From the sequence record NZ_CP092111.1: a stretch of 64,000 bases of DNA, one strand, 5' to 3'. Of this stretch, positions 1 to 64,000 are shown in pieces; the first letter of the stretch is position 1, and each line of letters begins with the position of its first letter. Under the pieces are notes generated by a model that did no database searches, was not told the origin of the DNA, and saw only the letters and a program-made list of their open reading frames with translations. Made by a program: the position numbers and the translations under genes. The stretch comes from a plasmid.

Positions 1-13
1 GAAGGAATATCTC

Positions 14-1669
14 ATGGAGATAAAATATAAAGTTTTACACCTTTTTTGCGGGATTGGCGGTGGCGCATTAGGATTTGACAATGCAAAAGGGGAATATAGA
101 GGGGTTAAGGGCAAATTTGAAACTATTTGTGGCATTGATGTAGATCCTGAAGCATGCGAAGATTTTCGAAATTTAACCGGGCGAAGAATTGAAAAAATGG
201 ATCTCTTCGATAGAGAACAATATATACAATTTCATGGACAGGAGCCCCCAGCTGGGTGGAAAGAGGTTACTCCAAAAATGTTAAGGGATACGGTGCATGA
301 GATACCGGACGTTGTGTTTACAAGTCCGCCGTGTAAAGGATTTAGTGGCCTGCTTCCTGAGAAGTCCGCAAAAACACAAAAATACCAGGCGTTAAACAAA
401 TTAACAGTCAGAAGTATCAAGCTAACGCTAGAGGCTTTTCAGGACGATTTGCCGGCGCTTATCCTACTTGAAAATGTTCCCCGTATTGTGAGCCGCGGAA
501 GAGCATTGCTGCGTGAAATTAAACAGCAACTAGAGTTTTTTGGCTATGTAATTAATGAAGACAAAGATAATTACCATGATTGCGGGGAAATAGGTGGGCT
601 GGCGCAACACAGAAAAAGATTCTTATTGATTGCCAGAAATCCAAATAAATTAGATTCATTTGTTTATCAGCCTCCCAAACAACCAATGAAAACAATAGGT
701 GATGTAATTGGTCCGTTGCCTTTGCCTGGAGACAAACGATTTGGCAAGATTCATGCTTTGCCAAATTTGCAATGGAAAACATGGGTGCGTCTTGCCCTTA
801 TTCCGGCTGGCGGCGACTGGCGGGATTTAGAAAAAATAGATTGGAAAAAGTACCGAATTGGATATTTACCAAGAGCCGGCTGTGGTAAAGTAGCTGAATG
901 GGATAAACCATGTGGAACTATAACCGGGGCCGCAGGTGTAAGTCAAAGTAATAGCACAACTGCAATATCAGATCCGCGGACAGGGTTTAAGTTATCGACT
1001 CATCAGGCAATATACAGGGTTCAAAAATGGGAAGATGCTGGCCGCACTGTTACCGGGGCTATGAGGCCCAATAATGGCGCTTTATGTGTAAATGATCCGC
1101 GGTTGCCTATAAGAAAAAATCGGCATGCTGCCGTTTATCAAGTGGTTAAATGGGAGCAAACGGGGCCTTGTGTGACGGGAACAAGATTTGGGAGTGGAGC
1201 TCCCGCAATTTCCGATCCGCGGTTGGATTGTAAGCCCCGAGCTGGTACGATGGGGGTTCAACGGTGGGATAAACCTTCAAAAACCGTTACCGGGGCAAAC
1301 GATGTTCATGCAGGAACTTCAGCCGTCGCAGATCCGCGCATTCCGGAAGATAATGAGACGGGTGTATTTATTATCATATCTGAAGATGGAACGTGGCACA
1401 GGCCACTAACAACCTTAGAACTTGCTGTTTTACAAGGACTCCCTACGACCTTACCAGACGGAAGACCTCTTATTCTTGCAGGGAAAAGTGATGCAAGATG
1501 GAGGGAAAGGATCGGGAATATGGTTCCGGTAGCTGCCGCACAAGCAATCGCAGAAACCATGCTTAGAACCATGCTTGCTCAAGAAGTAGGCGAATGGCTT
1601 ATGTCAGCTGAAGATATTTGGGTTGTTCCTCTGAAAAGAGAAAATGAAGTTTCTTTTCGGCAATCTTAG
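14..1669 (+). CDS. DNA (cytosine-5)-methyltransferase, orphan (no adjacent restriction enzyme); C-terminal variable region contains 4 tandem ~40-aa repeats
   Basis: C5-MTase motifs seen in translation: FCGIGG (motif I), SPPCKGFS (motif IV, catalytic Cys), ENV (motif VI), QHRKRFLLIAR (VIII), ELAVLQGLP (IX), IGNMVPV (X). Between VIII and IX are repeated modules W[DE]xxxxTVTGx(11)DPR. Confidence 0.85.
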   Translation: MEIKYKVLHLFCGIGGGALGFDNAKGEYRGVKGKFETICGIDVDPEACEDFRNLTGRRIEKMDLFDREQYIQFHGQEPPAGWKEVTPKMLRDTVHEIPDVVFTSPPCKGFSGLLPEKSAKTQKYQALNKLTVRSIKLTLEAFQDDLPALILLENVPRIVSRGRALLREIKQQLEFFGYVINEDKDNYHDCGEIGGLAQHRKRFLLIARNPNKLDSFVYQPPKQPMKTIGDVIGPLPLPGDKRFGKIHALPNLQWKTWVRLALIPAGGDWRDLEKIDWKKYRIGYLPRAGCGKVAEWDKPCGTITGAAGVSQSNSTTAISDPRTGFKLSTHQAIYRVQKWEDAGRTVTGAMRPNNGALCVNDPRLPIRKNRHAAVYQVVKWEQTGPCVTGTRFGSGAPAISDPRLDCKPRAGTMGVQRWDKPSKTVTGANDVHAGTSAVADPRIPEDNETGVFIIISEDGTWHRPLTTLELAVLQGLPTTLPDGRPLILAGKSDARWRERIGNMVPVAAAQAIAETMLRTMLAQEVGEWLMSAEDIWVVPLKRENEVSFRQS

Positions 1670-1689
1670 AGGGTAGTCAAATCGAAATT

Positions 1690-1833
1690 TTCAAAAAAAA
1701 TATATTGAATTATTAGTTTTCAATTGTTATAATAAAAACGAAAGGAGGAAAGAAAAAACTGGATCAGCTGGTAAATAAAAATCAGCCGGCATAAAGCGTA
1801 GCAATCAAAATTTCATACAAAAGGAGATTTAAA
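1690..1833 (+). promoter_or_regulatory. Strong sigmaA-type promoter (TTGAAT-17-TATAAT with TG extension) plus conserved ~100-nt leader; near-identical copy at 4425..4553
   Basis: Direct sequence comparison of 1690-1833 with 4425-4553: conserved blocks tattgaaNtattagttt..aattgttataat, ggaggNaaga, ggtaaatNaaa, ccggcataNgcgtagcNatcaaaatttcaNacaaaaggaga. Confidence 0.5.
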
Positions 1834-2181
1834 ATGGAAAAGGTCAAGGTGACAGAAATCCAGTTAACAAGGCTAGAAGGTAGGTTTGTTACGGAGGAAG
1901 ATAAGGTGGCCGTAGATACTTGGGAAAAGGCAGAACGAGTTCTAAGAGCGTGGGCTCTTACGGCTCCGAGAAATGGCGCTTATGACAAGGTGAATTTTCA
2001 TATTAAGTGGGAAGATGGCCATGAATACTCAGGACGTTTTAATTTGAAAGCGCAGCATTACAATTTGCGTAAGATCCCGCATTTAGCCAACCATGTAAGA
2101 CGGGATCTCTGGTATTTATTTGAACAATTAGAGCTAGAAGAAGCGAAGGAAATGCTGGATAAAAGCCAAATTGGAGCATAA
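1834..2181 (+). CDS. hypothetical protein (115 aa)
   Basis: ORF with SD (aaaaggagat) directly upstream; driven by the conserved leader. Confidence 0.4.
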   Translation: MEKVKVTEIQLTRLEGRFVTEEDKVAVDTWEKAERVLRAWALTAPRNGAYDKVNFHIKWEDGHEYSGRFNLKAQHYNLRKIPHLANHVRRDLWYLFEQLELEEAKEMLDKSQIGA

Positions 2182-2245
2182 GAGGGATACCCCTCTTTGC
2201 TCTCCTCAATCTTTAAAAAGGTTAAAAATAATTGGAGGGATTAAG

Positions 2246-2623
2246 ATGGAAATGACAAACCAAGAAAAACTTGATTTAATTAACAGCCTGGAGATCGTTG
2301 ACGTTGATATGGACTGTGAAGGACTTATATATGCTCATGTTGAATATTCTCCTGAAAACCTTGCTATATTGGGAAAAGTAGTTCCCAATGTAGAGGATTA
2401 TTTGGACGATTATGGAGACCCAGAACATGAAGGGGAAGTATTTGATATTTCATGGGCCGCGTTTGAATATGCAAAAGCTGATACTTTTCAACGTGAGCAA
2501 GGAAAATTCGCGATTTTTTCAAAAGAGGAAGTCATGGATATGTATGTGGAAGAACGAGAGAAGCGCCTAAATTTAGAAAGTCGATATCAAAAATTGAAGC
2601 GTCAAATTGAGGCTGTTGGGTAA
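2246..2623 (+). CDS. hypothetical acidic protein (start chosen at ATG after ggaggg SD)
   Basis: ORF, strongly acidic composition (D/E-rich), SD ggaggg 7 nt upstream of ATG 2246. Confidence 0.4.
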   Translation: MEMTNQEKLDLINSLEIVDVDMDCEGLIYAHVEYSPENLAILGKVVPNVEDYLDDYGDPEHEGEVFDISWAAFEYAKADTFQREQGKFAIFSKEEVMDMYVEEREKRLNLESRYQKLKRQIEAVG

Positions 2624-2708
2624 AAGTTTACCAGCCGCGGATTATGGAGTTTTAACCTCATGTAAGGAGGAGAATGAGTGACGATTTACCGTTCTGAGAG
2701 GTGTCAGG

Positions 2709-3167
2709 ATGAAGCACATCATAAAGTCATTGGAGAAGGCCTATAGGCTATACAAACAGCCGCATAAGATTGGCGATCTCATAGAATTTCAACAAAAACA
2801 ATGGATTATTATAGGCATTGAAGCTGTTTCGATTGACTTAAATAAACTGAGGGTTATTTACACAGTTCAAAACGCCGAAGAGGTATACGCGTATCAGCCA
2901 CCTATTTCAGACAGCGGGAAAACAGTCGAGATAATAGCTCGAGTTAGAACCGGAAAAGAGGCTATTTTAGAAAAAATACAGGTTGGTCGCTTAGTTTGGA
3001 TTGATAATAAGCCATATCAATCGGTTGGGTTTATAGATATAGATATTGAATTCACTGATGTTGTCATTACGTTTCTAGGGCGACCAGTTCGCCCTATTCC
3101 GATAAAGGAAGTAAGGGCAAAGGTGCTAAACGAGCGAAAGAAAAAGCTGAATTTACAAGTCTTGTAG
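2709..3167 (+). CDS. hypothetical protein (152 aa)
   Basis: ORF in co-directional gene string. Confidence 0.35.
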   Translation: MKHIIKSLEKAYRLYKQPHKIGDLIEFQQKQWIIIGIEAVSIDLNKLRVIYTVQNAEEVYAYQPPISDSGKTVEIIARVRTGKEAILEKIQVGRLVWIDNKPYQSVGFIDIDIEFTDVVITFLGRPVRPIPIKEVRAKVLNERKKKLNLQVL

Positions 3168-3251
3168 GGATGGTCGGTCGAAACGTAGGGGACTTCAGGT
3201 GGTTGATCATTTGAAATATGAGAATTACTATGTCATATCAGGAGGAAATTT

Positions 3252-3932
3252 ATGGCCAGGTTTGCTTTACATCCTAAAACAAATGAAAAAATATCTATAG
3301 AGGATTGGGAGTTATATCATAAAGAGGAAACACCCATATGCATTATTTGTGGACATAATTTATATGTTAGAGCAAACAGTTCCCCTGGTTCTTCAGCTCA
3401 CTTTGCTCACTATCCTGGATCTAATTGTCCATCAATTCAATATAATCGAGAAAAATATGATAGTCTCCAGCCGGTTGAAAAAGACTATCAGAATGCTAAA
3501 AAGTTAAAAAAGCATTTGATCAATAACATGTGGCCAGTTTATCAAAAATGCAAAAGCATATTTGGTCAAGGGTTTAGACAAAAAGATTTTCAAAAAATGA
3601 TTTTAAAAGCGTCTGAAAGAAGTATTTGGTTCTATAAAGGTATGACACTAAAATATTTACCGTATGTTCTGTTAGTAAACTATGGTGTTTTTCAAAAAGA
3701 GGACCATCGAAAAAATAAAGTTTATTTTGTATTTGATTCTAAACTATCAAACTATGAAGATCTGTGGATTAAGCCAAAAATAAAACAAAAAATGTGGAAG
3801 GTATACCCAGAGGAAGGTCAAATTGAGGAAGTCGAGATTGATTTCGATACTTCTTCTTTGTCACCTGAATATTTTTTGTTTTGGGCCACAGGTTTACAAG
3901 GAAAAAAAGAAAATGAATTCTTAGATTGGTAG
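3252..3932 (+). CDS. CoiA-like (competence protein CoiA family) N-terminal zinc-finger/HFAH-motif protein, short form
   Basis: N-terminus CIICGHNLYVRANSSPGSSAHFAHYPGSNC resembles the CoiA signature CxxC...HFAH...C; SD ggagga upstream. Confidence 0.45.
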   Translation: MARFALHPKTNEKISIEDWELYHKEETPICIICGHNLYVRANSSPGSSAHFAHYPGSNCPSIQYNREKYDSLQPVEKDYQNAKKLKKHLINNMWPVYQKCKSIFGQGFRQKDFQKMILKASERSIWFYKGMTLKYLPYVLLVNYGVFQKEDHRKNKVYFVFDSKLSNYEDLWIKPKIKQKMWKVYPEEGQIEEVEIDFDTSSLSPEYFLFWATGLQGKKENEFLDW

Positions 3933-3947
3933 CTAAGGAGGTGAAAA

Positions 3948-4139
3948 ATGTTAGTGGATGAATATATCAGCTTTTTAGAAAAAGCCAAAGAAAATGCACA
4001 TGGAATGAGTGCTTATCGGATATTCAGCGATTTAAAAATGGCCAAAGAACTTCAATCCAAAGGACAAAAGGAGCTTCTAGTGATTGATCCAAAAAAAGAA
4101 ATCGCGGCGGTCTTTTCTCCGATTAACAAAAATCGATAA
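3948..4139 (+). CDS. small hypothetical protein (63 aa)
   Basis: ORF with SD aaggaggtg upstream. Confidence 0.35.
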   Translation: MLVDEYISFLEKAKENAHGMSAYRIFSDLKMAKELQSKGQKELLVIDPKKEIAAVFSPINKNR

Positions 4140-4420
4140 CACTTTGCATTTACGGCCGACTATAAGAGCGTAATAGAAGATGGATTGAAACCGGCCCCGC
4201 CGCGTGCGTCAGCAGCAGGAACAATCTGGCGGGATCCCGGCGATCGCTGAAAAAACGCGAGGCGTTCATGGCCGTATACAGAAGCGTGGTAGCTGAAGAT
4301 GAACGGAAACCGGTGCTGATCGGAGAGGAGCCGGTTTTTTATGGCCAGGAATGCTCTGCCGCGGTCGTCAGCAGCAGGGTGTTCCCCGCCGTTTCAGAGA
4401 AAAGATTTTTAAAAAAACCT
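4140..4420. repeat. REP-like GC-rich palindromic element(s), family 1
   Basis: Shares gccggttttttatggccagg / gaaaacgcgaggcgttca hairpin blocks with the arrays at 10770, 11560, 15420, 36115, 45780, 52800, 53640 and 60540. Confidence 0.7.
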
Positions 4421-4424
4421 ATTG

Positions 4425-4553
4425 AAATATTAGTTTCTAATTGTTATAATGTAATCAAGGAAGGGAGGTAAGAACAAAAACGGTTAGCTTGGTAAATCAA
4501 ACTACCGGCATACGCGTAGCGATCAAAATTTCACACAAAAGGAGACATGTCGA
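4425..4553 (+). promoter_or_regulatory. Second copy of the conserved promoter-leader module (TTGAAA-17-TATAAT)
   Basis: See 1690..1833. Confidence 0.5.
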
Positions 4554-5003
4554 ATGGAACCTATTTTCGAAATTATCAGCCTCAAACAAGAAAAAAAAGA
4601 ATCAGATTTGATAGGAGCTTTTGAACAGGTTGTAGATGCTGAAGCCCTTGCGAACGTGGTTAAATACTACATCCAGAATGAAGATCGTGAGGTTTTCTTA
4701 GTTATCATTTATAACAACAAGTTGAGAATAACAGCAATTCATCGATGCAGCATTGGGGCGCTAAATGCGGCGATTGTTACTCCGAGAGAAGTGTTTAAAG
4801 CAGCGATATTGAACAATGCGGCAGCGATTGCAGTAGCTCACAACCACCCCAGTTCTGATCCTACAGCAAGCAAGGAGGATATCGAAGTAACAAAGCGGCT
4901 TCACCAAGCCGGGGACATCCTCGGCATTGAATTGCTGGATCATATCATTGTAGCTGCACACACTGACCGATACGTAAGCCTTAGAGAAAAAGGGATAATA
5001 TAA
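4554..5003 (+). CDS. RadC-like JAB/MPN domain protein
   Basis: HNHPSSDPTASKEDIEVTKRL...GIELLDHIIV: JAMM-like HxHxxxxxxxS/D motif typical of RadC/UPF0758. Confidence 0.8.
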   Translation: MEPIFEIISLKQEKKESDLIGAFEQVVDAEALANVVKYYIQNEDREVFLVIIYNNKLRITAIHRCSIGALNAAIVTPREVFKAAILNNAAAIAVAHNHPSSDPTASKEDIEVTKRLHQAGDILGIELLDHIIVAAHTDRYVSLREKGII

Positions 5004-5168
5004 AAGAAGGGGGGCTCCCCCCCCTTCTGCAAAAGAAAAAAATGATAAAGAGCAGCAAAATTGAATTTCGTTTCCTGAATTCGAATAAGAAAACCTTTTG
5101 AATAGGGGCTACTTCCTGTATAATTGATATGCACCTTCGTTTTGTGTGAACGATGGTTGCTACGCGAA

Positions 5169-5199
5169 GGCCCCGACTGATCCTCGGGGCTGTTTTTTT
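5169..5199 (+). terminator. rho-independent terminator (ggccccga...tcggggc + T7)
   Basis: Perfect GC stem followed by tgttttttt. Confidence 0.6.
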
Positions 5200-5253
5200 G
5201 TCCTCATATTGAAAAATGTGCTTTTTAAAACAAAAAAAGGGAGATGTTTTTAA

Positions 5254-5640
5254 ATGGAATTTCAATATTTGAGTCGAGAGCATAAGCAGGATTTTCTTGA
5301 AATGAGGCGGAATATTCCTGAATATTACCGTTTTAATAAGGAGTTTCTATCGGTGCTTTATTTAATCTCAGGAAATGAGGAATTAAAACAGAAAGTTGAG
5401 CCTTATTTTAATGGGAACAGCGGTATGTTTGATACGGAAAAAATGTTTGAAGAGCAAGATTTTTCAGCGGGATTAAGCATATTGGCAAAACTGGCCGTCA
5501 ATCTATTCAATGCAAATGAAAAAATTAATCCGTTGCAGCTTATGATTCTGGATGATGAAAATTTTGAGTTAGCTATGAATGCGATTATATTAAGAAGACA
5601 AGGAATTTCAACAGAATATAAATTAAGTCAAAAAAATTAG
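5254..5640 (+). CDS. hypothetical protein (128 aa)
   Basis: ORF with SD aagggag. Confidence 0.4.
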   Translation: MEFQYLSREHKQDFLEMRRNIPEYYRFNKEFLSVLYLISGNEELKQKVEPYFNGNSGMFDTEKMFEEQDFSAGLSILAKLAVNLFNANEKINPLQLMILDDENFELAMNAIILRRQGISTEYKLSQKN

Positions 5641-5645
5641 TGTAG

Positions 5646-6425
5646 GTGAATGATTTGAAAGGCATCTTTTTATTATCCGTTTCTTTATTTGAAGGGCAGC
5701 TTCAGGAGGCCCAAAATGTAGCACAATCATCCGGAGGTCTGGGCGCAGATCTTAGCCACTTCATCATGTTTGAATACAAGTTACCTAGTTCATTGGAGCC
5801 GATCCTTTCAAAATCGGATAATGATGTGTTATCAGCTGAACAACTTAGAATCAGTATAGAAGCGAGGGATCACCTTGACTCTATAATTGATAAACTCAAA
5901 AAGGAATATCCAAGATCGAGGGAAAGCTATGGTTTGAATCGCTCTTCTCTTATGAGGGATATTCTCAAGCAATTTATTTTAAAGCGACAAGATCTCGAAA
6001 AGAGGGAGGTTCACCATTCGTCTTTTTCGTTCGAAGCAGATAAGATTTCGTTTTTGCAAAGTGTTCTCCCATTCAAGGAGAGAGATCGGACTATTGAGCA
6101 CTTTATTCTTAATTCTTATGCCCCCTCTGAAACAGAACCTCCAGAGTCTCACAAGCCAAAGAACATGAGCCAGATAAGAATAAAAATGGATGTGAGAGCA
6201 TTTGAAAAGCTGGATAATATTGTTGACCAGTTTAAAGGAAAAGGTCTGACGAGAGCAGATGTAATGCGTCATGTTGTTGATCAACTTATAAAAGAATTAT
6301 CTACTACGGACAATGTTAAAGCCTTTACGGAGGAAAAATTAGATGAGGCTGTCCGGAACTTCAGAGAGGTACACGGGGCAGATAGACTAAAGGAAAAATT
6401 AACTGAATATGACAGACGGCAATAA
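5646..6425 (+). CDS. hypothetical protein with two ribbon-helix-helix-like segments (possible tandem-RHH DNA-binding protein)
   Basis: Segments RISIEARDHLDSIIDKL...SRSSLMRDIL and IRIKMDVRAFEKLDNIVDQF...TRADVMRHVVDQL have the beta-strand/helix/helix pattern of RHH (Arc/CopG) folds. This is inference from pattern only. Confidence 0.35.
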   Translation: MNDLKGIFLLSVSLFEGQLQEAQNVAQSSGGLGADLSHFIMFEYKLPSSLEPILSKSDNDVLSAEQLRISIEARDHLDSIIDKLKKEYPRSRESYGLNRSSLMRDILKQFILKRQDLEKREVHHSSFSFEADKISFLQSVLPFKERDRTIEHFILNSYAPSETEPPESHKPKNMSQIRIKMDVRAFEKLDNIVDQFKGKGLTRADVMRHVVDQLIKELSTTDNVKAFTEEKLDEAVRNFREVHGADRLKEKLTEYDRRQ

Positions 6426-6466
6426 GTAAGCAGCTTTCCGGATCCAGCTATGGAAAGGAGCCTTTT

Positions 6467-6679
6467 ATGAATATGTGTGGAATAACTGACTGGGGAAGTG
6501 CATTTTATGCTTTCGTTGAGACGACTCAAAAGCATAATTTACCCTTCCCGGAGGATGCAGCTGATTGGAGTACGGCCAAGTTGATAGCCGAAATAGAGAG
6601 GATAAACAAGGGGGAGATGGGGTTGTTAAAGAGATCCAGGCGACTGAGGCAATCCAACAGGAAGGAGAGAAAAGCATAA
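6467..6679 (+). CDS. small hypothetical protein (70 aa)
   Basis: ORF, stop overlaps start of next gene (taaaATG). Confidence 0.3.
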
Positions 6680-6680
6680 A

Positions 6681-7136
6681 ATGAAAAAGTTACTTACTGC
6701 TGTATGCACTCTTCTTCTAATTTCAATTGGAGCTTATGTAACTGGAAATTCGCCAATAGATTTACTATCGCATCACCAAAACACAACTGCAGCTGAAGAA
6801 AATTCAACCTCATATGATCAAAAGATCTATTTTCCTGCTGATAAGTACCCTGAAACCGCTAAACACATAAAAACGGCCATTAAAGAAGGCCATTCGAAAA
6901 TCTGTACAATTGATCGAGATGGTGCCGATGAAAACCGCGAGGAATCTTTGAAGGATGTCCCAACCAAAAAAGGGTATGATCGTGATGAATGGCCAATGGC
7001 AATGTGTCAGGAGGGCGGAGCCGGTGCCGATATTGAATACATAGAGCCATCAGATAACCGCGGGGCGGGATCCTGGGTTTCTCATCAGTTAGATGATTTT
7101 CCAGACGGAACTAGAGTATTATTTGTTGTGAAATAG
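6681..7136 (+). CDS. NucA/NucB-family secreted/membrane-anchored DNase
   Basis: N-terminal signal/anchor; [14 protein letters not shown]...[75 protein letters not shown] closely matches B. subtilis NucB/NucA core from memory. Confidence 0.8.
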
Positions 7137-7247
7137 ATGGAAGAGCAGCTGCTGGCATTTTATTTCGTTCGTGAGTGATCAAAGATCGGAAGATGGCCAT
7201 AATTTCTTGTTCGTGTTTGTTGAATCCAGAATCACTAAAAACAAAGG

Positions 7248-8422
7248 AGATGCTTATGGAATTTATAAAGAGCCTCTTATTCATCGTCTATGCGATCTTG
7301 CTACATGTGTATTCAAAAGATTCAGCCAGCAAACTTCAACGGCATGTCTATAATTTTTTCATCCTTGTCGCTATTGTATGGTTGATTACCTTTAGTTTTT
7401 TTCCGTATTGGAAAATGGTTATTACTTTTAGTTTTTTGGTCGTTAATATCTATGCAGTCAAGACAATATTAACAAAAATCAAAACTGGGAAATTTGTTGC
7501 CCCACCGGCTTGGATTCCCTTGATGACAGTCGCTGGCATTTGTACAGCAGGCATCATTATTCCAAGTTGGGAATCAACGCTAGTCACTGTGGCGTTTGGT
7601 GTTTTTCTATTCAGCATTCTTATCGTTTTAGAAAAGGTGCAGCAGCAGAATGAGATTTACGAAAATCGAAAATCCACTTCCGAGCTAAATGACCGGGAAA
7701 AAATAGTAGAACGGATTAAAAAAGAAAACATCATCCTTGAGCAAAAAAATTCTCATTCACCTAATCTTTATACTTTTGTTCATGAAATAAATGTGGCTGA
7801 CAACAGTGTACTTCGCAACTATATTATTGAGCCCCTTCATCCAGAAACCAGCATCAATAGACAAGCACATTCCTTAGCGCATGAGTTAGGGCATTATTAT
7901 AACTCCATCGAGAGAAAACGTTCCTTCCATAGTTTTATTTTAGATTGTCGTAAAGCGAAAAGACTGAAACCGATTTGCGGATTATTTGTTTTATACGATG
8001 AATGGAGTGCCTGGAATCGCGCAAAGCAAATCTGCCTTGAAGAAGGTGTAGACATTAGCTTTTTTCATTTTTCGAGAAAAACAGCTTTTTCAACTTATGT
8101 TAAAGCATACTGGGAGTCCATCATAAGGCCATTTAAAACATTGATAGGTACGTATATTTTTAGCGTGGCAATCGTGCTGTTTTCTGTGTTGCTAACTGAC
8201 GCAGACATTCACCTTCCTTTTAAATTAGATGCTTTGACAAATTCTATTGCAATTACAACTGATAGGACAGGAGCAGTAAATTTCATTTTCTTCATCATCA
8301 TGCAGATTCGCTTTTTGAGATGGGTGTTTGGACTGTTTTTTAAAAAATCTGTTACAGACTATCAATATGCACCAGAAGATGGTTTTGTAACAACGGGAAA
8401 TGCAAAAAAGATTAAGGACTAA
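7248..8422 (+). CDS. polytopic membrane protein with internal HELGH (HExxH) zinc-metallopeptidase-like motif
   Basis: Multiple hydrophobic helices at N and C termini; LAHELGHYYNS in the central soluble region; SD aaaggag before ATG 7248. Confidence 0.45.
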
Positions 8423-8585
8423 GAGCAATTCCTCATGATAACATAAAGGAGAATCGGACAGTCGAAAGGCAGCCGTTTTTCTTAGCCATAGGTCGCTTGC
8501 TGCGGGCGCCAGTTAAATGATTGAGAAACCTGGACATAATTAGAGGAGTTTGCACTTAGCAAGGCCTAAGATTGAATGACAGCCT

Positions 8586-8999
8586 TTGGGCTGGACCTTG
8601 AAAGGAGGTGGTTATTTGCGTATCTCCAGTGAAATTTATGTAGGTGAACCTAAAATACCGATATGGGTTAAATTCGTTATTATTTGGAATATCATTATGA
8701 TTACAGTTGGCGTGATTGTATATCAGATTGCACCTTTTAATCTTGGCCGATATATTCTGATCTATATTCTTCTTTGGTGGTTTACTGGGTTCCCATTTGT
8801 CGCTGAAAAATTTATGCATGGTTTCTCTAAAGAAGAAACACGCATTGACTCGATGTATAAGAAGAAGCTGATTAAACGTCATATCGGTGGTGAAGTTCTT
8901 TCATATGATCGGAAAGAAAAAACATATAAGGTACTAGACAGAGGGAAATTTCTGAAGGTGAAATATTATAAAGGACACTTGCTTGTGGAAGAAGATTAA
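8586..8999 (+). CDS. hypothetical membrane protein (137 aa)
   Basis: ORF with SD aaaggagg; three hydrophobic segments. Confidence 0.4.
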   Translation: MGWTLKGGGYLRISSEIYVGEPKIPIWVKFVIIWNIIMITVGVIVYQIAPFNLGRYILIYILLWWFTGFPFVAEKFMHGFSKEETRIDSMYKKKLIKRHIGGEVLSYDRKEKTYKVLDRGKFLKVKYYKGHLLVEED

Positions 9000-9056
9000 G
9001 TAAGGGTGATCCGTCGTCTTTCTTTGAATCAATTACTAATAACAAAGGAGAATATC

Positions 9057-9632
9057 ATGGAATTCACAATTTCAGAGCGTCCAAATAATATCTTTTACGG
9101 CGATATATGTAAGATTAACGGACAAGGTTGCCTGATCTTTGGTTTTGGCAAGTCAAAGGCTGCCCAAATAGCTTCCTCCGACAATATGATTGCTTATGAT
9201 ATGGCATGTCTTACAAAAGATGATGAGGGAACTTTATATGGTCACTTTGAAACCGAAATTCGAGCCAAAGGAATTAGTGATCCAATAAAAGAAAGAATTG
9301 AGATTAAACACTTTTTAAGAATGCTTGATCAGGAAGAAACAAACAAATTGCTTTGGATCAACCCTCATTTAAAGGAACTTGATAGACTAATTGAAATACC
9401 TTATGAGAACTTCATTGAAATTTCTCAATTCAATATTACTTTTACAGCCCCAGCTGATTTTCCATTTAGACCCGAAGGATTGCCTGAAATTGAAAGAGAT
9501 CCTCAAAAGAGAATAGAACACTTTATCAAGCTGTCAAAGGATTCAAATGTCCGTACTTTTGTGGTACCGTGGAGAGAAACTGTTGAGGAAAAAGCTGTAA
9601 TGATTAAAGAGGCTTTTGGTTTGCAGCCTTAA
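9057..9632 (+). CDS. hypothetical protein (191 aa)
   Basis: ORF; SD aaaggag 8 nt upstream of ATG 9057. Confidence 0.4.
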   Translation: MEFTISERPNNIFYGDICKINGQGCLIFGFGKSKAAQIASSDNMIAYDMACLTKDDEGTLYGHFETEIRAKGISDPIKERIEIKHFLRMLDQEETNKLLWINPHLKELDRLIEIPYENFIEISQFNITFTAPADFPFRPEGLPEIERDPQKRIEHFIKLSKDSNVRTFVVPWRETVEEKAVMIKEAFGLQP

Positions 9633-9660
9633 AGGATTGGAGGGATTCTGTCGCTTGTCC

Positions 9661-9795
9661 AAAAAAAGTAAGAACGCCCCAGACTCCGACATCTAGGCGT
9701 TCCTACCGTTGATTGGAATAAAAGCCGACTCCCTTACAGGAGCTATTCTATTGCCGATCGGAGATGTTAGCAGCATCTTCGATCTTTTTGTATTA
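9661..9795. repeat. Left arm of ~135-bp imperfect inverted repeat (partner 11325..11460)
   Basis: Reverse complement of 11325-11460 aligns. Conserved core: aaagccgaNctcccttacNggagc...ctattgccgatcggagatgttagcNgcatcttcgatcttttt plus the terminal gtaagaNcgcccc. Confidence 0.7.
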
Positions 9796-9962
9796 CAGTA
9801 TACTCTTATTGTATCAACGAACCTTTAAGCATGTCTATATTTATTACAGGTGTTTTCTGCTGATTGATGAGAAAATGCTGTACGTTCATAGCCGTCTATG
9901 GAAGCGTGGTAGGAGTTGATTTCCTTAGAAATGTGTTACTATCTTGGGTGAAGGTGAGGATT

Positions 9963-10397
9963 ATGAAACAAGTAAATTTATATATAAGGACTCATCAAGT
10001 AAGGAATTTAGAAAATGTAAGAATAAAATACATAGGCTGTCTGTTACTAGAATATAAGGGGAAACGTAAGTACGTGTTCATTGATAATGTGGGGGAACGT
10101 GATCAAAGGGCTTCAATGTTGAGGTTGGTATGTAGTGGACTGAAAATGTTGAAAGAACCTTGTGAGATACTGGTTTTGACGCTAAATGATATTGAAAAGA
10201 AGTGGAAGAAATATAGTGACTTATGGAATGAAGTAAATGAGCGTGTAGTTGCTGGAGGGCATGATTTAAGTTTTAAGGTCTGTAAAAATTCTGATGAGGA
10301 TACAGGAGAAGTATTCAAAATATTTAAGAGTAAGTTAGATCGTTATAAGAGGTCATATAAAAACAGGCTCAAGCTTCATTTGATGCATAGCAAATAA
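9963..10397 (+). CDS. hypothetical protein
   Basis: ORF inside the IR-flanked cassette; start chosen at ATG after aaggtgagg. Confidence 0.35.
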   Translation: MKQVNLYIRTHQVRNLENVRIKYIGCLLLEYKGKRKYVFIDNVGERDQRASMLRLVCSGLKMLKEPCEILVLTLNDIEKKWKKYSDLWNEVNERVVAGGHDLSFKVCKNSDEDTGEVFKIFKSKLDRYKRSYKNRLKLHLMHSK

Positions 10398-10496
10398 ATT
10401 CTATGTTAAGATAAAAAAAACAAAAGAGTTAAGTTTTCCATGGAAGAAGAGATGTTTTTTCATCTTGCCGATTCTATTTTTTTGTGAGGTGATTTT

Positions 10497-10748
10497 ATGG
10501 CGACTGCAGAAAGGCAAGCAAAGCAATCAGAAGTAAAAAAGAAACCTTCTCAACATAGTGTTCAGAATCAATATTTACAAAGGCATGTGGGTCATACGCT
10601 TGTATGCTTGTTAAATTCTAAAACTAAAGTGAAAGGAAAGCTTCTGGAATATGATACATACACACTGTTACTGGAAACGCCAGAAGGTGAAGAGTTTTTA
10701 GTGTTTAAACACCATATTGAGCTTATTAAAAAGATCAAGGCGGAATAA
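10497..10748 (+). CDS. hfq: Hfq-like Sm-fold RNA chaperone paralog
   Basis: LQRHVGHTLVCLLNSKTKVKGKLLEYDTYTLLLETPEGEEFLVFKHHIELI matches the Hfq Sm1/Sm2 pattern (FLN..R...V.v.L.NG..l.G.i..fD.ftvLL....q.L.yKHAIst). Confidence 0.7.
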   Translation: MATAERQAKQSEVKKKPSQHSVQNQYLQRHVGHTLVCLLNSKTKVKGKLLEYDTYTLLLETPEGEEFLVFKHHIELIKKIKAE

Positions 10749-10769
10749 AAGCCGTTTTTTTATAGTTAG

Positions 10770-11060
10770 TAAATGGCTCTCCGCGGGCGACAGCTCCAGG
10801 AGTCTGCCGGTGGCCACCGGCCATCGATGAAAAAACGCCAGGCGTTCACGGTCCGCCTTGTGGAAGCGTGGCAGCTGAATATGAAGAACAGCCGGCTTTT
10901 TTTGTGGCCAGGAAGGGCTCTCTTCGGGCGACAGTTGCAGGAATTCCGCCGGTGCCCCCGGTGATCGATGAGAAAACGCGGGGCGTTTACGGTTGCCTGC
11001 GAAGTTCAGCAGCTGAAGGTGAAAGGAAGACGGGAATACCCCGCTAGAGGCCGCCGCCAG
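10770..11060. repeat. REP-like elements, family 1
   Basis: Same family-1 hairpin blocks as 4140..4420. Confidence 0.7.
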
Positions 11061-11066
11061 TAAGGA

Positions 11067-11100
11067 AAGACCCCTGCCTCACATGAGACAGGGGTCTTAA
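11067..11100 (+). terminator. stem-loop terminator (agacccctg...caggggtct)
   Basis: 9-bp perfect stem. Confidence 0.45.
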
Positions 11101-11214
11101 ATTTCCTCAGCCGGCTGGTTTTTAGGTTCCTCGTTTTGTTCTTCTATTGGTACACTTTTTGGGGTGATTTTTGGAACATCAAATACGTCTAGCTTCTGGA
11201 CATGCTGTGATTTT

Positions 11215-11285
11215 GTTGATACAATCAATGTGTAAATGAATACAATGTATGTAAATGAATACAATGTATGTAAATGAGTATAATG
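11215..11285. repeat. tandem repeat, ~22-bp unit x3 (atgtaaatgaatacaatgt)
   Basis: Seen directly in the sequence. Confidence 0.8.
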
Positions 11286-11324
11286 TATACAAAAGAGACT
11301 ATAATAAAGAAAAAGATCGAAGAT

Positions 11325-11460
11325 GCGGCTAACATCTCCGATCGGCAATAGGAGGCTCCGGTAAGGGAGTTCGGCTTTTTCCAAAGTTTAATTTAAAGTG
11401 AGAACGTCATGATTGGTAGTCGGGGCGTCTTACTTTTTTTGTTCGAGAAACTATGGGCAA
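11325..11460. repeat. Right arm of the inverted repeat pair (partner 9661..9795)
   Basis: See 9661..9795. Confidence 0.7.
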
Positions 11461-11559
11461 GCGTCAAAATCCCAACAATCAGGATTCCAAATTGAAACAT
11501 CAATCCAAGTGCGCTTTCTACTGCCATATTCTCACTTCCCCTCTTTCTGGAGGTGACTC

Positions 11560-11900
11560 CTATCCTTTTAGGTGGGGGTTATCAATGCTCGCCAGATGAA
11601 GGAACTGACGGCGCCCTTGGCGATTGATGAGAAAACACTAGGCGTTCAGGGCCTGCCTGCAGAAGAGAACAGCTGAATGTGAACGAGAGCCGGTGCCCGT
11701 TGAAGGGCAGCCGGCTTTTTTATGGCCAAGAACGCCCTGCCGCGGTCGCCTGCTGAAGGAATCTGCCGGTGCCCCCGGTGATCGATGAGAAAACGCGGGG
11801 GGGTCAAAGTCCGTCTGTAGAAGCGAATAGCTGAATATGAACGAGAGCCGGTGCCCGCTGGAGGGCAGCCGGCTTTTTTGTGGCCAGGAACGCCTCGCCG
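11560..11900. repeat. REP-like elements, family 1
   Basis: Same family-1 hairpin blocks as 4140..4420. Confidence 0.7.
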
Positions 11901-12102
11901 TGGTCGCCAGCAGCCAGAAATCTGCTCGGTATATGCGTGTCAATAGGTGCGGGGGTGACTCACATCGCTTGCCCCGTATCTATTGGATAAGTCGACTAAT
12001 CATAATGTTTGTAAAAAAAGAGCGAATGACGGGGATTCACCTTTGATAATGTCAACTGAAAATAAAAGGTAAAGTGTCTTTACCATTGAATTATAAAATG
12101 AG

Positions 12103-12669
12103 GTGATGAACGCAATGATAAACGATAAGGAACATATGAATGAGTACGGCTATTTTGCTAAGGATGTTGCAGCCGATTTGAGTGTGACATCTTCAACACT
12201 AAGGCGGTGGTCCCTGGAGTTAGAGAAGCATGGATATGTATTTGAAAGAAATGAAAAGGAGCAGAGGATTTATTTTGAACGCGATTTTAAAACGTTCAGA
12301 GAACTTAAAAGACTTTTATCAAACTCTGTCCCGTTTGTAGACGCAATAAAAGCTGTTGCAGTAACCAAAACTGACGAGACAAACGCGTCAAGAACGCAAG
12401 GCGTTTTTTTCGATAGGCGTTTATCAGAGCAACAATTTAGAGAGATTATAAACGAAGAAGTAAAGGCAGCTATGGCGGAAGAGAGAGAAATGATGTTTCG
12501 AGCATTTGAAAAGAAGTTAGATAACATTATCGAACGTCGGGACCGTTCCCTAATGCATGAGATTCGAAAAAATAGAGAAAGGCAGCTTCTTGAAACGGCA
12601 GCTACTGTGGAGACTCCAAGTAAGTCTGCAGAGAAAAAGTCTTTTTGGAGGCGTATATTTTACAAATAA
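12103..12669 (+). CDS. MerR/excisionase-type HTH DNA-binding protein; paralog of 14783..15343
   Basis: YGYFAKDVAADLSVTSSTLRRWSLELEKHGYVFERNEKEQRIYFERD is HTH-like; the N-terminal 100 aa are about 55% identical to the other copy. Confidence 0.55.
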   Translation: MMNAMINDKEHMNEYGYFAKDVAADLSVTSSTLRRWSLELEKHGYVFERNEKEQRIYFERDFKTFRELKRLLSNSVPFVDAIKAVAVTKTDETNASRTQGVFFDRRLSEQQFREIINEEVKAAMAEEREMMFRAFEKKLDNIIERRDRSLMHEIRKNRERQLLETAATVETPSKSAEKKSFWRRIFYK

Positions 12670-12898
12670 GAGTATGGTCAAGAAAAAAAGCCCCAGAGGG
12701 CTTTTAATCTTCAGTGAAATTTTTAGATGAGAATGCTTGCCCGAATTGTGGCAACTTCTTTTTGGGTGATTTCTTTTGATTCTTTGTTGTTTTTGATGAT
12801 TTTTTATTTACTTGGTTATCAGTTGTTTTAGTTTTTGGAGAGGAAGACTCCATACCAGCATTTTTTACGTATTCATGCAGTACGTGGCGTACAAAGCC

Positions 12899-13927
12899 TC
12901 ATTCAAATACTAAAGACTTTGCGGTTTGAACGAGGCTGCTTATCCCTCTACTATCTGTCAAAGTGAATGGTTTTTCATACTTTTTTGCAAATTCTTTTGC
13001 TTTTTCTGCTGTGGGATGATTGATGTTTAATTTCATAGTGATTAACATGTCACAACTTTTAACCATACTTTCAAGCCGTTTGGTATTTTCATTGCCGTAA
13101 GCATGGATAAGCACTCCTCCGACACTCGTTATTGCTTTTTCAAATTCACTCGTTCTGGTACCACCTAACACTAGTACCTTTTTTCCGTTCAATTCATTTG
13201 TTATTGTGGTATCTAATTTAGGATTTTTAGTTTTATAATGGGAAGAAGGAGAAGGTGGAGCATGTTTGATTTCATCCGTATTATGTTTCCATATCACTTT
13301 GAACACATCTACATTGTCACTGTAATAAGCTATATCAACAACTGAACCGATCTCAAGATCCTCCCTTGTTCTTGTATCGTCATTGATAAGAAAAGTATGT
13401 GGTGCATCATTATATTTTATGGATTTGATTTTTCCATCGTTATCTAAGTATTCAGAGGCAACTAGCATAGAATCGCGATTTGATAGAACACAATAATTTA
13501 ATTGAATTCGGTTTGTTTGCTTGCGTTTTTTGGCCTTTTCTATTAACTCAAAATAAAATTTTTCGTTTCCTAAATGGACTGCTGAAATTAAATCTCCATC
13601 TTCAAATTGTTGTTTTCGTATAATGTTTTCGGGAACATATAAATTAATCTCTTCTATAATTCCTCCTTTTAAAAGTCTTTTAAATTCATAACAATTTATC
13701 TGTTTTGCTTTTTCGTCTGTCTCTTCTAGTTGAATATGTTCCACATCATTTTTTGAGCATGGTTCTAATTCATGTGAAACCGATACTTTTAAAGCAGCTA
13801 AGCTCTTAATAAAATGAAAATAGGTGGATAATTCACCTTCAATTTCTTCCACGTTGTCCAGTGTCAGTTTTTGAATTATCTTTCCCATCTCACAAACGGC
13901 TTCCTGAGCTATATTTTGTCTGTTCAT
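12899..13927 (-). CDS. hypothetical protein with C-terminal DUF2325-like domain; paralog of 63126..63986
   Basis: C-terminus KKVLVLGGTRTSEFEKAITSVGGVLIHAYGNENTKRLESMVKSCDMLITMKLNINHPTAEKAKEFAKKYEKPF recalls the DUF2325 pattern. Family assignment is from memory. Confidence 0.45.
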   Translation of the reverse strand: MNRQNIAQEAVCEMGKIIQKLTLDNVEEIEGELSTYFHFIKSLAALKVSVSHELEPCSKNDVEHIQLEETDEKAKQINCYEFKRLLKGGIIEEINLYVPENIIRKQQFEDGDLISAVHLGNEKFYFELIEKAKKRKQTNRIQLNYCVLSNRDSMLVASEYLDNDGKIKSIKYNDAPHTFLINDDTRTREDLEIGSVVDIAYYSDNVDVFKVIWKHNTDEIKHAPPSPSSHYKTKNPKLDTTITNELNGKKVLVLGGTRTSEFEKAITSVGGVLIHAYGNENTKRLESMVKSCDMLITMKLNINHPTAEKAKEFAKKYEKPFTLTDSRGISSLVQTAKSLVFE

Positions 13928-14782
13928 GGCTATCCCCTCTCTTTAATTTAATAACTTCACTTTAAGAATACAGTATCTACATGAGATATGATACTTCATA
14001 AATGAAGAGAAGCCCTTGATAAAGGGCAATGAATCTTTAATGAATAAGGTCGTGATAAATGATAAAAATAATTATATAATTGAACTGCACACAATCATGG
14101 CCAATGGTGGTCAGACCTTTGGCCATATAGAATACTTATCTTTTTTTAAAGGAAAAACTGATTTTGAACTCAGTTTCTCCTTTTTTTATTTGTTTTAATG
14201 TCTGTGCTAAGTATAAAAGCATTACTAAAAACAAAAGGATAAACACAGCCCACCAGGGCATATCTGATACTCTAGATAACAGCGATTCTATGAAAATTTG
14301 AAAACCATTGAACATTTCTTCACCTCCCATAATATTATTATATTGGTTTTTGAGAAATTCAAAAAAAGAAACCGTTTACTTCCGGATGGGGAAATGTATT
14401 TATTTTGAAATAGTCAACTGGTAGTATATATTACAGGGGGGGTGATTTGGGGGTGACGAAAGGGGCCTCGAAAGATAAGAATAGATTTACTGAATGGAAA
14501 AGCTCTTTTTGCCTATTTATTTTCCTTTTAGACTTAAAGAAGCTTCCTCTTCCTTCAGAAGCTTTAAATTGGGAGTTGAATAAGCTGAGAACTGAAATCC
14601 GTTTGATGCTTGAAAAACATAACGAAATATCAAATGAAAATTAAGGTGTTTGGTGTGATTAATTTAAAAAAGGGCCATACAGCCGAAGTTAAGATATTTA
14701 GTCTTTGGCCCGCTCTTATTTTGGTAAGGAAAGGGTCAAGAAGGGTTTTATAAGGTGTGAGTGTTCTGAAGAAAAGGGTGAA

Positions 14783-15343
14783 CTAAGTTTTTGAAAATAA
14801 ACGTTTCCAAAAACCGGATCTTTTTTTAGAATCGACGGCAGCTGCTATTTCAGGTTTTTTCTGTGCTCTATTTTCTTGGATTGCCTTTAATAATTGGCGA
14901 TCTCTTCTTTCAATTTCATTATTCATTTTGGATTCTAAGATCGTAAGAAATGTTTCTCTTTCCTCTTCTAATGCTGTTTTCAACTGTTCGCTAATCAGTT
15001 GTCTTAGCTCATTGCTAGAAAGGACAATATGTTTTTCATTGCTATCATGTAACTCAGTGGAGTTATAGTGTTGCTCCTTTTTGGCGACTGTACTCCTAAC
15101 AGCATTATTAAGTGGCACTGACGATGATAGGAGTTGCTGAAGTGATTTTAAACAGTTAATATCATTTTGAAAATATATTCGTTGATCCTGGTCGTTCCGT
15201 GTAAAAGTGTAGCCGGCCTTTTCCATTTCAATGGACCATCTTCTAAGTGTAGAGGGTGTTATTTTTAATTTATGTGCCACGTCTTTTGAAAAAAAGCCAT
15301 ATTCTCCTCTATGATTAGTTTCACTTGACATAAAATAAATCAC
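14783..15343 (-). CDS. MerR/excisionase-type HTH DNA-binding protein, paralog of 12103..12669
   Basis: YGFFSKDVAHKLKITPSTLRRWSIEMEKAGYTFTRNDQDQRIYFQND. Confidence 0.55.
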   Translation of the reverse strand: MIYFMSSETNHRGEYGFFSKDVAHKLKITPSTLRRWSIEMEKAGYTFTRNDQDQRIYFQNDINCLKSLQQLLSSSVPLNNAVRSTVAKKEQHYNSTELHDSNEKHIVLSSNELRQLISEQLKTALEEERETFLTILESKMNNEIERRDRQLLKAIQENRAQKKPEIAAAVDSKKRSGFWKRLFSKT

Positions 15344-15419
15344 CTCATTTATCTATTCAACCTTATTTTTACTATCCCTTTAAATCCTAATAAAATAGAC
15401 ATATTTGAGTGGTACTCCA

Positions 15420-16210
15420 AAAGAAAACGCCCCCCGTTTACGGGGCGATCGGGAAAGCACTGGCAGCGCCGCGCCATGAAATCTCTGCGGCTCATTGAAG
15501 CTGCGGGGCAGCCGGATTCCGGAGCCGGCCAGGCGCTGGCTTTTTTGTGGGCAGGGCAGGCAACGGGCTGCCCTGGCTGCAGCTGAAGGAGATCCGCGGC
15601 TGTCGGTTCCGATGTGGCGCCGGCAGGAGAGCATCTAAGGCGAGAACGCCCCGCGTTTACGAAGCGATCGGGAATGTACCGGCAGCGCCGCGCCGTGAAA
15701 TCTCCGCGGCTCATTGAAGCTGCGGGGCAACCGGATTCCGGAGCCGGCCAGGCGCTGGCTTTTTTGTGGGCAGGGCAGGCAACGGGCCGCTCTGGCTGCA
15801 GCTGAAGGAGATCCGCGGCTGTCGGTTCCGATGTGGCGCCGGCAGGAGAGCATCTAAGGCGAGAACGCCCCGCGTTTACGAAGCGATCGGGAATGTACCG
15901 GCAGCGCCGCGTCGTGAAATCTCCGCGGCTCATCAAAGCTGCGGGCAACCGGATTCGGGAACCGCCCAGGCGCCGACAGGAGAGCATCTGAAGGCGAAAA
16001 CACCCCGCGTTTACGGAGCGATCAGGGCTGCATCAGAGCGCGCCGCGCCGTAAAATCTCCGCGGCTCATTGAAGCTGCGGGGCAGCCGGATTCCGGAGCC
16101 GGCCAGGCACTGGCTTTTTTGTGGGCAGGGCAGGCAACGGGCTGCCCTGGCTGCGGCTGAAGGAGATCCGCGGCCGTCGGTCCTGATACGGCGCCGGCAG
16201 GACGGGATTA
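15420..16210. repeat. REP-like array, family 1, ~220-bp period, about 3.5 units
   Basis: The block gagaacgccccgcgtttacg recurs at 15641, 15861 and 15986; gccggcttttttgtgggcagggcaggcaacggg recurs likewise. Confidence 0.8.
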
Positions 16211-16319
16211 GCCGTCAATTGCATAAAATAAAATATAGACCAGCAGAAAAAGAGCATATTTAAACCCAATATGCTCTAGTGCTGAACGGAATATAAGTCA
16301 TCTATAAAGGAGGGATGTA

Positions 16320-17075
16320 TTACCGTTTAACTAAGGTTTCATTACAGTCTCCGCACACAATGTTGACATTTTCCTTATATGAAATAACTCTTATTTCGCA
16401 ATTAGGACACAACCATTTATGGGATTTAGATTTTGTTTTCAAAAGAGCCGGTTGCTGCTCTGATGATTCGCAGATCTGTGCTGCTTGTTCAGGCGTTTTT
16501 CCATCTGCTAATAACTGAAAATACATATAGCCGCGTTTTGATATAGAAAAGATTTTTTGATTGATATCCATTTTTGATATACACTCTTTCAAAGCCGGGC
16601 CTATACGTGCGAAGGTCCAACCCATTCTTGGATGCGGCCTGTTGTCTGAATATTCGAACCCTAATTCAAGTACCTTATCTCTAAATATTTTGTTGTGATA
16701 TTCCCCTTTTCGGCTAGTGTCTTTAATGCCTTTTACTTTGTGGTATAAGTGAACCATTTCATGAAGCAAGGTATCCATGGTTTCAAAGAAATCTAAGTCT
16801 AGAAATTCAGCAGCCAAATTCAATTCATACATTTGGTGTTTTCCATCTTTTGTTCCCCAGTTAGGTACCGTGGAACACCATCCCATTGCATTTCTGTTAT
16901 TCTTGTTTGTTTGGATTGTAATAGCTGGAACAGGAAGTATTCCAGCAAAAAAATGATTGTTGAATATATCAAAGGCTTTATGTAGTTCAGAGGTGACGTC
17001 TTCAATTGTTATTAGCTGATCTGAGGGCGATACTTCGTTCATAAAGAAAACTTCTCCCCTTTCTTTTGAGAGCAA
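16320..17075 (-). CDS. SprT-like zinc metallopeptidase domain protein with C-terminal zinc ribbon
   Basis: LHEMVHLYH (HExxH) in SprT-like context; C-terminal CPNC...CGDC. Confidence 0.65.
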   Translation of the reverse strand: MLSKERGEVFFMNEVSPSDQLITIEDVTSELHKAFDIFNNHFFAGILPVPAITIQTNKNNRNAMGWCSTVPNWGTKDGKHQMYELNLAAEFLDLDFFETMDTLLHEMVHLYHKVKGIKDTSRKGEYHNKIFRDKVLELGFEYSDNRPHPRMGWTFARIGPALKECISKMDINQKIFSISKRGYMYFQLLADGKTPEQAAQICESSEQQPALLKTKSKSHKWLCPNCEIRVISYKENVNIVCGDCNETLVKR

Positions 17076-17180
17076 GGTCTCAAAATTTTGGAATAAAATA
17101 GGGTGTTACTGAGGGCGATTGTAGTGCAATTATCTTTTCCTTTTACGTATATCCAGTTTAGAGTGGCTTATTTCTTTTGT

Positions 17181-17213
17181 ATAAAAAGCCTCTTCCATAG
17201 AGGCTTTTTATAC
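17181..17213. terminator. bidirectional stem-loop terminator (aaagcctct...agaggcttttt)
   Basis: Perfect stem flanked by A and T runs. Confidence 0.5.
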
Positions 17214-17218
17214 ATTGA

Positions 17219-17608
17219 TTAAAAATCATTAGGATCTACTGCATTATCATAATCTAGTTCTGGAACGTCATCTTCATCAATATTGAGGTTAGATACAGTT
17301 TTCTTCGGTGTTTCCATTTCTTGTGTTCCAGTCGGTGTTTCTTCAGCTTGCGATCCGATGTTGGAATTAAAATTCAAGCTTGGTAAATCTCCATGTAGTA
17401 AGCGTTCTGTATCTAGCGTGATTTTTTTTCTGATTTCATAAGATGTAATATCAGCTTCAGAACCGAAGCGATCAATGAAAGCCCTTATCATTAAAGTCAA
17501 GGATTCGGCGATATTGGATTGACTCTCTAACCACTCATTTACAGGTTCTCGATCCTCTTCTTTTATTCGATACAGATAACTTTTCCGCGGCTCTTTCTCT
17601 TTTCCCAT
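17219..17608 (-). CDS. putative partition adaptor / centromere-binding protein (Alp7R-like position), acidic C-terminus
   Basis: Directly downstream of the actin-like ATPase in the same operon; size 129 aa. Confidence 0.4.
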   Translation of the reverse strand: MGKEKEPRKSYLYRIKEEDREPVNEWLESQSNIAESLTLMIRAFIDRFGSEADITSYEIRKKITLDTERLLHGDLPSLNFNSNIGSQAEETPTGTQEMETPKKTVSNLNIDEDDVPELDYDNAVDPNDF

Positions 17609-17612
17609 AGGA

Positions 17613-18914
17613 TTATACCTCTAGTTTTTTAGTTTCTTCTTTAGTCTCTGGTTTGAATTTCTTCTTTGTTTTTAAGAAGATACGCTTATTCATTATGTTA
17701 AGACCAAGGACATTCATATCTGCGGCATATTCTTCGGGAATCCATAGTAATTGTGCCTTCACTTCATCAGCAAATTCCTTCAATTCTTTATAAAGCTCGT
17801 CTTTAAAAGTAACGCTGCCGCCGCCATAAACAGCAAATATCTCAGCTTGCGAAGATGTGTTTCTGATATATGTCTCTTGAATATCTTCAAGGATTAGCGT
17901 TGCTTGTGAAATAATTGCTTCATCCATACAATTTCTTGCCTCGGCATAATACTTATCCATCTTATTACGTAGTGTTTCCGCAAGCTGTTGTCTATTCAAT
18001 TCTACATTTCCATTGAATTGATCTTTTAACAGCTCAGAGGCTTCTTCGAGTGCGTGTCCTACCCCTCTCCTTGCCCCAGTACATGCATCTGAAATAGGTT
18101 GCATGCCTTCCGTATAAATGTATTCACTTGTTCCATCTCCAATATCAGCATGGAGAATCTTTTTTTTCGCGAAGAATTTCCCACCTATGTTCTTTTCGCT
18201 TTCTTTATGATATGTCTTATTGAATTCTTCAAAATATTCATTAGGGCCTTCCAATATAGCATATAACGATGGAACTCCTTCTCTTGTTACTTTTACAAAT
18301 TTGAAGAAGATTTGCACTGTTACTTGTTTATCACCAATATAAAGCACTACAGTGTGGCCATCTTTTTTGAAACGTCCTTCAAGTATCCCCGCTTTTTCAG
18401 CTGAGTATTCGGAGGCCGGTATCGCTGTTGATAGATCACATTGGACATGTAAAGCACTTGGAATAACTGAATTTGCATCGTAATGATCCTTGGTTGCTTT
18501 AGCAGCAATATATGTGAGCAAGTTTATGATGGGGAGGTCTTCTTTATACTTTTTGCCAAGATTTATATTCATGTTTTGAAGAGTTCCGCCTGTTGAGGTT
18601 AATGCCCTCTTTCCGACCATGAAAGAGCCGGCTCTTTTTATAGAAGGACTAGAAACGTTTGCGAACAATTGATCAAAGATATTGGCCATAAGTTTTTTTT
18701 CATTTGTTTCGGTAATTTCCGGTTGTTTAATGATTCTTCTCATAACAGATGGTTCTCGGAGAATAAACTTTTCATCTCGATCAAAAATCATTTTCATTTT
18801 GGAGTTGCCCAAGTCTGCAGCTACCTCAAGCTCTACGTTTGGCACGCTTACAATATTATTATCTTTTTCCGTAATTAGGTTATTCATTGAAAAATACAAC
18901 CACCTTTCGACCAA
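17613..18914 (-). CDS. actin-like ATPase of ParM/Alp7A family (plasmid segregation)
   Basis: Actin-fold phosphate motifs: AADLGNSKMK (phosphate 1), HADIGDGTSE (phosphate 2), VYGGGS (adenosine). Located next to an iteron array. Confidence 0.7.
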   Translation of the reverse strand: MVERWLYFSMNNLITEKDNNIVSVPNVELEVAADLGNSKMKMIFDRDEKFILREPSVMRRIIKQPEITETNEKKLMANIFDQLFANVSSPSIKRAGSFMVGKRALTSTGGTLQNMNINLGKKYKEDLPIINLLTYIAAKATKDHYDANSVIPSALHVQCDLSTAIPASEYSAEKAGILEGRFKKDGHTVVLYIGDKQVTVQIFFKFVKVTREGVPSLYAILEGPNEYFEEFNKTYHKESEKNIGGKFFAKKKILHADIGDGTSEYIYTEGMQPISDACTGARRGVGHALEEASELLKDQFNGNVELNRQQLAETLRNKMDKYYAEARNCMDEAIISQATLILEDIQETYIRNTSSQAEIFAVYGGGSVTFKDELYKELKEFADEVKAQLLWIPEEYAADMNVLGLNIMNKRIFLKTKKKFKPETKEETKKLEV

Positions 18915-18959
18915 TTTTTAATTTTGTTTAGGAATTTTTTTAACTTTTTTCGACTTTTT

Positions 18960-19200
18960 TTTATTGCTTTAAATGATATCAAGGTGATATCAACTCAACA
19001 AAATTTTAAAACAACTTGTCTAAAAATGCAAGAATTAATGAAAGAAATGATATCAATTTGATATCAAATTGATATCGAATTTAAAAATGTATTTGAAGAG
19101 CTTTTTTTATTTGATGAAATGATATCAAAATGATATCATGTTGTTAATGGTTTTGATATCATTTTGATCAATATTATTGACTGGTATAAAATTCACTGGT
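18960..19200. promoter_or_regulatory. centromere-like iteron array: about 9 copies of the palindromic octamer TGATATCA
   Basis: Seen directly: tgatatcaaggtgatatca, gaaatgatatcaatttgatatcaaattgatatcg, gaaatgatatcaaaatgatatcatg...ttgatatcattttgatc. Confidence 0.65.
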
Positions 19201-19645
19201 CGGTTCTAGGGTAGACGTAGGAAAAAAAATCTTGTATAGTCATTATTAACATATCGAAATTATCTGAGATTAAGAGACATAAACAAACAAAAAATATGAT
19301 CATCATTAAATTTGAATATTCTGAAAACAGAACAAACAAGAAAAAAGATCAGTGCTACCAACACTGACCTTTTGGATTCAAGCTCCCAAGGCGTCCAAAC
19401 CAATGAGCTTGAAGATACATATTGATTTATTGGTATTACTCATGTACTTATAATATCAGTATGTAGGAAAAGTTGCAAGGTATTTAGACTTCAAAATATC
19501 TGCAAATTTTTTCGCGCATTTCGAGAAACCCTCATGTGCGTGTGCCTACCTGTATCTTCATAATTGTTGGTTTAATATGGGCCGTTGGTGAGCGAATCCG
19601 CTTATTAACGGCTCTTTTTGTGCTGGAAAAATGGAGGTATAGACC

Positions 19646-21760
19646 GTGGCCACTTCACTGTTAACCGATTATACGTTGAACATGTACAAAGATGATACGA
19701 AACAATATAAAGCTACCGAAAAAAAGGCCAAGCTATTGTCAATTCCAACACCCGTGGAAGCGATCTTCAGAGGGCAAATGACAGAGAAACCAAAAGGTAC
19801 TGCTCAATCTCGTAAAAATGACTATCAAAATAAATTCTCAAAGGATTATGGGTTTGCTTTTCTTGTGCCGGAGGGGAATTTCTCTCAAGAATTTGGTGTT
19901 CGTACATATGAAACTTTGAAAAAACACTTAAAAAAGAGCAATATAACGCACATTACATATAACACATTTTATAGGAATGACAGGAAAACAAGGAAAAATC
20001 TTCGTTGGTTGAATGCTATGTGTGTTGAAATTGATGTAAAAGGTAAAGAGAATGCTGATAATGCCGGTCTGATACTTCCAGATGTTCTCGACCGTGTTTC
20101 CGTTGCCGGATTGCCGTATCCAACAACAATCCTACAAAGTCCTAGTGGCGGTTTTCACTTGCTATGGATCTATAAAACTCCATTTAGAGCAACCAGGAAG
20201 GCTGTAAAAGTTTATGGACGTATTCAAAAATGTATTGCTGAAGCTGTAGGAGGCGATTTGGACGCAATCGGTGCGGAGCACTACTTTAGAGCGCCTAATC
20301 CGGAGAATGTTGTATATGAAGGTAATAGCGTGCATTCTAGCAGTCTTACAGATTGGTATGCCCTTGAATGTGAGCGTAAATTTGCGGAGAGGGGAGAACA
20401 ATTTAAAGGAGTAATCAATTTTTCTACATACAATGGTGCTTTAATGCAGTCAAAAGCCTTTAGAGACGTACAAAATGGCGGTTTTGATGACATGAGAGAT
20501 CGGGTGTCATTTAGTTTGGCATGTGCTTATAAAATCGCAGGTATGACACAGAGGGAGGCACGTGTACGCCTTTTAAGCTGGAATGAAAATAATAAGAAGA
20601 AGATGAGCCGAAGAGAGCTATTAGGTAAGATTAAATCTGTTTATCGCTCTGAGAATCGTTATGTAAGCTATAGTTTCATCAGAAAGGCAGCTGAATACCT
20701 CACAGGTGAGGAATATCCAGAGAAGATATATTGGAACAGCCGTGTTGCAAAGCCTCGCTCTGAACGAGTTAGAAGCCATTTTAGTGAACATGAGCAAGAC
20801 ATTATTGATTATTTAAAGGAAAACGAGGCGCTTATAGGCTCACAAAGATCAATTGCTGCTGCGCTAAAAAAACCATTCAGTACATTCTGCAAAGTCCTTA
20901 AAGACATGATTTTAAAGGGCTTATTGATTGTGGAAACAAAAAAAGGGCGTGGAGGTTTCACACTCATTACATTAGCTTCTGACGACAGTGCACCTACAAA
21001 AACACCTGATCAGGATGCAAGAAGCTCTGAGAGCCATTTAAAAGATTCTGAGTCGGCTAAACAACAATCTAATACGACCAGACAAAAAAAAGCTGCTGAA
21101 TCCCTCTGCGGCCAAATAAATGTCCCACTCTCTAATAACAGTGGGAAGGGTGTGGGTGGGCAGGCTCGTCTCTCTCCTATCCCGTCCGTTCCCAGGACTG
21201 TGTCACCTACGATTTCCTTCTCCGGCCGCGCTCCTGTCCCGGCTAATGTTCCGGGACGATTTATTAGCGCTTTATTTAATCGCGGTTTTATCGATGGGCG
21301 TTTCGTCTTTGCCGCTTGGGGTCGCGTGCAACTGGCCTTTAATCAGTTTCATATTAGGTCTTCGTCTATTCCTGTTGTTCAAGACTATATGAACCTAGTG
21401 GTTGAGGCAGTCTCTTTAACTGTAGGCAAGAAGGGTTCCCCCACTGTAGGAGAATATTCTGGTCAAGACTCATTCCTAAAGTATCTTTTTGGAACTGTGA
21501 AAGGTCTGTTGTCTAATTACCGTGCTTCGGAGATTACTGAATTTGTATTGGATATCGGCAAGGTGAGCGAGATCAAATTGCTCTGTTTGAGACAAAAATA
21601 TCTCGATGAGTTACGTGAAAATGACTGTCATGACATAGAGAAAATAAAGGAATTTCTGGAAGAAATTGAACTAGAGATAAGTGCGAGAGTGCGAAAAAAA
21701 TCGAGTGGGAAGTTAGGATTGTTTAAGCGTTTTTCTTCTCATTTTAAACATGATTTTTGA
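19646..21760 (+). CDS. putative plasmid replication initiator (large Rep with C-terminal winged-helix region)
   Basis: GTG start with SD ggaggt. Preceded by 450 bp of AT-rich DNA. The internal region SFSLACAYKIAGMTQREARVRLLSWN resembles primase-C-terminal-type Rep domains. Position next to the partition locus as in pLS20-type plasmids. Inference. Confidence 0.5.
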   Translation: MATSLLTDYTLNMYKDDTKQYKATEKKAKLLSIPTPVEAIFRGQMTEKPKGTAQSRKNDYQNKFSKDYGFAFLVPEGNFSQEFGVRTYETLKKHLKKSNITHITYNTFYRNDRKTRKNLRWLNAMCVEIDVKGKENADNAGLILPDVLDRVSVAGLPYPTTILQSPSGGFHLLWIYKTPFRATRKAVKVYGRIQKCIAEAVGGDLDAIGAEHYFRAPNPENVVYEGNSVHSSSLTDWYALECERKFAERGEQFKGVINFSTYNGALMQSKAFRDVQNGGFDDMRDRVSFSLACAYKIAGMTQREARVRLLSWNENNKKKMSRRELLGKIKSVYRSENRYVSYSFIRKAAEYLTGEEYPEKIYWNSRVAKPRSERVRSHFSEHEQDIIDYLKENEALIGSQRSIAAALKKPFSTFCKVLKDMILKGLLIVETKKGRGGFTLITLASDDSAPTKTPDQDARSSESHLKDSESAKQQSNTTRQKKAAESLCGQINVPLSNNSGKGVGGQARLSPIPSVPRTVSPTISFSGRAPVPANVPGRFISALFNRGFIDGRFVFAAWGRVQLAFNQFHIRSSSIPVVQDYMNLVVEAVSLTVGKKGSPTVGEYSGQDSFLKYLFGTVKGLLSNYRASEITEFVLDIGKVSEIKLLCLRQKYLDELRENDCHDIEKIKEFLEEIELEISARVRKKSSGKLGLFKRFSSHFKHDF

Positions 21761-22204
21761 TTAAAACGGCCAAAATCCCACAAGAGAATTTTGGCCAACT
21801 ACACAACCTGATCGCCCTGATAAAACGATCAAAATATATAATACAACACTTGAAGATTAATGTGAGTTTTATACTATGTTTTTGCGAAGGATATAAGAAG
21901 GTCATGGTAAGAAAGTACCCTTTTGAATAGAATACCATAAACATAGGATAAAAATAGGCTTGAGACGTTGATACAAAAGTGTTTTGGGTGTAACATATAG
22001 TTACAGCTATTTTTAAAGATTCTCTTCCTGCAGAGTACATATTAAAACCCTTTTTAATATGTACAGCTGCTGGAAGTGAAAAAAGAACTTCTGCAATTCG
22101 GATTTTAATCAATATATGAGCAGGACGACCGGGCAATCAAACCCCTACCTCCTTCTTTTTGAAATCCACTGAATTGTATGCTGATCTTTACTCCATATAG
22201 AGCT

Positions 22205-22300
22205 GCAAACACCAAGACCTAACTACCCAAAATCAAGACAGCAACATCAAGACTTACACCTATCCAGTCTTAAATCGGGACATCAAGACAGAGCTATTTT
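22205..22300 (+). promoter_or_regulatory. direct repeats of ATCAAGAC (4 copies) upstream of the conjugation operon
   Basis: accaagacc, aatcaagacag, acatcaagact, acatcaagacag. Confidence 0.4.
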
Positions 22301-22378
22301 ATATGGATCTGATCTTTGATAATTGAATATCTCTCTTTTGCTTTTGTTTCTTCTGATGTAAGGAGGCAATGTTTTTTG

Positions 22379-25204
22379 ATGCCTAATCAGCAGAAAAGAC
22401 AAAGGAATATATTGGATGATGTTTTGGACCATTTTTTAGATCACCCTTTACGATTAATCTCTGTAGTAATTTTGATTGGGATTTTCTTTGGATATTGGAA
22501 GTGGGATGTTTTATTAACATCGCTTTCAATTTCAGAGGATGTTTTACATTACTGGTTGAAGACAATCCAACGTTTTGTTTTTTACTTTTTGATTCTTGCC
22601 GCGGTACTTATGGTTTTGAGGAAAATTTTCTATGTGTTAAGGATTCAAAAAAGTTATGAATATGTTCATATACTCCCGCATGCTGATGATGGAGTCTCCG
22701 CAGAAGACTTATCAAATTTAATGAGACGTATTCACGGTTCGAAACGAAAAATTCTTGAGCGGTTATTTTTAGGTCGTGAGTGGTACTCATTTGTTATTTA
22801 TCGCAGTTCTCCAGAAGAGGGTGCGGGATACAACTTTTATCTTGGTGCTGAGAGTTCGCAATTAGAGACTTTGAAAGCAAACTTTAAAAGTGTTTATGGT
22901 AGAATGCAATTTTTTGACGTAGAGGATTTGCCAATACCGAGTAAAAAAGCGGTAGGAGGAAGATTGAAACTACGGAATAACTCTTTGAAGAAATCTCTCC
23001 CATTAAGGCGGTATCGTTCTGATCAGCTATCTGGAATTCTGTCTACAATGGAAAATGAGACTTGGGTACAAGTCGCTTTTAGCCCGAATGACGGATGGCG
23101 TTTAAGAAAAGGCATTCTAAAATTAGAAGAGGAAATCAAAGGGGATCGTAAGGCAAGTGATCAAAGCAGTTTTGAAAAAGAAGAACTAAATAGTTTAAAA
23201 CATCGTTTCTCAGGTAATGAGGTTGCTTTTGATTGCACTGTTTCTATGGCAACAGAACATTATCCAGGAGTTCGAATCATCAAAAATGTTGGAAACACTA
23301 TAAGTTCTATTGCTAATGACACGAACGAATTACGTTATAAAAAGCTAAAACGATCAGTACAATGGTTTCCTACAAATAAGCCGTATCGTATGGTGTGGAC
23401 AGGCAGCGAGTTGGCTAACCTCATTCATATGCCGAATTTTAAAAGTGATCATATGAAGAGTTTGTCGAAACTTATTGCGCATGCGGGGAAAGGAACTGAA
23501 CTTCTCCCTGCTAATGTGTTAAGCAGTCCTGAAGGAATTACGTTTGGTTATCAATACCATCCTTTTGTGAAAAATCGAGAGGTGAAGGTTTCGCCGGATG
23601 TATTGGGGAAACATTGGCTTTTAACTGGTTTAAACGGATCTGGGAAGTCAACATTAATTAATGCTGTTTTGAAAAGTTTTATTGATGGATTTATTGCTAA
23701 CGGGAAGGGGCCAGGTTTTTCTTTTGTTGATCCGGCCATAGAAACTGCTCTTGTTTTACTTAACCAAATTTGCAAAGCGGAGCTGGATGGAAAAGAAATT
23801 GATTGGAGTAAGGTGCATTGGGTTTCATTCAAAAATACTGATTATCCTCCTGCAATGAATCTGCTTCATCGCATGGAAGGAGAATCAGCTGAGTTTGTCA
23901 CTGATATTGTTATGCGGATCATTAGAGAAAACTTTTCTGTTGCTCCTCAAGCTGAAAGGCTGCTTCGAAATTGTATAAAAACCCTTGTGATTGATCCAGA
24001 TGAAACACATACCATCTTAGGTGTGAAACAGCTGATTAATGACGAGGTGTTCCGGATGCGTGTTGTATCTAGGCTTTCGAAAGTTCCAGAAGCATATGAT
24101 TTAGTTGATTTTTGGAATTTTGAAGCCCCTGACTTAATTGAGTTAAGTCGGATTCCTCTTTTTAATCGTTTGGATATTTTCACTTCAAATGACCTATTTA
24201 GACGGATGTTTGGTCAAAAAGAGTTTGCTTTTCCAGTCCGTAAGTGGATGGATGAAGGACATTTTATTTTCTTTGATTTTAGTGGTATGGGGGAGCAAGA
24301 AATCAGCTTAATTGGAAGTAATTTAACATATCTATTCTATCGGGTAGCAGAACAAAGACCTGGACGACCTTTGTTGCATCAATTAACTGTTGATGAAGCA
24401 GCAAAGGTTAAAGCTTCAATATTTCCTTATATTGTGCGAGAAATGAGGAAGAAAGGACTTTCAGCCGGAATTGCAACCCAATCTATTAAAGACCTTCCCG
24501 ATGATTTGCAAAAAGCAATGACAAATGTTCAAGGTAATTTCTTTGTTTGTCGACAAGGACAAGATGATGCAAAGGTAACTACACCGTTTTTCAGGACAAA
24601 AGAGTCCAATCAACCTATCTACTCAGAAAGTTTTTTACAATCACTTCCCGATCGAGTTGCTGTAGTTCGCACTCAAGATAACATAGATGGTGTCGATCAA
24701 ACAGTGACCTGCTTAGTGGAAGTACCTCCTTTGGATCGTTATTTACCTGATGGAACGGTTGCTAACTATAGAAGAGAGGACGAGGTTGCCGCAGCCAATG
24801 CGTGGACATTAGAAAAGGCAAAGGAGCTTTCTTCACAAAATGGTTTCCATTACTCGGAAATTGATTTGATTATAAAAGCTTATCTGAAGGGTGAAGAGTA
24901 TGTTCCGCAAAAAAGAAAAGAAAGTCCGCGGAAATTGAAGGCTCCTATTACTAAACAACCAGAAACCCCTTTGCATCTTATGAGAACAAAAAAAATTCAT
25001 GAGGAACAGATGGAAACTGAGGCAGAAACGATTCCTCTTACACTTCAAAAGAAGGAAGATACTAAACAATTAAATAATCAGAAAGAGCATAAGACAGAAG
25101 AGAGAAGACCCAAAATCGAAGGTGAAACAGAGAATCAAAATTTCTCTACTGGATCAATATTACAAAGGATGAAGGCAAAAGCCGATGATCAAAAGGAGGA
25201 ATAA
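22379..25204 (+). CDS. type IV coupling protein (VirD4/TraG-like ATPase)
   Basis: N-terminal TM helices; Walker A GLNGSGKST; Walker B LTVDEAAK. Large (about 940 aa) with K/E-rich tail. Confidence 0.7.
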   Translation: MPNQQKRQRNILDDVLDHFLDHPLRLISVVILIGIFFGYWKWDVLLTSLSISEDVLHYWLKTIQRFVFYFLILAAVLMVLRKIFYVLRIQKSYEYVHILPHADDGVSAEDLSNLMRRIHGSKRKILERLFLGREWYSFVIYRSSPEEGAGYNFYLGAESSQLETLKANFKSVYGRMQFFDVEDLPIPSKKAVGGRLKLRNNSLKKSLPLRRYRSDQLSGILSTMENETWVQVAFSPNDGWRLRKGILKLEEEIKGDRKASDQSSFEKEELNSLKHRFSGNEVAFDCTVSMATEHYPGVRIIKNVGNTISSIANDTNELRYKKLKRSVQWFPTNKPYRMVWTGSELANLIHMPNFKSDHMKSLSKLIAHAGKGTELLPANVLSSPEGITFGYQYHPFVKNREVKVSPDVLGKHWLLTGLNGSGKSTLINAVLKSFIDGFIANGKGPGFSFVDPAIETALVLLNQICKAELDGKEIDWSKVHWVSFKNTDYPPAMNLLHRMEGESAEFVTDIVMRIIRENFSVAPQAERLLRNCIKTLVIDPDETHTILGVKQLINDEVFRMRVVSRLSKVPEAYDLVDFWNFEAPDLIELSRIPLFNRLDIFTSNDLFRRMFGQKEFAFPVRKWMDEGHFIFFDFSGMGEQEISLIGSNLTYLFYRVAEQRPGRPLLHQLTVDEAAKVKASIFPYIVREMRKKGLSAGIATQSIKDLPDDLQKAMTNVQGNFFVCRQGQDDAKVTTPFFRTKESNQPIYSESFLQSLPDRVAVVRTQDNIDGVDQTVTCLVEVPPLDRYLPDGTVANYRREDEVAAANAWTLEKAKELSSQNGFHYSEIDLIIKAYLKGEEYVPQKRKESPRKLKAPITKQPETPLHLMRTKKIHEEQMETEAETIPLTLQKKEDTKQLNNQKEHKTEERRPKIEGETENQNFSTGSILQRMKAKADDQKEE

Positions 25205-25224
25205 AGAAGAAAAGGTGATTTGAG

Positions 25225-26127
25225 TTGGACATTATTACTACACAACCTGATACAATCCCTGAAAAAAAGAAAAAGGGGAAAAAAATGAAGCAAAAAAGAT
25301 ATGCCGTTTTATCGGAAAGTGACAAAAACTTGCTTCTGTCCCTTCATCAATTCATATATATGGACACTGATTTTATACATCAATATATCATGACAGACTA
25401 CCCTACAAAAAAAACCCTAACTCAAAGGTTATTAAGGTTAAAAGATGTGGGATATTTAGTAAGTTTCACCGTCCCGATTGATGGGATGTCCAGGCCGGCT
25501 AACATCTACACTCTTACTGATTTTGGTTTGCAAAATGTTGAGCAATTGCAAGGTGTTGTTAAATGGAATCCGAGGTGGTCCCAAAGGGTGCCACCTTGGT
25601 ATCAACATCAATTAATGCTGAACCGAATTGTTATGAAATACACTAAACAAGCTGAACAAATTGGATTAGAAGTTAAAGAGTGGATACCAGAGGCTAGAGC
25701 AACCTGGCAATATACAAATGATAAAACGGATGTAATAAAGCCTGATGGAATATTGGTTTTTGGCGGGAAAGGGTCTAATGATAACATTGGGCTTTTTATG
25801 GAGCTGGAACGTAGTGTTGCAAAAAGGCAAAATACAATAAAAAAAGTGATCCGATATAATGATTTTTTGAATAGAGACAAGAAGATTTTAAAAGACTATG
25901 ATATGCATGTGGGGTTTGAAGCTCCTATTTCAGACTGGAGAGTCCTGTTTATTGGTGGGAATGAACCTAATACTAGGAAAACAATAAATGATATTTTGAG
26001 TATTCATAACATGGACATTAAAGCCCCAATATTAGTCGCAAGTAAAGCAGATGTTGAAAGGCATGCATTTGATCCGATATATCATCACATTTTGAGTGAT
26101 GATCCAATGATAAAAAAAGAATTATAG
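25225..26127 (+). CDS. putative winged-helix DNA-binding protein (possible replication-relaxation family / relaxosome accessory)
   Basis: TQRLLRLKDVGYLVSF is wHTH-like; position between the T4CP and T4SS genes. Confidence 0.3.
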   Translation: MDIITTQPDTIPEKKKKGKKMKQKRYAVLSESDKNLLLSLHQFIYMDTDFIHQYIMTDYPTKKTLTQRLLRLKDVGYLVSFTVPIDGMSRPANIYTLTDFGLQNVEQLQGVVKWNPRWSQRVPPWYQHQLMLNRIVMKYTKQAEQIGLEVKEWIPEARATWQYTNDKTDVIKPDGILVFGGKGSNDNIGLFMELERSVAKRQNTIKKVIRYNDFLNRDKKILKDYDMHVGFEAPISDWRVLFIGGNEPNTRKTINDILSIHNMDIKAPILVASKADVERHAFDPIYHHILSDDPMIKKEL

Positions 26128-26137
26128 GGAGGTCTCA

Positions 26138-26362
26138 GTGTATATGTTTCGCGGAATTTTTAAAGCGCTCATATATATTGCAGGAATTTGTTTTGTGGGA
26201 AGTTTCATTCTCACTCAATTTCCAGGGACCAGAGATGTTTGGGAGACTGTCAAAGTACAGGGCTCCCATTTTTATTCTCAATTGGTCGCAAAATATGGCT
26301 TGCTTGGAGCTTTAATTATAATCGCTTGCGCAATATTTATATTTTCAGGAAAGAAGAGGTGA
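26138..26362 (+). CDS. small membrane protein (2 TM)
   Basis: Hydrophobic helices; T4SS operon context. Confidence 0.4.
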   Translation: MYMFRGIFKALIYIAGICFVGSFILTQFPGTRDVWETVKVQGSHFYSQLVAKYGLLGALIIIACAIFIFSGKKR

Positions 26363-26368
26363 AGTAAT

Positions 26369-27553
26369 TTGAATAAATGGGGCAAAAAGAAAAGCTCTTC
26401 TTCAGAAAAACCAAAAAAGGACAAAAAAAGTTTCAAAAATCTAGTGAGTGAATGGAAAACGAAAAAAGCTGAAAAAAAAATATATGATCCGGCTGCCTTA
26501 AAAAAAGACCAAAAAGAAAAAGCATACCAAGTAAAAAGGGCACGAAGGGTAGCTCTAAAGCCGTCCACTTTTCAGCGCGCAATGAATATAGGTTTGATTT
26601 TATTACTTGTGATTGTGCTCTTAGGGTCTTTTAATGCATTTCGGCATAATGGAGTCATTCACAGTATGGAAGAAAAAGTAAATGCTGCAACTGCTGAAGA
26701 AAATAAAGTGAAAGATGATTATGCTGAAAGACCTGGTATTACTTATTTCGTTCAGAATTTTCTTAATGATTACTTTGATATCCAACCAGGAGAAGACAAT
26801 CAGAAAAAACGTCAAGACAGATTGAAAAAATATTTAGCTAATGGTTTGGACCCGGATGGAGGGATAGATTATACCTCCGTGCAAGGAGAACAAACTTTAA
26901 CAGGAAGTAGGATCATGGAAGTGAAAGGGATTACTAAAACAACGGCTGACGTTTATGTAGACGCAGATATTAAGTCTGTAATTAAAACAGAACGAATTGA
27001 AAAAGTAAAGGAGAAAAAGAAAGATAAAAAAGGAAAGAAAAAAGAAGTAGAGGTCGAGAAAAAGGTAACTGATACAGATGAAAAATCAGGAAAACTATAT
27101 TATGTGATACGTGTTCACGCAGATGATACTGGATATACAGTAATTGATCTGCCGCAACCGTATGTTCCAAAGGAATCTGAGAAGAAAACGGTTGATAACT
27201 ATTATGCTGATCTTACAGAAGATAAAGCTGCTACGAATAATGTAAGAACATTTTTAGAATCGTTTTTTAACTCTTATGTCAATAAAGATAGAGCAGATGA
27301 TATGAAATTTTTCTTTAAAAATTCCAATGATGCGCAGTCACTAGAGGGCTCTTATGAGTTTGTGAGAATCGAAGATTTGAAAGTATATCCTGGAGAAAAG
27401 AAAAAACAATATATTGTCCGTAGCGATGTAAAATTAAAACAATCTGTTTCAGGTATTCAAAGTCTTTATGGATATGAATTTATTTTAAATCATGAGGGGG
27501 CGGATAAATATGAAATTGTAGAGATGAGAAACCTATCTGCCAAAGTTGAATAA
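26369..27553 (+). CDS. conjugation protein, bitopic (K-rich N-terminus, one TM, extracytoplasmic domain); VirB8/TcpC-like by architecture
   Basis: TM NIGLILLLVIVLLGSFNAF; context. Confidence 0.35.
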   Translation: MNKWGKKKSSSSEKPKKDKKSFKNLVSEWKTKKAEKKIYDPAALKKDQKEKAYQVKRARRVALKPSTFQRAMNIGLILLLVIVLLGSFNAFRHNGVIHSMEEKVNAATAEENKVKDDYAERPGITYFVQNFLNDYFDIQPGEDNQKKRQDRLKKYLANGLDPDGGIDYTSVQGEQTLTGSRIMEVKGITKTTADVYVDADIKSVIKTERIEKVKEKKKDKKGKKKEVEVEKKVTDTDEKSGKLYYVIRVHADDTGYTVIDLPQPYVPKESEKKTVDNYYADLTEDKAATNNVRTFLESFFNSYVNKDRADDMKFFFKNSNDAQSLEGSYEFVRIEDLKVYPGEKKKQYIVRSDVKLKQSVSGIQSLYGYEFILNHEGADKYEIVEMRNLSAKVE

Positions 27554-27585
27554 AAGAAAATCTTAATATATTAGGAGGAATTTAT

Positions 27586-27879
27586 ATGCTTTCAGTATTT
27601 TTTGATTATGTTCAAAACTCAGGTCATTTAGATTTTATATTGGGCGCTGTTAATATTGATGGAATTCAAAGTAAGGGGGATAGCAATGTACAAGGGACTA
27701 TTCAAACCATTTACGGATGGGTAGCGCTTGCAATTCTAGTTATGTTGCTTGCCTTTAAAAAATTTAGAGCTGCATTCGGTGCTTTGGTAGTGTTAGCTAT
27801 ACTATCGGTTTTTGTTTACGGTGTTAGCAATATTAAGAGCTTAGGGGAGTCCATTCTTCGATTCTTGGGTCTAATGTAA
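27586..27879 (+). CDS. small 2-TM membrane protein (pilin/VirB2-like by size and topology)
   Basis: Hydrophobic helices. Confidence 0.3.
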   Translation: MLSVFFDYVQNSGHLDFILGAVNIDGIQSKGDSNVQGTIQTIYGWVALAILVMLLAFKKFRAAFGALVVLAILSVFVYGVSNIKSLGESILRFLGLM

Positions 27880-28346
27880 TGTGGGAGGTGTCTATCACCA
27901 TGATAAGAGGAAGATGTACCACAGCTGTGTTCAAAATTCCAAATGTGATTCGTGGGCTAGCAGGATCGAGTGACGGAGGGATATCTCTTCCGTTCTCTGC
28001 CACGACTACGCAGGCAATTTTAGCGTTTGTCTTTCTATTAATGGGTATTCCAGCGTATTTAATTTCTAATTGGCTTTTTCCGTTTGTTCCAGCGATTGCC
28101 CGTTTCTTGATATTAATTATTATTGTCCCACTTGCATTAGGCTATAAATTGGGAATGCAACAGAGGGAAAGCATGAGCATGATTCGTTACTGGATCATCA
28201 AATGGAAAACCAAATATGAGCCTAATGAAATGATAAGATTTGAAGAGGTTGAACAAGATAAAGAAATTCGATTCGAACAAAAAATCAGAATGAAGCGACA
28301 TTTCAAATATCCGAAAGAGGTGAAAAATATTGAAATACGAGAGTGA
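27879..28346 (+). CDS. VirB3-like membrane protein
   Basis: Two long hydrophobic helices, immediately upstream and overlapping VirB4-like gene. Confidence 0.4.
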   Translation: MWEVSITMIRGRCTTAVFKIPNVIRGLAGSSDGGISLPFSATTTQAILAFVFLLMGIPAYLISNWLFPFVPAIARFLILIIIVPLALGYKLGMQQRESMSMIRYWIIKWKTKYEPNEMIRFEEVEQDKEIRFEQKIRMKRHFKYPKEVKNIEIRE

Positions 28347-30876
28347 TATTCTAGCCGTGTGCGAAAACGTCATCTATACAAAAGATAAGAGGCAACAATT
28401 ATGGGTAGAATTCAAAGGATTTCATACCAGCTTTGATTCTGAAGCTCAATTGATAGGACGTTTCAACCAATTGAAACGTCTTTTTAAAGAAATGAAAAGA
28501 GAGCTTCATTGCCTTGTGGTTCCCGTCCGTCAATCTTTAAACGATGTTTATGAAAGATACACACGGGAGTTTCGAGGGAATTTAAAATCAGTTGGAATTG
28601 AGCATACAAAAGCTATTTTTGACTACTTGCAGGACAGTGACGAATTAGGTTCAGAAGAAAATAAAATGAAATTTTATGTAGGCATAGAGCTCGGCCAAGA
28701 TACCATGAATGATCAAAATGTAGAAGATATGAGTTATAGTGAGATATTTGCAAATATTAAAGAGTATCTGTCAAATATAACTGATCGGTTAAGGGGGCAA
28801 CACTCAGTTTATTTAGGGCAGGAACTTTTAGAAAAAACAAGAAGGAGTGCTAGAAAAGTACAGAGCATTTTAGATAGCTTTGAAATGTCATATAAAAAGC
28901 TTTCTACAGAGGAAATGTCTGAACTGTTGCCTTGGATTTTTAATATAGGTATTAGACATCTGCCTGATAATAAAGGGTGGGCGGAGAAGTATACACCGGT
29001 TTATGGAAAAGGTGGCGAAGTAGTTGCACGTGTTCAAACAGAAGAAGAAGTTATGAAATTGCAAATGACCGGTATTGAAAATTCCAAAGATCGTCTCCAC
29101 CTTGTACTTAATCAAACGGATGCTTACGGAAATAATCAAAAAACCTATATTTCTTTTCTGCATATGACAACAATGGACGATATTGTATATTTTCCTGAAA
29201 CGAGATGGCTTGAACCATTAAGACATTTAGAGTTTAGTGTTGGTGTTAGTCTGAAAATGAGCTATCAAAATGTTGATAAAAGGATCAGTAAGTTGCGTTT
29301 GAAAAAATCGAATTTGGAGGACCAGGCTAATCATTTAGCTCAATTTGGAGAAGATGCTGGTTCTAATGTATATGATGGAATTGCAACAGCGAATCAGACT
29401 ATTGCAGAGGAAGAAAAGCAGAGAGAAGGCAGCTTTTTAATGAGCGCTATCTTTGTGGTAAGCGCAAGCAGTAGAGAACAACTAGATGTTAATGTGACAA
29501 GCTTAATAGAAGAATATAGCTCAGTAGGCGGGATACAGCTTCAAAATACATTTGGTTTACAGTTGAGAAGTCTTATGGAGTGCCTTCCTGGATCACGTAG
29601 GTACGTTACGGAATTTATACAGGATGTGGATGTTAACGCTGTTACATCAAGCTTTTTTGGGAATCGTCAAGAATTAGGTGATGATTACGGAAGTTACATC
29701 GGTAGGACTGCCAGCGGCACTTCTGTGTTTATGCGGCCTGGTCGAGCAGCATCAGCACAAACATCAACCCAATCTTTAGTTAGGGTTCTATCAGGTAAGA
29801 CTGGTGCTGGAAAATCAATGGCTGGGAACTCTTTAATTTATGAAGGTGCATTGTACGGAACAAAAGTGTTGCTCATAGATCCGAAGAGTGAAAGGAAAGA
29901 CATTTTGCACTGGGATGAAAAATTGACTGAGCTTGGTACGGAGTTAAATTTTATTTCATTTACAACAAAAGATGAAGATGCCGGGAAGCTTGACCCGTGG
30001 CTTATTTTTGAAAACCGACAGGATGCTTCAGATGTTGCTAGGGAAATTATTAACTATTTATTAAACATCAGTATTAGAAAAGATGTTAAGAAAAGTACGT
30101 TGGTAGCCAAGGCATGCACACGAGTTTCACAAAGAAAACAGCCTGCCATTCGATTTGTTAAAACAGAGCTTAGAGAAGCAGTGAAAAGTGATCCAGAGTT
30201 GACTGAGGATGATAGAGAAATTGCAAAAGACTTGGCCAATATTTTGGAACAGTTTGAATCTATTTCACTGGCTCGGCTCTTCTTTGCAGAAAGGACCAAT
30301 TCAGAAAATCACTTGGATGCTACGAAACAGTTCAACATTTTACAAGTAGCAGATCTTGCACTTCCACCTAAAGGCTTGCCAGAGGAAGAATACTCAGAAC
30401 AAAATATTATTTCAGTTGCTGTTTTGTTTGGGCTTTCAAGTTATATGATTAAGTTTTTGCGCATGTTCCCAAATGATTTAACAGAAATCGTTATAGAAGA
30501 AGCCTGGAATTTCTTCAATAATGCAGCAGGAACACGTTTGATTGATAAAATATTTAGAGAAGGACGCAGTTTGTTATCTCCCGTCACATTGATGACACAA
30601 AACATTAAAGATATACCGAAAGAACTTAGGGGACAAATTGGTGCTGCTTATTGCTTCAAGGCTGATAATAAAGATGAAATAAAAGCTATCCAAGAATTTT
30701 TGCAACTTGATGATTCTGCGGGCATTGAACAATTGCTCCCATCACTCCCTTCCGGTTGGTGTCTCCATCGCGATTTAGACAATAGGGTTGGATTAATGCA
30801 ATTCAGAGTATTGCAGGATCATCTATATAATGCGTTTGACACATCAAAAGACCTTAGCGAAATGGTGAACGCTTAA
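28330..30876 (+). CDS. VirB4-like conjugation ATPase
   Basis: Walker A SGKTGAGKS; Walker B EEAWNFF (DEAW-type); about 850 aa. Confidence 0.85.
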   Translation: MKYESDILAVCENVIYTKDKRQQLWVEFKGFHTSFDSEAQLIGRFNQLKRLFKEMKRELHCLVVPVRQSLNDVYERYTREFRGNLKSVGIEHTKAIFDYLQDSDELGSEENKMKFYVGIELGQDTMNDQNVEDMSYSEIFANIKEYLSNITDRLRGQHSVYLGQELLEKTRRSARKVQSILDSFEMSYKKLSTEEMSELLPWIFNIGIRHLPDNKGWAEKYTPVYGKGGEVVARVQTEEEVMKLQMTGIENSKDRLHLVLNQTDAYGNNQKTYISFLHMTTMDDIVYFPETRWLEPLRHLEFSVGVSLKMSYQNVDKRISKLRLKKSNLEDQANHLAQFGEDAGSNVYDGIATANQTIAEEEKQREGSFLMSAIFVVSASSREQLDVNVTSLIEEYSSVGGIQLQNTFGLQLRSLMECLPGSRRYVTEFIQDVDVNAVTSSFFGNRQELGDDYGSYIGRTASGTSVFMRPGRAASAQTSTQSLVRVLSGKTGAGKSMAGNSLIYEGALYGTKVLLIDPKSERKDILHWDEKLTELGTELNFISFTTKDEDAGKLDPWLIFENRQDASDVAREIINYLLNISIRKDVKKSTLVAKACTRVSQRKQPAIRFVKTELREAVKSDPELTEDDREIAKDLANILEQFESISLARLFFAERTNSENHLDATKQFNILQVADLALPPKGLPEEEYSEQNIISVAVLFGLSSYMIKFLRMFPNDLTEIVIEEAWNFFNNAAGTRLIDKIFREGRSLLSPVTLMTQNIKDIPKELRGQIGAAYCFKADNKDEIKAIQEFLQLDDSAGIEQLLPSLPSGWCLHRDLDNRVGLMQFRVLQDHLYNAFDTSKDLSEMVNA

Positions 30877-30917
30877 AGGGGAGAATATCTCTCCCTCTAT
30901 TAGAAAGGAGATACAAC

Positions 30918-31448
30918 ATGAAAAGGATTATTACTTCTGTAATGTTGCTAGGGGTTCTTCTATTGTCTGGATGCGGAAAAGAAAAATGTGAAGATACAGA
31001 ATCGTGTAAAAGGGCTTTAGAATACGTCACATATGATAATCAAAATGCTTATGACAAGATGTATTCAATGGAGATAGGGGGCAACGGTGGTAAAACATCA
31101 AGTAGCTTAGAGGACGCAAAGAGTAAGCTCCCAGATGACTATGAAAACGTGAAAGAAAAATCTGTTGAAAAGTATGCTGCTATCGAATATGAAATTAAGC
31201 CAGGCAGTGAATATATTTATAAGTTTGTGTTTTTTGATTTGAGAAGCAATGAAAAAAAAGTTACTTCTGTGAAGATGGAAAAAGTTAAGAATCAATATTT
31301 AGCAAAACAAATTTTTGGATCTATAAAAGCTGGCAGTATAGAAAAAGAGAATGAAGAGCTAATCACTCCTAAATATTATTTCTCCGACAGTTTGACTGAG
31401 AAGGAGAAAGACGAATTAAAACCGACACCTGTCAAAAAAGATGAATAA
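30918..31448 (+). CDS. lipoprotein (LSGC lipobox)
   Basis: MKRIITSVMLLGVLLLSGCGKE. Confidence 0.55.
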   Translation: MKRIITSVMLLGVLLLSGCGKEKCEDTESCKRALEYVTYDNQNAYDKMYSMEIGGNGGKTSSSLEDAKSKLPDDYENVKEKSVEKYAAIEYEIKPGSEYIYKFVFFDLRSNEKKVTSVKMEKVKNQYLAKQIFGSIKAGSIEKENEELITPKYYFSDSLTEKEKDELKPTPVKKDE

Positions 31449-31462
31449 GGGAGAAGGTATAA

Positions 31463-33709
31463 ATGAGAAAAAAGAGGCGGCTTCTTATCCGCTGCGGTTT
31501 ATTAATGTTCTGTATACTGATGCTTATTCCTTGTTCTGCTGCATCAGCTAAACCTAATGTTATGGATGATTTATCACCAGAATCGGACTTGCCAGATACT
31601 TCTGCGCCGGTAGTTAAATATAATGAGTATCCGATCGAAAATTATGATTTAGATATCTATGCTGAGGATGAGGATGAGGATGAGGGAGGAATTTTAGATG
31701 CTATTAAGTCATTAAACCCCTTTAATATCAAGGATGAAGTAATAGAGAGTATTCTGGCGTTTCAACAAACCATTCTTTCGGGTCTTTGGTATGGATATAC
31801 TGTAGTCGTGAACTCAGGATTATATTTTATAGAGCAAGCTTTTACTTTTGATCTGATAGGTTCTATGATTGGCTACATCGCTGACCTTATTGCAGAGATT
31901 GGCGGTCCATATGGGATTGGCCAATTTATGGGTTTTATGCTCATTTTGACTTCAGCTTGGCTAGTGTATACAACTGCAAAAAAACAATTTAGACATGCTA
32001 TTGGTGGACTTCTAATTGCTGCGCTATTATCAGGTTTTTTCACCTTGTATGTTCAGAATAGTGAATCAGTTCTTGGTTTTATGAATGACAAACGATTGGC
32101 AGTATCAAACGCTGTTTTAAGTTCTTCAACATACTCATTAGATAGTCAGGATTCTGATGGGCAAGTTAAAGGCAAAGATACACCAAGATACACAGACGCT
32201 GCGTCATCGCGTTATGGTTTGTCAAGAATTCGAAACTTACTGCATGATTTGCTGATTGTTAAGCCTTATATGTTAATGGAATTTGGATCAACTAATTTAG
32301 CAGTTGTTGGGGGAGCAAAAAGTAAAAATGACTTTACACAGAAGGATATAGATGCTGGTAAAGAAAAGTTGCGAACGCTTTTAAAAGCTAAACCAGGAAG
32401 TGACGAACGGAAGAAATTTATTAAAGAAAATTTGGATGAAACTATGTTTTCAGCTGAGTATACCAATCAAAGAACTGTATTATCATTCCTCATTTGGGTT
32501 CCGGCCGTATTAATTTTGGCTTTTGCTGGGCTAGTGTCTTTTCTAGTTCAAATATACAGTGCTGGTTTCTTAATACAAGCTTCAATAGGTGTTTTCATTA
32601 TAATGGCTGCGATTATGCCTACTTTTCGATCGTTTGCAAGTCAATGGGCGCTTAAATTGTTAAATTTTCTTGCGATGTCAGTAGCATTTACTTTTTCACT
32701 CATATTGATGTTCAGCCTTGTAAATATAGTTTATAAAGTAGCAGAGGATAAAAACTGGAATTACTTATCTATCGTTACAGGAGTGGCCATAGTTGTTATT
32801 ACAATGATTGTACTTTCATCTAAACTTTGGGGATATCAAATTGTTAAACAAAACTTAGAAAAAGCACGAGAATTTACGCAAAAGATGGTCCAAAATTCAA
32901 AAGAACAACAAATGGCAAAAGATCGTATTCAAGAAGCTGGTGGTGGGAGTGGATGGTATTCCCCTGGAAGAACTGCATCATCAGGAAGTCCGAATAGACT
33001 TCAAAAAAACATTAACAGGTTGAATAAATCAGATAAAGCCCCAATAAAAGGTTCTGAGGATACAGGTAACAATATAGCTGCTGCTGATCTAAACAAGAAA
33101 GCTGATAATAAAGCAGCAGATAAACTTTTGAAAAATGTTAATAGTAAGAAAAACAAAAAAGATAATCGTATTAAGAAACAACCAGGTCATAAGGATTTGG
33201 AACAACTGTCAGCAGGAAAACTGTCTAATGATCAGAATGGTAATGGCCAAAACGGAGATGAAAAACAGTCTGGCAACAAGAATCAGCATTTAATCAATCA
33301 TATGCAGAAAAAACAGGCTGATGGAGAACGAATCAAGCAGCAGCCAGGACAGAAGGAGAATGAAAATGTTGCTGTGCAAAAGAGACCCCAAGGAGAAGAA
33401 GCTTTACAAAGAATACGCAGGCAAGAAGCACAAGAAAAACGGAGAATCCATAAACAGCCGCAAACTCCTGAAAACTTAAAACCAGAAAATGAACGTGGGC
33501 AAACAGGAGAATATCAAACCGTAGCTCGTGAGAAAGCTAAAATGAAAGCGATGGAGCAAAGAACGCGCGAAAACAATTCTGCTGATAATATTGTTCAGCT
33601 GCCTAGAAGAGATGAAACAGCCGCTTCTAGTGAAACTAATCAACAAAATTCTCATTCAAGAGAGTTGGACCAAATGAGAAAAAGGATGAATGAAAATAAA
33701 GGAGAGTGA
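31463..33709 (+). CDS. VirB6-like polytopic membrane protein with long Q/K/N-rich low-complexity C-terminal tail
   Basis: At least 6 hydrophobic helices; T4SS context. Confidence 0.5.
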   Translation: MRKKRRLLIRCGLLMFCILMLIPCSAASAKPNVMDDLSPESDLPDTSAPVVKYNEYPIENYDLDIYAEDEDEDEGGILDAIKSLNPFNIKDEVIESILAFQQTILSGLWYGYTVVVNSGLYFIEQAFTFDLIGSMIGYIADLIAEIGGPYGIGQFMGFMLILTSAWLVYTTAKKQFRHAIGGLLIAALLSGFFTLYVQNSESVLGFMNDKRLAVSNAVLSSSTYSLDSQDSDGQVKGKDTPRYTDAASSRYGLSRIRNLLHDLLIVKPYMLMEFGSTNLAVVGGAKSKNDFTQKDIDAGKEKLRTLLKAKPGSDERKKFIKENLDETMFSAEYTNQRTVLSFLIWVPAVLILAFAGLVSFLVQIYSAGFLIQASIGVFIIMAAIMPTFRSFASQWALKLLNFLAMSVAFTFSLILMFSLVNIVYKVAEDKNWNYLSIVTGVAIVVITMIVLSSKLWGYQIVKQNLEKAREFTQKMVQNSKEQQMAKDRIQEAGGGSGWYSPGRTASSGSPNRLQKNINRLNKSDKAPIKGSEDTGNNIAAADLNKKADNKAADKLLKNVNSKKNKKDNRIKKQPGHKDLEQLSAGKLSNDQNGNGQNGDEKQSGNKNQHLINHMQKKQADGERIKQQPGQKENENVAVQKRPQGEEALQRIRRQEAQEKRRIHKQPQTPENLKPENERGQTGEYQTVAREKAKMKAMEQRTRENNSADNIVQLPRRDETAASSETNQQNSHSRELDQMRKRMNENKGE

Positions 33710-34314
33710 GGCGGGTGAGTGTTCGTCATAAAAAGTTGGTTACTCTTGCTGTCGGTGTCGCTCTGTTTTTAGTATCTGGACTGGCTATTTTCTTTAGCTC
33801 AAATGAATCTGTGTCCAAAGATGATGGCGCATCAGCCAAGCAGAATAACATTAATAAGCCCGCTGAAGATGATTTATCCTCAGAAGGAGCTATGAGTCTT
33901 GAAGAGGATAAATCATCCTTAGATCAAGCTGAAAGACTTTCTGAAGAGGAAAAAAAAGAAACGAAAAAAACAGCTGAAGAATTTGTGAAACGGTATGCTG
34001 CTTTTAATGCTGAAAATCCTATTGATAACATAGAAAATGCAAAAGATTATATGACCGAAGAGCTTTATAATGCTTTGAAAAAACATCCAACTAGAGGGAC
34101 GTTGACCCATTATAAAGTTAAACCCGAAAAAATATATATTACTGACGTTTCTAATGATAATAAAGATCTTGTCCGATGGAACGTAGTTATGCAAGGGAAG
34201 GTTTTTGATAAAGAGGGTAAATCAAAGTCAGAAGAAGATTGGTACCTTGTTACAATAAAGGATGTTTCAGGAGAAAAAAAGGTGAGTGATGTTAGTGTCA
34301 ACCTTCCAAGTTAA
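33706..34314 (+). CDS. bitopic membrane protein, conjugation operon
   Basis: N-terminal [22 protein letters not shown]. Confidence 0.4.
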
Positions 34315-35434
34315 GGCTCTAAACACTCTATATAATTATAAAAAAAAGAAAATCAAGATCTACATTGGTTTAGGGATCAGCGCAGCTATATTAGTAATTT
34401 CGGGAATTGTTATGGCGGTCATTTTGGTAATGGGTGCTTTTGGAGTTTTAACAAATCAAAAAGAATTAGTTCCCACCAGTGATTATTCTGATATCAATAT
34501 ATCAGAAATTGGTGAGAATCAAATACCAGCAGAATATATCCCACTATATAAAAAGGCAGCTGAAAAATATAAGTTACCTTGGACATTACTTGCTTCTATC
34601 CATAGAATTGAAACAAGATTTTCATCAATTAAAAAGATGGAATCAAATGTGGGGGCTCAAGGCCCTGCTCAGTTTATGCCATGTACTTGGGTGGGATGGG
34701 GACATCCTTCTTGTAGTGGACTTGGGAAAGGTAATATTCCAAAAAGTCAAATGTCTGATTTGAAAACGATTAAAAAATATGGCGGTTATGGAGTCGATGC
34801 TAATGGTGATGGCAAGGCTGATATATGGGACTTAGAAGATTCTATTTATTCCGCGGCAAACTATCTTGCTGCTAGTGGGGCAGCAAAGGGTGACTTTCAA
34901 AAAGCCATTTTTGCTTACAATAACGCTGACTGGTATGTCCAAGAAGTAATTCAATATATGGATTTGTATGGATCAGGGAAAGCTGAAGAAGTTAATTTTG
35001 GCAATATGAATCCTGGAAAAGATAAAGGTCCTGAAGCAGCTGAAAAGGCCATTAAAGCAGGATTAGAGCTTGTTGGGAAAAGCCCTTACAATTGGGGGGG
35101 AGGAAGAAATCAATTTGATATCAACAGAAGGTCGTTTGATTGTTCTTCTTTTGTCCATTGGATGTATGCTCAAGGCGGCGTAAATCTTGGTGACGTTTCA
35201 TCAGTTGTTACTGATTCACTTGTGAAATTCGGGAAAAAAGTTGACGCTAAAGACATGAAACGCGGTGATCTTGTCTTTTTTGATACTTATAAGACTAATG
35301 GCCACGTGGGTATTTACTTGGGGGATGGGAAGTTTTTAAATGATAATAGTTCACATGGTGTCCAGGTAGATAAGATGAACAATACCTATTGGCGTGCTCA
35401 TTTTAGTGGTGTTGTACGGCGTGTGGTGAACTAG
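34286..35434 (+). CDS. CwlT-like bifunctional cell-wall hydrolase (lytic transglycosylase/muramidase + NlpC/P60 endopeptidase), VirB1 analogue
   Basis: [12 protein letters not shown] (SLT-like); C-terminal FDCSSFVHW...NGHVGIY (NlpC/P60 Cys/His). Confidence 0.8.
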
Positions 35435-35446
35435 GAAGGAGAAGGT

Positions 35447-35944
35447 GTGAATATTAAGTTATTTTTAAATGATGTGAAAACTCTATCTAAAGATTTTTTA
35501 AATAAGCATTGGATCACGATACTAGCAGTAGTAACCTTGATCTTTTCGTGCTACATGTATCTCTATACCTTCAGTGCAATGTTACTGCCTTTTATGTTTG
35601 TGCCAATGTGGTATATTTCTGCAATTGCATTTAGTAATCATAAAATGCATAAATCAATTAATGGGTTATTTCGAAAGGATAAAACGAAAAAATTCACTAT
35701 TTTAAGAGTTTATACTAACGATCACAATTTTGTTGAACGAATGACAGATGCCGATTATTTAGCAACGCAATCTATAGATTCCGAAAAAGGTATGGTGAAT
35801 ATATCAAAAGATATTCCATCTCAGATACCATATTATGTTGATGAAGAATTTCGTTATTGCTACCATATATTGATTGATGATAATAATAATATGTACATTG
35901 CAGGACAATATGAAAACCAAGAAGTTGATCAAATTGACGACTAA
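35447..35944 (+). CDS. membrane protein, hypothetical
   Basis: Two TM helices. Confidence 0.4.
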   Translation: MNIKLFLNDVKTLSKDFLNKHWITILAVVTLIFSCYMYLYTFSAMLLPFMFVPMWYISAIAFSNHKMHKSINGLFRKDKTKKFTILRVYTNDHNFVERMTDADYLATQSIDSEKGMVNISKDIPSQIPYYVDEEFRYCYHILIDDNNNMYIAGQYENQEVDQIDD

Positions 35945-36114
35945 ATTAATTATAATGGTTGTATGCTTAATATTGGTTCCTTCTTGCTGGTATAGTGCTG
36001 ATCGGAGATTTAGAATTTTGAGCGTGGTAGCTGGAATTGTTGTGCTTTACTGTTTTGGCAGTTTACTTGATAGTTTTTTCCATAATCTTTTTTCACCTTT
36101 TAAATGATAGTAGA

Positions 36115-36850
36115 GACAGAGCCGGCTGAAAGGAACCGGCTCTTTTTTGCAGCCAGAGAGACAACGGGCCGCCCTGGCAGCTGAAGGAGATCCGCGGCCG
36201 TCGGTTCCGATGCAGCGCCGGCTTTTTTTTGTGTCCTGGCCAAGCCGGGCCGCCCTGATAGCTGAAGGAGATCCGTGGCCGTCGGTTCCGTGCGGTTCCA
36301 GAAGGAGAGCATCTGAAGGAGAAAACGCCCCGCGTTTACGGGGCGATTGGGAAAGCACCGGCAGCGCCGCGCCATGAAATCTCTGCGTCTCATCGAAGCT
36401 GCGGGGCAGCCGGATTCCGGAGCCGATCAGGCGCCGGCTTTTTTTGTGTCCTGGCCAAGCCGGGCCGCTCTGGTAGCTGAAGGAGATCCGCGGCCGTCGG
36501 TTCCGTGCGGTTCCAGAAGGAGAGCATCTGAAGGAGAAAACGCCCCGCGTTTACGGGGCGATTGGGAAAGCACCGGCAGCGCGCCGCGTCGTGAAATCTC
36601 CGCGTCTCATCGAAGCTGCGGGGCAGCCGGATTCCGGAGCCGACCAGGCGCCGGCTTTTTTTGTGTCCTGGCCAAGCCGGGCCGCCCTGGCTGCTGAAGG
36701 AGCTCCGCTCAGACCTTGCAGCTGCATCAGCACATGACGAGTTGCTTAGAGCGAAGAGAGAAAGAGCGCGCCGCGCTTACCATGGTGCTTAGGAGCCGCT
36801 GTAGCTGCAGGTGATCCAGAGCCGATAGAAAGGAACCGGCTCTTTTCACC
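36115..36850. repeat. REP-like array, family 1
   Basis: Same family-1 hairpin blocks as 4140..4420. Confidence 0.8.
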
Positions 36851-36954
36851 AAATAAGAAAAGACGGCTGCTTCAGCAATCCGTCTTTTTCGTTATTATTT
36901 ATTTTAGTGAAGTCTAATAGCATATTTACATCAAAGTCGAAATGTAAACTTAAA

Positions 36955-37170
36955 TTATTCGTAATGTTTTAAGCTTGCTTCAATAGATTTAATGTTACTG
37001 GTTAATTTTCGAATTTGTCTTCGGAGAGTATCATTAACAACAGTAGGAATATTACCTTCTTGTTTATTTATGAAGCTTTGAACAACCTCTTTTTCTTCAA
37101 CTGATTGTTTCAATTCAGACTTTAGTTCGTTTATTCTTTCTTTCATGAGTTCTTTTGTTTGTTCATCCAT
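36955..37170 (-). CDS. small coiled-coil protein (71 aa)
   Basis: ORF downstream of the nuclease gene. Confidence 0.3.
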   Translation of the reverse strand: MDEQTKELMKERINELKSELKQSVEEKEVVQSFINKQEGNIPTVVNDTLRRQIRKLTSNIKSIEASLKHYE

Positions 37171-37254
37171 TTTAAAATGCTTCTTCTGTAAATAATTGAT
37201 TTAACAATCAAACTTTTTAAAGCTACACCGCCTTTTTTGTTCATCCATTTTTGA

Positions 37255-37758
37255 TTACTCTATTGTAAATAAGACTCTAGTTCCGTCTGGGTAATCAGAA
37301 AGCTTATGTGATACCCAGGAACCTGCCCCGCGGTTATCAGAAGGGGTTATGTATTCGATGTCTGCTCCGCTTCCTCCTTCAGCGCAAAAAGCCATTGGCC
37401 ATTCATCACGATCATATCCTTTTTTTGTTGGGATATCTTTCAATGATTGAGATCGATTATTTTCCGCTCCATCACGGTCGATAGTACACACAGCTGATTT
37501 GCCCTTGGAAATTGCATTTTCTATATGTTTGGCAGTCTCAGGGTATTTATCAGCCGGAAAATAAATTACCTTGTCGGCTTTCTTATTTGAATTGTTGTTT
37601 TTGTCTGAAGAAACATCGATAGCTTTATCATGGGTGAATTCAGAAATAAGACGGTTTATATCCTTTATGATTGGACGAATAGGTGTATTTGGGACAAAGT
37701 TGCCCAAGGCATAAAGGCTAATTATAACGGCTCCTAATAACCCTAGAAATTTTTTCAT
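37255..37758 (-). CDS. NucA/NucB-family DNase, second copy
   Basis: [101 protein letters not shown]; N-terminal signal peptide. Confidence 0.8.
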
Positions 37759-37812
37759 CTTTCCCGCTCCTCATAAGGGATTTTTATAAGCATGAAAGCT
37801 GCTTTGCTAATC

Positions 37813-38058
37813 TCACTCAGGTTTCTTGTAATAAAACTTGGAGCTATCAGAGATTAAGGTGTTACTTACTCTACGGATTGTTTCCGAATTTCTTTGAAAT
37901 TTATTAAAAGGGGTATTGTCGATTTTATACTTTTTTCTCAATTCTTTAATCTTACCGGCGATTATAAAAAGGTCATCTTCCTTCAAATTTGCAATATCAC
38001 ATAATATTTCGAGATATAGTTTTTCGGTCATTTTTAATTTCACCATCCTGCTCGTCAT
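37813..38058 (-). CDS. hypothetical protein (81 aa)
   Basis: ORF. Confidence 0.3.
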   Translation of the reverse strand: MTSRMVKLKMTEKLYLEILCDIANLKEDDLFIIAGKIKELRKKYKIDNTPFNKFQRNSETIRRVSNTLISDSSKFYYKKPE

Positions 38059-38846
38059 TTTGTTTTATCAACAAAATCAAAAATGCTTTGATCAAGAGGC
38101 TTTTCCCCTTGCCCTTGAAACAGCCAATTTTTTGTTTCGCGGTTATATTCCCAACCAGCTTTTTTTAAAGCCGCGCTTAATTGCTCTAAGTTAATGCTTG
38201 GTATCTTTTTAGCAATGCTTGCTAATGTTATACCTGGTTGTCTGGTTGCGGAGAGAACTTCACGTAAGGTTGGGTTTTCACCTATATTGATTGAATTTAG
38301 TTCACTCAACTCTTTATGCCATTTCTTTATATCCGATCTGTCGAACCCTTCCTGGGTTAGAGTAGAAGGGATTTCATTAGGGGTATCCAAATAATATTGC
38401 AACTGTTTTAACGCTTCGGGTAGGGGACCGAAACTGTGTATTGTTTTGTGTCTTTGCCCTTTCCCTGGGACTGTCACGCCTTTTTTAATGTACACATAAA
38501 TTTTCCCTTGTTTTTTTAATTTGACTAAGAAGCCGCTCTTTTTAAAGTCTGTCGGAGTGGCGTTACTCTTCGAAGCATATCTATGATTTACTTTGTTTCT
38601 GTCAATTTTGTCTTTCTGTAAATAAGCTTCTAAATCAGACTTTAGGTAACGATCAGCAATAGCTTGGATTTCTCCCTTATGCACTCTGTTATAAAATGTC
38701 ACATGAGAAATGTTCATGTATGCCGCAGCCGCTTTGGGATCAAGGAGTTGCTCGGAGAGGTAATTTCTTATTTTCTGTTCTTTTTCCTTATCAGAAATGG
38801 GTTCATTTGCGATTTTTATTATCTCGTACATAGTAAACCTCCACAT
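38055..38846 (-). CDS. HTH DNA-binding protein (excisionase/MerR-like N-terminal HTH) with C-terminal domain of unknown function
   Basis: AAAYMNISHVTFYNRVHKGEIQA. Confidence 0.5.
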   Translation of the reverse strand: MWRFTMYEIIKIANEPISDKEKEQKIRNYLSEQLLDPKAAAAYMNISHVTFYNRVHKGEIQAIADRYLKSDLEAYLQKDKIDRNKVNHRYASKSNATPTDFKKSGFLVKLKKQGKIYVYIKKGVTVPGKGQRHKTIHSFGPLPEALKQLQYYLDTPNEIPSTLTQEGFDRSDIKKWHKELSELNSINIGENPTLREVLSATRQPGITLASIAKKIPSINLEQLSAALKKAGWEYNRETKNWLFQGQGEKPLDQSIFDFVDKTK

Positions 38847-38949
38847 TGTTTGGGTATTGTTTCTCTAATTTTCCGTCCTAAACCCTAATAATATCCTCTT
38901 ATTCTGAATGTTGAAAGTTCCAAAGGGAGGATGCGGGCAAGACATAAGA

Positions 38950-39000
38950 GAGAACTTTCCCTTGTGTTAAGTATAACATATGCTATAGTAATTGTATAGC
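38950..39000. promoter_or_regulatory. Variant copy (E6) of the palindromic operator: aacatatgctata-N-tatagcatatgtt, with compensatory change in both arms
   Basis: Seen in sequence. Confidence 0.5.
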
Positions 39001-39015
39001 ATATGTTATACAAAA

Positions 39016-39702
39016 TTAGTGAAGGTTCGACATTGCTTTTGAAATTTCCTTATCAGTTGCACGTATAACGGATTCAACAAACTTTTCACAATGTCTTTCG
39101 TCCGAAAAAGAACGGCTATCGAAGTTTATATTTAACGTATATGAAAACTGTTTTTGATTTACCTTGTAAATCAGAGTTGTTACACATTCATAATTACAAA
39201 TATCTTCGGTCTTATCATATTCCAGCTCCATATCATCGTACTGAGATTTAATACATTCGTCCGCAGTGTGAATCTGCCGCTCCTTTATATACTCACAAGC
39301 AATAGCTTCTATGACATGATGTATAGTCCGTTTGACAGCTGAAAGATAAAGGTCACAGTGAACGGATGGGTTTTTAACGGTTGTTATAAAAGTTGGGTGA
39401 GCATGCGTTTGAGCCGCTATTTCTGAGTGGATGATATCCTTGAATTCAGTTTCTGCTATACCTGCAACTTCATCCAATGTCAGGAAATCAAGCGTTTGAG
39501 AATGGTCACTATTGTTTAAAAACATATTCTTATTTTTTCTCACCTCGATGCTGAGTGAAGCTAACGCATAATAGCGCATCTGCTGCTGAACACGATCACC
39601 TAGACATGCCATAATTTTTTCTTTGTTTTCTTGAGTGGCAGGCAAACCATTGCTTTCTAATACTGCCGAAAGGTCTTCTGCTTTAAGTTTTGTTAATAAC
39701 AT
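39016..39702 (-). CDS. hypothetical protein; weak paralog of 40509..41174
   Basis: Shared N-terminal motif LP/IPATxENxxxI. Confidence 0.45.
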   Translation of the reverse strand: MLLTKLKAEDLSAVLESNGLPATQENKEKIMACLGDRVQQQMRYYALASLSIEVRKNKNMFLNNSDHSQTLDFLTLDEVAGIAETEFKDIIHSEIAAQTHAHPTFITTVKNPSVHCDLYLSAVKRTIHHVIEAIACEYIKERQIHTADECIKSQYDDMELEYDKTEDICNYECVTTLIYKVNQKQFSYTLNINFDSRSFSDERHCEKFVESVIRATDKEISKAMSNLH

Positions 39703-39776
39703 AAGAACAGCTCCTTATTTTCGATTATGGAGAGCATTCACGCGGGGAATGAACCACGCGTGAATGCAACTAAGCA

Positions 39777-39977
39777 TTAATCATTAATAATGGTGCCGCA
39801 AAATATATGAATTCGATTATTGGTGTGCTGGATCATTCTGACTTGGACATCCTCTTGTTTAGAGATCGAAAGGTTTTTAGCTTTCTTAAAGACGCTTGCA
39901 ATGCTAATTGGGCTTTCGATTGTTTCCTCCAATTGATCTTTTACAAACAAATTTGCTTCGAAAACTCTTGTTTTCAT
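39777..39977 (-). CDS. small hypothetical protein (66 aa)
   Basis: Immediately downstream of element copy E1. Confidence 0.35.
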   Translation of the reverse strand: MKTRVFEANLFVKDQLEETIESPISIASVFKKAKNLSISKQEDVQVRMIQHTNNRIHIFCGTIIND

Positions 39978-40082
39978 CTGAACCGCTCCTTTTCAAATTT
40001 ATTGTGTGAATGTCACCATCATCTGATGACAATTCAAGTATAACATATGCTTTACTGATATTAAAGCATATGTTAGAAATGT
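39978..40082 (-). promoter_or_regulatory. Conserved promoter/operator/5'UTR element, copy E1
   Basis: On the minus strand: palindrome taacatatgcttta-N7-taaagcatatgtta overlapping an extended -10 (TGtTATACT). Then the CATCA-N2-TGATG palindrome. Then conserved UTR attcacacaataaatttgaaaaggag. Confidence 0.6.
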
Positions 40083-40424
40083 TTATTTATCTTTTTGATA
40101 TAACGTGTAACCGCATTTGCAAAACTCAGCTATTTGTACAGGTGACAACCCGATTGTTTCGCCCTGATCGTTGACTGATGCGACAAAAAATGGGCCGTGG
40201 ATACAATGTGTCTTACCGTTTTCAGTAATTTTGCAATAGTATTGGGAATTGTAGAAGCCCTCTTCGTCGAACCAAATGTCAATGTTATTATTGAGTCTCA
40301 AACATTCGAGGTTATCGGCTCCTACAAGATTTTGCCGTTCTTCAAGGGTTTGCGGCAGTTCAACAAATCTGTTGTTCTGATGATCAAACAAAATGATTTT
40401 TTCCATAAAACTACTTCCTTTCAA
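40083..40424 (-). CDS. hypothetical protein (113 aa)
   Basis: ORF downstream of E2. Confidence 0.4.
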   Translation of the reverse strand: MKGSSFMEKIILFDHQNNRFVELPQTLEERQNLVGADNLECLRLNNNIDIWFDEEGFYNSQYYCKITENGKTHCIHGPFFVASVNDQGETIGLSPVQIAEFCKCGYTLYQKDK

Positions 40425-40508
40425 ATTTTATTGTGTGAATGTCACCATCACCTGATGATAATTTAAGTATAACATATTCTTTACCGATAGTAAAGCATAT
40501 GTTATAAA
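40425..40508 (-). promoter_or_regulatory. element copy E2
   Basis: Same architecture as E1. Confidence 0.6.
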
Positions 40509-41174
40509 TTATTTTTTGAAATTTCCATCCGGCACTCTCAGCTGACAGATAACATGGTTTACGAATTCTTGGAAAGTACCTTCGCTACTTAGATCATGAC
40601 CTTTTATGTTAGTCATAACGGCGTACCATTTTCCGCTCTTAGGGAAATAAACATTGTTAATCATATTAAAAGGATCGTCATTCTTTTCAAAGTTTTTTCC
40701 TAACATTTGAGAAGGTTTTACAAAGGATACATTACATTCTTCGTCCACATACTTATTGATCGAGTTAAAGTATCTTTTTGCAATGACTTTAATCAGGTAA
40801 CAAATAGTTTCTGCCGTTTCAAAAAAAGGGGGTTCCGTTATGGAATCGAATTGCATCTCAGAAAGAAATTCTATAGTTGCAGTGAAAGAAAAACTGCCTT
40901 TAGTTCTCTCTTCCGCTATTTCAGTGAACTCATTAAGAGTAATCAACTTCGCTCTCTTCCGATACACATCATCAGAAGTAAAAACTATTTTGTTATCCTC
41001 GATGTGATTCAGCAAAGTTTCAAAGGCATCGTGCCGAATCGTTTCTTGAATTTCTGCTGTGTCCAACTCTTGAAAGATCAATCTTATGTTTTCCTTAGTT
41101 GCCGGTATGTTGTTTCTTCGAAGAGCTTCAATAAAATCCGCTTGTGCCAGTGTGACCTGAAACGTAAAATTCAT
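40509..41174 (-). CDS. hypothetical protein (221 aa)
   Basis: ORF downstream of E3. Confidence 0.45.
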   Translation of the reverse strand: MNFTFQVTLAQADFIEALRRNNIPATKENIRLIFQELDTAEIQETIRHDAFETLLNHIEDNKIVFTSDDVYRKRAKLITLNEFTEIAEERTKGSFSFTATIEFLSEMQFDSITEPPFFETAETICYLIKVIAKRYFNSINKYVDEECNVSFVKPSQMLGKNFEKNDDPFNMINNVYFPKSGKWYAVMTNIKGHDLSSEGTFQEFVNHVICQLRVPDGNFKK

Positions 41175-41285
41175 TTTAATTCTCCTTTACAAAATTTATT
41201 GTGTGAATGCCGCCATCACCTGATGACAATTTAAGTATAACATATGCTTTATATAAGGTAAAGCATATGTTATACATTTTTTTGT
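41175..41285 (-). promoter_or_regulatory. element copy E3
   Basis: Same architecture as E1. Confidence 0.6.
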
Positions 41286-41321
41286 TTTGATAAAATCATT
41301 CCTTTTCTTTATAATGAAATT

Positions 41322-41406
41322 AATGATTTGTAAGGACTTTACCTCCTTAACAAATTTATTGTGTGAATAGGTTGCGGTGTGCGGAAACATGCCGCAACTC
41401 TTTTCT
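41322..41406 (+). ncRNA. candidate small RNA (about 85 nt). Promoter is TTGATA(41287)-17-TATAAT(41310); terminator is gttgcgg...ccgcaac + tcttttct. The body is antisense to the conserved 5'UTR/SD of the element-driven genes
   Basis: Promoter, terminator and complementarity all seen directly. Transcript segment ccuccuuaacaaauuuauugugugaau is complementary to mRNA leaders auucacacaauaaauuug(a/u)aaaggag of genes 39777-39977, 40083-40424, 40509-41174 (minus strand) and 41843-42307 (plus strand). Confidence 0.4.
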
Positions 41407-41412
41407 ATTATA

Positions 41413-41498
41413 TGCTTTACTATAATTAAAGAATATGTTAGAATTTAATTACCGTCAGTTGATGGTTTTCACACAATAAATCTTTTGGAGGGGTTAAA
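41413..41498 (+). promoter_or_regulatory. element copy E4 (degenerate palindrome tatatgctttac-N-ttaaagaatatgtta) driving gene 41499
   Basis: Seen in sequence. Confidence 0.45.
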
Positions 41499-41744
41499 TT
41501 GTTACCACATATCAGGAAAATGAGTCTTGTTCATGATTATCTTTATAATAATCGTGAAGTAGCTGAAAGATCGAATGATGGGAAGGATCAAGTGAGAGAC
41601 CGTTTTATCATTGTTACTACAGCAGAGGATCTCTTTGCTGAAGAAATACCCGCTGAAGAACATTATCTATATTCAGATTTTAATGAAGTGGTAAGTGAAC
41701 TGCGAAACACGGTAAATGATATGAAAGCTTTAAGGGAATTTTAG
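41499..41744 (+). CDS. hypothetical protein (81 aa, TTG start)
   Basis: SD ggagggg. Confidence 0.4.
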   Translation: MLPHIRKMSLVHDYLYNNREVAERSNDGKDQVRDRFIIVTTAEDLFAEEIPAEEHYLYSDFNEVVSELRNTVNDMKALREF

Positions 41745-41749
41745 AATAT

Positions 41750-41842
41750 TTTTTCTAACATATGCTTTACTATCAGTAAAGCATATGTTATACTTAAATT
41801 GTCATCAGGTGATGGTGGCATTCACACAATAAATTTGAAGGG
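41750..41842 (+). promoter_or_regulatory. element copy E5 (plus orientation) driving the second RadC-like gene
   Basis: taacatatgctttactatcagtaaagcatatgttatact...gtcatcaggtgatggtggcattcacacaataaatttgaaggg. Confidence 0.6.
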
Positions 41843-42307
41843 ATGAAGAAAATGGAGAAAGTGATTGAAGTTCTTACTCTGAAACAGGTAAAACATGAGG
41901 TTGACTGTCCAGTATCAGTCATAAGAAAGCCAGACGACGCTTTTAAGGTCTATGAATACTTTATAGCAGATGAAGCAAGAGAGGTGCCATTGGCTATCTA
42001 TCTTGACGTTAAAAACAACATTCTTGCCATATATAAAGTATCGATAGGGGATGTTCGCAGTGCTATCCTCTCTCCAAGACAAATTTATCAGGCGGCACTT
42101 TTAAATAATGCTTCGTCAGTAATCATTGGACATAATCATCCAGGCGGTGATGTTGCTCCTTCAAGGCAAGATATTGAAACCACTCAGAGGATATATGAAG
42201 CAGGAAAGCTACTAGGGATAGAACTTTTAGATCACATTATAGTGAGCATTGAAAATGGAGAAAAGAAACATCTTTCTTTGAAAGAGGCAGGATACATTAG
42301 GAATTAA
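41843..42307 (+). CDS. RadC-like JAB/MPN domain protein, second copy
   Basis: GHNHPGGDVAPSRQDIETTQRIYEAGKLLGIELLDHIIV. Confidence 0.8.
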   Translation: MKKMEKVIEVLTLKQVKHEVDCPVSVIRKPDDAFKVYEYFIADEAREVPLAIYLDVKNNILAIYKVSIGDVRSAILSPRQIYQAALLNNASSVIIGHNHPGGDVAPSRQDIETTQRIYEAGKLLGIELLDHIIVSIENGEKKHLSLKEAGYIRN

Positions 42308-42404
42308 AAGAAAAAAATTTAACCAATAGGTTCACAAAGTAAACCAAATTGTTTACTTTGTGAACTGAATGGTGTAAAATTAAGGTAAAGAAGGAGGTAG
42401 TAAT

Positions 42405-42872
42405 ATGAAAAAATCTCAACAATTTCTGAAAGGAACTTTTCCTTACTTGGGTCATCCTGATTATGATGGGAAGCCAACTAATGATACGCTCGAAACCTTT
42501 GATCAGTTGTTTTCTCATTTCCAAGACCATCACAAGAACGGCTTTGACCTCAGACGGCTGGGCAACCTGGAGCCATCGCTTATGTTACTTGCAGTGGAAG
42601 CCATTGCGATTTTCTACAAAGAGGATCTGTACAGAGAAAAGGAACCTGATACGGAATATATCAACCTTACAGATACCGCTAAGTTGCTTGGCATTTCAAA
42701 ACAAACTTTACGTAAGCGAATGGAAAAACAAAGTCCGCCAGTACCAAAACCAGATCACTATGTGAGCGGTGTACCGGCGTGGGAAAAGAAAGCTGTAGAA
42801 CAGTTCATATGGGACAACGGCCTTTATGATAATGATGGAGAATTCACTTATCCTATTCGAGAAGAAGACTAA
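42405..42872 (+). CDS. HTH DNA-binding protein (MerR/excisionase-like)
   Basis: LTDTAKLLGISKQTLRKRMEK. Confidence 0.5.
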   Translation: MKKSQQFLKGTFPYLGHPDYDGKPTNDTLETFDQLFSHFQDHHKNGFDLRRLGNLEPSLMLLAVEAIAIFYKEDLYREKEPDTEYINLTDTAKLLGISKQTLRKRMEKQSPPVPKPDHYVSGVPAWEKKAVEQFIWDNGLYDNDGEFTYPIREED

Positions 42873-42890
42873 AAAAGGAGAGAAATAATT

Positions 42891-43139
42891 ATGAAAAAAA
42901 ACCTTGCCACATTATTGGAAGAGCGGAAGCGATCACAGTCTCAGTTGGATAAAAACGAAGTGATACTAATTAAGGATGCGATAGAAGAGTTTTCTCACAG
43001 AGAAGAGTTTGAACCAGCTTTCTATTTACAGCGATTTTTGAGCTACCATGAACTATCCTCACGGTGGGGGTGGCTGCTTGTTGAGAAATTTCTTGTATAT
43101 GTGAGAAGGGAAGAAAAAAAGCTGTCTGCTTTCCGTTAA
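42891..43139 (+). CDS. hypothetical protein (82 aa)
   Basis: ORF. Confidence 0.35.
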   Translation: MKKNLATLLEERKRSQSQLDKNEVILIKDAIEEFSHREEFEPAFYLQRFLSYHELSSRWGWLLVEKFLVYVRREEKKLSAFR

Positions 43140-43143
43140 TTTA

Positions 43144-43548
43144 ATGATGCCGACACAATTGAAGGAGGATTTGACAATGAAAATGTTCGGCTATGTAAGA
43201 GGTCTGTATGATTTAGAAAGAATGGCGGAATTGTATGGGTGGCAGATCAATTCAAAGGATCATTGTAATAAGGGGTCAGACTTTGTTTATCTTTTTCATG
43301 AGGAACGGGATTTTTTGGTAGCGGTAAATACGATTAATGGTCGGTTCTTTGTTACACATCGATTAACGAAAAACCTTGTGGCTACGGATCAAAGTGTCAA
43401 ATTAAAAAGTGAAAAATGGTATGAGGATTTGCTTGAAATCCTTTATAAAGAGATTCCATGCCGTTTCTTAAATAAAAAAGAGTTCAGCCGCCAGCTGAAC
43501 CCTCTTGAAACCTTAAAAGCTTCTCACGCTAAAGAAGATTTCATGTAA
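43144..43548 (+). CDS. hypothetical protein; paralog of 44007..44309
   Basis: Shared motif GW...DxVYLF...D.xVAxNTxNGxFFV. Confidence 0.45.
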   Translation: MMPTQLKEDLTMKMFGYVRGLYDLERMAELYGWQINSKDHCNKGSDFVYLFHEERDFLVAVNTINGRFFVTHRLTKNLVATDQSVKLKSEKWYEDLLEILYKEIPCRFLNKKEFSRQLNPLETLKASHAKEDFM

Positions 43549-43590
43549 TTATAGCACAGATCCGTTTATTCCTGTATGGGAGGTGCACGA

Positions 43591-43752
43591 ATGACAGCCG
43601 CTGAAGTCGCGGTGATATTAGGAATTTTCCTGACATCTCTGCACATCTGTGAAAAGCTTCTCACGCTAGAAAAGATGTTAATAGAAAGAAAGTCACCAAA
43701 GAAAAAAAGTCCTCGGAAAGCAAGCCGCAACAGTAAGCGTAAGTTTGGATAG
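43591..43752 (+). CDS. small membrane peptide (53 aa) with basic tail
   Basis: SD gggaggtg 6 nt upstream; hydrophobic N-terminus then KSPKKKSPRKASRNSKRK. Not in the >=60-aa ORF track. Confidence 0.3.
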   Translation: MTAAEVAVILGIFLTSLHICEKLLTLEKMLIERKSPKKKSPRKASRNSKRKFG

Positions 43753-43781
43753 AGGGAGAGGGTTCGCCTCTCCCCGCCTAT

Positions 43782-43973
43782 ATGGGTTGTCAAAATGATA
43801 TGAAATTACTCAAAACTATAAAAGAGATTGTTTTCTGGCTATTCATCTTCACTTATGTCTTTGGTGTCCGCACAGCGGTTAGCGGCGGTATTCAAGAAGC
43901 TTTAGACATATTGATCATTATTTCTGTTGTTTGTTCGTTAATTGTATTTTGGATAAAAAGTAGACAAGCCTAA
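43782..43973 (+). CDS. small 2-TM membrane peptide (63 aa)
   Basis: Hydrophobic; followed by terminator. Confidence 0.35.
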   Translation: MGCQNDMKLLKTIKEIVFWLFIFTYVFGVRTAVSGGIQEALDILIIISVVCSLIVFWIKSRQA

Positions 43974-43990
43974 GCAGGCTTGTCTTGAAT
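43962..43990 (+). terminator. rho-independent terminator (agacaagcc taagc aggcttgtct)
   Basis: Perfect 9-bp stem. Confidence 0.55.
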
Positions 43991-44006
43991 TAAAGGAGCA
44001 GATAAT

Positions 44007-44309
44007 GTGAAAAAATTTGCCGGTGTAAGATCATTGGACGATATGAGAACACAAGCGATTGAAGCAGGGTGGAAATTTGATGAGAAGGCTTACCATAAGG
44101 AGAACAGTGACTATGTATTCCTTTATGGTAAAACAAAAGATGACATTATGGTTGCTATCAATACATTCAATGGCCATTTCTTTGTTTATAATAATGCAAC
44201 TGATGAAAGTATAGCTACGCATTTAAGTGAGCGATTTGATCAAGAATCTTGGTACGTTGAAATTCTGAATATTGTTAATAAGCCATATGTGAAAAAAGAG
44301 CGGCTTTAA
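44007..44309 (+). CDS. hypothetical protein; paralog of 43144..43548
   Basis: See 43144..43548. Confidence 0.45.
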   Translation: MKKFAGVRSLDDMRTQAIEAGWKFDEKAYHKENSDYVFLYGKTKDDIMVAINTFNGHFFVYNNATDESIATHLSERFDQESWYVEILNIVNKPYVKKERL

Positions 44310-44424
44310 TCACTCAGCACATACAGCAGGCGCAGCAGGTCTGCGCTCTCTTCACAAATGATACAACATTGAACATTTTTCGTTTTGAACCGGTTTAAAT
44401 TTTATCGGTGAGAGGTGTTTTGAA

Positions 44425-44700
44425 TTGCAGTATCCAGGAGATTACGTAACGATTGTAAAAAAGCCTTCTAATAGGTATGACCAAGGTCTTTTCGAGATCC
44501 GTGGTATACCCAATACCTTCTTTGAATTTTCATATCTTGGAGACAGAGGTTTTATAGAGATTAAAGAAAGCGGTACAGCGATATACTGTGTCAACCGGAA
44601 TGTTAAAGAGGGGAAACCTGTTTCATATAACTTTAGCAAGAAAAATATTGCATATCTCAGAGAGCAGATAAGATATCTGCTGGACAGACGACTATACTAA
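44425..44700 (+). CDS. hypothetical protein (91 aa)
   Basis: ORF. Confidence 0.35.
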   Translation: MQYPGDYVTIVKKPSNRYDQGLFEIRGIPNTFFEFSYLGDRGFIEIKESGTAIYCVNRNVKEGKPVSYNFSKKNIAYLREQIRYLLDRRLY

Positions 44701-44729
44701 AATATGTGGTTTATAATTGATGAATAGGA

Positions 44730-45254
44730 GTGTTAAATGTGTATGGCGGTAGCCTAAACGATATAGAAGCGAATTTAGAGCGGCTTTTAGAAGCTGAAGA
44801 GAAATCATTGTCTTGGAGCATTTCGTTTATGTGTGAGGAAGGAATAGAATTAGAATCAGTAGGAAGTGTGTATTATAGCGGGAACAGCTTTTATAATGCC
44901 GAGGATGCTTATCAATATTTAAAAGAAAAAAACCTTCTTTCAGAGTTTTCGCTTAGCCAGCAAGAAAAAATCATAGATCAGGTTAAAGCATTTGTGAATT
45001 TGCAGATTTTTGAAAACCCAAATTACTGCAGCCATTCAGGGTACAAAGCTTCTCCTGAATGTTATCGGGAAACGGAAAATAAAATAATGGTAGCTTTTAT
45101 AGATGATTCAGACCAACTCTATTTTGATGCTATTATAGACAAAATCTGTGGCAATGTGAGGTTTGAGTATCTGGGGCAATACGAGACAGAGGGAAGCCGC
45201 CCTTTTGAAAACAGATCGTTTAAGATAAGTGTAGAAAGTATTAGGGGGAAATAA
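44730..45254 (+). CDS. hypothetical protein (174 aa)
   Basis: ORF. Confidence 0.4.
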   Translation: MLNVYGGSLNDIEANLERLLEAEEKSLSWSISFMCEEGIELESVGSVYYSGNSFYNAEDAYQYLKEKNLLSEFSLSQQEKIIDQVKAFVNLQIFENPNYCSHSGYKASPECYRETENKIMVAFIDDSDQLYFDAIIDKICGNVRFEYLGQYETEGSRPFENRSFKISVESIRGK

Positions 45255-45255
45255 T

Positions 45256-45531
45256 ATGAAAAGTACAGGTGTTGTTCGCAAAGTTGACGAATTAGGGCGC
45301 GTTGTTTTACCGATTGAGATTAGAAGGATATTTGATATGAAACATAAAGATCCGATAGAAATTTTCACCGAGAATGATACGATAATTCTTAGAAAATACC
45401 AACCGCAGAAACAGTGTGCGATCACGGGCACAGTGTCAGATGAAAATATGACCTTTAGCGGAGGGATTGTTCTGAGTCCAGAAGGATGCGAGAGGTTAGT
45501 GTCTGAATTAATAGAATTAGGGCGCCGATAG
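45256..45531 (+). CDS. abrB: AbrB/Abh-family transition-state regulator paralog (swapped-hairpin N-domain)
   Basis: MKSTGVVRKVDELGRVVLPIEIRRIFDMKHKDPIEIF is nearly identical in pattern to B. subtilis AbrB N-terminus MKSTGIVRKVDELGRVVIPIELRR. Confidence 0.85.
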   Translation: MKSTGVVRKVDELGRVVLPIEIRRIFDMKHKDPIEIFTENDTIILRKYQPQKQCAITGTVSDENMTFSGGIVLSPEGCERLVSELIELGRR

Positions 45532-45582
45532 GGGTATCAAAACTCTTCTGTGTAAAGGGTTAATTAAGGAGATGCGGGTATT

Positions 45583-45771
45583 ATGACAATGGAACGTTAC
45601 TTAAAATTAAGATATAAAGGAACTACCGTGCAAGAAATTCAAAATGAATATGAATTAAGCGAAAGCACCGTTTGGACCCTTGAATTAGGTTATACTTGTT
45701 TTCTCAAAGGGATTCCGCTGGATGAAGCGATTAAAGCTATTTTTAGCATTGAGGGCCCACAAGTTCATTAA
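45583..45771 (+). CDS. small hypothetical protein (62 aa)
   Basis: ORF. Confidence 0.3.
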   Translation: MTMERYLKLRYKGTTVQEIQNEYELSESTVWTLELGYTCFLKGIPLDEAIKAIFSIEGPQVH

Positions 45772-45779
45772 TACGGCGT

Positions 45780-47440
45780 CAGCTAGCAATCTGAAGGCGA
45801 AAAACGCTTCGCGTTTACGGAGCGATCGGGAGAGTGCTGGATGCGCCTCTCCTATAAAATCTCCGCGACTCATCACAAGTTCGGGAGCAACCGGATTCCG
45901 GAGCCGGCCAGGCGCCGGCTTTTTTGTGGCCAGGTCAGGCAACGGATCGCCCTGGCTGTTGAAGGAGATACGCGGCCGCCGGTCCCGATATGGCGCCTGC
46001 AGGAGAGCATAGAAGGCGAAAACGCTTCGCGTTTACGGGGCGATCTGGTCTGCATGGGCAGCACCGCGCCATGAAATCTCTGTGTCACATCGAAGCTGCG
46101 GGGCAGCCGGATTCCGGAGCCGATCAGGCGCCGGCTTTTTTTGTGTCCTGGCCAGACGGGCCGCCCTGGTAGCTGAAGGAGCTCCGCGGCCGTCGGTTCC
46201 GATGCGGCGCCAGCAGGAGAGCGTCTGAAGGTGAAAACACACCGCGTTTACGGGGCGATCTGGTCTGCACCGGCAGCGCCGCGTCGTGAAATCTCCGCGG
46301 CTCATCGAAGCTGCGGAGGAAACCGGATTCCGGAGCCGGCCAGGTGCCGGCTTTTTTTGTGTCCAGAGCAGGAAACGGGCCGCCCTGGTAGCTGAAGGAG
46401 CTCCGCGGCCGTCGGTTCCGATGCGGCGCCAGCAGGAGAGCGTCTGAAGGTGAAAACACACCGCGTTTACGGGGCGATCTGGTCTGCACCGGCAGCGCCG
46501 CGTCGTGAAATCTCCGCGGCTCATCGAAGCTGCGGAGGAAACCGGATTCCGGAGCCGGCCAGGTGCCGGCTTTTTTTGTGTCCAGAGCAGGAAACGGGCC
46601 GCCCTGGCTGCTGAAGGAGATCCGCGGCCGTCGGTCCCGATATGGCGCCAGCAGGAGAGCATAGAAGGCGAAAACGCCCCGCGTTTACGAAGCGATCGGG
46701 AGTATACCGGCAGCGCCGCATCGTGAAATCTCCGCGGCTCATCGAAGCTGCGGGCAACCGAATTTGGGAACCGGCCAGGCGCAGGCTTTTTTGTGGCCAG
46801 GTCAGGCAACGGATCGCCCTGGCTGCTGAAGGAGATCCGCGGCCGCCGGTCCCGATATGGCGCCAGCAGGAGAGCATCTGAAGGCGAAAACGCCCCGCGT
46901 TTACGGGGCGATCGGGAGAGCATCTGCAGCGCGCCGCGCCATGAAATCTCTGCGGCTCATCGAAGCTGCGGGGGCTGCCAGATTCCGGAGCCGACCAGGC
47001 GCCGGCTTTTTGTGTTCTGGCCAGGACGGAACGCCCTGGCTGCAGCTGAAGGATATCCGCATCCGACGGCCCTAATACGGCGCCAGCAGGAGAGCGTCTG
47101 AAGGCAAAACGCCCCGCGTTTACGGGGCGATCGGGAGAGCATCTGCAGCGCGCCGCGCCATGAAATCTCTGCGGCTCATCGAAGCTGCGGGGGCTGCCAG
47201 ATTCCGGAGCCGACCAGGCGCTGGTTTTTTGTGTCCAGGGCAAGCTACGGGACGCCCTGGTTGCAGCTGAAGGATATCCGCATCCGACGGCCCTAATACG
47301 GCGCCAGCAGGAGAGCGTTGAAGGCAAAACGCCCCGCGTTTACGGGGCGATCAGGGATGCACCGGCAGCGCCGCCTCATGAAATCTCTGCGGCTCATCGA
47401 AGCTGCGGGGCATCCGGATTCCGGAACCGGCCGGTCGCCT
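45780..47440. repeat. Largest REP-like array, family 1 (about 7 units over 1.65 kb)
   Basis: Recurrent gaaaacgccccgcgtttacg, tgaaatctccgcggctcatcgaagctgcgg and gccggctttttttgtgtcc blocks. Confidence 0.85.
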
Positions 47441-47675
47441 GCAAGTTTCTAAAAGCAAAGGTAACTGGTGTCGTTAGCAAGCATGCTTTCATCGTCTGGG
47501 GTTATGAATAGAAGTTGAGAGGATACTGCACAGTGATAAAAAGTATCAAATACCATTTAATTAATTTGAAATCATTTCTCAGGGGTTTACAGGGTAATTG
47601 GAGTGTTGAGCCTGGTATTGCGGTGAAGTTCGGAGGAACATCCTGGGGAGCTGTATTAAGTACCATTTGAGTTTT

Positions 47676-47705
47676 TGATAAAAAAGCGAATTTATGTTAT
47701 AATAA
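47676..47705 (+). promoter_or_regulatory. orphan strong promoter TTGATA-17-TGtTATAAT with no ORF downstream for about 350 bp
   Basis: Seen in sequence. Confidence 0.35.
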
Positions 47706-48051
47706 CAGAACAATTAGTTAAACGAAAAAACAGAGAGACGTTCAAGTAACTTGGCTGCAGCTTTTACCCTACATTAAACGGTCAGGTTTAATGTTAGCCA
47801 GTTCTTGAAAGACCCTCTATTCCTATCTTGCTATTTTTATAATTCTTTAAGGAAGCAGAAAATTAATAAGAAGAGTCTGCCTAGAACGACAAACCATTCT
47901 AAGGTCTTCTTGATTTTCTCGCTTCTTTTTTTTATGTATGAAAAGAATTTTTTCACTGGCCTCCCCCCTTTACTGCTTGATCAGCTGCGGGATTTAGAGC
48001 AGTTTTAATTAGCCTCTCTACCGTCTGCTTTATTTCTCATAAATAAACGAG

Positions 48052-48264
48052 GTGGAATCAATGAATGGTATCGAATTTTTAGAATCTGTGGCGCACCTTG
48101 GCCAATTAGTTTTAGTGTTCTCTGGCTACGTCCTCTATTGGAAACTAGGTAAAACGAAAAGGGAGCGAAGGCTTACAAAATTTGAAACCTCCATTAGGTT
48201 CTCTGTAATGTTCGGTATATCTACATGGGCGCTTTCGTCTATTGCTTTGAATTTGTGGTCATAA
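48052..48264 (+). CDS. small membrane protein (70 aa)
   Basis: Two hydrophobic segments. Confidence 0.3.
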   Translation: MESMNGIEFLESVAHLGQLVLVFSGYVLYWKLGKTKRERRLTKFETSIRFSVMFGISTWALSSIALNLWS

Positions 48265-48337
48265 TCTTCCATTGATATTTGAATTAATAAAGAAAAGGCA
48301 TCTCTATAATGAGATGCTTTTTCTTTATTCAAAGGAA

Positions 48338-48450
48338 ATTTCATAATGTATGCTTTTACATAAAAGCATACATTATAATTGTTGAAAACACTGATTTTTT
48401 TTCGTTAGTGTGTTATAATCTATATAATAGAAAAAAGCATACATTTTTTT
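48338..48450 (+). promoter_or_regulatory. operator/promoter: palindrome aatgtatgctttta-cat-aaaagcatacatt, extended -10 tgtgttataat, third half-site aaaaaagcatacattttttt
   Basis: Seen in sequence; half-site related to that of the six-copy element. Confidence 0.45.
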
Positions 48451-48601
48451 CGTTGATTTTAAAGGGTTTAGATCAAGTGGAAGAAAGAAATGGATGCAGT
48501 CAATATCACTGGTTGGGAAAATGAAATAATTACATTATAAGGAAATTGGGGAGGGGATAATCAATTGAACCGATAAGGATTTAAATATGGGAGTTGATTA
48601 G

Positions 48602-48898
48602 ATGCTAAAGTGTAAAAATGCTCGAATTCATGAATTTAGGCTTCAAGCCGTTCATACAACGCCAGTCCTGTATGTCATAGAAGATTTCATGCAAGAATTT
48701 ACTCTTATTGCTATCCCACAGTGGGATTGGTCCTTTCAGATGACGCATACAGTTCCACGTGATCTGAATATAAAACAGTTACAGCAGTCATTATCAGTTG
48801 CCGGCTTTATAAATTACGATGAATCTGGTTTCGCTGCAAATACAATAGCTGATATCGTATTTAATGAAATACCGGTAAAAGCCGAATATATTGAATAG
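48602..48898 (+). CDS. hypothetical protein (98 aa)
   Basis: ORF with SD ggga. Confidence 0.4.
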   Translation: MLKCKNARIHEFRLQAVHTTPVLYVIEDFMQEFTLIAIPQWDWSFQMTHTVPRDLNIKQLQQSLSVAGFINYDESGFAANTIADIVFNEIPVKAEYIE

Positions 48899-48910
48899 AA
48901 GGAATTTGGA

Positions 48911-49453
48911 ATGAATCAGTTACAAGATGTTCAGCCAATACGCAGTTTAGAAAAAATAGAAGACATGAAGTGGGCCTTGAAGAGATTTTGTTCTGAAAGA
49001 GACTACATGTATTTTTTGATTGGGATTAACTGTGGTCTTCGTGGCGGTGATTTAGTTCAGTTGAAACAGTCTCAGTGTAGGAGAAAGAAGTTTCCTGTAA
49101 AGGAAGGGAAAACTAAGAAAAAAAGAAATATTAACCTGTCAGCAATATACGATGAAGTAGCTGCTTATATTGACAAGTATCCGAATGAGTGGATGTTCCC
49201 ATCTCAAAAGGGAGGACATATTACAAGGATTCAGGCTTACCGAATCTTACGGAAAGCTGCTGACATGGCTGGAATAGAAGGAATGGGCACTCACACCCTT
49301 AGAAAAAGCTTTGGTTATTGGCATTACAAGCAATTTAGGGATGTAGCCAAACTCCAAAGTATCTTTAATCATAATAATCCAGAAACGACATTGAGATATA
49401 TAGGAATAACAGAAGAAGAAATTGATCAGGATCTTGAAAATTTCAAATTGTGA
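48911..49453 (+). CDS. short tyrosine recombinase (catalytic domain only, 180 aa)
   Basis: R (GLRGGDL), HxxR (HTLRKSFG), catalytic Y (TTLRYIGI) all present. Confidence 0.65.
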   Translation: MNQLQDVQPIRSLEKIEDMKWALKRFCSERDYMYFLIGINCGLRGGDLVQLKQSQCRRKKFPVKEGKTKKKRNINLSAIYDEVAAYIDKYPNEWMFPSQKGGHITRIQAYRILRKAADMAGIEGMGTHTLRKSFGYWHYKQFRDVAKLQSIFNHNNPETTLRYIGITEEEIDQDLENFKL

Positions 49454-49561
49454 TCTGATCAAAAGAGTTAAAAAAACAGCCCTCTTGGGTTTTATGGCAG
49501 GCAATGGGCGATTTCATTCGGCCCCGCATGACATTGGCTGACTTGTCCGTCAACGGGTAGA

Positions 49562-49771
49562 ATGGATACAAAAAGGAAAGGCGGAGAATACATGGCATAT
49601 CGTATTGTGGGCGAGTTAGAAGGGACGGAAATTACGTTCACGAGTACACATCCAGACAGAGAGAAACGAGAGGAGACATTCGAGACGATTGAGGAAGCTG
49701 AGGAAGCTATGAAGACCTTTAAAATGTCTCTGCCTGAAGGAACAAAATTGACGATTGAACCTGCGGTGTAG
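49562..49771 (+). CDS. hypothetical acidic protein (69 aa)
   Basis: ORF. Confidence 0.3.
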   Translation: MDTKRKGGEYMAYRIVGELEGTEITFTSTHPDREKREETFETIEEAEEAMKTFKMSLPEGTKLTIEPAV

Positions 49772-49777
49772 AGGCAA

Positions 49778-49945
49778 ATGATTGATTTTGAAACGGCTAT
49801 GAGACACGTGAGAGCAACTCTTGGCTTTGAAGGTTTAGTGCTGACGGAAGAAGAGGAAGAGCTTTTAGAAAGACGGTTTCATGGAGAAATCACAGAGGAA
49901 GAATACATACGAAAAGCATTGGAACTGTCTTACTCCGGTGACTAA
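49778..49945 (+). CDS. small protein (55 aa) with VbhA/Fic-antitoxin-like inhibitory motif (S/T)xxxE(G/N)
   Basis: RATLGFEGLVLTEEEEELLERRFHGEITEEEY; TLGFEG fits [ST]xxxE[GN]. Not in the >=60-aa ORF track. Confidence 0.3.
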   Translation: MIDFETAMRHVRATLGFEGLVLTEEEEELLERRFHGEITEEEYIRKALELSYSGD

Positions 49946-50070
49946 TAAATAGGGCAGCGAGCAATTTTGGTGTGAGTCAACGGTTACTGGACCGTAGAGA
50001 GGATTGAGGGTAGAAGAAGAAAATGGAAAATCAGATCGTGAAATTTGTTTATTGGGAGTTGGTGTAGTCG

Positions 50071-50973
50071 GTGGAAGTTCTACAAGGTCGAGAAATGCCG
50101 GATGCTAAGTATTGGGATGAAAAAGAACAAGTTTACAAACCAGTATTAGCTGTTGATTTTACTCCGGAATTAAGAAAAGTAAAAACTGTATGTAAATACT
50201 GTGAGCAAAGTGTTATCTTCGTACAGGGTAATAAGAAAGAGGATTCTAAACCATTTTTTAGGAGATCTCCAGGTGTATATCACGTTGAGGGCTGCCCGTA
50301 TGGACAGAAGAAAACCCTAAAGGATGAATTGAGGGAAGTGGGTACTTTGGAAGGGCTACTGTATGGTGTAAAGCCGCCCCTTGCTGTTCAAAGGGTGAAA
50401 AATTCATCTGTCCAAGAAGGCGAAAAAAGCCAATCTGAAGAAAGACCAAGATCATTGGAGAAACAGCCTCGTCAGCAGGTGCCGAATAAAGATAAACCGC
50501 ATCAGAGGAATTTATTTGGTGTAGATGATTTATTTCATGAATTAAAGGATATAAGAAGTCAAGAGCCTTCATTAATGAGGAAACTATATGAAAGAATCAT
50601 TGGGAATGTATATTACCCTTATAAAGAGTATTCTCTCCTGTTGGAACATAGCAAGAAAGGAAAGCTAAGGAAATACTTTTACACCGCTGGAATATTCAAA
50701 GCAAAACTGGAATACGACATGATTGAGAATAAAGGATACATCTTTTTGTATGGAAAGGGTAATGGCTCAATTAAACTACGCCTTTATCCTGGAGATGAAA
50801 AGGTAATGACACAATTAAAAAGGTTCAGATACAAGGTAGCGAGGAAAGAAAAAAAGAAAACTGAATTTATTGGAGTCTTAGTTCAATTAAGGCAGATAAG
50901 TAATGAAGAAGGAGTTACATATATAGATCTTGATTTATACGACTTCTCTATAAATCACTATATGAATAGTTAG
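50071..50973 (+). CDS. hypothetical protein with N-terminal Cys4-like zinc ribbon (CKYCEQ...CPYG)
   Basis: ORF; contains degenerate Fic-like stretch FLYGKGNGSIKLR. Confidence 0.4.
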   Translation: MEVLQGREMPDAKYWDEKEQVYKPVLAVDFTPELRKVKTVCKYCEQSVIFVQGNKKEDSKPFFRRSPGVYHVEGCPYGQKKTLKDELREVGTLEGLLYGVKPPLAVQRVKNSSVQEGEKSQSEERPRSLEKQPRQQVPNKDKPHQRNLFGVDDLFHELKDIRSQEPSLMRKLYERIIGNVYYPYKEYSLLLEHSKKGKLRKYFYTAGIFKAKLEYDMIENKGYIFLYGKGNGSIKLRLYPGDEKVMTQLKRFRYKVARKEKKKTEFIGVLVQLRQISNEEGVTYIDLDLYDFSINHYMNS

Positions 50974-51097
50974 AAACTTTTACGGCGGGAAAATGCGCCG
51001 TTTTTTGTTTGGATTCCAAAATTTTCTTCGTTTTTCATTGGGTTTTTAATACTTTTGGAATAAAATTAGACTAAGTAATTAGCAGGAGGAACAATGG

Positions 51098-51583
51098 ATG
51101 TTACGAAATGACCTCGTTTTTAAAGAGCTAACGATTTTGCGACTCCAAGAATTTTACGAGAAAACCGGTAGATCACCAAAAAAGAAAGATATTGAAGGCA
51201 TAACAAGAATTGAGTCTGCTTTTGGGAGTTGGACTGAAGCTCTCATTGAAGCTGGTTTTTTCCGGAGGAGAAGAATAACTGAACAGCAAAAATTAGATAT
51301 TAAAAGAATGGTTAATGAAATTAATGAATCTCATAAAATACGATTAAAAAAGAACATAACGCCCCCACCTGAACTGGACACCATGGTATTAGCCTTGGCT
51401 ACAGTTAAGATATTGAAGGCGTCACCTAACGAATTATTCACGAGAAAGAAGATAAATTCCCTCTTAATTGATTGCGTTGGTTCAGGCCCCAGCCAGATTA
51501 CTCACATCTTTCCGGTTATGAACGAAATTGATTATAGGGTACTGAATCCAAGGAAGGGTGTTATGTCTTTTATCCAGCTGTAA
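51098..51583 (+). CDS. hypothetical protein (161 aa), upstream of rok
   Basis: ORF. Confidence 0.4.
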   Translation: MLRNDLVFKELTILRLQEFYEKTGRSPKKKDIEGITRIESAFGSWTEALIEAGFFRRRRITEQQKLDIKRMVNEINESHKIRLKKNITPPPELDTMVLALATVKILKASPNELFTRKKINSLLIDCVGSGPSQITHIFPVMNEIDYRVLNPRKGVMSFIQL

Positions 51584-51592
51584 AAGGAGGGG

Positions 51593-52063
51593 ATGGAAGT
51601 GTTTAATGAAAGAACAGCATTGAAAATGCGAATGGAGCAGCTTAATGAGAGAGAGCATATAATTATACGTGAATTTCAGGCTGAGCGAGACACTATTTAT
51701 AAACGGCTCCGCGAACTTGATAATGGTAAGCATGCATTGCCATGCCTACGTGAGTTAGCAAAACAAGAAAAATTTATAAATGATGCATATAAAAGTGGAG
51801 AAATTATCGTTCCTCATGTCAGCGCCGCCCGATCAGAAAATTCTGTTGTAAAAAAAATAGATCAGCGAAAACTTGCGATACAGTTTCTTGCTTCTCAAAT
51901 TGGTAAAGAAGTGAAAAGCGTTGACATAAAAAGGTATGTTGAAAGGATTCACGGTGAACCAATTCAAAACATGACCATGTTTATGGAAAGCTTGATGAGA
52001 AAGAATCCAAGACTGAAAAAGATTGGTCGAGGATTATATACGTACGCCGGGATTGGAGAATAG
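51593..52063 (+). CDS. rok: Rok-like repressor of comK (plasmid-encoded, cf. RokLS20 of pLS20)
   Basis: FNERTALKMRMEQLNEREHIIIREFQAERDTIYKRLRELD and C-terminal IQNMTMFMESLMRKNPRLKKIGRGLY match B. subtilis Rok (MFNEREALRLRLEQLNEAEVKVIREYQIERDKIYAKLRELD ... IPNMTTFMQSLIKMYPEVKKPYRGQY) from memory. Confidence 0.8.
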   Translation: MEVFNERTALKMRMEQLNEREHIIIREFQAERDTIYKRLRELDNGKHALPCLRELAKQEKFINDAYKSGEIIVPHVSAARSENSVVKKIDQRKLAIQFLASQIGKEVKSVDIKRYVERIHGEPIQNMTMFMESLMRKNPRLKKIGRGLYTYAGIGE

Positions 52064-52302
52064 GCAGAGAGCGAAATCCAATTCTGGCTTCAGGGAGATT
52101 GCCCGATATTGAAGGAGCGCAAGGTGACTGATGTTATCATCACTCCACACAACCAATAAATTTGGCATTACAGTAAGGATCGCGAGCACTAAAAATTTTT
52201 CAACAGAGACCGCTTCAAGAAATTAAGTAGTTACACCCTTGTATGGAATTTCCACCTGATTTATTGTTGGTATGAGTTAATTTACTCTATAGGGGGTAGT
52301 GC

Positions 52303-52743
52303 ATGGTACGCAGAGGAATCGTGTTCCTTTTCATGATAATGGTACTTTTAATAACAGCATGTAGTTCTCAATCCAGTTCGAATGTGGGGTATTGGGTTTT
52401 AGAAAAGAATAGAGTTAATGAAGATCACGATGTTAAAGAGTATGTTTCATATCTTCAAGAGCATAAAGACATTAGGGGATATAAAGAATTCACCATAGCA
52501 GAAGGAATGCAGATGGTAGTGGTTTCTTTAGGGAACAGCGATAAGGAAAAGCGACTTGATGTTGCTCATGTCAAAAATTCAAATGGAGACATAAAATTAA
52601 CTGTTGATGTACAAAAGAATGAATCAAATAAAACAAATGAGAAAAACCCTTATGTCATGATTGGCCTAAATAATAAGGAAGATCATAAATTAAGCCTGAC
52701 CGATCAAAAAGGGAATAAGTTTAAAGAGGTTGATTACAAATAA
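52303..52743 (+). CDS. lipoprotein (ITAC lipobox)
   Basis: MVRRGIVFLFMIMVLLITACSSQ. Confidence 0.5.
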   Translation: MVRRGIVFLFMIMVLLITACSSQSSSNVGYWVLEKNRVNEDHDVKEYVSYLQEHKDIRGYKEFTIAEGMQMVVVSLGNSDKEKRLDVAHVKNSNGDIKLTVDVQKNESNKTNEKNPYVMIGLNNKEDHKLSLTDQKGNKFKEVDYK

Positions 52744-52799
52744 AAAAATCTGGCGAGAAGCAGTTTTTTCACTGTTTCCAGCTTTTATGACCAGTGGCC

Positions 52800-53110
52800 A
52801 GGTAATGGGTGTCTTGGCAAAGAACCTGTGACCGTCGGCTCCGATGCGGCGCCGGCAGGAAGATCATCAGCGCAGAAGGCGGAAACGCCCTGTGTCTACG
52901 GAGCGATCAGGAATGCGTCGGCTACGCCTCTTCCATGAATTCTCCCCGGACTATCGCAGACTGCGGGTAGCAGGATTCCGGAACCGGCTAAGTGCCGGTT
53001 TTTTTGTGGCCAGGGCAGGCAACGGGCCGCCCTGGCTGCAGCCAAAGGAATTGTGCGGCCATTAGCCCCGATAGGGAGCCGATATGAGAGTGTCCATGCT
53101 GAGGCGAAAA
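52800..53110. repeat. REP-like elements, family 1
   Basis: Same family-1 hairpin blocks as 4140..4420. Confidence 0.7.
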
Positions 53111-53150
53111 AGCTCTGAGTTTAGGGAGCCAATCAGGAGTGCACCAGCTC

Positions 53151-53633
53151 CTACGACTTCCGTAAATCATTTTTAGAATCACTATTTTTTATTTTCTCTA
53201 ATTCTTCTATAGTGTATGTAGTAACAGGAGCAGCTTGATCACCATCTTTATCCCTCCATCCTTTCCACACTCGTTGATTGTAATTATCTTTTCTTTTTTG
53301 TTCCCATTTTTTTTGTTCCTTGCTAGTACCCGTTGTATACTTACCCTTTTGTGCGAATCTTTTTCTTGCTTTTTCGCTACTCGTGCTAAGTGTTGGTCTT
53401 ACATTATTCATCGAATTCAGTTCTTCCTGTCTAAATCTCATCTTTTTCTCTATAGCTTCAGGAGACTTCGCTCTGGCCCGTTGTTTTTCTCTAATCTCTC
53501 TCCTTTTTCTTTGACTCGGCGTTTCATTTTTTATTTGATTTTCTTCTTTCATTTTAAACCAGCCCCTTCTACCAGGATATTTATGCAAAACTTCAATCAT
53601 TTTTATTATAAACAAATGATATATTTCTCTCAC
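53151..53633 (-). CDS. possible highly basic K/R/E-rich protein (160 aa); uncertain
   Basis: ORF between two REP arrays; an overlapping plus-strand ORF also exists. Confidence 0.3.
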   Translation of the reverse strand: MREIYHLFIIKMIEVLHKYPGRRGWFKMKEENQIKNETPSQRKRREIREKQRARAKSPEAIEKKMRFRQEELNSMNNVRPTLSTSSEKARKRFAQKGKYTTGTSKEQKKWEQKRKDNYNQRVWKGWRDKDGDQAAPVTTYTIEELEKIKNSDSKNDLRKS

Positions 53634-53639
53634 TTATAT

Positions 53640-54890
53640 CTTGCCGTTGGTCCTGATATGGTGCCAGCAGGAAGAACTTCTGCACAGAAAGCCAAAACAC
53701 CCCCGCGTTTACGGGGGGTGATCATGAGTGAACTGGCTGTGGCTTCATCGCAGGCTGCTGAAGGAGCTCCGCGGCCGTTGGCCCTGATATAGCGTCGACA
53801 GGAGAGCGTCTGAAGCACAAAACGCCCCGCGTTTACGGAGCGATCGGGAGAGCACCGGCAGCGCCTCCGCCGTGAAATCTCCGCGGCTCATCGAAACTGC
53901 GAGGCAGCAGGATTCCGGAACCGGCCGGGTGCCGGCTTTTTGTGTCCAGGGCAGGTAACGGGGCGCCCTGGCTGCTGAAGGAGCTCCGCGGCCGTCGGTT
54001 CCGATGCGGCGCCGGCAGGAGAACGTCTGAAGGAGAAAATGCTCCGCGTTTACGCAGCGATCAGGGCTGCACCGGCAGCGCCGCGTCGTGAAATTTCCGC
54101 GCTCATCGAAGTTTCGGGGCAGCAGGATTCCGGCCGGCTAGGTGCCGGCTTTTTGTGTCCAGGCAGGCAACGGGGCGCCCTGGCTGCTGAAGGAGCTCCG
54201 CGGCCGTCGGTTCCGATGCGGCGCCGGCAGGAGAACGTCTGAAGGAGAAAATGCTCCGCGTTTACGCAGCGATCAGGGCTGCACCGGCAGCGCCTCCGCC
54301 GTGAAATCTCCGCGGCTCATCGAAACTGCGAGGCAGCAGGATTCCGGAACCGGCCGGGTGCCGGCTTTTTGTGTCCAGGGCAGGTAACGGGGCGCCCTGG
54401 CTGCTGAAGGAGCTCCGCGGCCGTCGGTTCCGATGCGGCGCCGGTAGGAGAACGTCTGAAGGAGAAAATGCTCCGCGTTTACGCAGCGATCAGGGCTGCA
54501 CCGGCAGCGCCGCGTCGTGAAATTTCCGCGCTCATCGAAGTTTCGGGGAAACAGGCTTCCGGAACCGGCCAGGTGCCGGCTTTTTGTGTCCAGGCAGGCA
54601 ACGGGGCGCCCTGGCTGCTGCGGCCGTCGGCCCGTCAGGAGAGTGTCTGATGTCAAAACGCCCCGCGTTTACGGAGCGATCGGGAGAGCACCGGCAGCGC
54701 CTCCGCCGTGAAATCTCCGCGGCTCATCGAAGTTTCGGGGAAACAGGCTTCCGGAACCGGCCAGGTGCCGGCTTTTTTGTGTCCTGGTCAGGCAACGGGC
54801 CGCCCAGGCTGCAGCTGAAGGAGCTCCGCGGCCGATCGCCTCGATACAATGCCGACAGTACTCCGGAGCCGGTGGTCGGTTAATTTTCAT
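53640..54890. repeat. REP-like array, family 1
   Basis: Same family-1 hairpin blocks as 4140..4420. Confidence 0.8.
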
Positions 54891-55031
54891 TGAGAGCCAC
54901 TTAAATATTTCTTTGATATTTGAATCTTGAGAAAATACCCAAAAAGGGGAATATTCTATTGATTTTTTAAACCCATTAAATAGAAATATGATAAAATATT
55001 AGGGGGTATCATATAAGGGAGGGAAAACGAT

Positions 55032-56183
55032 TTGGTGAGTAAAACGCTGGCATCTTCAGAGGTGGGACACCTTATAAATCAATGGTATGGTTATATTCGT
55101 TCTTTTAGTATTCCAGATTCAGAGTATTTAAAGAAAGAAATTGAGAATAAACTTGATCAAATGGAAGAAGACCAAGATCTGCTTTTGTACTATTCACTTA
55201 TGGAGTTTCGACATCGCTTAATGTTGGAATCCCTTGAACCATTAGAAAAATTAAGAATTGATCAGCAGCCGAACCTTTCAGATTTATTATCAGAAATTGA
55301 GAATAATCAGTCTCGTATCAAAGGAATGCTGGACTACTATTTTAATTTCTTTAAAGGACAATTTGAATTTTCTAGGAAGAATTATATTCAAGCGATACAA
55401 TATTATAAACGAGCAGAATTGAAGCTAGATCTAATTCCTGAAGAAGAGAAAATTGAAAAAGCAGAATTTCATTATAAAGTGGCAGCTGCTTATTATAGAA
55501 TCAAGCAGAATATGTTTTCGCTACATCATGCAGAGATCGCTTTAAATATGTTCGAAGCCAATAAACTCTATAGTACAAGTACCATAAGTTGTGAAATGAT
55601 GTTAGGCGCAAATAAGCTTGATCTTCTTCGATTTGATGAAGCAGAGGCCCATTATACAAATGCCATGAAGTTTGCTGAATTGACAAAGGATAATTATTCA
55701 AGAGGATTGGCTTGTCATAATATTGGGTTAAGCTATGCGCTTCAAAACAAAAGTGACTTAGCTGAAGAATATTTCCGAAAAGTCCTTGAAATACCAGAAT
55801 ATTATGAAACTGAACGTGGGTTAAGGACTGATTTTGAATTGACTTTTGTCTTGTATAAGAATGGTAAAATAGAAGAGGCACAAAAGCTTTTAGTAAAGGG
55901 CATCAAGAAAGCTGAAAAAGAAGGTGAAGCAGAGTATTTGGCGAAATTTAATATTGTCCATGCTCTTTACGGTGGCTTAGAGGCACAAAAGCGTGACGAT
56001 CTTATTCAGAGAGCATTCAAATATCTTGAAGAAAAGCAGCTATGGACAGATATTGAAGAATTGAGCCAAGATATCGCGGAACATTTTCGCATAATCAAGG
56101 ATTATGCGAATACTGTATTATATCTGGATAAGGTGATCTACGCGAAGAACAAAATTCTCAGCGTATCGGAGGAATTAATGTGA
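55032..56183 (+). CDS. rap: Rap-family response-regulator aspartate phosphatase / quorum-sensing receptor (TPR)
   Basis: N-terminus SSEVGHLINQWYGYIRSF...MEEDQDLLLYYSLMEFRHRLML is the Rap signature; 383 aa; TTG start with SD aagggaggg. Confidence 0.9.
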   Translation: MVSKTLASSEVGHLINQWYGYIRSFSIPDSEYLKKEIENKLDQMEEDQDLLLYYSLMEFRHRLMLESLEPLEKLRIDQQPNLSDLLSEIENNQSRIKGMLDYYFNFFKGQFEFSRKNYIQAIQYYKRAELKLDLIPEEEKIEKAEFHYKVAAAYYRIKQNMFSLHHAEIALNMFEANKLYSTSTISCEMMLGANKLDLLRFDEAEAHYTNAMKFAELTKDNYSRGLACHNIGLSYALQNKSDLAEEYFRKVLEIPEYYETERGLRTDFELTFVLYKNGKIEEAQKLLVKGIKKAEKEGEAEYLAKFNIVHALYGGLEAQKRDDLIQRAFKYLEEKQLWTDIEELSQDIAEHFRIIKDYANTVLYLDKVIYAKNKILSVSEELM

Positions 56184-56362
56184 AGAAAATAGTGGCTGTC
56201 GCAGTTCTCATCTCAATTATGGCTTTATTTTTCTCTGTATTTCATAATAAGCATGATGAGAAACGGTTGGCTGGCAGGGCCGAATATGCAATACAGGGAA
56301 CACATTATACGGCTTTAGCCGATGGACAGTTTGAAACCCAAGGTAGAGCTGAATTTGCATGA
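56180..56362 (+). CDS. phr: Phr signalling-peptide precursor (60 aa), overlapping rap stop (ATGTGA)
   Basis: Signal peptide MKKIVAVAVLISIMALFF; C-terminal region has duplicated GRAEYA / GRAEFA motif. Confidence 0.7.
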   Translation: MKKIVAVAVLISIMALFFSVFHNKHDEKRLAGRAEYAIQGTHYTALADGQFETQGRAEFA

Positions 56363-56470
56363 TCCTTTCCCTCCGACGAATGTTCGGAGGGTTTTACGTA
56401 TGACAAATTTTATATTTATCATCAAAAAATGATTCTAACGCAAAAACAAATTCAAAGGGAGAATGCCTGT

Positions 56471-57404
56471 ATGAATTTTAGAAGAGGCGTCTTTATCATT
56501 GTATCGACTATCGTATTAATGTCAGGGATCGGTCTAACTGCATCGGCCGTTTCATTAGATGGATCATATCAAGTTTCGTCTGATCGTAATCAAACCTAAG
56601 AAGGATCCTGCTCTCCAGGGAAGAGATGAATATCATACAACGCAACCAGATATAAATTTGGTTAAAGATAGTGACAAAATCAAGCCTAGTAAGAGTGGAA
56701 CCCCTGGATCGCCAGCTTATTATGAAAAAGGTGAAGCGAAGACTGGTTTTATTCAATATGAATTATCGGCTTCAGAATACAAAGAGTTTAAAAATGAAAA
56801 GACAAAACTAGTGATTTCCCCTCCTTCAAAAGATTCTATGTTCCGCGAGCATATCGGTGAAAAGCAAACCAGGGATCTCCCGCTGTCTGGAAATTCTTTA
56901 GAAATACAAAAGAGCGATAAAAAATTTTATGAGGATCAGATTATTCGCAAAGGTATTGCCGAAAAAACCATGATAGAACTCAAAGACGGTTTGGCTGACA
57001 AGAAAAGTGAAAATAAAGTTGAATTGACACTGGAAGGCTTTCAATTTACTAAGTTAGCTCCTTCAGTTAGTTTCAAAAAATCTTTTACTGGTTTTGGGAA
57101 TGAGGATATTGTTGCAGCTACCTTTAAGTTACATATAAAAAACAATCAAGGTGACACCCTGCCATTAGGACAGTTCAGCTCTTTTTTAGACACTGACAAG
57201 CGACATTATTTAAATCAAGGATCATTAGAGTATGATTCAGGAGACCTCCGGCCAGGACAGTCAGGCACAAAATATTTAGTGTTCTTGATGAAAAAGTCAG
57301 AACTTAACGAAAACCCAAAATTCAAATTGCGCATTAGACATATTGAAGGAAATAGTGGTGACGCGTTAAATGATCGAGAGGTTGACTTTAATCTGGTTCG
57401 TTAA
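56471..57404 (+). pseudogene. secreted protein gene interrupted by a +1 frameshift between signal peptide (56471-56596) and mature domain (56559-57404)
   Basis: MNFRRGVFIIVSTIVLMSGIGLTASA signal-peptide ORF ends at TAA 56596, while the long ORF continues in another frame from 56559. Confidence 0.4.
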
Positions 57405-57651
57405 TCGAAACTGAAGAGCTCTCTATTAACTACAAAATCATGATTGTTCTCATTAGACAAACATGATAAAGTAGAAAAGTAGAAAAGTAGAGAAATTTAA
57501 AAGTTGTTGTTTCTAAGGGATCAACTGATCCTTTAAGGAGGTGATTAAATCGATTCTGAAATACGGACAACTTAATACTTCGGTTTCTTTTATTGATACG
57601 AGTTAGAATTTTCCCTCTTTTCAAAAACCACTTATCTTAAAAAGAGGAGAA

Positions 57652-59574
57652 ATGTATATGTCAATAAAGAAACTATCGGTGCTGTTTAGTATTTTTTTGA
57701 TTGCTTTGAGCTCGATCTTCTCGTTTGCAGGGAACAAAGCTTTTGCAGATTCATTTGCGGGAGACCCTAATACTAAAGTTACTGGATGGGCGTTTGATGA
57801 GAGTATCGGCGGATACCTGCCTACCGAGCAAATCAAGTCAGTAAGTGATCCGACCAGATTTGCCTATTGCCTGGAGCCTGGAAAACACTCTCCTGACCAT
57901 GTAGATATGCCATCTGCAGGACAAATGAATGACAAGGTATATCGGGTTCTGTCATATGGATATCCAAACGCTACAGCGAGCGAATTAGGAGTTAGTAGCA
58001 ATGCCAAGGCTCATTATGCCACGCAAATTGCAATTTGGCTTACAATCGGTGAGGTGAAAGCTTCCAATCTTACCTACAGTGACAATAGCATCGAAAAGGC
58101 GGTTCAGCACCTTTTAAATAAAGCTGCAAGCGAAAAAGATACACAGAATGTCAGTGTTACAGTAACTCCGGACAATGCGAAAGCATCTGTGAAAGGAGAC
58201 TATCTCGTAACTGAGCCGTATACAGTAAAAAGCTCTGCAACAGGTACATACACTGTTTCTTTGTCTGGTGCTCCAAAGAATGCAGTTGTAACAGATGTAA
58301 ATGGGAAAGTAAAATCAACATTTTCAGCAAACGAGCAGTTTAAAATCCAGTTGCCAAAAAATACTCCGACAGACAAAGTCAAAGTTACTGTTAATACTGA
58401 AATGAACAAGCTTGTATCAATGCAATACAATTCAGATGGGACCTATCAAAACATTGTGTCTTTAAAAGAGGTTAAAAAGAATGTTGAGGTCGGTGTCTCT
58501 GCTTCATGGGAAACAACTGGTGCCCTTCAAATATTAAAAGTGACAGAGGACAATGCACCGTTAACGGGAGTTATCTTTGACATTTTTGATCAAAGTGGTG
58601 AGAAAGTAACTTCAGTTCAAACAGATAAAAACGGTAAAGCTACTGCTTCCAAATTGCCGATTGGTAAATATACAGCGGTGGAAACGAAAACTGCTGAGGG
58701 TTTCATTTTAGATCAAGAGCCCAAAACAGTTACCGTAAATGCAGATGAAACAACTACACTTTCCATCATAAACAAAAAAATTCGTGGAAATGTTGAATTG
58801 AAAAAAATTGATACTGATAGCAAGAATTCATTAGAAGGTGCTGTTTTCGAGCTCTTCAATAATAAAGGAAAAGCAATTGGCCAATACACAACTGATAAAG
58901 AAGGAAAAATCCTGATTAAGAATTTAGAATATGGATCATATTCATTTGTTGAAAAGAGCGCACCTAATGGCTATGTTTTAAACACTGAGCCAATTAATTT
59001 TGAAGTCAAAGAAAATAAAAAAACTGTGCAAATTCAAGCAGATAACAAAATGATTACCGGCTCGCTAGAAATTACGAAAACCGATGTGGCAGACGGTAAT
59101 ACTCGCTTAAAAGGTGCAGAATTTACTATCTTTAATGAAAATGGTGAAGAGGTTGCCAAGGGGAAAACAGATAAAGATGGTATAGCTCGTTTTGATAATT
59201 TACCATTTGGCCAATACACTTATAAAGAGACATTTGCGCCAAAAGGATATTTAATCAATGAGGAAACATTTTCTTTTGAGATCAAAGAAAATGGCCAAAT
59301 CATTAAACACATGGTGGCTGATAAGAAAAAAGCTGTTGCCGCAGCTCCAGTTTTCGAAAAAGCTTCACCTGTCGTGAAAACAGAAAAAGTGCAAACTGTT
59401 ATTAAACCGGTTCAGAATACTGTCAAAGAAGAACAGCCGGTTAAAGAAAACACATTGCCGAACACTGGAAATCCTAATCAGTACCGAGCTGTAATGATTG
59501 GCCTTTTCTTAATCATTATCGGTGCCGCATGGTATTTGTTAAAGCGTAAAAAGACACAATCTGATAGTGAGTAA
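57652..59574 (+). CDS. LPXTG-anchored surface adhesin with N-terminal thioester (TED) domain and 3 CnaB/SpaA-like repeats
   Basis: Signal peptide; YCLEPGK Cys and HYATQIAIW (TQxAIW) thioester signature; three repeats ...LEGAVFELFN.KG..I...TD.DG.....L..G.Y...E..AP.GY; C-terminal LPNTG + TM + KRKK. Confidence 0.75.
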   Translation: MYMSIKKLSVLFSIFLIALSSIFSFAGNKAFADSFAGDPNTKVTGWAFDESIGGYLPTEQIKSVSDPTRFAYCLEPGKHSPDHVDMPSAGQMNDKVYRVLSYGYPNATASELGVSSNAKAHYATQIAIWLTIGEVKASNLTYSDNSIEKAVQHLLNKAASEKDTQNVSVTVTPDNAKASVKGDYLVTEPYTVKSSATGTYTVSLSGAPKNAVVTDVNGKVKSTFSANEQFKIQLPKNTPTDKVKVTVNTEMNKLVSMQYNSDGTYQNIVSLKEVKKNVEVGVSASWETTGALQILKVTEDNAPLTGVIFDIFDQSGEKVTSVQTDKNGKATASKLPIGKYTAVETKTAEGFILDQEPKTVTVNADETTTLSIINKKIRGNVELKKIDTDSKNSLEGAVFELFNNKGKAIGQYTTDKEGKILIKNLEYGSYSFVEKSAPNGYVLNTEPINFEVKENKKTVQIQADNKMITGSLEITKTDVADGNTRLKGAEFTIFNENGEEVAKGKTDKDGIARFDNLPFGQYTYKETFAPKGYLINEETFSFEIKENGQIIKHMVADKKKAVAAAPVFEKASPVVKTEKVQTVIKPVQNTVKEEQPVKENTLPNTGNPNQYRAVMIGLFLIIIGAAWYLLKRKKTQSDSE

Positions 59575-59632
59575 GATGACATAGAGAGACAGCTGTTTGC
59601 TGTCTCTTTCTTATACGGAGGTTTTTTAAGAC

Positions 59633-60229
59633 ATGAAGTCTAAACTTTTTCCTGTTTTTTTGTTAATTGTTGGACTGTTGGTAGCTTGGTTTGGGGGCGG
59701 AAAAGACATAATATCGAGCAAGCAGAAAACAAACACATCTCTTGCTGAAGCGAAAGAAATCATAAAAGAAAGCAAGACAGAGAAAGCTTCTGAAAACAAT
59801 AAGCAAGAAGGAAAAAACGAATCATTCCAAGTGAAAAATGGTGAAACGGTTGGGATTCTCTCTATTCCCAAAATTGATGCTGAACTACCGATTGTGGAAG
59901 GTACTGCAGCAGAAGACCTGAGTAAAGGCGTTGGTCATTATAAAGGCAGCAGCTATCCGAATGAGAATGGGCAAATTGTTCTTTCGGGCCATCGGGATAC
60001 AGTTTTTCGGCGCACTGGTGAGCTAAAGCATGGCGATACTCTTAAACTAAGTTTGTCTTACGGAGAATTTGAATATAAGATTACAGATACTAAAATTGTT
60101 GATGAGAATGACACTTCTGTTATTACTCTGCAGCATAAAGAAGAAGAATTGATACTGACGACATGTTATCCATTTTCATACATAGGAGACGCACCAGAGC
60201 GTTATATCATATATGCTGCTCCTATTTAA
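59633..60229 (+). CDS. sortase (membrane-anchored transpeptidase)
   Basis: N-terminal TM; LSGHRD (His), LILTTCYP (TLxTC Cys), downstream Arg. Confidence 0.85.
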   Translation: MKSKLFPVFLLIVGLLVAWFGGGKDIISSKQKTNTSLAEAKEIIKESKTEKASENNKQEGKNESFQVKNGETVGILSIPKIDAELPIVEGTAAEDLSKGVGHYKGSSYPNENGQIVLSGHRDTVFRRTGELKHGDTLKLSLSYGEFEYKITDTKIVDENDTSVITLQHKEEELILTTCYPFSYIGDAPERYIIYAAPI

Positions 60230-60328
60230 TTAGGCGCTTATGAAATGTTTATTTGTATTGACAGACAGGTAGTGGAAAGATAAGATTTACACAATGATAA
60301 GTCAATTTCCACAAGGAAGGTAAGTTTT

Positions 60329-60490
60329 ATGTCTGCAAATAATGAAGTGACTGCAAAGATTTCGAAAAAAACGGACGATATGCTGGATGAGTTAAAATTG
60401 GAATCGAAAAAAAATGGTGAAAAAAAATACAAAAAAGAACTTATGGAGACTGCAGTTACTGAATATTACAATAAAATTTTTAAAAAATAG
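60329..60490 (+). CDS. small K/E-rich protein (53 aa), possible RHH-like
   Basis: SD ggaagg; followed by terminator. Not in the >=60-aa ORF track. Confidence 0.3.
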   Translation: MSANNEVTAKISKKTDDMLDELKLESKKNGEKKYKKELMETAVTEYYNKIFKK

Positions 60491-60501
60491 ATACTGTATT
60501 A

Positions 60502-60536
60502 AAAGGAAGCTGTCACCAAGATAGCTTCTTTTTTTA
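60502..60536 (+). terminator. rho-independent terminator (gaagctgtcaccaagatagcttc + T9)
   Basis: Seen in sequence. Confidence 0.6.
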
Positions 60537-60539
60537 CCT

Positions 60540-61260
60540 TTAGTAGCCAGGACGGTCCATTGCCTGCCCTGGACAAAAAAAGCCGGTGCTGGTCGGCTCC
60601 GGAATCCTGGTGCCCCGCAGCTTCGATGAGCCGCAGAGACTTCATGGCGCGGCGCTGCCGGTGCGGCCCTGATCGGCCCCGTAAACGCGGGGCGTTTTCT
60701 CCTTCAGATGCTCTCCTGCTGGCGCCGGATCGGGGCCGACGGCCGCGGAGCTCCTTCAGCAGCCAGGGTGTCCCGTTGCCTGCCCTGGACACAAAAAAGC
60801 CGGCGCCTGGCTGGTTCCGGAATCTGGTGCCCCGCAGCTTCGATGAGCCGCAGAGACTTCATGGCGCGGCGCTGCCGGTGCGGCCCTGATCGGCCCCGTA
60901 AACGCGGGGCGTTTTCTCCTTCAGATGCTCTCCTGCTGGCGCCGGATCGGGGCCGACGGCCGCGGAGCTCCTTCAGCGGTAAAGGGCGTCCCGTTGCCGG
61001 CCACAAAAAAGCCGGCGCCCGGCCGGTTCCGGAATCCGGTTGCCCGCAGCTTCGATGAGCCGCAGAGACTTCATGGCGCGGCGCTGCCCGTGTGGCCCTG
61101 ATCGCCCCGTAAACGCGGGGCGTTTTCTCCTTCAGATGTTGCCCTGCCGACGCCGATCGGACCGACGGCCGCGGATCTCCTTCAGCAGCCAGGGTGTCCC
61201 GTTGCCTGCCCTGGACACAAAAAAGCCGGCGCCTGGCCTGATCTGGAGTCTTGCTGCTCC
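60540..61260. repeat. REP-like array, family 1, opposite orientation
   Basis: Reverse complements of the family-1 blocks (cgtaaacgcggggcgttttc, ccgcagcttcgatgagccgcagagacttcatggcgcgg). Confidence 0.8.
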
Positions 61261-61492
61261 TGCCGCAAGGTCTACGATCTTTCCAAGAGGAACCATCCCC
61301 CTATGCATTCTTGAACGCCCTGTAAACGTGGTGTGTCTTTCGTCATCAGCGTGTACACTCCTTATTGTCGCGCTGTTCCTGTGCTGATGGTTCCTGAAAT
61401 AAGGATATTCCTTACTAAAAAAGAAAAGTAATGATAAAGTTATTCATACAAAGAGTGAAAAGAGGGATTTGAATTGGCAGATTTTATTGTGA

Positions 61493-62020
61493 ATAAGGCA
61501 GGAGCAAAGGTTTATAGTAATAGGCCTCAATTCCGGCTTCCGATATACCGAAGGTCTGTCACTTTTCAACCTCGGAATCTGTTTTGAACGACAAAAAATG
61601 TTCATCGAAGCTTCAAATTGCTTTAAACAAGCGATAAGGATTCCAGAGCACTTAGCATCTTATGTTGGTACACGCTCCACTTATATGTTGAGTAAAGTTC
61701 TATTTCAACTGGGAGCTTATGAAGCCGCCCAATCATGGTATGAAAAAGCTCTGAAAAGAGCCACGGATGAAGGAGAACAGGAGTATCTGGCGAAATTAAA
61801 ACTTGTATACTCTTTGTATGCGGAGCAAAATGACCAAGAAGTGAGAAAAAATCTTCATGTCCTTGATGATATGAAACTTTGGACAGAAACAGCCGATCTT
61901 TCACTCGAAATTGCTGAATACTATAAGAGTAAGGCTGATCTTGAAAAAGCCGCGTATTACTTTGAACACGGTCATTTTGCCAAGGACAAAATCATTAAAA
62001 TATCGGAGGCGTTATTATGA
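61493..62020 (+). pseudogene. rap: N-terminally truncated rap (C-terminal ~175 aa of a Rap TPR protein only)
   Basis: Open frame from stop at 61490; GICFERQKMFIEASNCFKQAIRIPEH...EQEYLAKLKLVYSLYAEQ aligns with residues about 215-383 of the intact Rap at 55032; no N-terminal Rap signature upstream. Confidence 0.6.
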
Positions 62021-62148
62021 AGAAAAAAACACTTCTGCTCACTCTGCTAACTGTGTCAGCTTTGTTGCTGGTCTCTCCTACCTTTGCGAACGATACAACC
62101 CTTTCAAGTAAACCCATTCAAATTGCAGAAAAAGCAGTATTTATTTGA
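62017..62148 (+). CDS. phr: Phr precursor (43 aa) overlapping the truncated rap stop (ATGA)
   Basis: MKKKTLLLTLLTVSALLLVSPTFANDTTLSSKPIQIAEKAVFI; same overlap geometry as the intact cassette. Confidence 0.55.
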   Translation: MKKKTLLLTLLTVSALLLVSPTFANDTTLSSKPIQIAEKAVFI

Positions 62149-62199
62149 GGTCTGACATTCAACAAAAAAGGCGGACTCTTGAAAAAAGAGCCTGTCTTT

Positions 62200-63110
62200 T
62201 TTGTTTTTTCCTCGCTTCTACGCTTCAGCAAACAATCGTGAATGCCTGGCATTTTCGTTCCGATCGGCCGGACCGCCCCCCGAACCTGCAAAATGCAGGT
62301 TCGTATCTGCAATGCGCTCGCCTTTCGGCTGGAGCCGTTTTCTCTCATCTTCAGCTGTACGCTTCCGCAGGTGGACTGTGAACGCCTGGCGGTTTCTCAT
62401 CAATCGCCAGGGGGGCTGCCAAGGTATTCCTGAGTTGACACCCACCGCAACCTACGACACATGGCCATGAAAAAAACGGACGTCTTCCCGCTGATCTGTG
62501 AAAAAATAGGATTGAACACTGACCGTTTAATTTTTGAAACGGTCGGAATGCTTTCGAAAGGATGGCACTTGGTCACGAAGAAGTGTTCTGGTATCCGAAT
62601 GCCACCGGCTCCAGTTTATCTTCAGCTACCAACTTCTGCAGGCGGGCCGTGATCGCCCATGTTTTACTTATCGATCACCGGGGACGCCGGTGGATTTCCT
62701 GAATTGATACCGTGTGGGGCGTTCCTGACCATGAAAAAGCCGGTTGCTCTCCGATCGGCCAAATCGGGTTGCTGAGACGCGATCCCCGAATCTGCAAAAT
62801 GAAGGTTCGTAACTGCAATGCGCCCGCTTTTCGGTCGTTTCCGGATTCTGTTCATCTCCAGCTGTCGGCAGCCGCAGCCTACGACACATGGCCATGAAAA
62901 AAACGGACGCCTTTCCGATGATCTGGACTGAAAAAATAGAATTGAACACTGACCGTTTAATTTTTGAAACGGTCGGAATGCTTTCACAGGAGGGCTGCTA
63001 TCGGATGTTCTACAGCTGTTGTCAGGCTGGCGCTTGGTCACGAAAAAGTGTTTTGGGCTCCGAATGCTACCAGATCCAGCCTATCTTCAGCTGCCGCGTC
63101 TCCACAGACG
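62200..63110. repeat. second repeat family: two ~430-510-bp units with perfect hairpins (gaacctgca-aaa-tgcaggttc; accgttt-N-aaacggt)
   Basis: Blocks acgacacatggccatgaaaaaaacggacg...gaacactgaccgtttaatttttgaaacggtcggaatgctttc occur at 62453 and 62878; ctgcaaaatgNaggttcgtaNctgcaatgcgc occurs at 62282 and 62797. Confidence 0.7.
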
Positions 63111-63125
63111 GTCACAAAGTGAATT

Positions 63126-63986
63126 TTATGCCTCTACACATAATGATTTTGCGGTTTGAACGAGGCTGCTTATACCCCTGCTGTCCATTAGACGAAAAGG
63201 TTTTTCGTACTTCTTAGCAAATTCTTTGGCTTTTTCAGCTGTGGGATGATTAATATTTAACTTCATCGTAATTAACATATCACAGCCTTTTATCATGCTT
63301 TCAAGCCGTTTCGTATCTTCATTTCCGTAAGCATGGATAAGCTCTCCTCCAATACTTACTATCGCTTTTTCAAATTCTGCTGTTCTTCCCTCTCCACCTA
63401 ATAATAAGACCTTTTTACCTTTCAATTCATTTGTTTCCTTGGTATCCGATTTAGGATTTTTGATTTTATAGTTAGAAGAAGGCAAAGGGGGCACGTGAGG
63501 CGATCCTTCTGTATTATGCTTCCATATCACTTTGAACACATCTATATTGTTACTATAATAAGCAATATCAACAATTGAGCCTACTTCAAGGTCTTCCTTA
63601 ATGCGCGCCTCGTTGTTGATAAGGAAAGTATGTGGAACATCATTATATTTAATCGATTTGATTTTCCCATCCTTATCTAAGTATTCAGAAGCAACCAGCA
63701 TTGAATCTCGCTTTGACAAAATACAATAATTTAATTGAACTCTATTCGTTGGTCTTTGTTCTGCGACTTTTTCAACTAATTCAAAATGATACTTATCGTT
63801 ACCTAAGTGGACTGCTGAAATGAAATCCCCATCTTCCAAACCCAGCTTCCGTATAATATTTTCAGGAACATATAAATCAATCTCTTCTAAATACCCTCCT
63901 TTTAACTGCCTTTTTAATTCATAGCGATTTTTACTCTTTGGTTTTGTTTCCTCTTCTGACGGAGTATTTTCCGGAACATCTTCCAA
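63126..63986 (-). CDS. DUF2325-like domain protein, paralog of 12899..13927; 5' end may lie beyond the window
   Basis: About 85% nucleotide identity over the C-terminal 600 bp with 12899-13500. Confidence 0.45.
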   Translation of the reverse strand: MEDVPENTPSEEETKPKSKNRYELKRQLKGGYLEEIDLYVPENIIRKLGLEDGDFISAVHLGNDKYHFELVEKVAEQRPTNRVQLNYCILSKRDSMLVASEYLDKDGKIKSIKYNDVPHTFLINNEARIKEDLEVGSIVDIAYYSNNIDVFKVIWKHNTEGSPHVPPLPSSNYKIKNPKSDTKETNELKGKKVLLLGGEGRTAEFEKAIVSIGGELIHAYGNEDTKRLESMIKGCDMLITMKLNINHPTAEKAKEFAKKYEKPFRLMDSRGISSLVQTAKSLCVEA

Positions 63987-64000
63987 GCAAGATTCAAAGT

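Follow-up and report, generated by a model that had tools for sequence, protein, structure and literature searches.

The plasmid and its repeated cassettes

The DNA analysed here (64,000 nucleotides of sequence record NZ_CP092111.1, referred to throughout as the window) represents, judging by its sequence, a ~67-kb conjugative Bacillus velezensis/amyloliquefaciens plasmid. Over positions 40400-42400 it is 99.9% identical to the 67-kb B. velezensis plasmid NZ_CP116015.1 and 98.4% identical to a 65-kb B. amyloliquefaciens plasmid. Conjugation-type proteins encoded in the window are a VirB4-like AAA_10 ATPase and a thioester-domain adhesin, together with a lytic transglycosylase/C40 peptidase whose annotation is taken from a near-identical plasmid record. 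Adjoining the conjugation genes is a cluster of small genes for RadC/JAB and DUF3846 proteins, two HTH proteins and NucA/NucB. In the pLS20 family of plasmids such clusters are known as establishment genes (PMC6294495, PMC8708921). The five genes of the window that are preceded by the cassette described below, those for RadC and DUF3846 among them, look like 'establishment' genes of this kind, expressed after transfer.

The cassette is a unit of ~100 bp that precedes each of five genes around the locus considered here. Its first part is a palindrome of two 17-bp arms (TAAAGCATATGTTATAC, of which 13 half-sites occur where 0.22 would be expected). This overlaps a promoter, TTTACT-17-(TG)TATACT, and a short perfect hairpin (GTCATCAGGTGATGAC) directly follows the predicted transcription start. 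After this comes a leader core of 15 nt (ATTCACACAATAAAT; six copies against 0.35 expected) and then the Shine-Dalgarno sequence (SD) and start codon. A sixth palindrome lies upstream of an HTH_17 gene (38055-38831, minus strand) whose leader, both in the window and in one relative, is long and without the core, which is the pattern expected of an auto-regulated repressor. The HTH_17 protein is probably the repressor that binds the palindromes.

Anatomy of the candidate small RNA locus

In the divergent intergenic region between two of these cassette genes, where there is no gene in need of termination, the following features were found.

41235..41275: perfect operator palindrome with 17-bp arms, carrying the promoter of gene 40509-41174 (minus strand)
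41287-41292 and 41310-41315, plus strand: sigma-A-type promoter, -35 TTGATA and -10 TATAAT with a 17-bp spacer
41325..41356, plus strand: 5' hairpin of the candidate RNA in predicted folds, GAUUUGUAAGGA / loop CUUUACC / UCCUUAACAAAUU
41342-41346, plus strand: anti-SD CCUCC, partly in the loop of that hairpin and partly in its 3' arm
41357..41369, plus strand: G/U-rich single-stranded seed UAUUGUGUGAAUA, complementary to the leader core AUUCACACAAUA
41370..41406, plus strand: intrinsic terminator, 12-bp stem 41370-41399 with loop CGGAAA, then U-tract CUUUUCU 41400-41406
41340..41399, minus strand: orphan leader copy (hairpin, AUUCACACAAUAAAUUUGUUAAGGAGG) without start codon or conserved ORF
41403..41443: degenerate operator palindrome TTCTATTATATGCTTTA ... 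TAAAGAATATGTTAGAA with the promoter TTTACT-17-TAGAAT of gene 41499

The original prediction placed a sigma-A promoter at this point, and TTGATA-17-TATAAT is indeed there, matching at 11 of 12 positions. It is the top promoter match within 38000-45000, and the two strands of the 64-kb window (128 kb) together have only four sites, this one included, that match at 11/12 or better. Promoter-like sites of at least 9/12 are about as frequent as expected (23 found, 22.6 expected). Transcription of the small RNA (sRNA) is predicted to start near A41322. Its promoter is apparently operator-free, and the perfect palindrome at 41235..41275 ends 12 bp upstream of the -35 element, a distance that is different by 4 bp in a B. 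subtilis relative (L003, below). About 55 nt separate the promoter from the terminator hairpin, which lies where it had been predicted. Half of its 12 pairs are G-C, its loop is of 6 nt, and its folding energy is -18.0 kcal/mol (z = -4.4 against shuffles). The U-tract of the window's copy is interrupted (CUCUUUUCU) and not textbook, so that read-through into gene 41499 is possible. The outer edge of the palindrome at 41403..41443 overlaps this U-tract. Between the hairpins the seed UAUUGUGUGAAUA is unpaired in both the minimum free energy and the ensemble folds.

As had been claimed, no ORF with a ribosome-binding site was found between promoter and terminator. For a leaderless ATG frame of 15 codons at 41323, no conservation was seen in relatives. 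A small-protein reading was dropped, the frames on both strands not being conserved across lineages.

Homologues in other Bacillus plasmids

Three near-identical plasmids show no changes within 41287-41406, which is uninformative because their identity is 98-99%. More distant comparisons came from the B. subtilis plasmid NZ_CP114900.1 (L003), which is ~74% identical over the spacer and carries a mirror-imaged arrangement of TTGAAA-17-TATAAT, anti-leader, hairpin and TTTTTT. Further loci were reached with a profile of the putative HTH_17 repressor, from the contigs encoding its matches, and by tblastn on plasmids. The profile led to two B. subtilis contigs (L029 and L031) and a B. atrophaeus contig (L027), and tblastn with the repressor led to three plasmids of the B. 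pumilus group (L033-L035), in which the repressor is 27% identical. The lineages compared are thus the window with L001 and L002; L003 with L031; L029; L027; and L033-L035. By a simple motif search the sRNA unit is present once per plasmid in the four further lineages (two of B. subtilis, one of B. atrophaeus and one of the B. pumilus group).

The unit is always found where two divergent sets of cassette-driven genes meet, and the order of its parts is invariant: sRNA promoter, 5' hairpin, G/U-rich stretch, terminator, operator-promoter, leader, small gene. The sRNA promoter is TTGATA or TTGAAA-17-TATAAT in four lineages (the window; L003/L031, L029 and L027) and TTGTAA-17-TGtTATATT in the fifth (L033/L035). 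The predicted RNAs are of 58-93 nt, and all seven homologues fold alike, with a 5' hairpin, an unpaired UGUGUGAA and a terminator with a U-tail; in each case the fold of the sRNA strand has a greater stability than that of the complementary strand. The 5' hairpin occupies the equivalent place in every homologue with a sequence that is different in each lineage. U-tracts outside the window are of U5-U6, with clean U6 tracts in other lineages. All this accompanies marked divergence of the surrounding cassettes. The operator palindromes of L027 and L033 are different (TATCACACACTTTACA... and TATACCTTTATGTTGACG...) and their leader cores are altered (CTTCACACAACATTT and CACACACATT), with the 5' hairpin of the mRNA kept.

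The terminator stem provides evidence of selection. Across the homologues 100% of the cells are paired and 5 of the 12 pairs have changed on both sides, a covariation count reached by none of 500 shuffles and by none of the slid structures. Eight cells of the stem are G.U pairs, all of them on the sRNA strand; the opposite strand would show A.C mismatches at these places. This indicates that selection acts on the candidate's strand as RNA. No conserved ORF was found on either strand across the lineages, where frames differ in start, frame or length or are missing. The small gene downstream is homologous in four lineages and unrelated in the pumilus group, and the sRNA unit is therefore not tied to one gene.

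The original prediction had drawn attention to the anti-SD CCUCC of the RNA. This motif is present but is partly buried in the 5' hairpin, and both its place and its sequence vary, with CUCCUUU, CUCCGG and UUCCCC in other lineages. The conserved and accessible part is instead the GU-rich anti-core UGUGUGAA, which is kept and unpaired in all homologues. Taken together, the comparative evidence from five lineages strongly backs the central claim of that prediction, that the locus would give rise to a discrete plus-strand RNA of ~85 nt, non-coding, independently transcribed and antisense to the leader that the cassettes share.

Searches of reference-genome, metagenome and viral collections gave no more relatives. 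The five lineages found all belong to the B. subtilis and B. pumilus groups. A DNA scan with the leader pattern gave no matches in reference genomes or viral contigs and three chance matches in metagenomes, and blastn with the L027 and L033 loci gave no further plasmids. A scan with the operator pattern returned 14 isolated palindromes in unrelated taxa, which were judged to be chance. The 81-aa neighbour (gene 41499-41744) found only near-identical plasmids in a protein search, and by tblastn it has homologues on Bacillus plasmids of 136-156 kb. At one of these (L004) the homologue stands behind an ordinary promoter without a cassette, and the sRNA motif is absent at both of the loci fetched from the larger plasmids (L004 and L005). 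Among relatives of the RadC protein identity falls from 99% to 51%, and the two contexts that were fetched are both unrelated. In one of these contexts (L009) the gene is preceded by a long region rich in repeats, similar to EGeRS1, a regulatory region discussed below.

Complementarity to the cassette leaders

The reverse complement of 41341-41369 is TATTCACACAATAAATTTGTTAAGGAGGT, which is identical to the five leaders over 14-18 contiguous nt, with interrupted matches continuing into the SD. The predicted targets in the window are five leaders, listed here with the gene that each one precedes and the length of its unbroken match.

41468..41498, plus strand: before the 81-aa gene 41499-41744; 14 nt, with the SD in addition
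41820..41851, plus strand: before the RadC-like JAB gene (41843 or 41852 to 42307); 18 nt
41175..41208, minus strand: before the 221-aa gene 40509-41174; 17 nt, followed by a 1-nt bulge and the SD
40407..40440, minus strand: before the DUF3846 gene 40083-40406; 14 nt
39978..40011, minus strand: before the 66-aa gene 39777-39977; 18 nt

The match counts given earlier for these leaders hold (18/18 for RadC, a 1-nt indel and two adjacent substitutions). The matches start 27-37 nt before the start codon, and in every plasmid all exact complementarities of more than 13 nt to the sRNA body outside its own locus lie in cassette leaders. The B. subtilis plasmids have contiguous runs of 15-18 nt and the pumilus group has runs of 10-13 nt; in B. 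atrophaeus they are of 9-16 nt, three of the five leaders of L027 having only 9 contiguous nt plus a mismatch. The other lineages have 4-6 predicted targets each, as compared to five in the window. The seed tracks the lineage-specific leader core, with AAUAAAU, AAUACAU, (A/U)ACAUUU and CACACAUU as the pairs, and cognate duplexes are mostly stronger than cross-lineage duplexes.

Co-folding gave a heterodimer gain, net of unfolding both partners, of -13 to -25 kcal/mol, as against about -4 to -7 kcal/mol for shuffled sRNA bodies, although for one L033 target the minimum among the shuffled bodies comes up to the observed energy. The predicted intermolecular pairs run from just past the 5' hairpin of the mRNA to the SD. 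Complementarity as such is automatic because the sRNA is encoded opposite a leader copy, and the co-variation of seed and core could therefore be due to concerted evolution of the repeats and not to selection for pairing.

An orphan leader on the opposite strand

The minus strand at 41340-41399 is a sixth copy of the leader, with a distinct hairpin and the strongest SD (AAGGAGG). Only its 5' hairpin differs from the other copies, and this hairpin doubles as the terminator on the other strand. Short frames 3' of the orphan SD are different or missing in L003, L029 and L027. The sRNA locus is thus best described as an inverted, ORF-less orphan copy of the leader. It had been thought that the locus was an element whose operator had been replaced by the terminator, and this part of the original prediction does not stand; the orphan leader still has the degenerate operator palindrome in common with gene 41499.

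Transcription of the orphan leader may start at the palindromic operator 41403-41443. The promoter in this sense orientation is poor in the window (TTTAAT-17-TAGAAA, without TG) and reasonable in L027 (TTTACA-17-TATAAA) and L033 (TTCAAA-16-TATAAA). In all lineages its -10 element is the complement of the sRNA U-tract, and the orphan leader is upstream of, and co-oriented with, a complete cassette. The L033 copy retains the hairpin and core only, the SD part having been lost.

Proposed function and alternatives

That there is a real small-RNA gene at this locus is very likely. Its gene-like anatomy, conservation, covariation and complementarity are direct observations on the DNA, and in silico it has the promoter, the terminator, the lack of conserved coding capacity and the accessible seed that are expected of a trans-acting base-pairing sRNA. 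From this anatomy we infer that the plus strand is transcribed from 41322 to about 41406 as a non-coding RNA of ~85 nt with its own near-consensus sigma-A promoter and intrinsic terminator, the exact 5' and 3' ends being part of the same prediction. We consider it probable, by a modest measure, that this RNA acts in trans to repress the cassette mRNAs by pairing with their 5' regions including the SD, by promoting RNase III cleavage, or by both. The seed UAUUGUGUGAAUA would pair with the C/A-rich core AUUCACACAAUAAAU that directly follows the 5' stabiliser hairpin in every cassette mRNA, at 28-37 nt before the start codon, and pairing would extend to the SD as the 5' hairpin of the sRNA opens. 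Ribosome loading would then be hindered and/or the duplex cut, probably by RNase III, and such a cut would leave the mRNA without its protective 5' hairpin and open to decay. These effects on ribosomes and RNases, like the repression itself, are predicted from the pairing. Acting jointly with the palindrome-binding repressor protein, the sRNA could keep the regulon off after establishment of the plasmid and sharpen the pulse of expression that follows transfer.

The orphan leader gives rise to two other readings. The sRNA might be a purely cis-acting antisense RNA directed against a fully complementary minus-strand transcript that would begin at 41403-41443, cross the orphan leader and continue into the following cassette and gene 40509-41174; it would work by transcriptional interference or duplex degradation, and its complementarity to the other leaders would be incidental. 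The co-orientation of the orphan leader with a complete cassette in every lineage, the sense promoters that look usable in L027 and L033, and the energy of the perfect duplex with the orphan leader (-80 kcal/mol, as against about -30 kcal/mol for the trans duplexes) are in agreement with this. It is nevertheless unlikely. The sense promoter of the window is poor, the L033 orphan has kept the hairpin and core, the parts that a trans seed needs, while the SD part is gone, and the seed is unpaired in all homologues, which is needless for an antisense RNA acting only in cis. Alternatively the two strands might form a decoy pair, in which an operator-controlled orphan leader RNA sponges the constitutive sRNA just after entry, when repressor is absent, and so allows a period of translation, which ends when the repressor turns off the decoy. 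This would account for an ORF-less leader that stands behind an operator palindrome and is perfectly complementary to the sRNA, and for a promoter whose -10 is, in every lineage, complementary to the U-tract of the sRNA. The weakness of the sense promoter in the window and the B. subtilis lineages, and the convergent, overlapping transcription that makes co-accumulation of both RNAs uncertain, make it very unlikely. The promoters of L027 and L033, with the -10 that complements the U-tract, do keep both ideas in consideration. The decoy also forms part of a more elaborate proposal, to be regarded as decidedly doubtful, of a three-part RNA and protein timer for establishment consisting of the HTH repressor, a constitutive anti-leader sRNA and a repressor-controlled, ORF-less decoy leader. 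Were this so, the sRNA would be sponged only in the repressor-free minutes after DNA entry, giving a sharp and self-limiting pulse of anti-defence and establishment proteins, and the sRNA gene and its sponge would be the two strands of one inverted leader copy.

The original prediction had offered as its own alternative that the locus is a leader or attenuator of gene 41499, with the strong promoter serving that gene and the hairpin being a regulated attenuator. Every sRNA unit is followed, in the same orientation, by a small gene that a cassette drives, the U-tract of the window is imperfect, and a read-through RNA would hold both anti-leader and leader and could sequester its own SD. This alternative is weakened, and to our minds highly improbable, because gene 41499 has its own operator-promoter between terminator and leader and the downstream gene is not conserved, being unrelated in L033. 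Further points against it are the 81-aa gene homologue of L004 that has no cassette, the absence of the sRNA motif from L004 and L005, the clean U6 tracts in other lineages and the lack of an antiterminator alternative among the folds. It is also clear that the locus derives from a leader copy, and AT-rich DNA readily gives promoter-like sites, as the count given above illustrates, so it might be asked whether the promoter and hairpin are chance features of a non-functional relic of an inverted cassette duplication. Such a relic is hardly credible. Matches of 11/12 are rare, and the conservation and compensation seen here contradict the idea: the hexamers, their spacing, both hairpins and the U-tract have outlasted a change of operator and the fall of the repressor to 27% identity, and substitutions in the stem are compensated. 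A promoter of the single-stranded, Frpo-like type was also considered and was set aside because the 17-bp stem of the palindrome is too short for a -35/-10 pair.

Comparison with known systems

Membership of a known RNA family was excluded using Rfam 15 (4227 models, including GcvB, FinP, Plasmid_RNAIII and RsaE), which found nothing at gathering thresholds in the whole window. With permissive filters, all matches in 41150-41520 were noise, at 21 bits or below with E values of at least 0.16, far below gathering.

The trans-acting sRNA proposed here has functional parallels elsewhere. The enterobacterial sRNA GcvB reportedly uses a G/U-rich single-stranded seed against C/A-rich elements in or upstream of the SD. 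GcvB is chromosomal and Hfq-dependent and blocks the translation of many mRNAs, whose target sites were acquired independently. The candidate resembles it in setting one sRNA with a G/U seed against many targets with C/A-rich sites near the SD. It differs in lacking homology of sequence or structure, in having as its target a shared, repeated leader of which its own gene is an inverted copy, and in its location on a Gram-positive plasmid. FinP, the constitutive antisense RNA of F-like plasmids, pairs with the traJ 5' UTR including the RBS and so keeps transfer functions off in established cells; it is strictly cis-encoded with respect to traJ and needs FinO. Here too a plasmid-encoded antisense RNA is predicted to occlude the RBS in a leader, but no gene is present on the opposite strand, and the RNA would have five to seven dispersed mRNAs as its targets. 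An RNA of the FinP/traJ type lies opposite the 5' UTR/RBS of one gene, which it controls, whereas opposite the candidate there is an orphan leader with an SD, and the nearest gene in the same orientation has a complete cassette to itself. The c4 RNA of phages P1 and P7 and the CI RNA of satellite P4 are small RNAs complementary to repeated sites (including an RBS in the case of c4) in their own early transcripts, and both act alongside protein repressors. They are processed out of the transcript that they control and act on one operon. The candidate shares with them an element-encoded RNA complementary to repeated sites in the element's own transcripts, but it has its own promoter and terminator, its predicted targets are in several separate operons and the sequences are unrelated.

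Closer to hand are the plasmids of the pLS20 family, in which establishment genes are controlled by Reg576/EGeRS2 and by EGeRS1 (PMC6294495, PMC8708921). As described there, these systems share with the present one a regulatory cassette repeated before small operons that adjoin the conjugation genes of a Bacillus plasmid, and a plasmid repressor (a putative one here) that auto-regulates and shuts a gene set off after transfer (PMC6294495, PMC8708921). EGeRS2 (p576; pLS20 clade II) is described as a dual heptamer operator, TTATCCCnnTTATCCC, next to the -35 and bound by an RHH repressor (PMC6294495, PMC8708921). This heptamer has no matches in the window with up to 2 mismatches allowed. The operator here is instead TAAAGCATATGTTATAC as an inverted repeat, with 17-bp arms overlapping the promoter and a probable HTH_17 repressor. 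EGeRS1 (pLS20 clades I, III and IV) is a GC-rich, promoterless, multi-hairpin region of 420-750 bp that precedes each operon (PMC8708921), in contrast to the cassettes here, which at ~100 bp, AT-rich and promoter-containing do not answer to that description. No description of an anti-leader sRNA was found in the literature searched, and a term search of PMC8708921 returned no antisense or small RNA regulator. On the Gram-positive conjugative plasmid pCF10, the small RNAs Anti-Q and Qs-X arise from a region of divergent/convergent promoters, with RNase III-dependent processing of the duplex, and control conjugation functions (PMC3181467), which is the respect in which pCF10 is alike. They act through the overlapping convergent transcripts of prgQ/prgX and attenuation and not on a dispersed regulon with a shared leader.

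Significance

The means by which conjugative elements switch their establishment and anti-defence genes rapidly on and off are, to our knowledge, poorly understood, and for Gram-positive plasmids we know of only two described schemes, one based on the Reg576 operators and the other on the structured EGeRS1 regions. The locus presented here points to a third, in which a repeated promoter-operator-leader cassette is combined with a single small RNA that matches the leader. It is plausible that one small RNA silences the whole set of five establishment genes, and the anti-leader sRNA would in this way add a post-transcriptional layer able to act regulon-wide at once. It also suggests a simple evolutionary route to an sRNA with a whole regulon as its target, in which one copy of a shared leader is inverted and a promoter placed behind it. 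If true, this would offer a handle for blocking the establishment of such plasmids and a compact module of one RNA and many targets for synthetic biology in Bacillus.

Conserved features of the candidate sRNA and of the cassette, and a possible further target

The loop of the candidate sRNA's terminator, CGGAAA(A), together with its closing pairs, is invariant in all seven sRNA homologues (41382-41387 in the window). The terminator stem, in contrast, carries five compensated pairs across the same homologues. The conservation of the loop and its closing pairs is greater than termination alone would need.

One leader that carries a match to the sRNA seed belongs to a gene outside the cassette family:

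4422-4553, + strand: region beginning at a sigma-A promoter (4422), among the four best in the window, upstream of gene 4554-5003

In the leader, TTTCACACAAAAGGAGACATG, 9 nt immediately beside the SD match the sRNA seed. Gene 4554-5003 could be an additional target of the sRNA, or the match could be due to chance.

The cassette leaders also share a perfect inverted repeat, TTGTCATCAGGTGATGAC, directly after the predicted mRNA start (for example at 41797-41816), which is likewise present in leaders of a B. atrophaeus contig (L027) and a B. pumilus-group plasmid (L033). This is the best-conserved part of the cassette, being retained despite changes in both operator and core, and could act as a 5' stabiliser of the mRNA or as a second DNA operator.

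The HTH_17 gene as candidate repressor

The HTH_17 gene was compared between the window and the B. subtilis plasmid NZ_CP114900.1 (L003):

38055-38831, - strand: HTH_17 gene, window; operator palindrome at 38971-39011
5062-5619, - strand: HTH_17 gene, L003; operator palindrome at 5714-5742

In both lineages the leader is long and lacks the C/A-rich core, and across lineages the sequence of the operator and the HTH_17 protein change together. Because the palindrome is present, the core is absent and the operator varies with the protein, HTH_17 is likely to be an auto-regulated repressor whose own gene is not a target of the sRNA.

Other candidate sites and cassette-gene modules

Three further sites were identified in the window:

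47675-47935, + strand: second TTGATA-17-TATAAT promoter (11/12), then ~230 nt with no obvious ORF
48343-48382: different palindrome, AATGTATGCTTTTAC/ATAAAAGCATACATT, with an extra half-site at ~48434, upstream of genes from ~48603
39730-39775, - strand: strong hairpin, GCATTCACGCG...CGCGTGAATGC, separating genes 39777-39977 (66 aa) and 39016-39702 (228 aa)

A hairpin and T-run lie near 47870-47935, downstream of the second promoter, and this region may encode a further non-coding RNA, such as one that controls replication. The 48343-48382 palindrome, similar in form to the establishment operator but unlike it in sequence, may be an operator for another plasmid regulator. The 228-aa gene has no cassette of its own, and the hairpin preceding it may serve, inside an operon, as a terminator or as a site of processing.

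On a conjugative contig of Metabacillus (L009), a long repeat- and hairpin-rich stretch (1-380) lies upstream of a RadC gene; it resembles the EGeRS1 type known from pLS20 rather than the cassette of the window. In the B. amyloliquefaciens plasmid (L002, 4357-5326), the 81-aa gene and RadC are separated by two additional genes and one additional copy of the cassette; cassette-gene modules are therefore gained and lost between near-identical plasmids.
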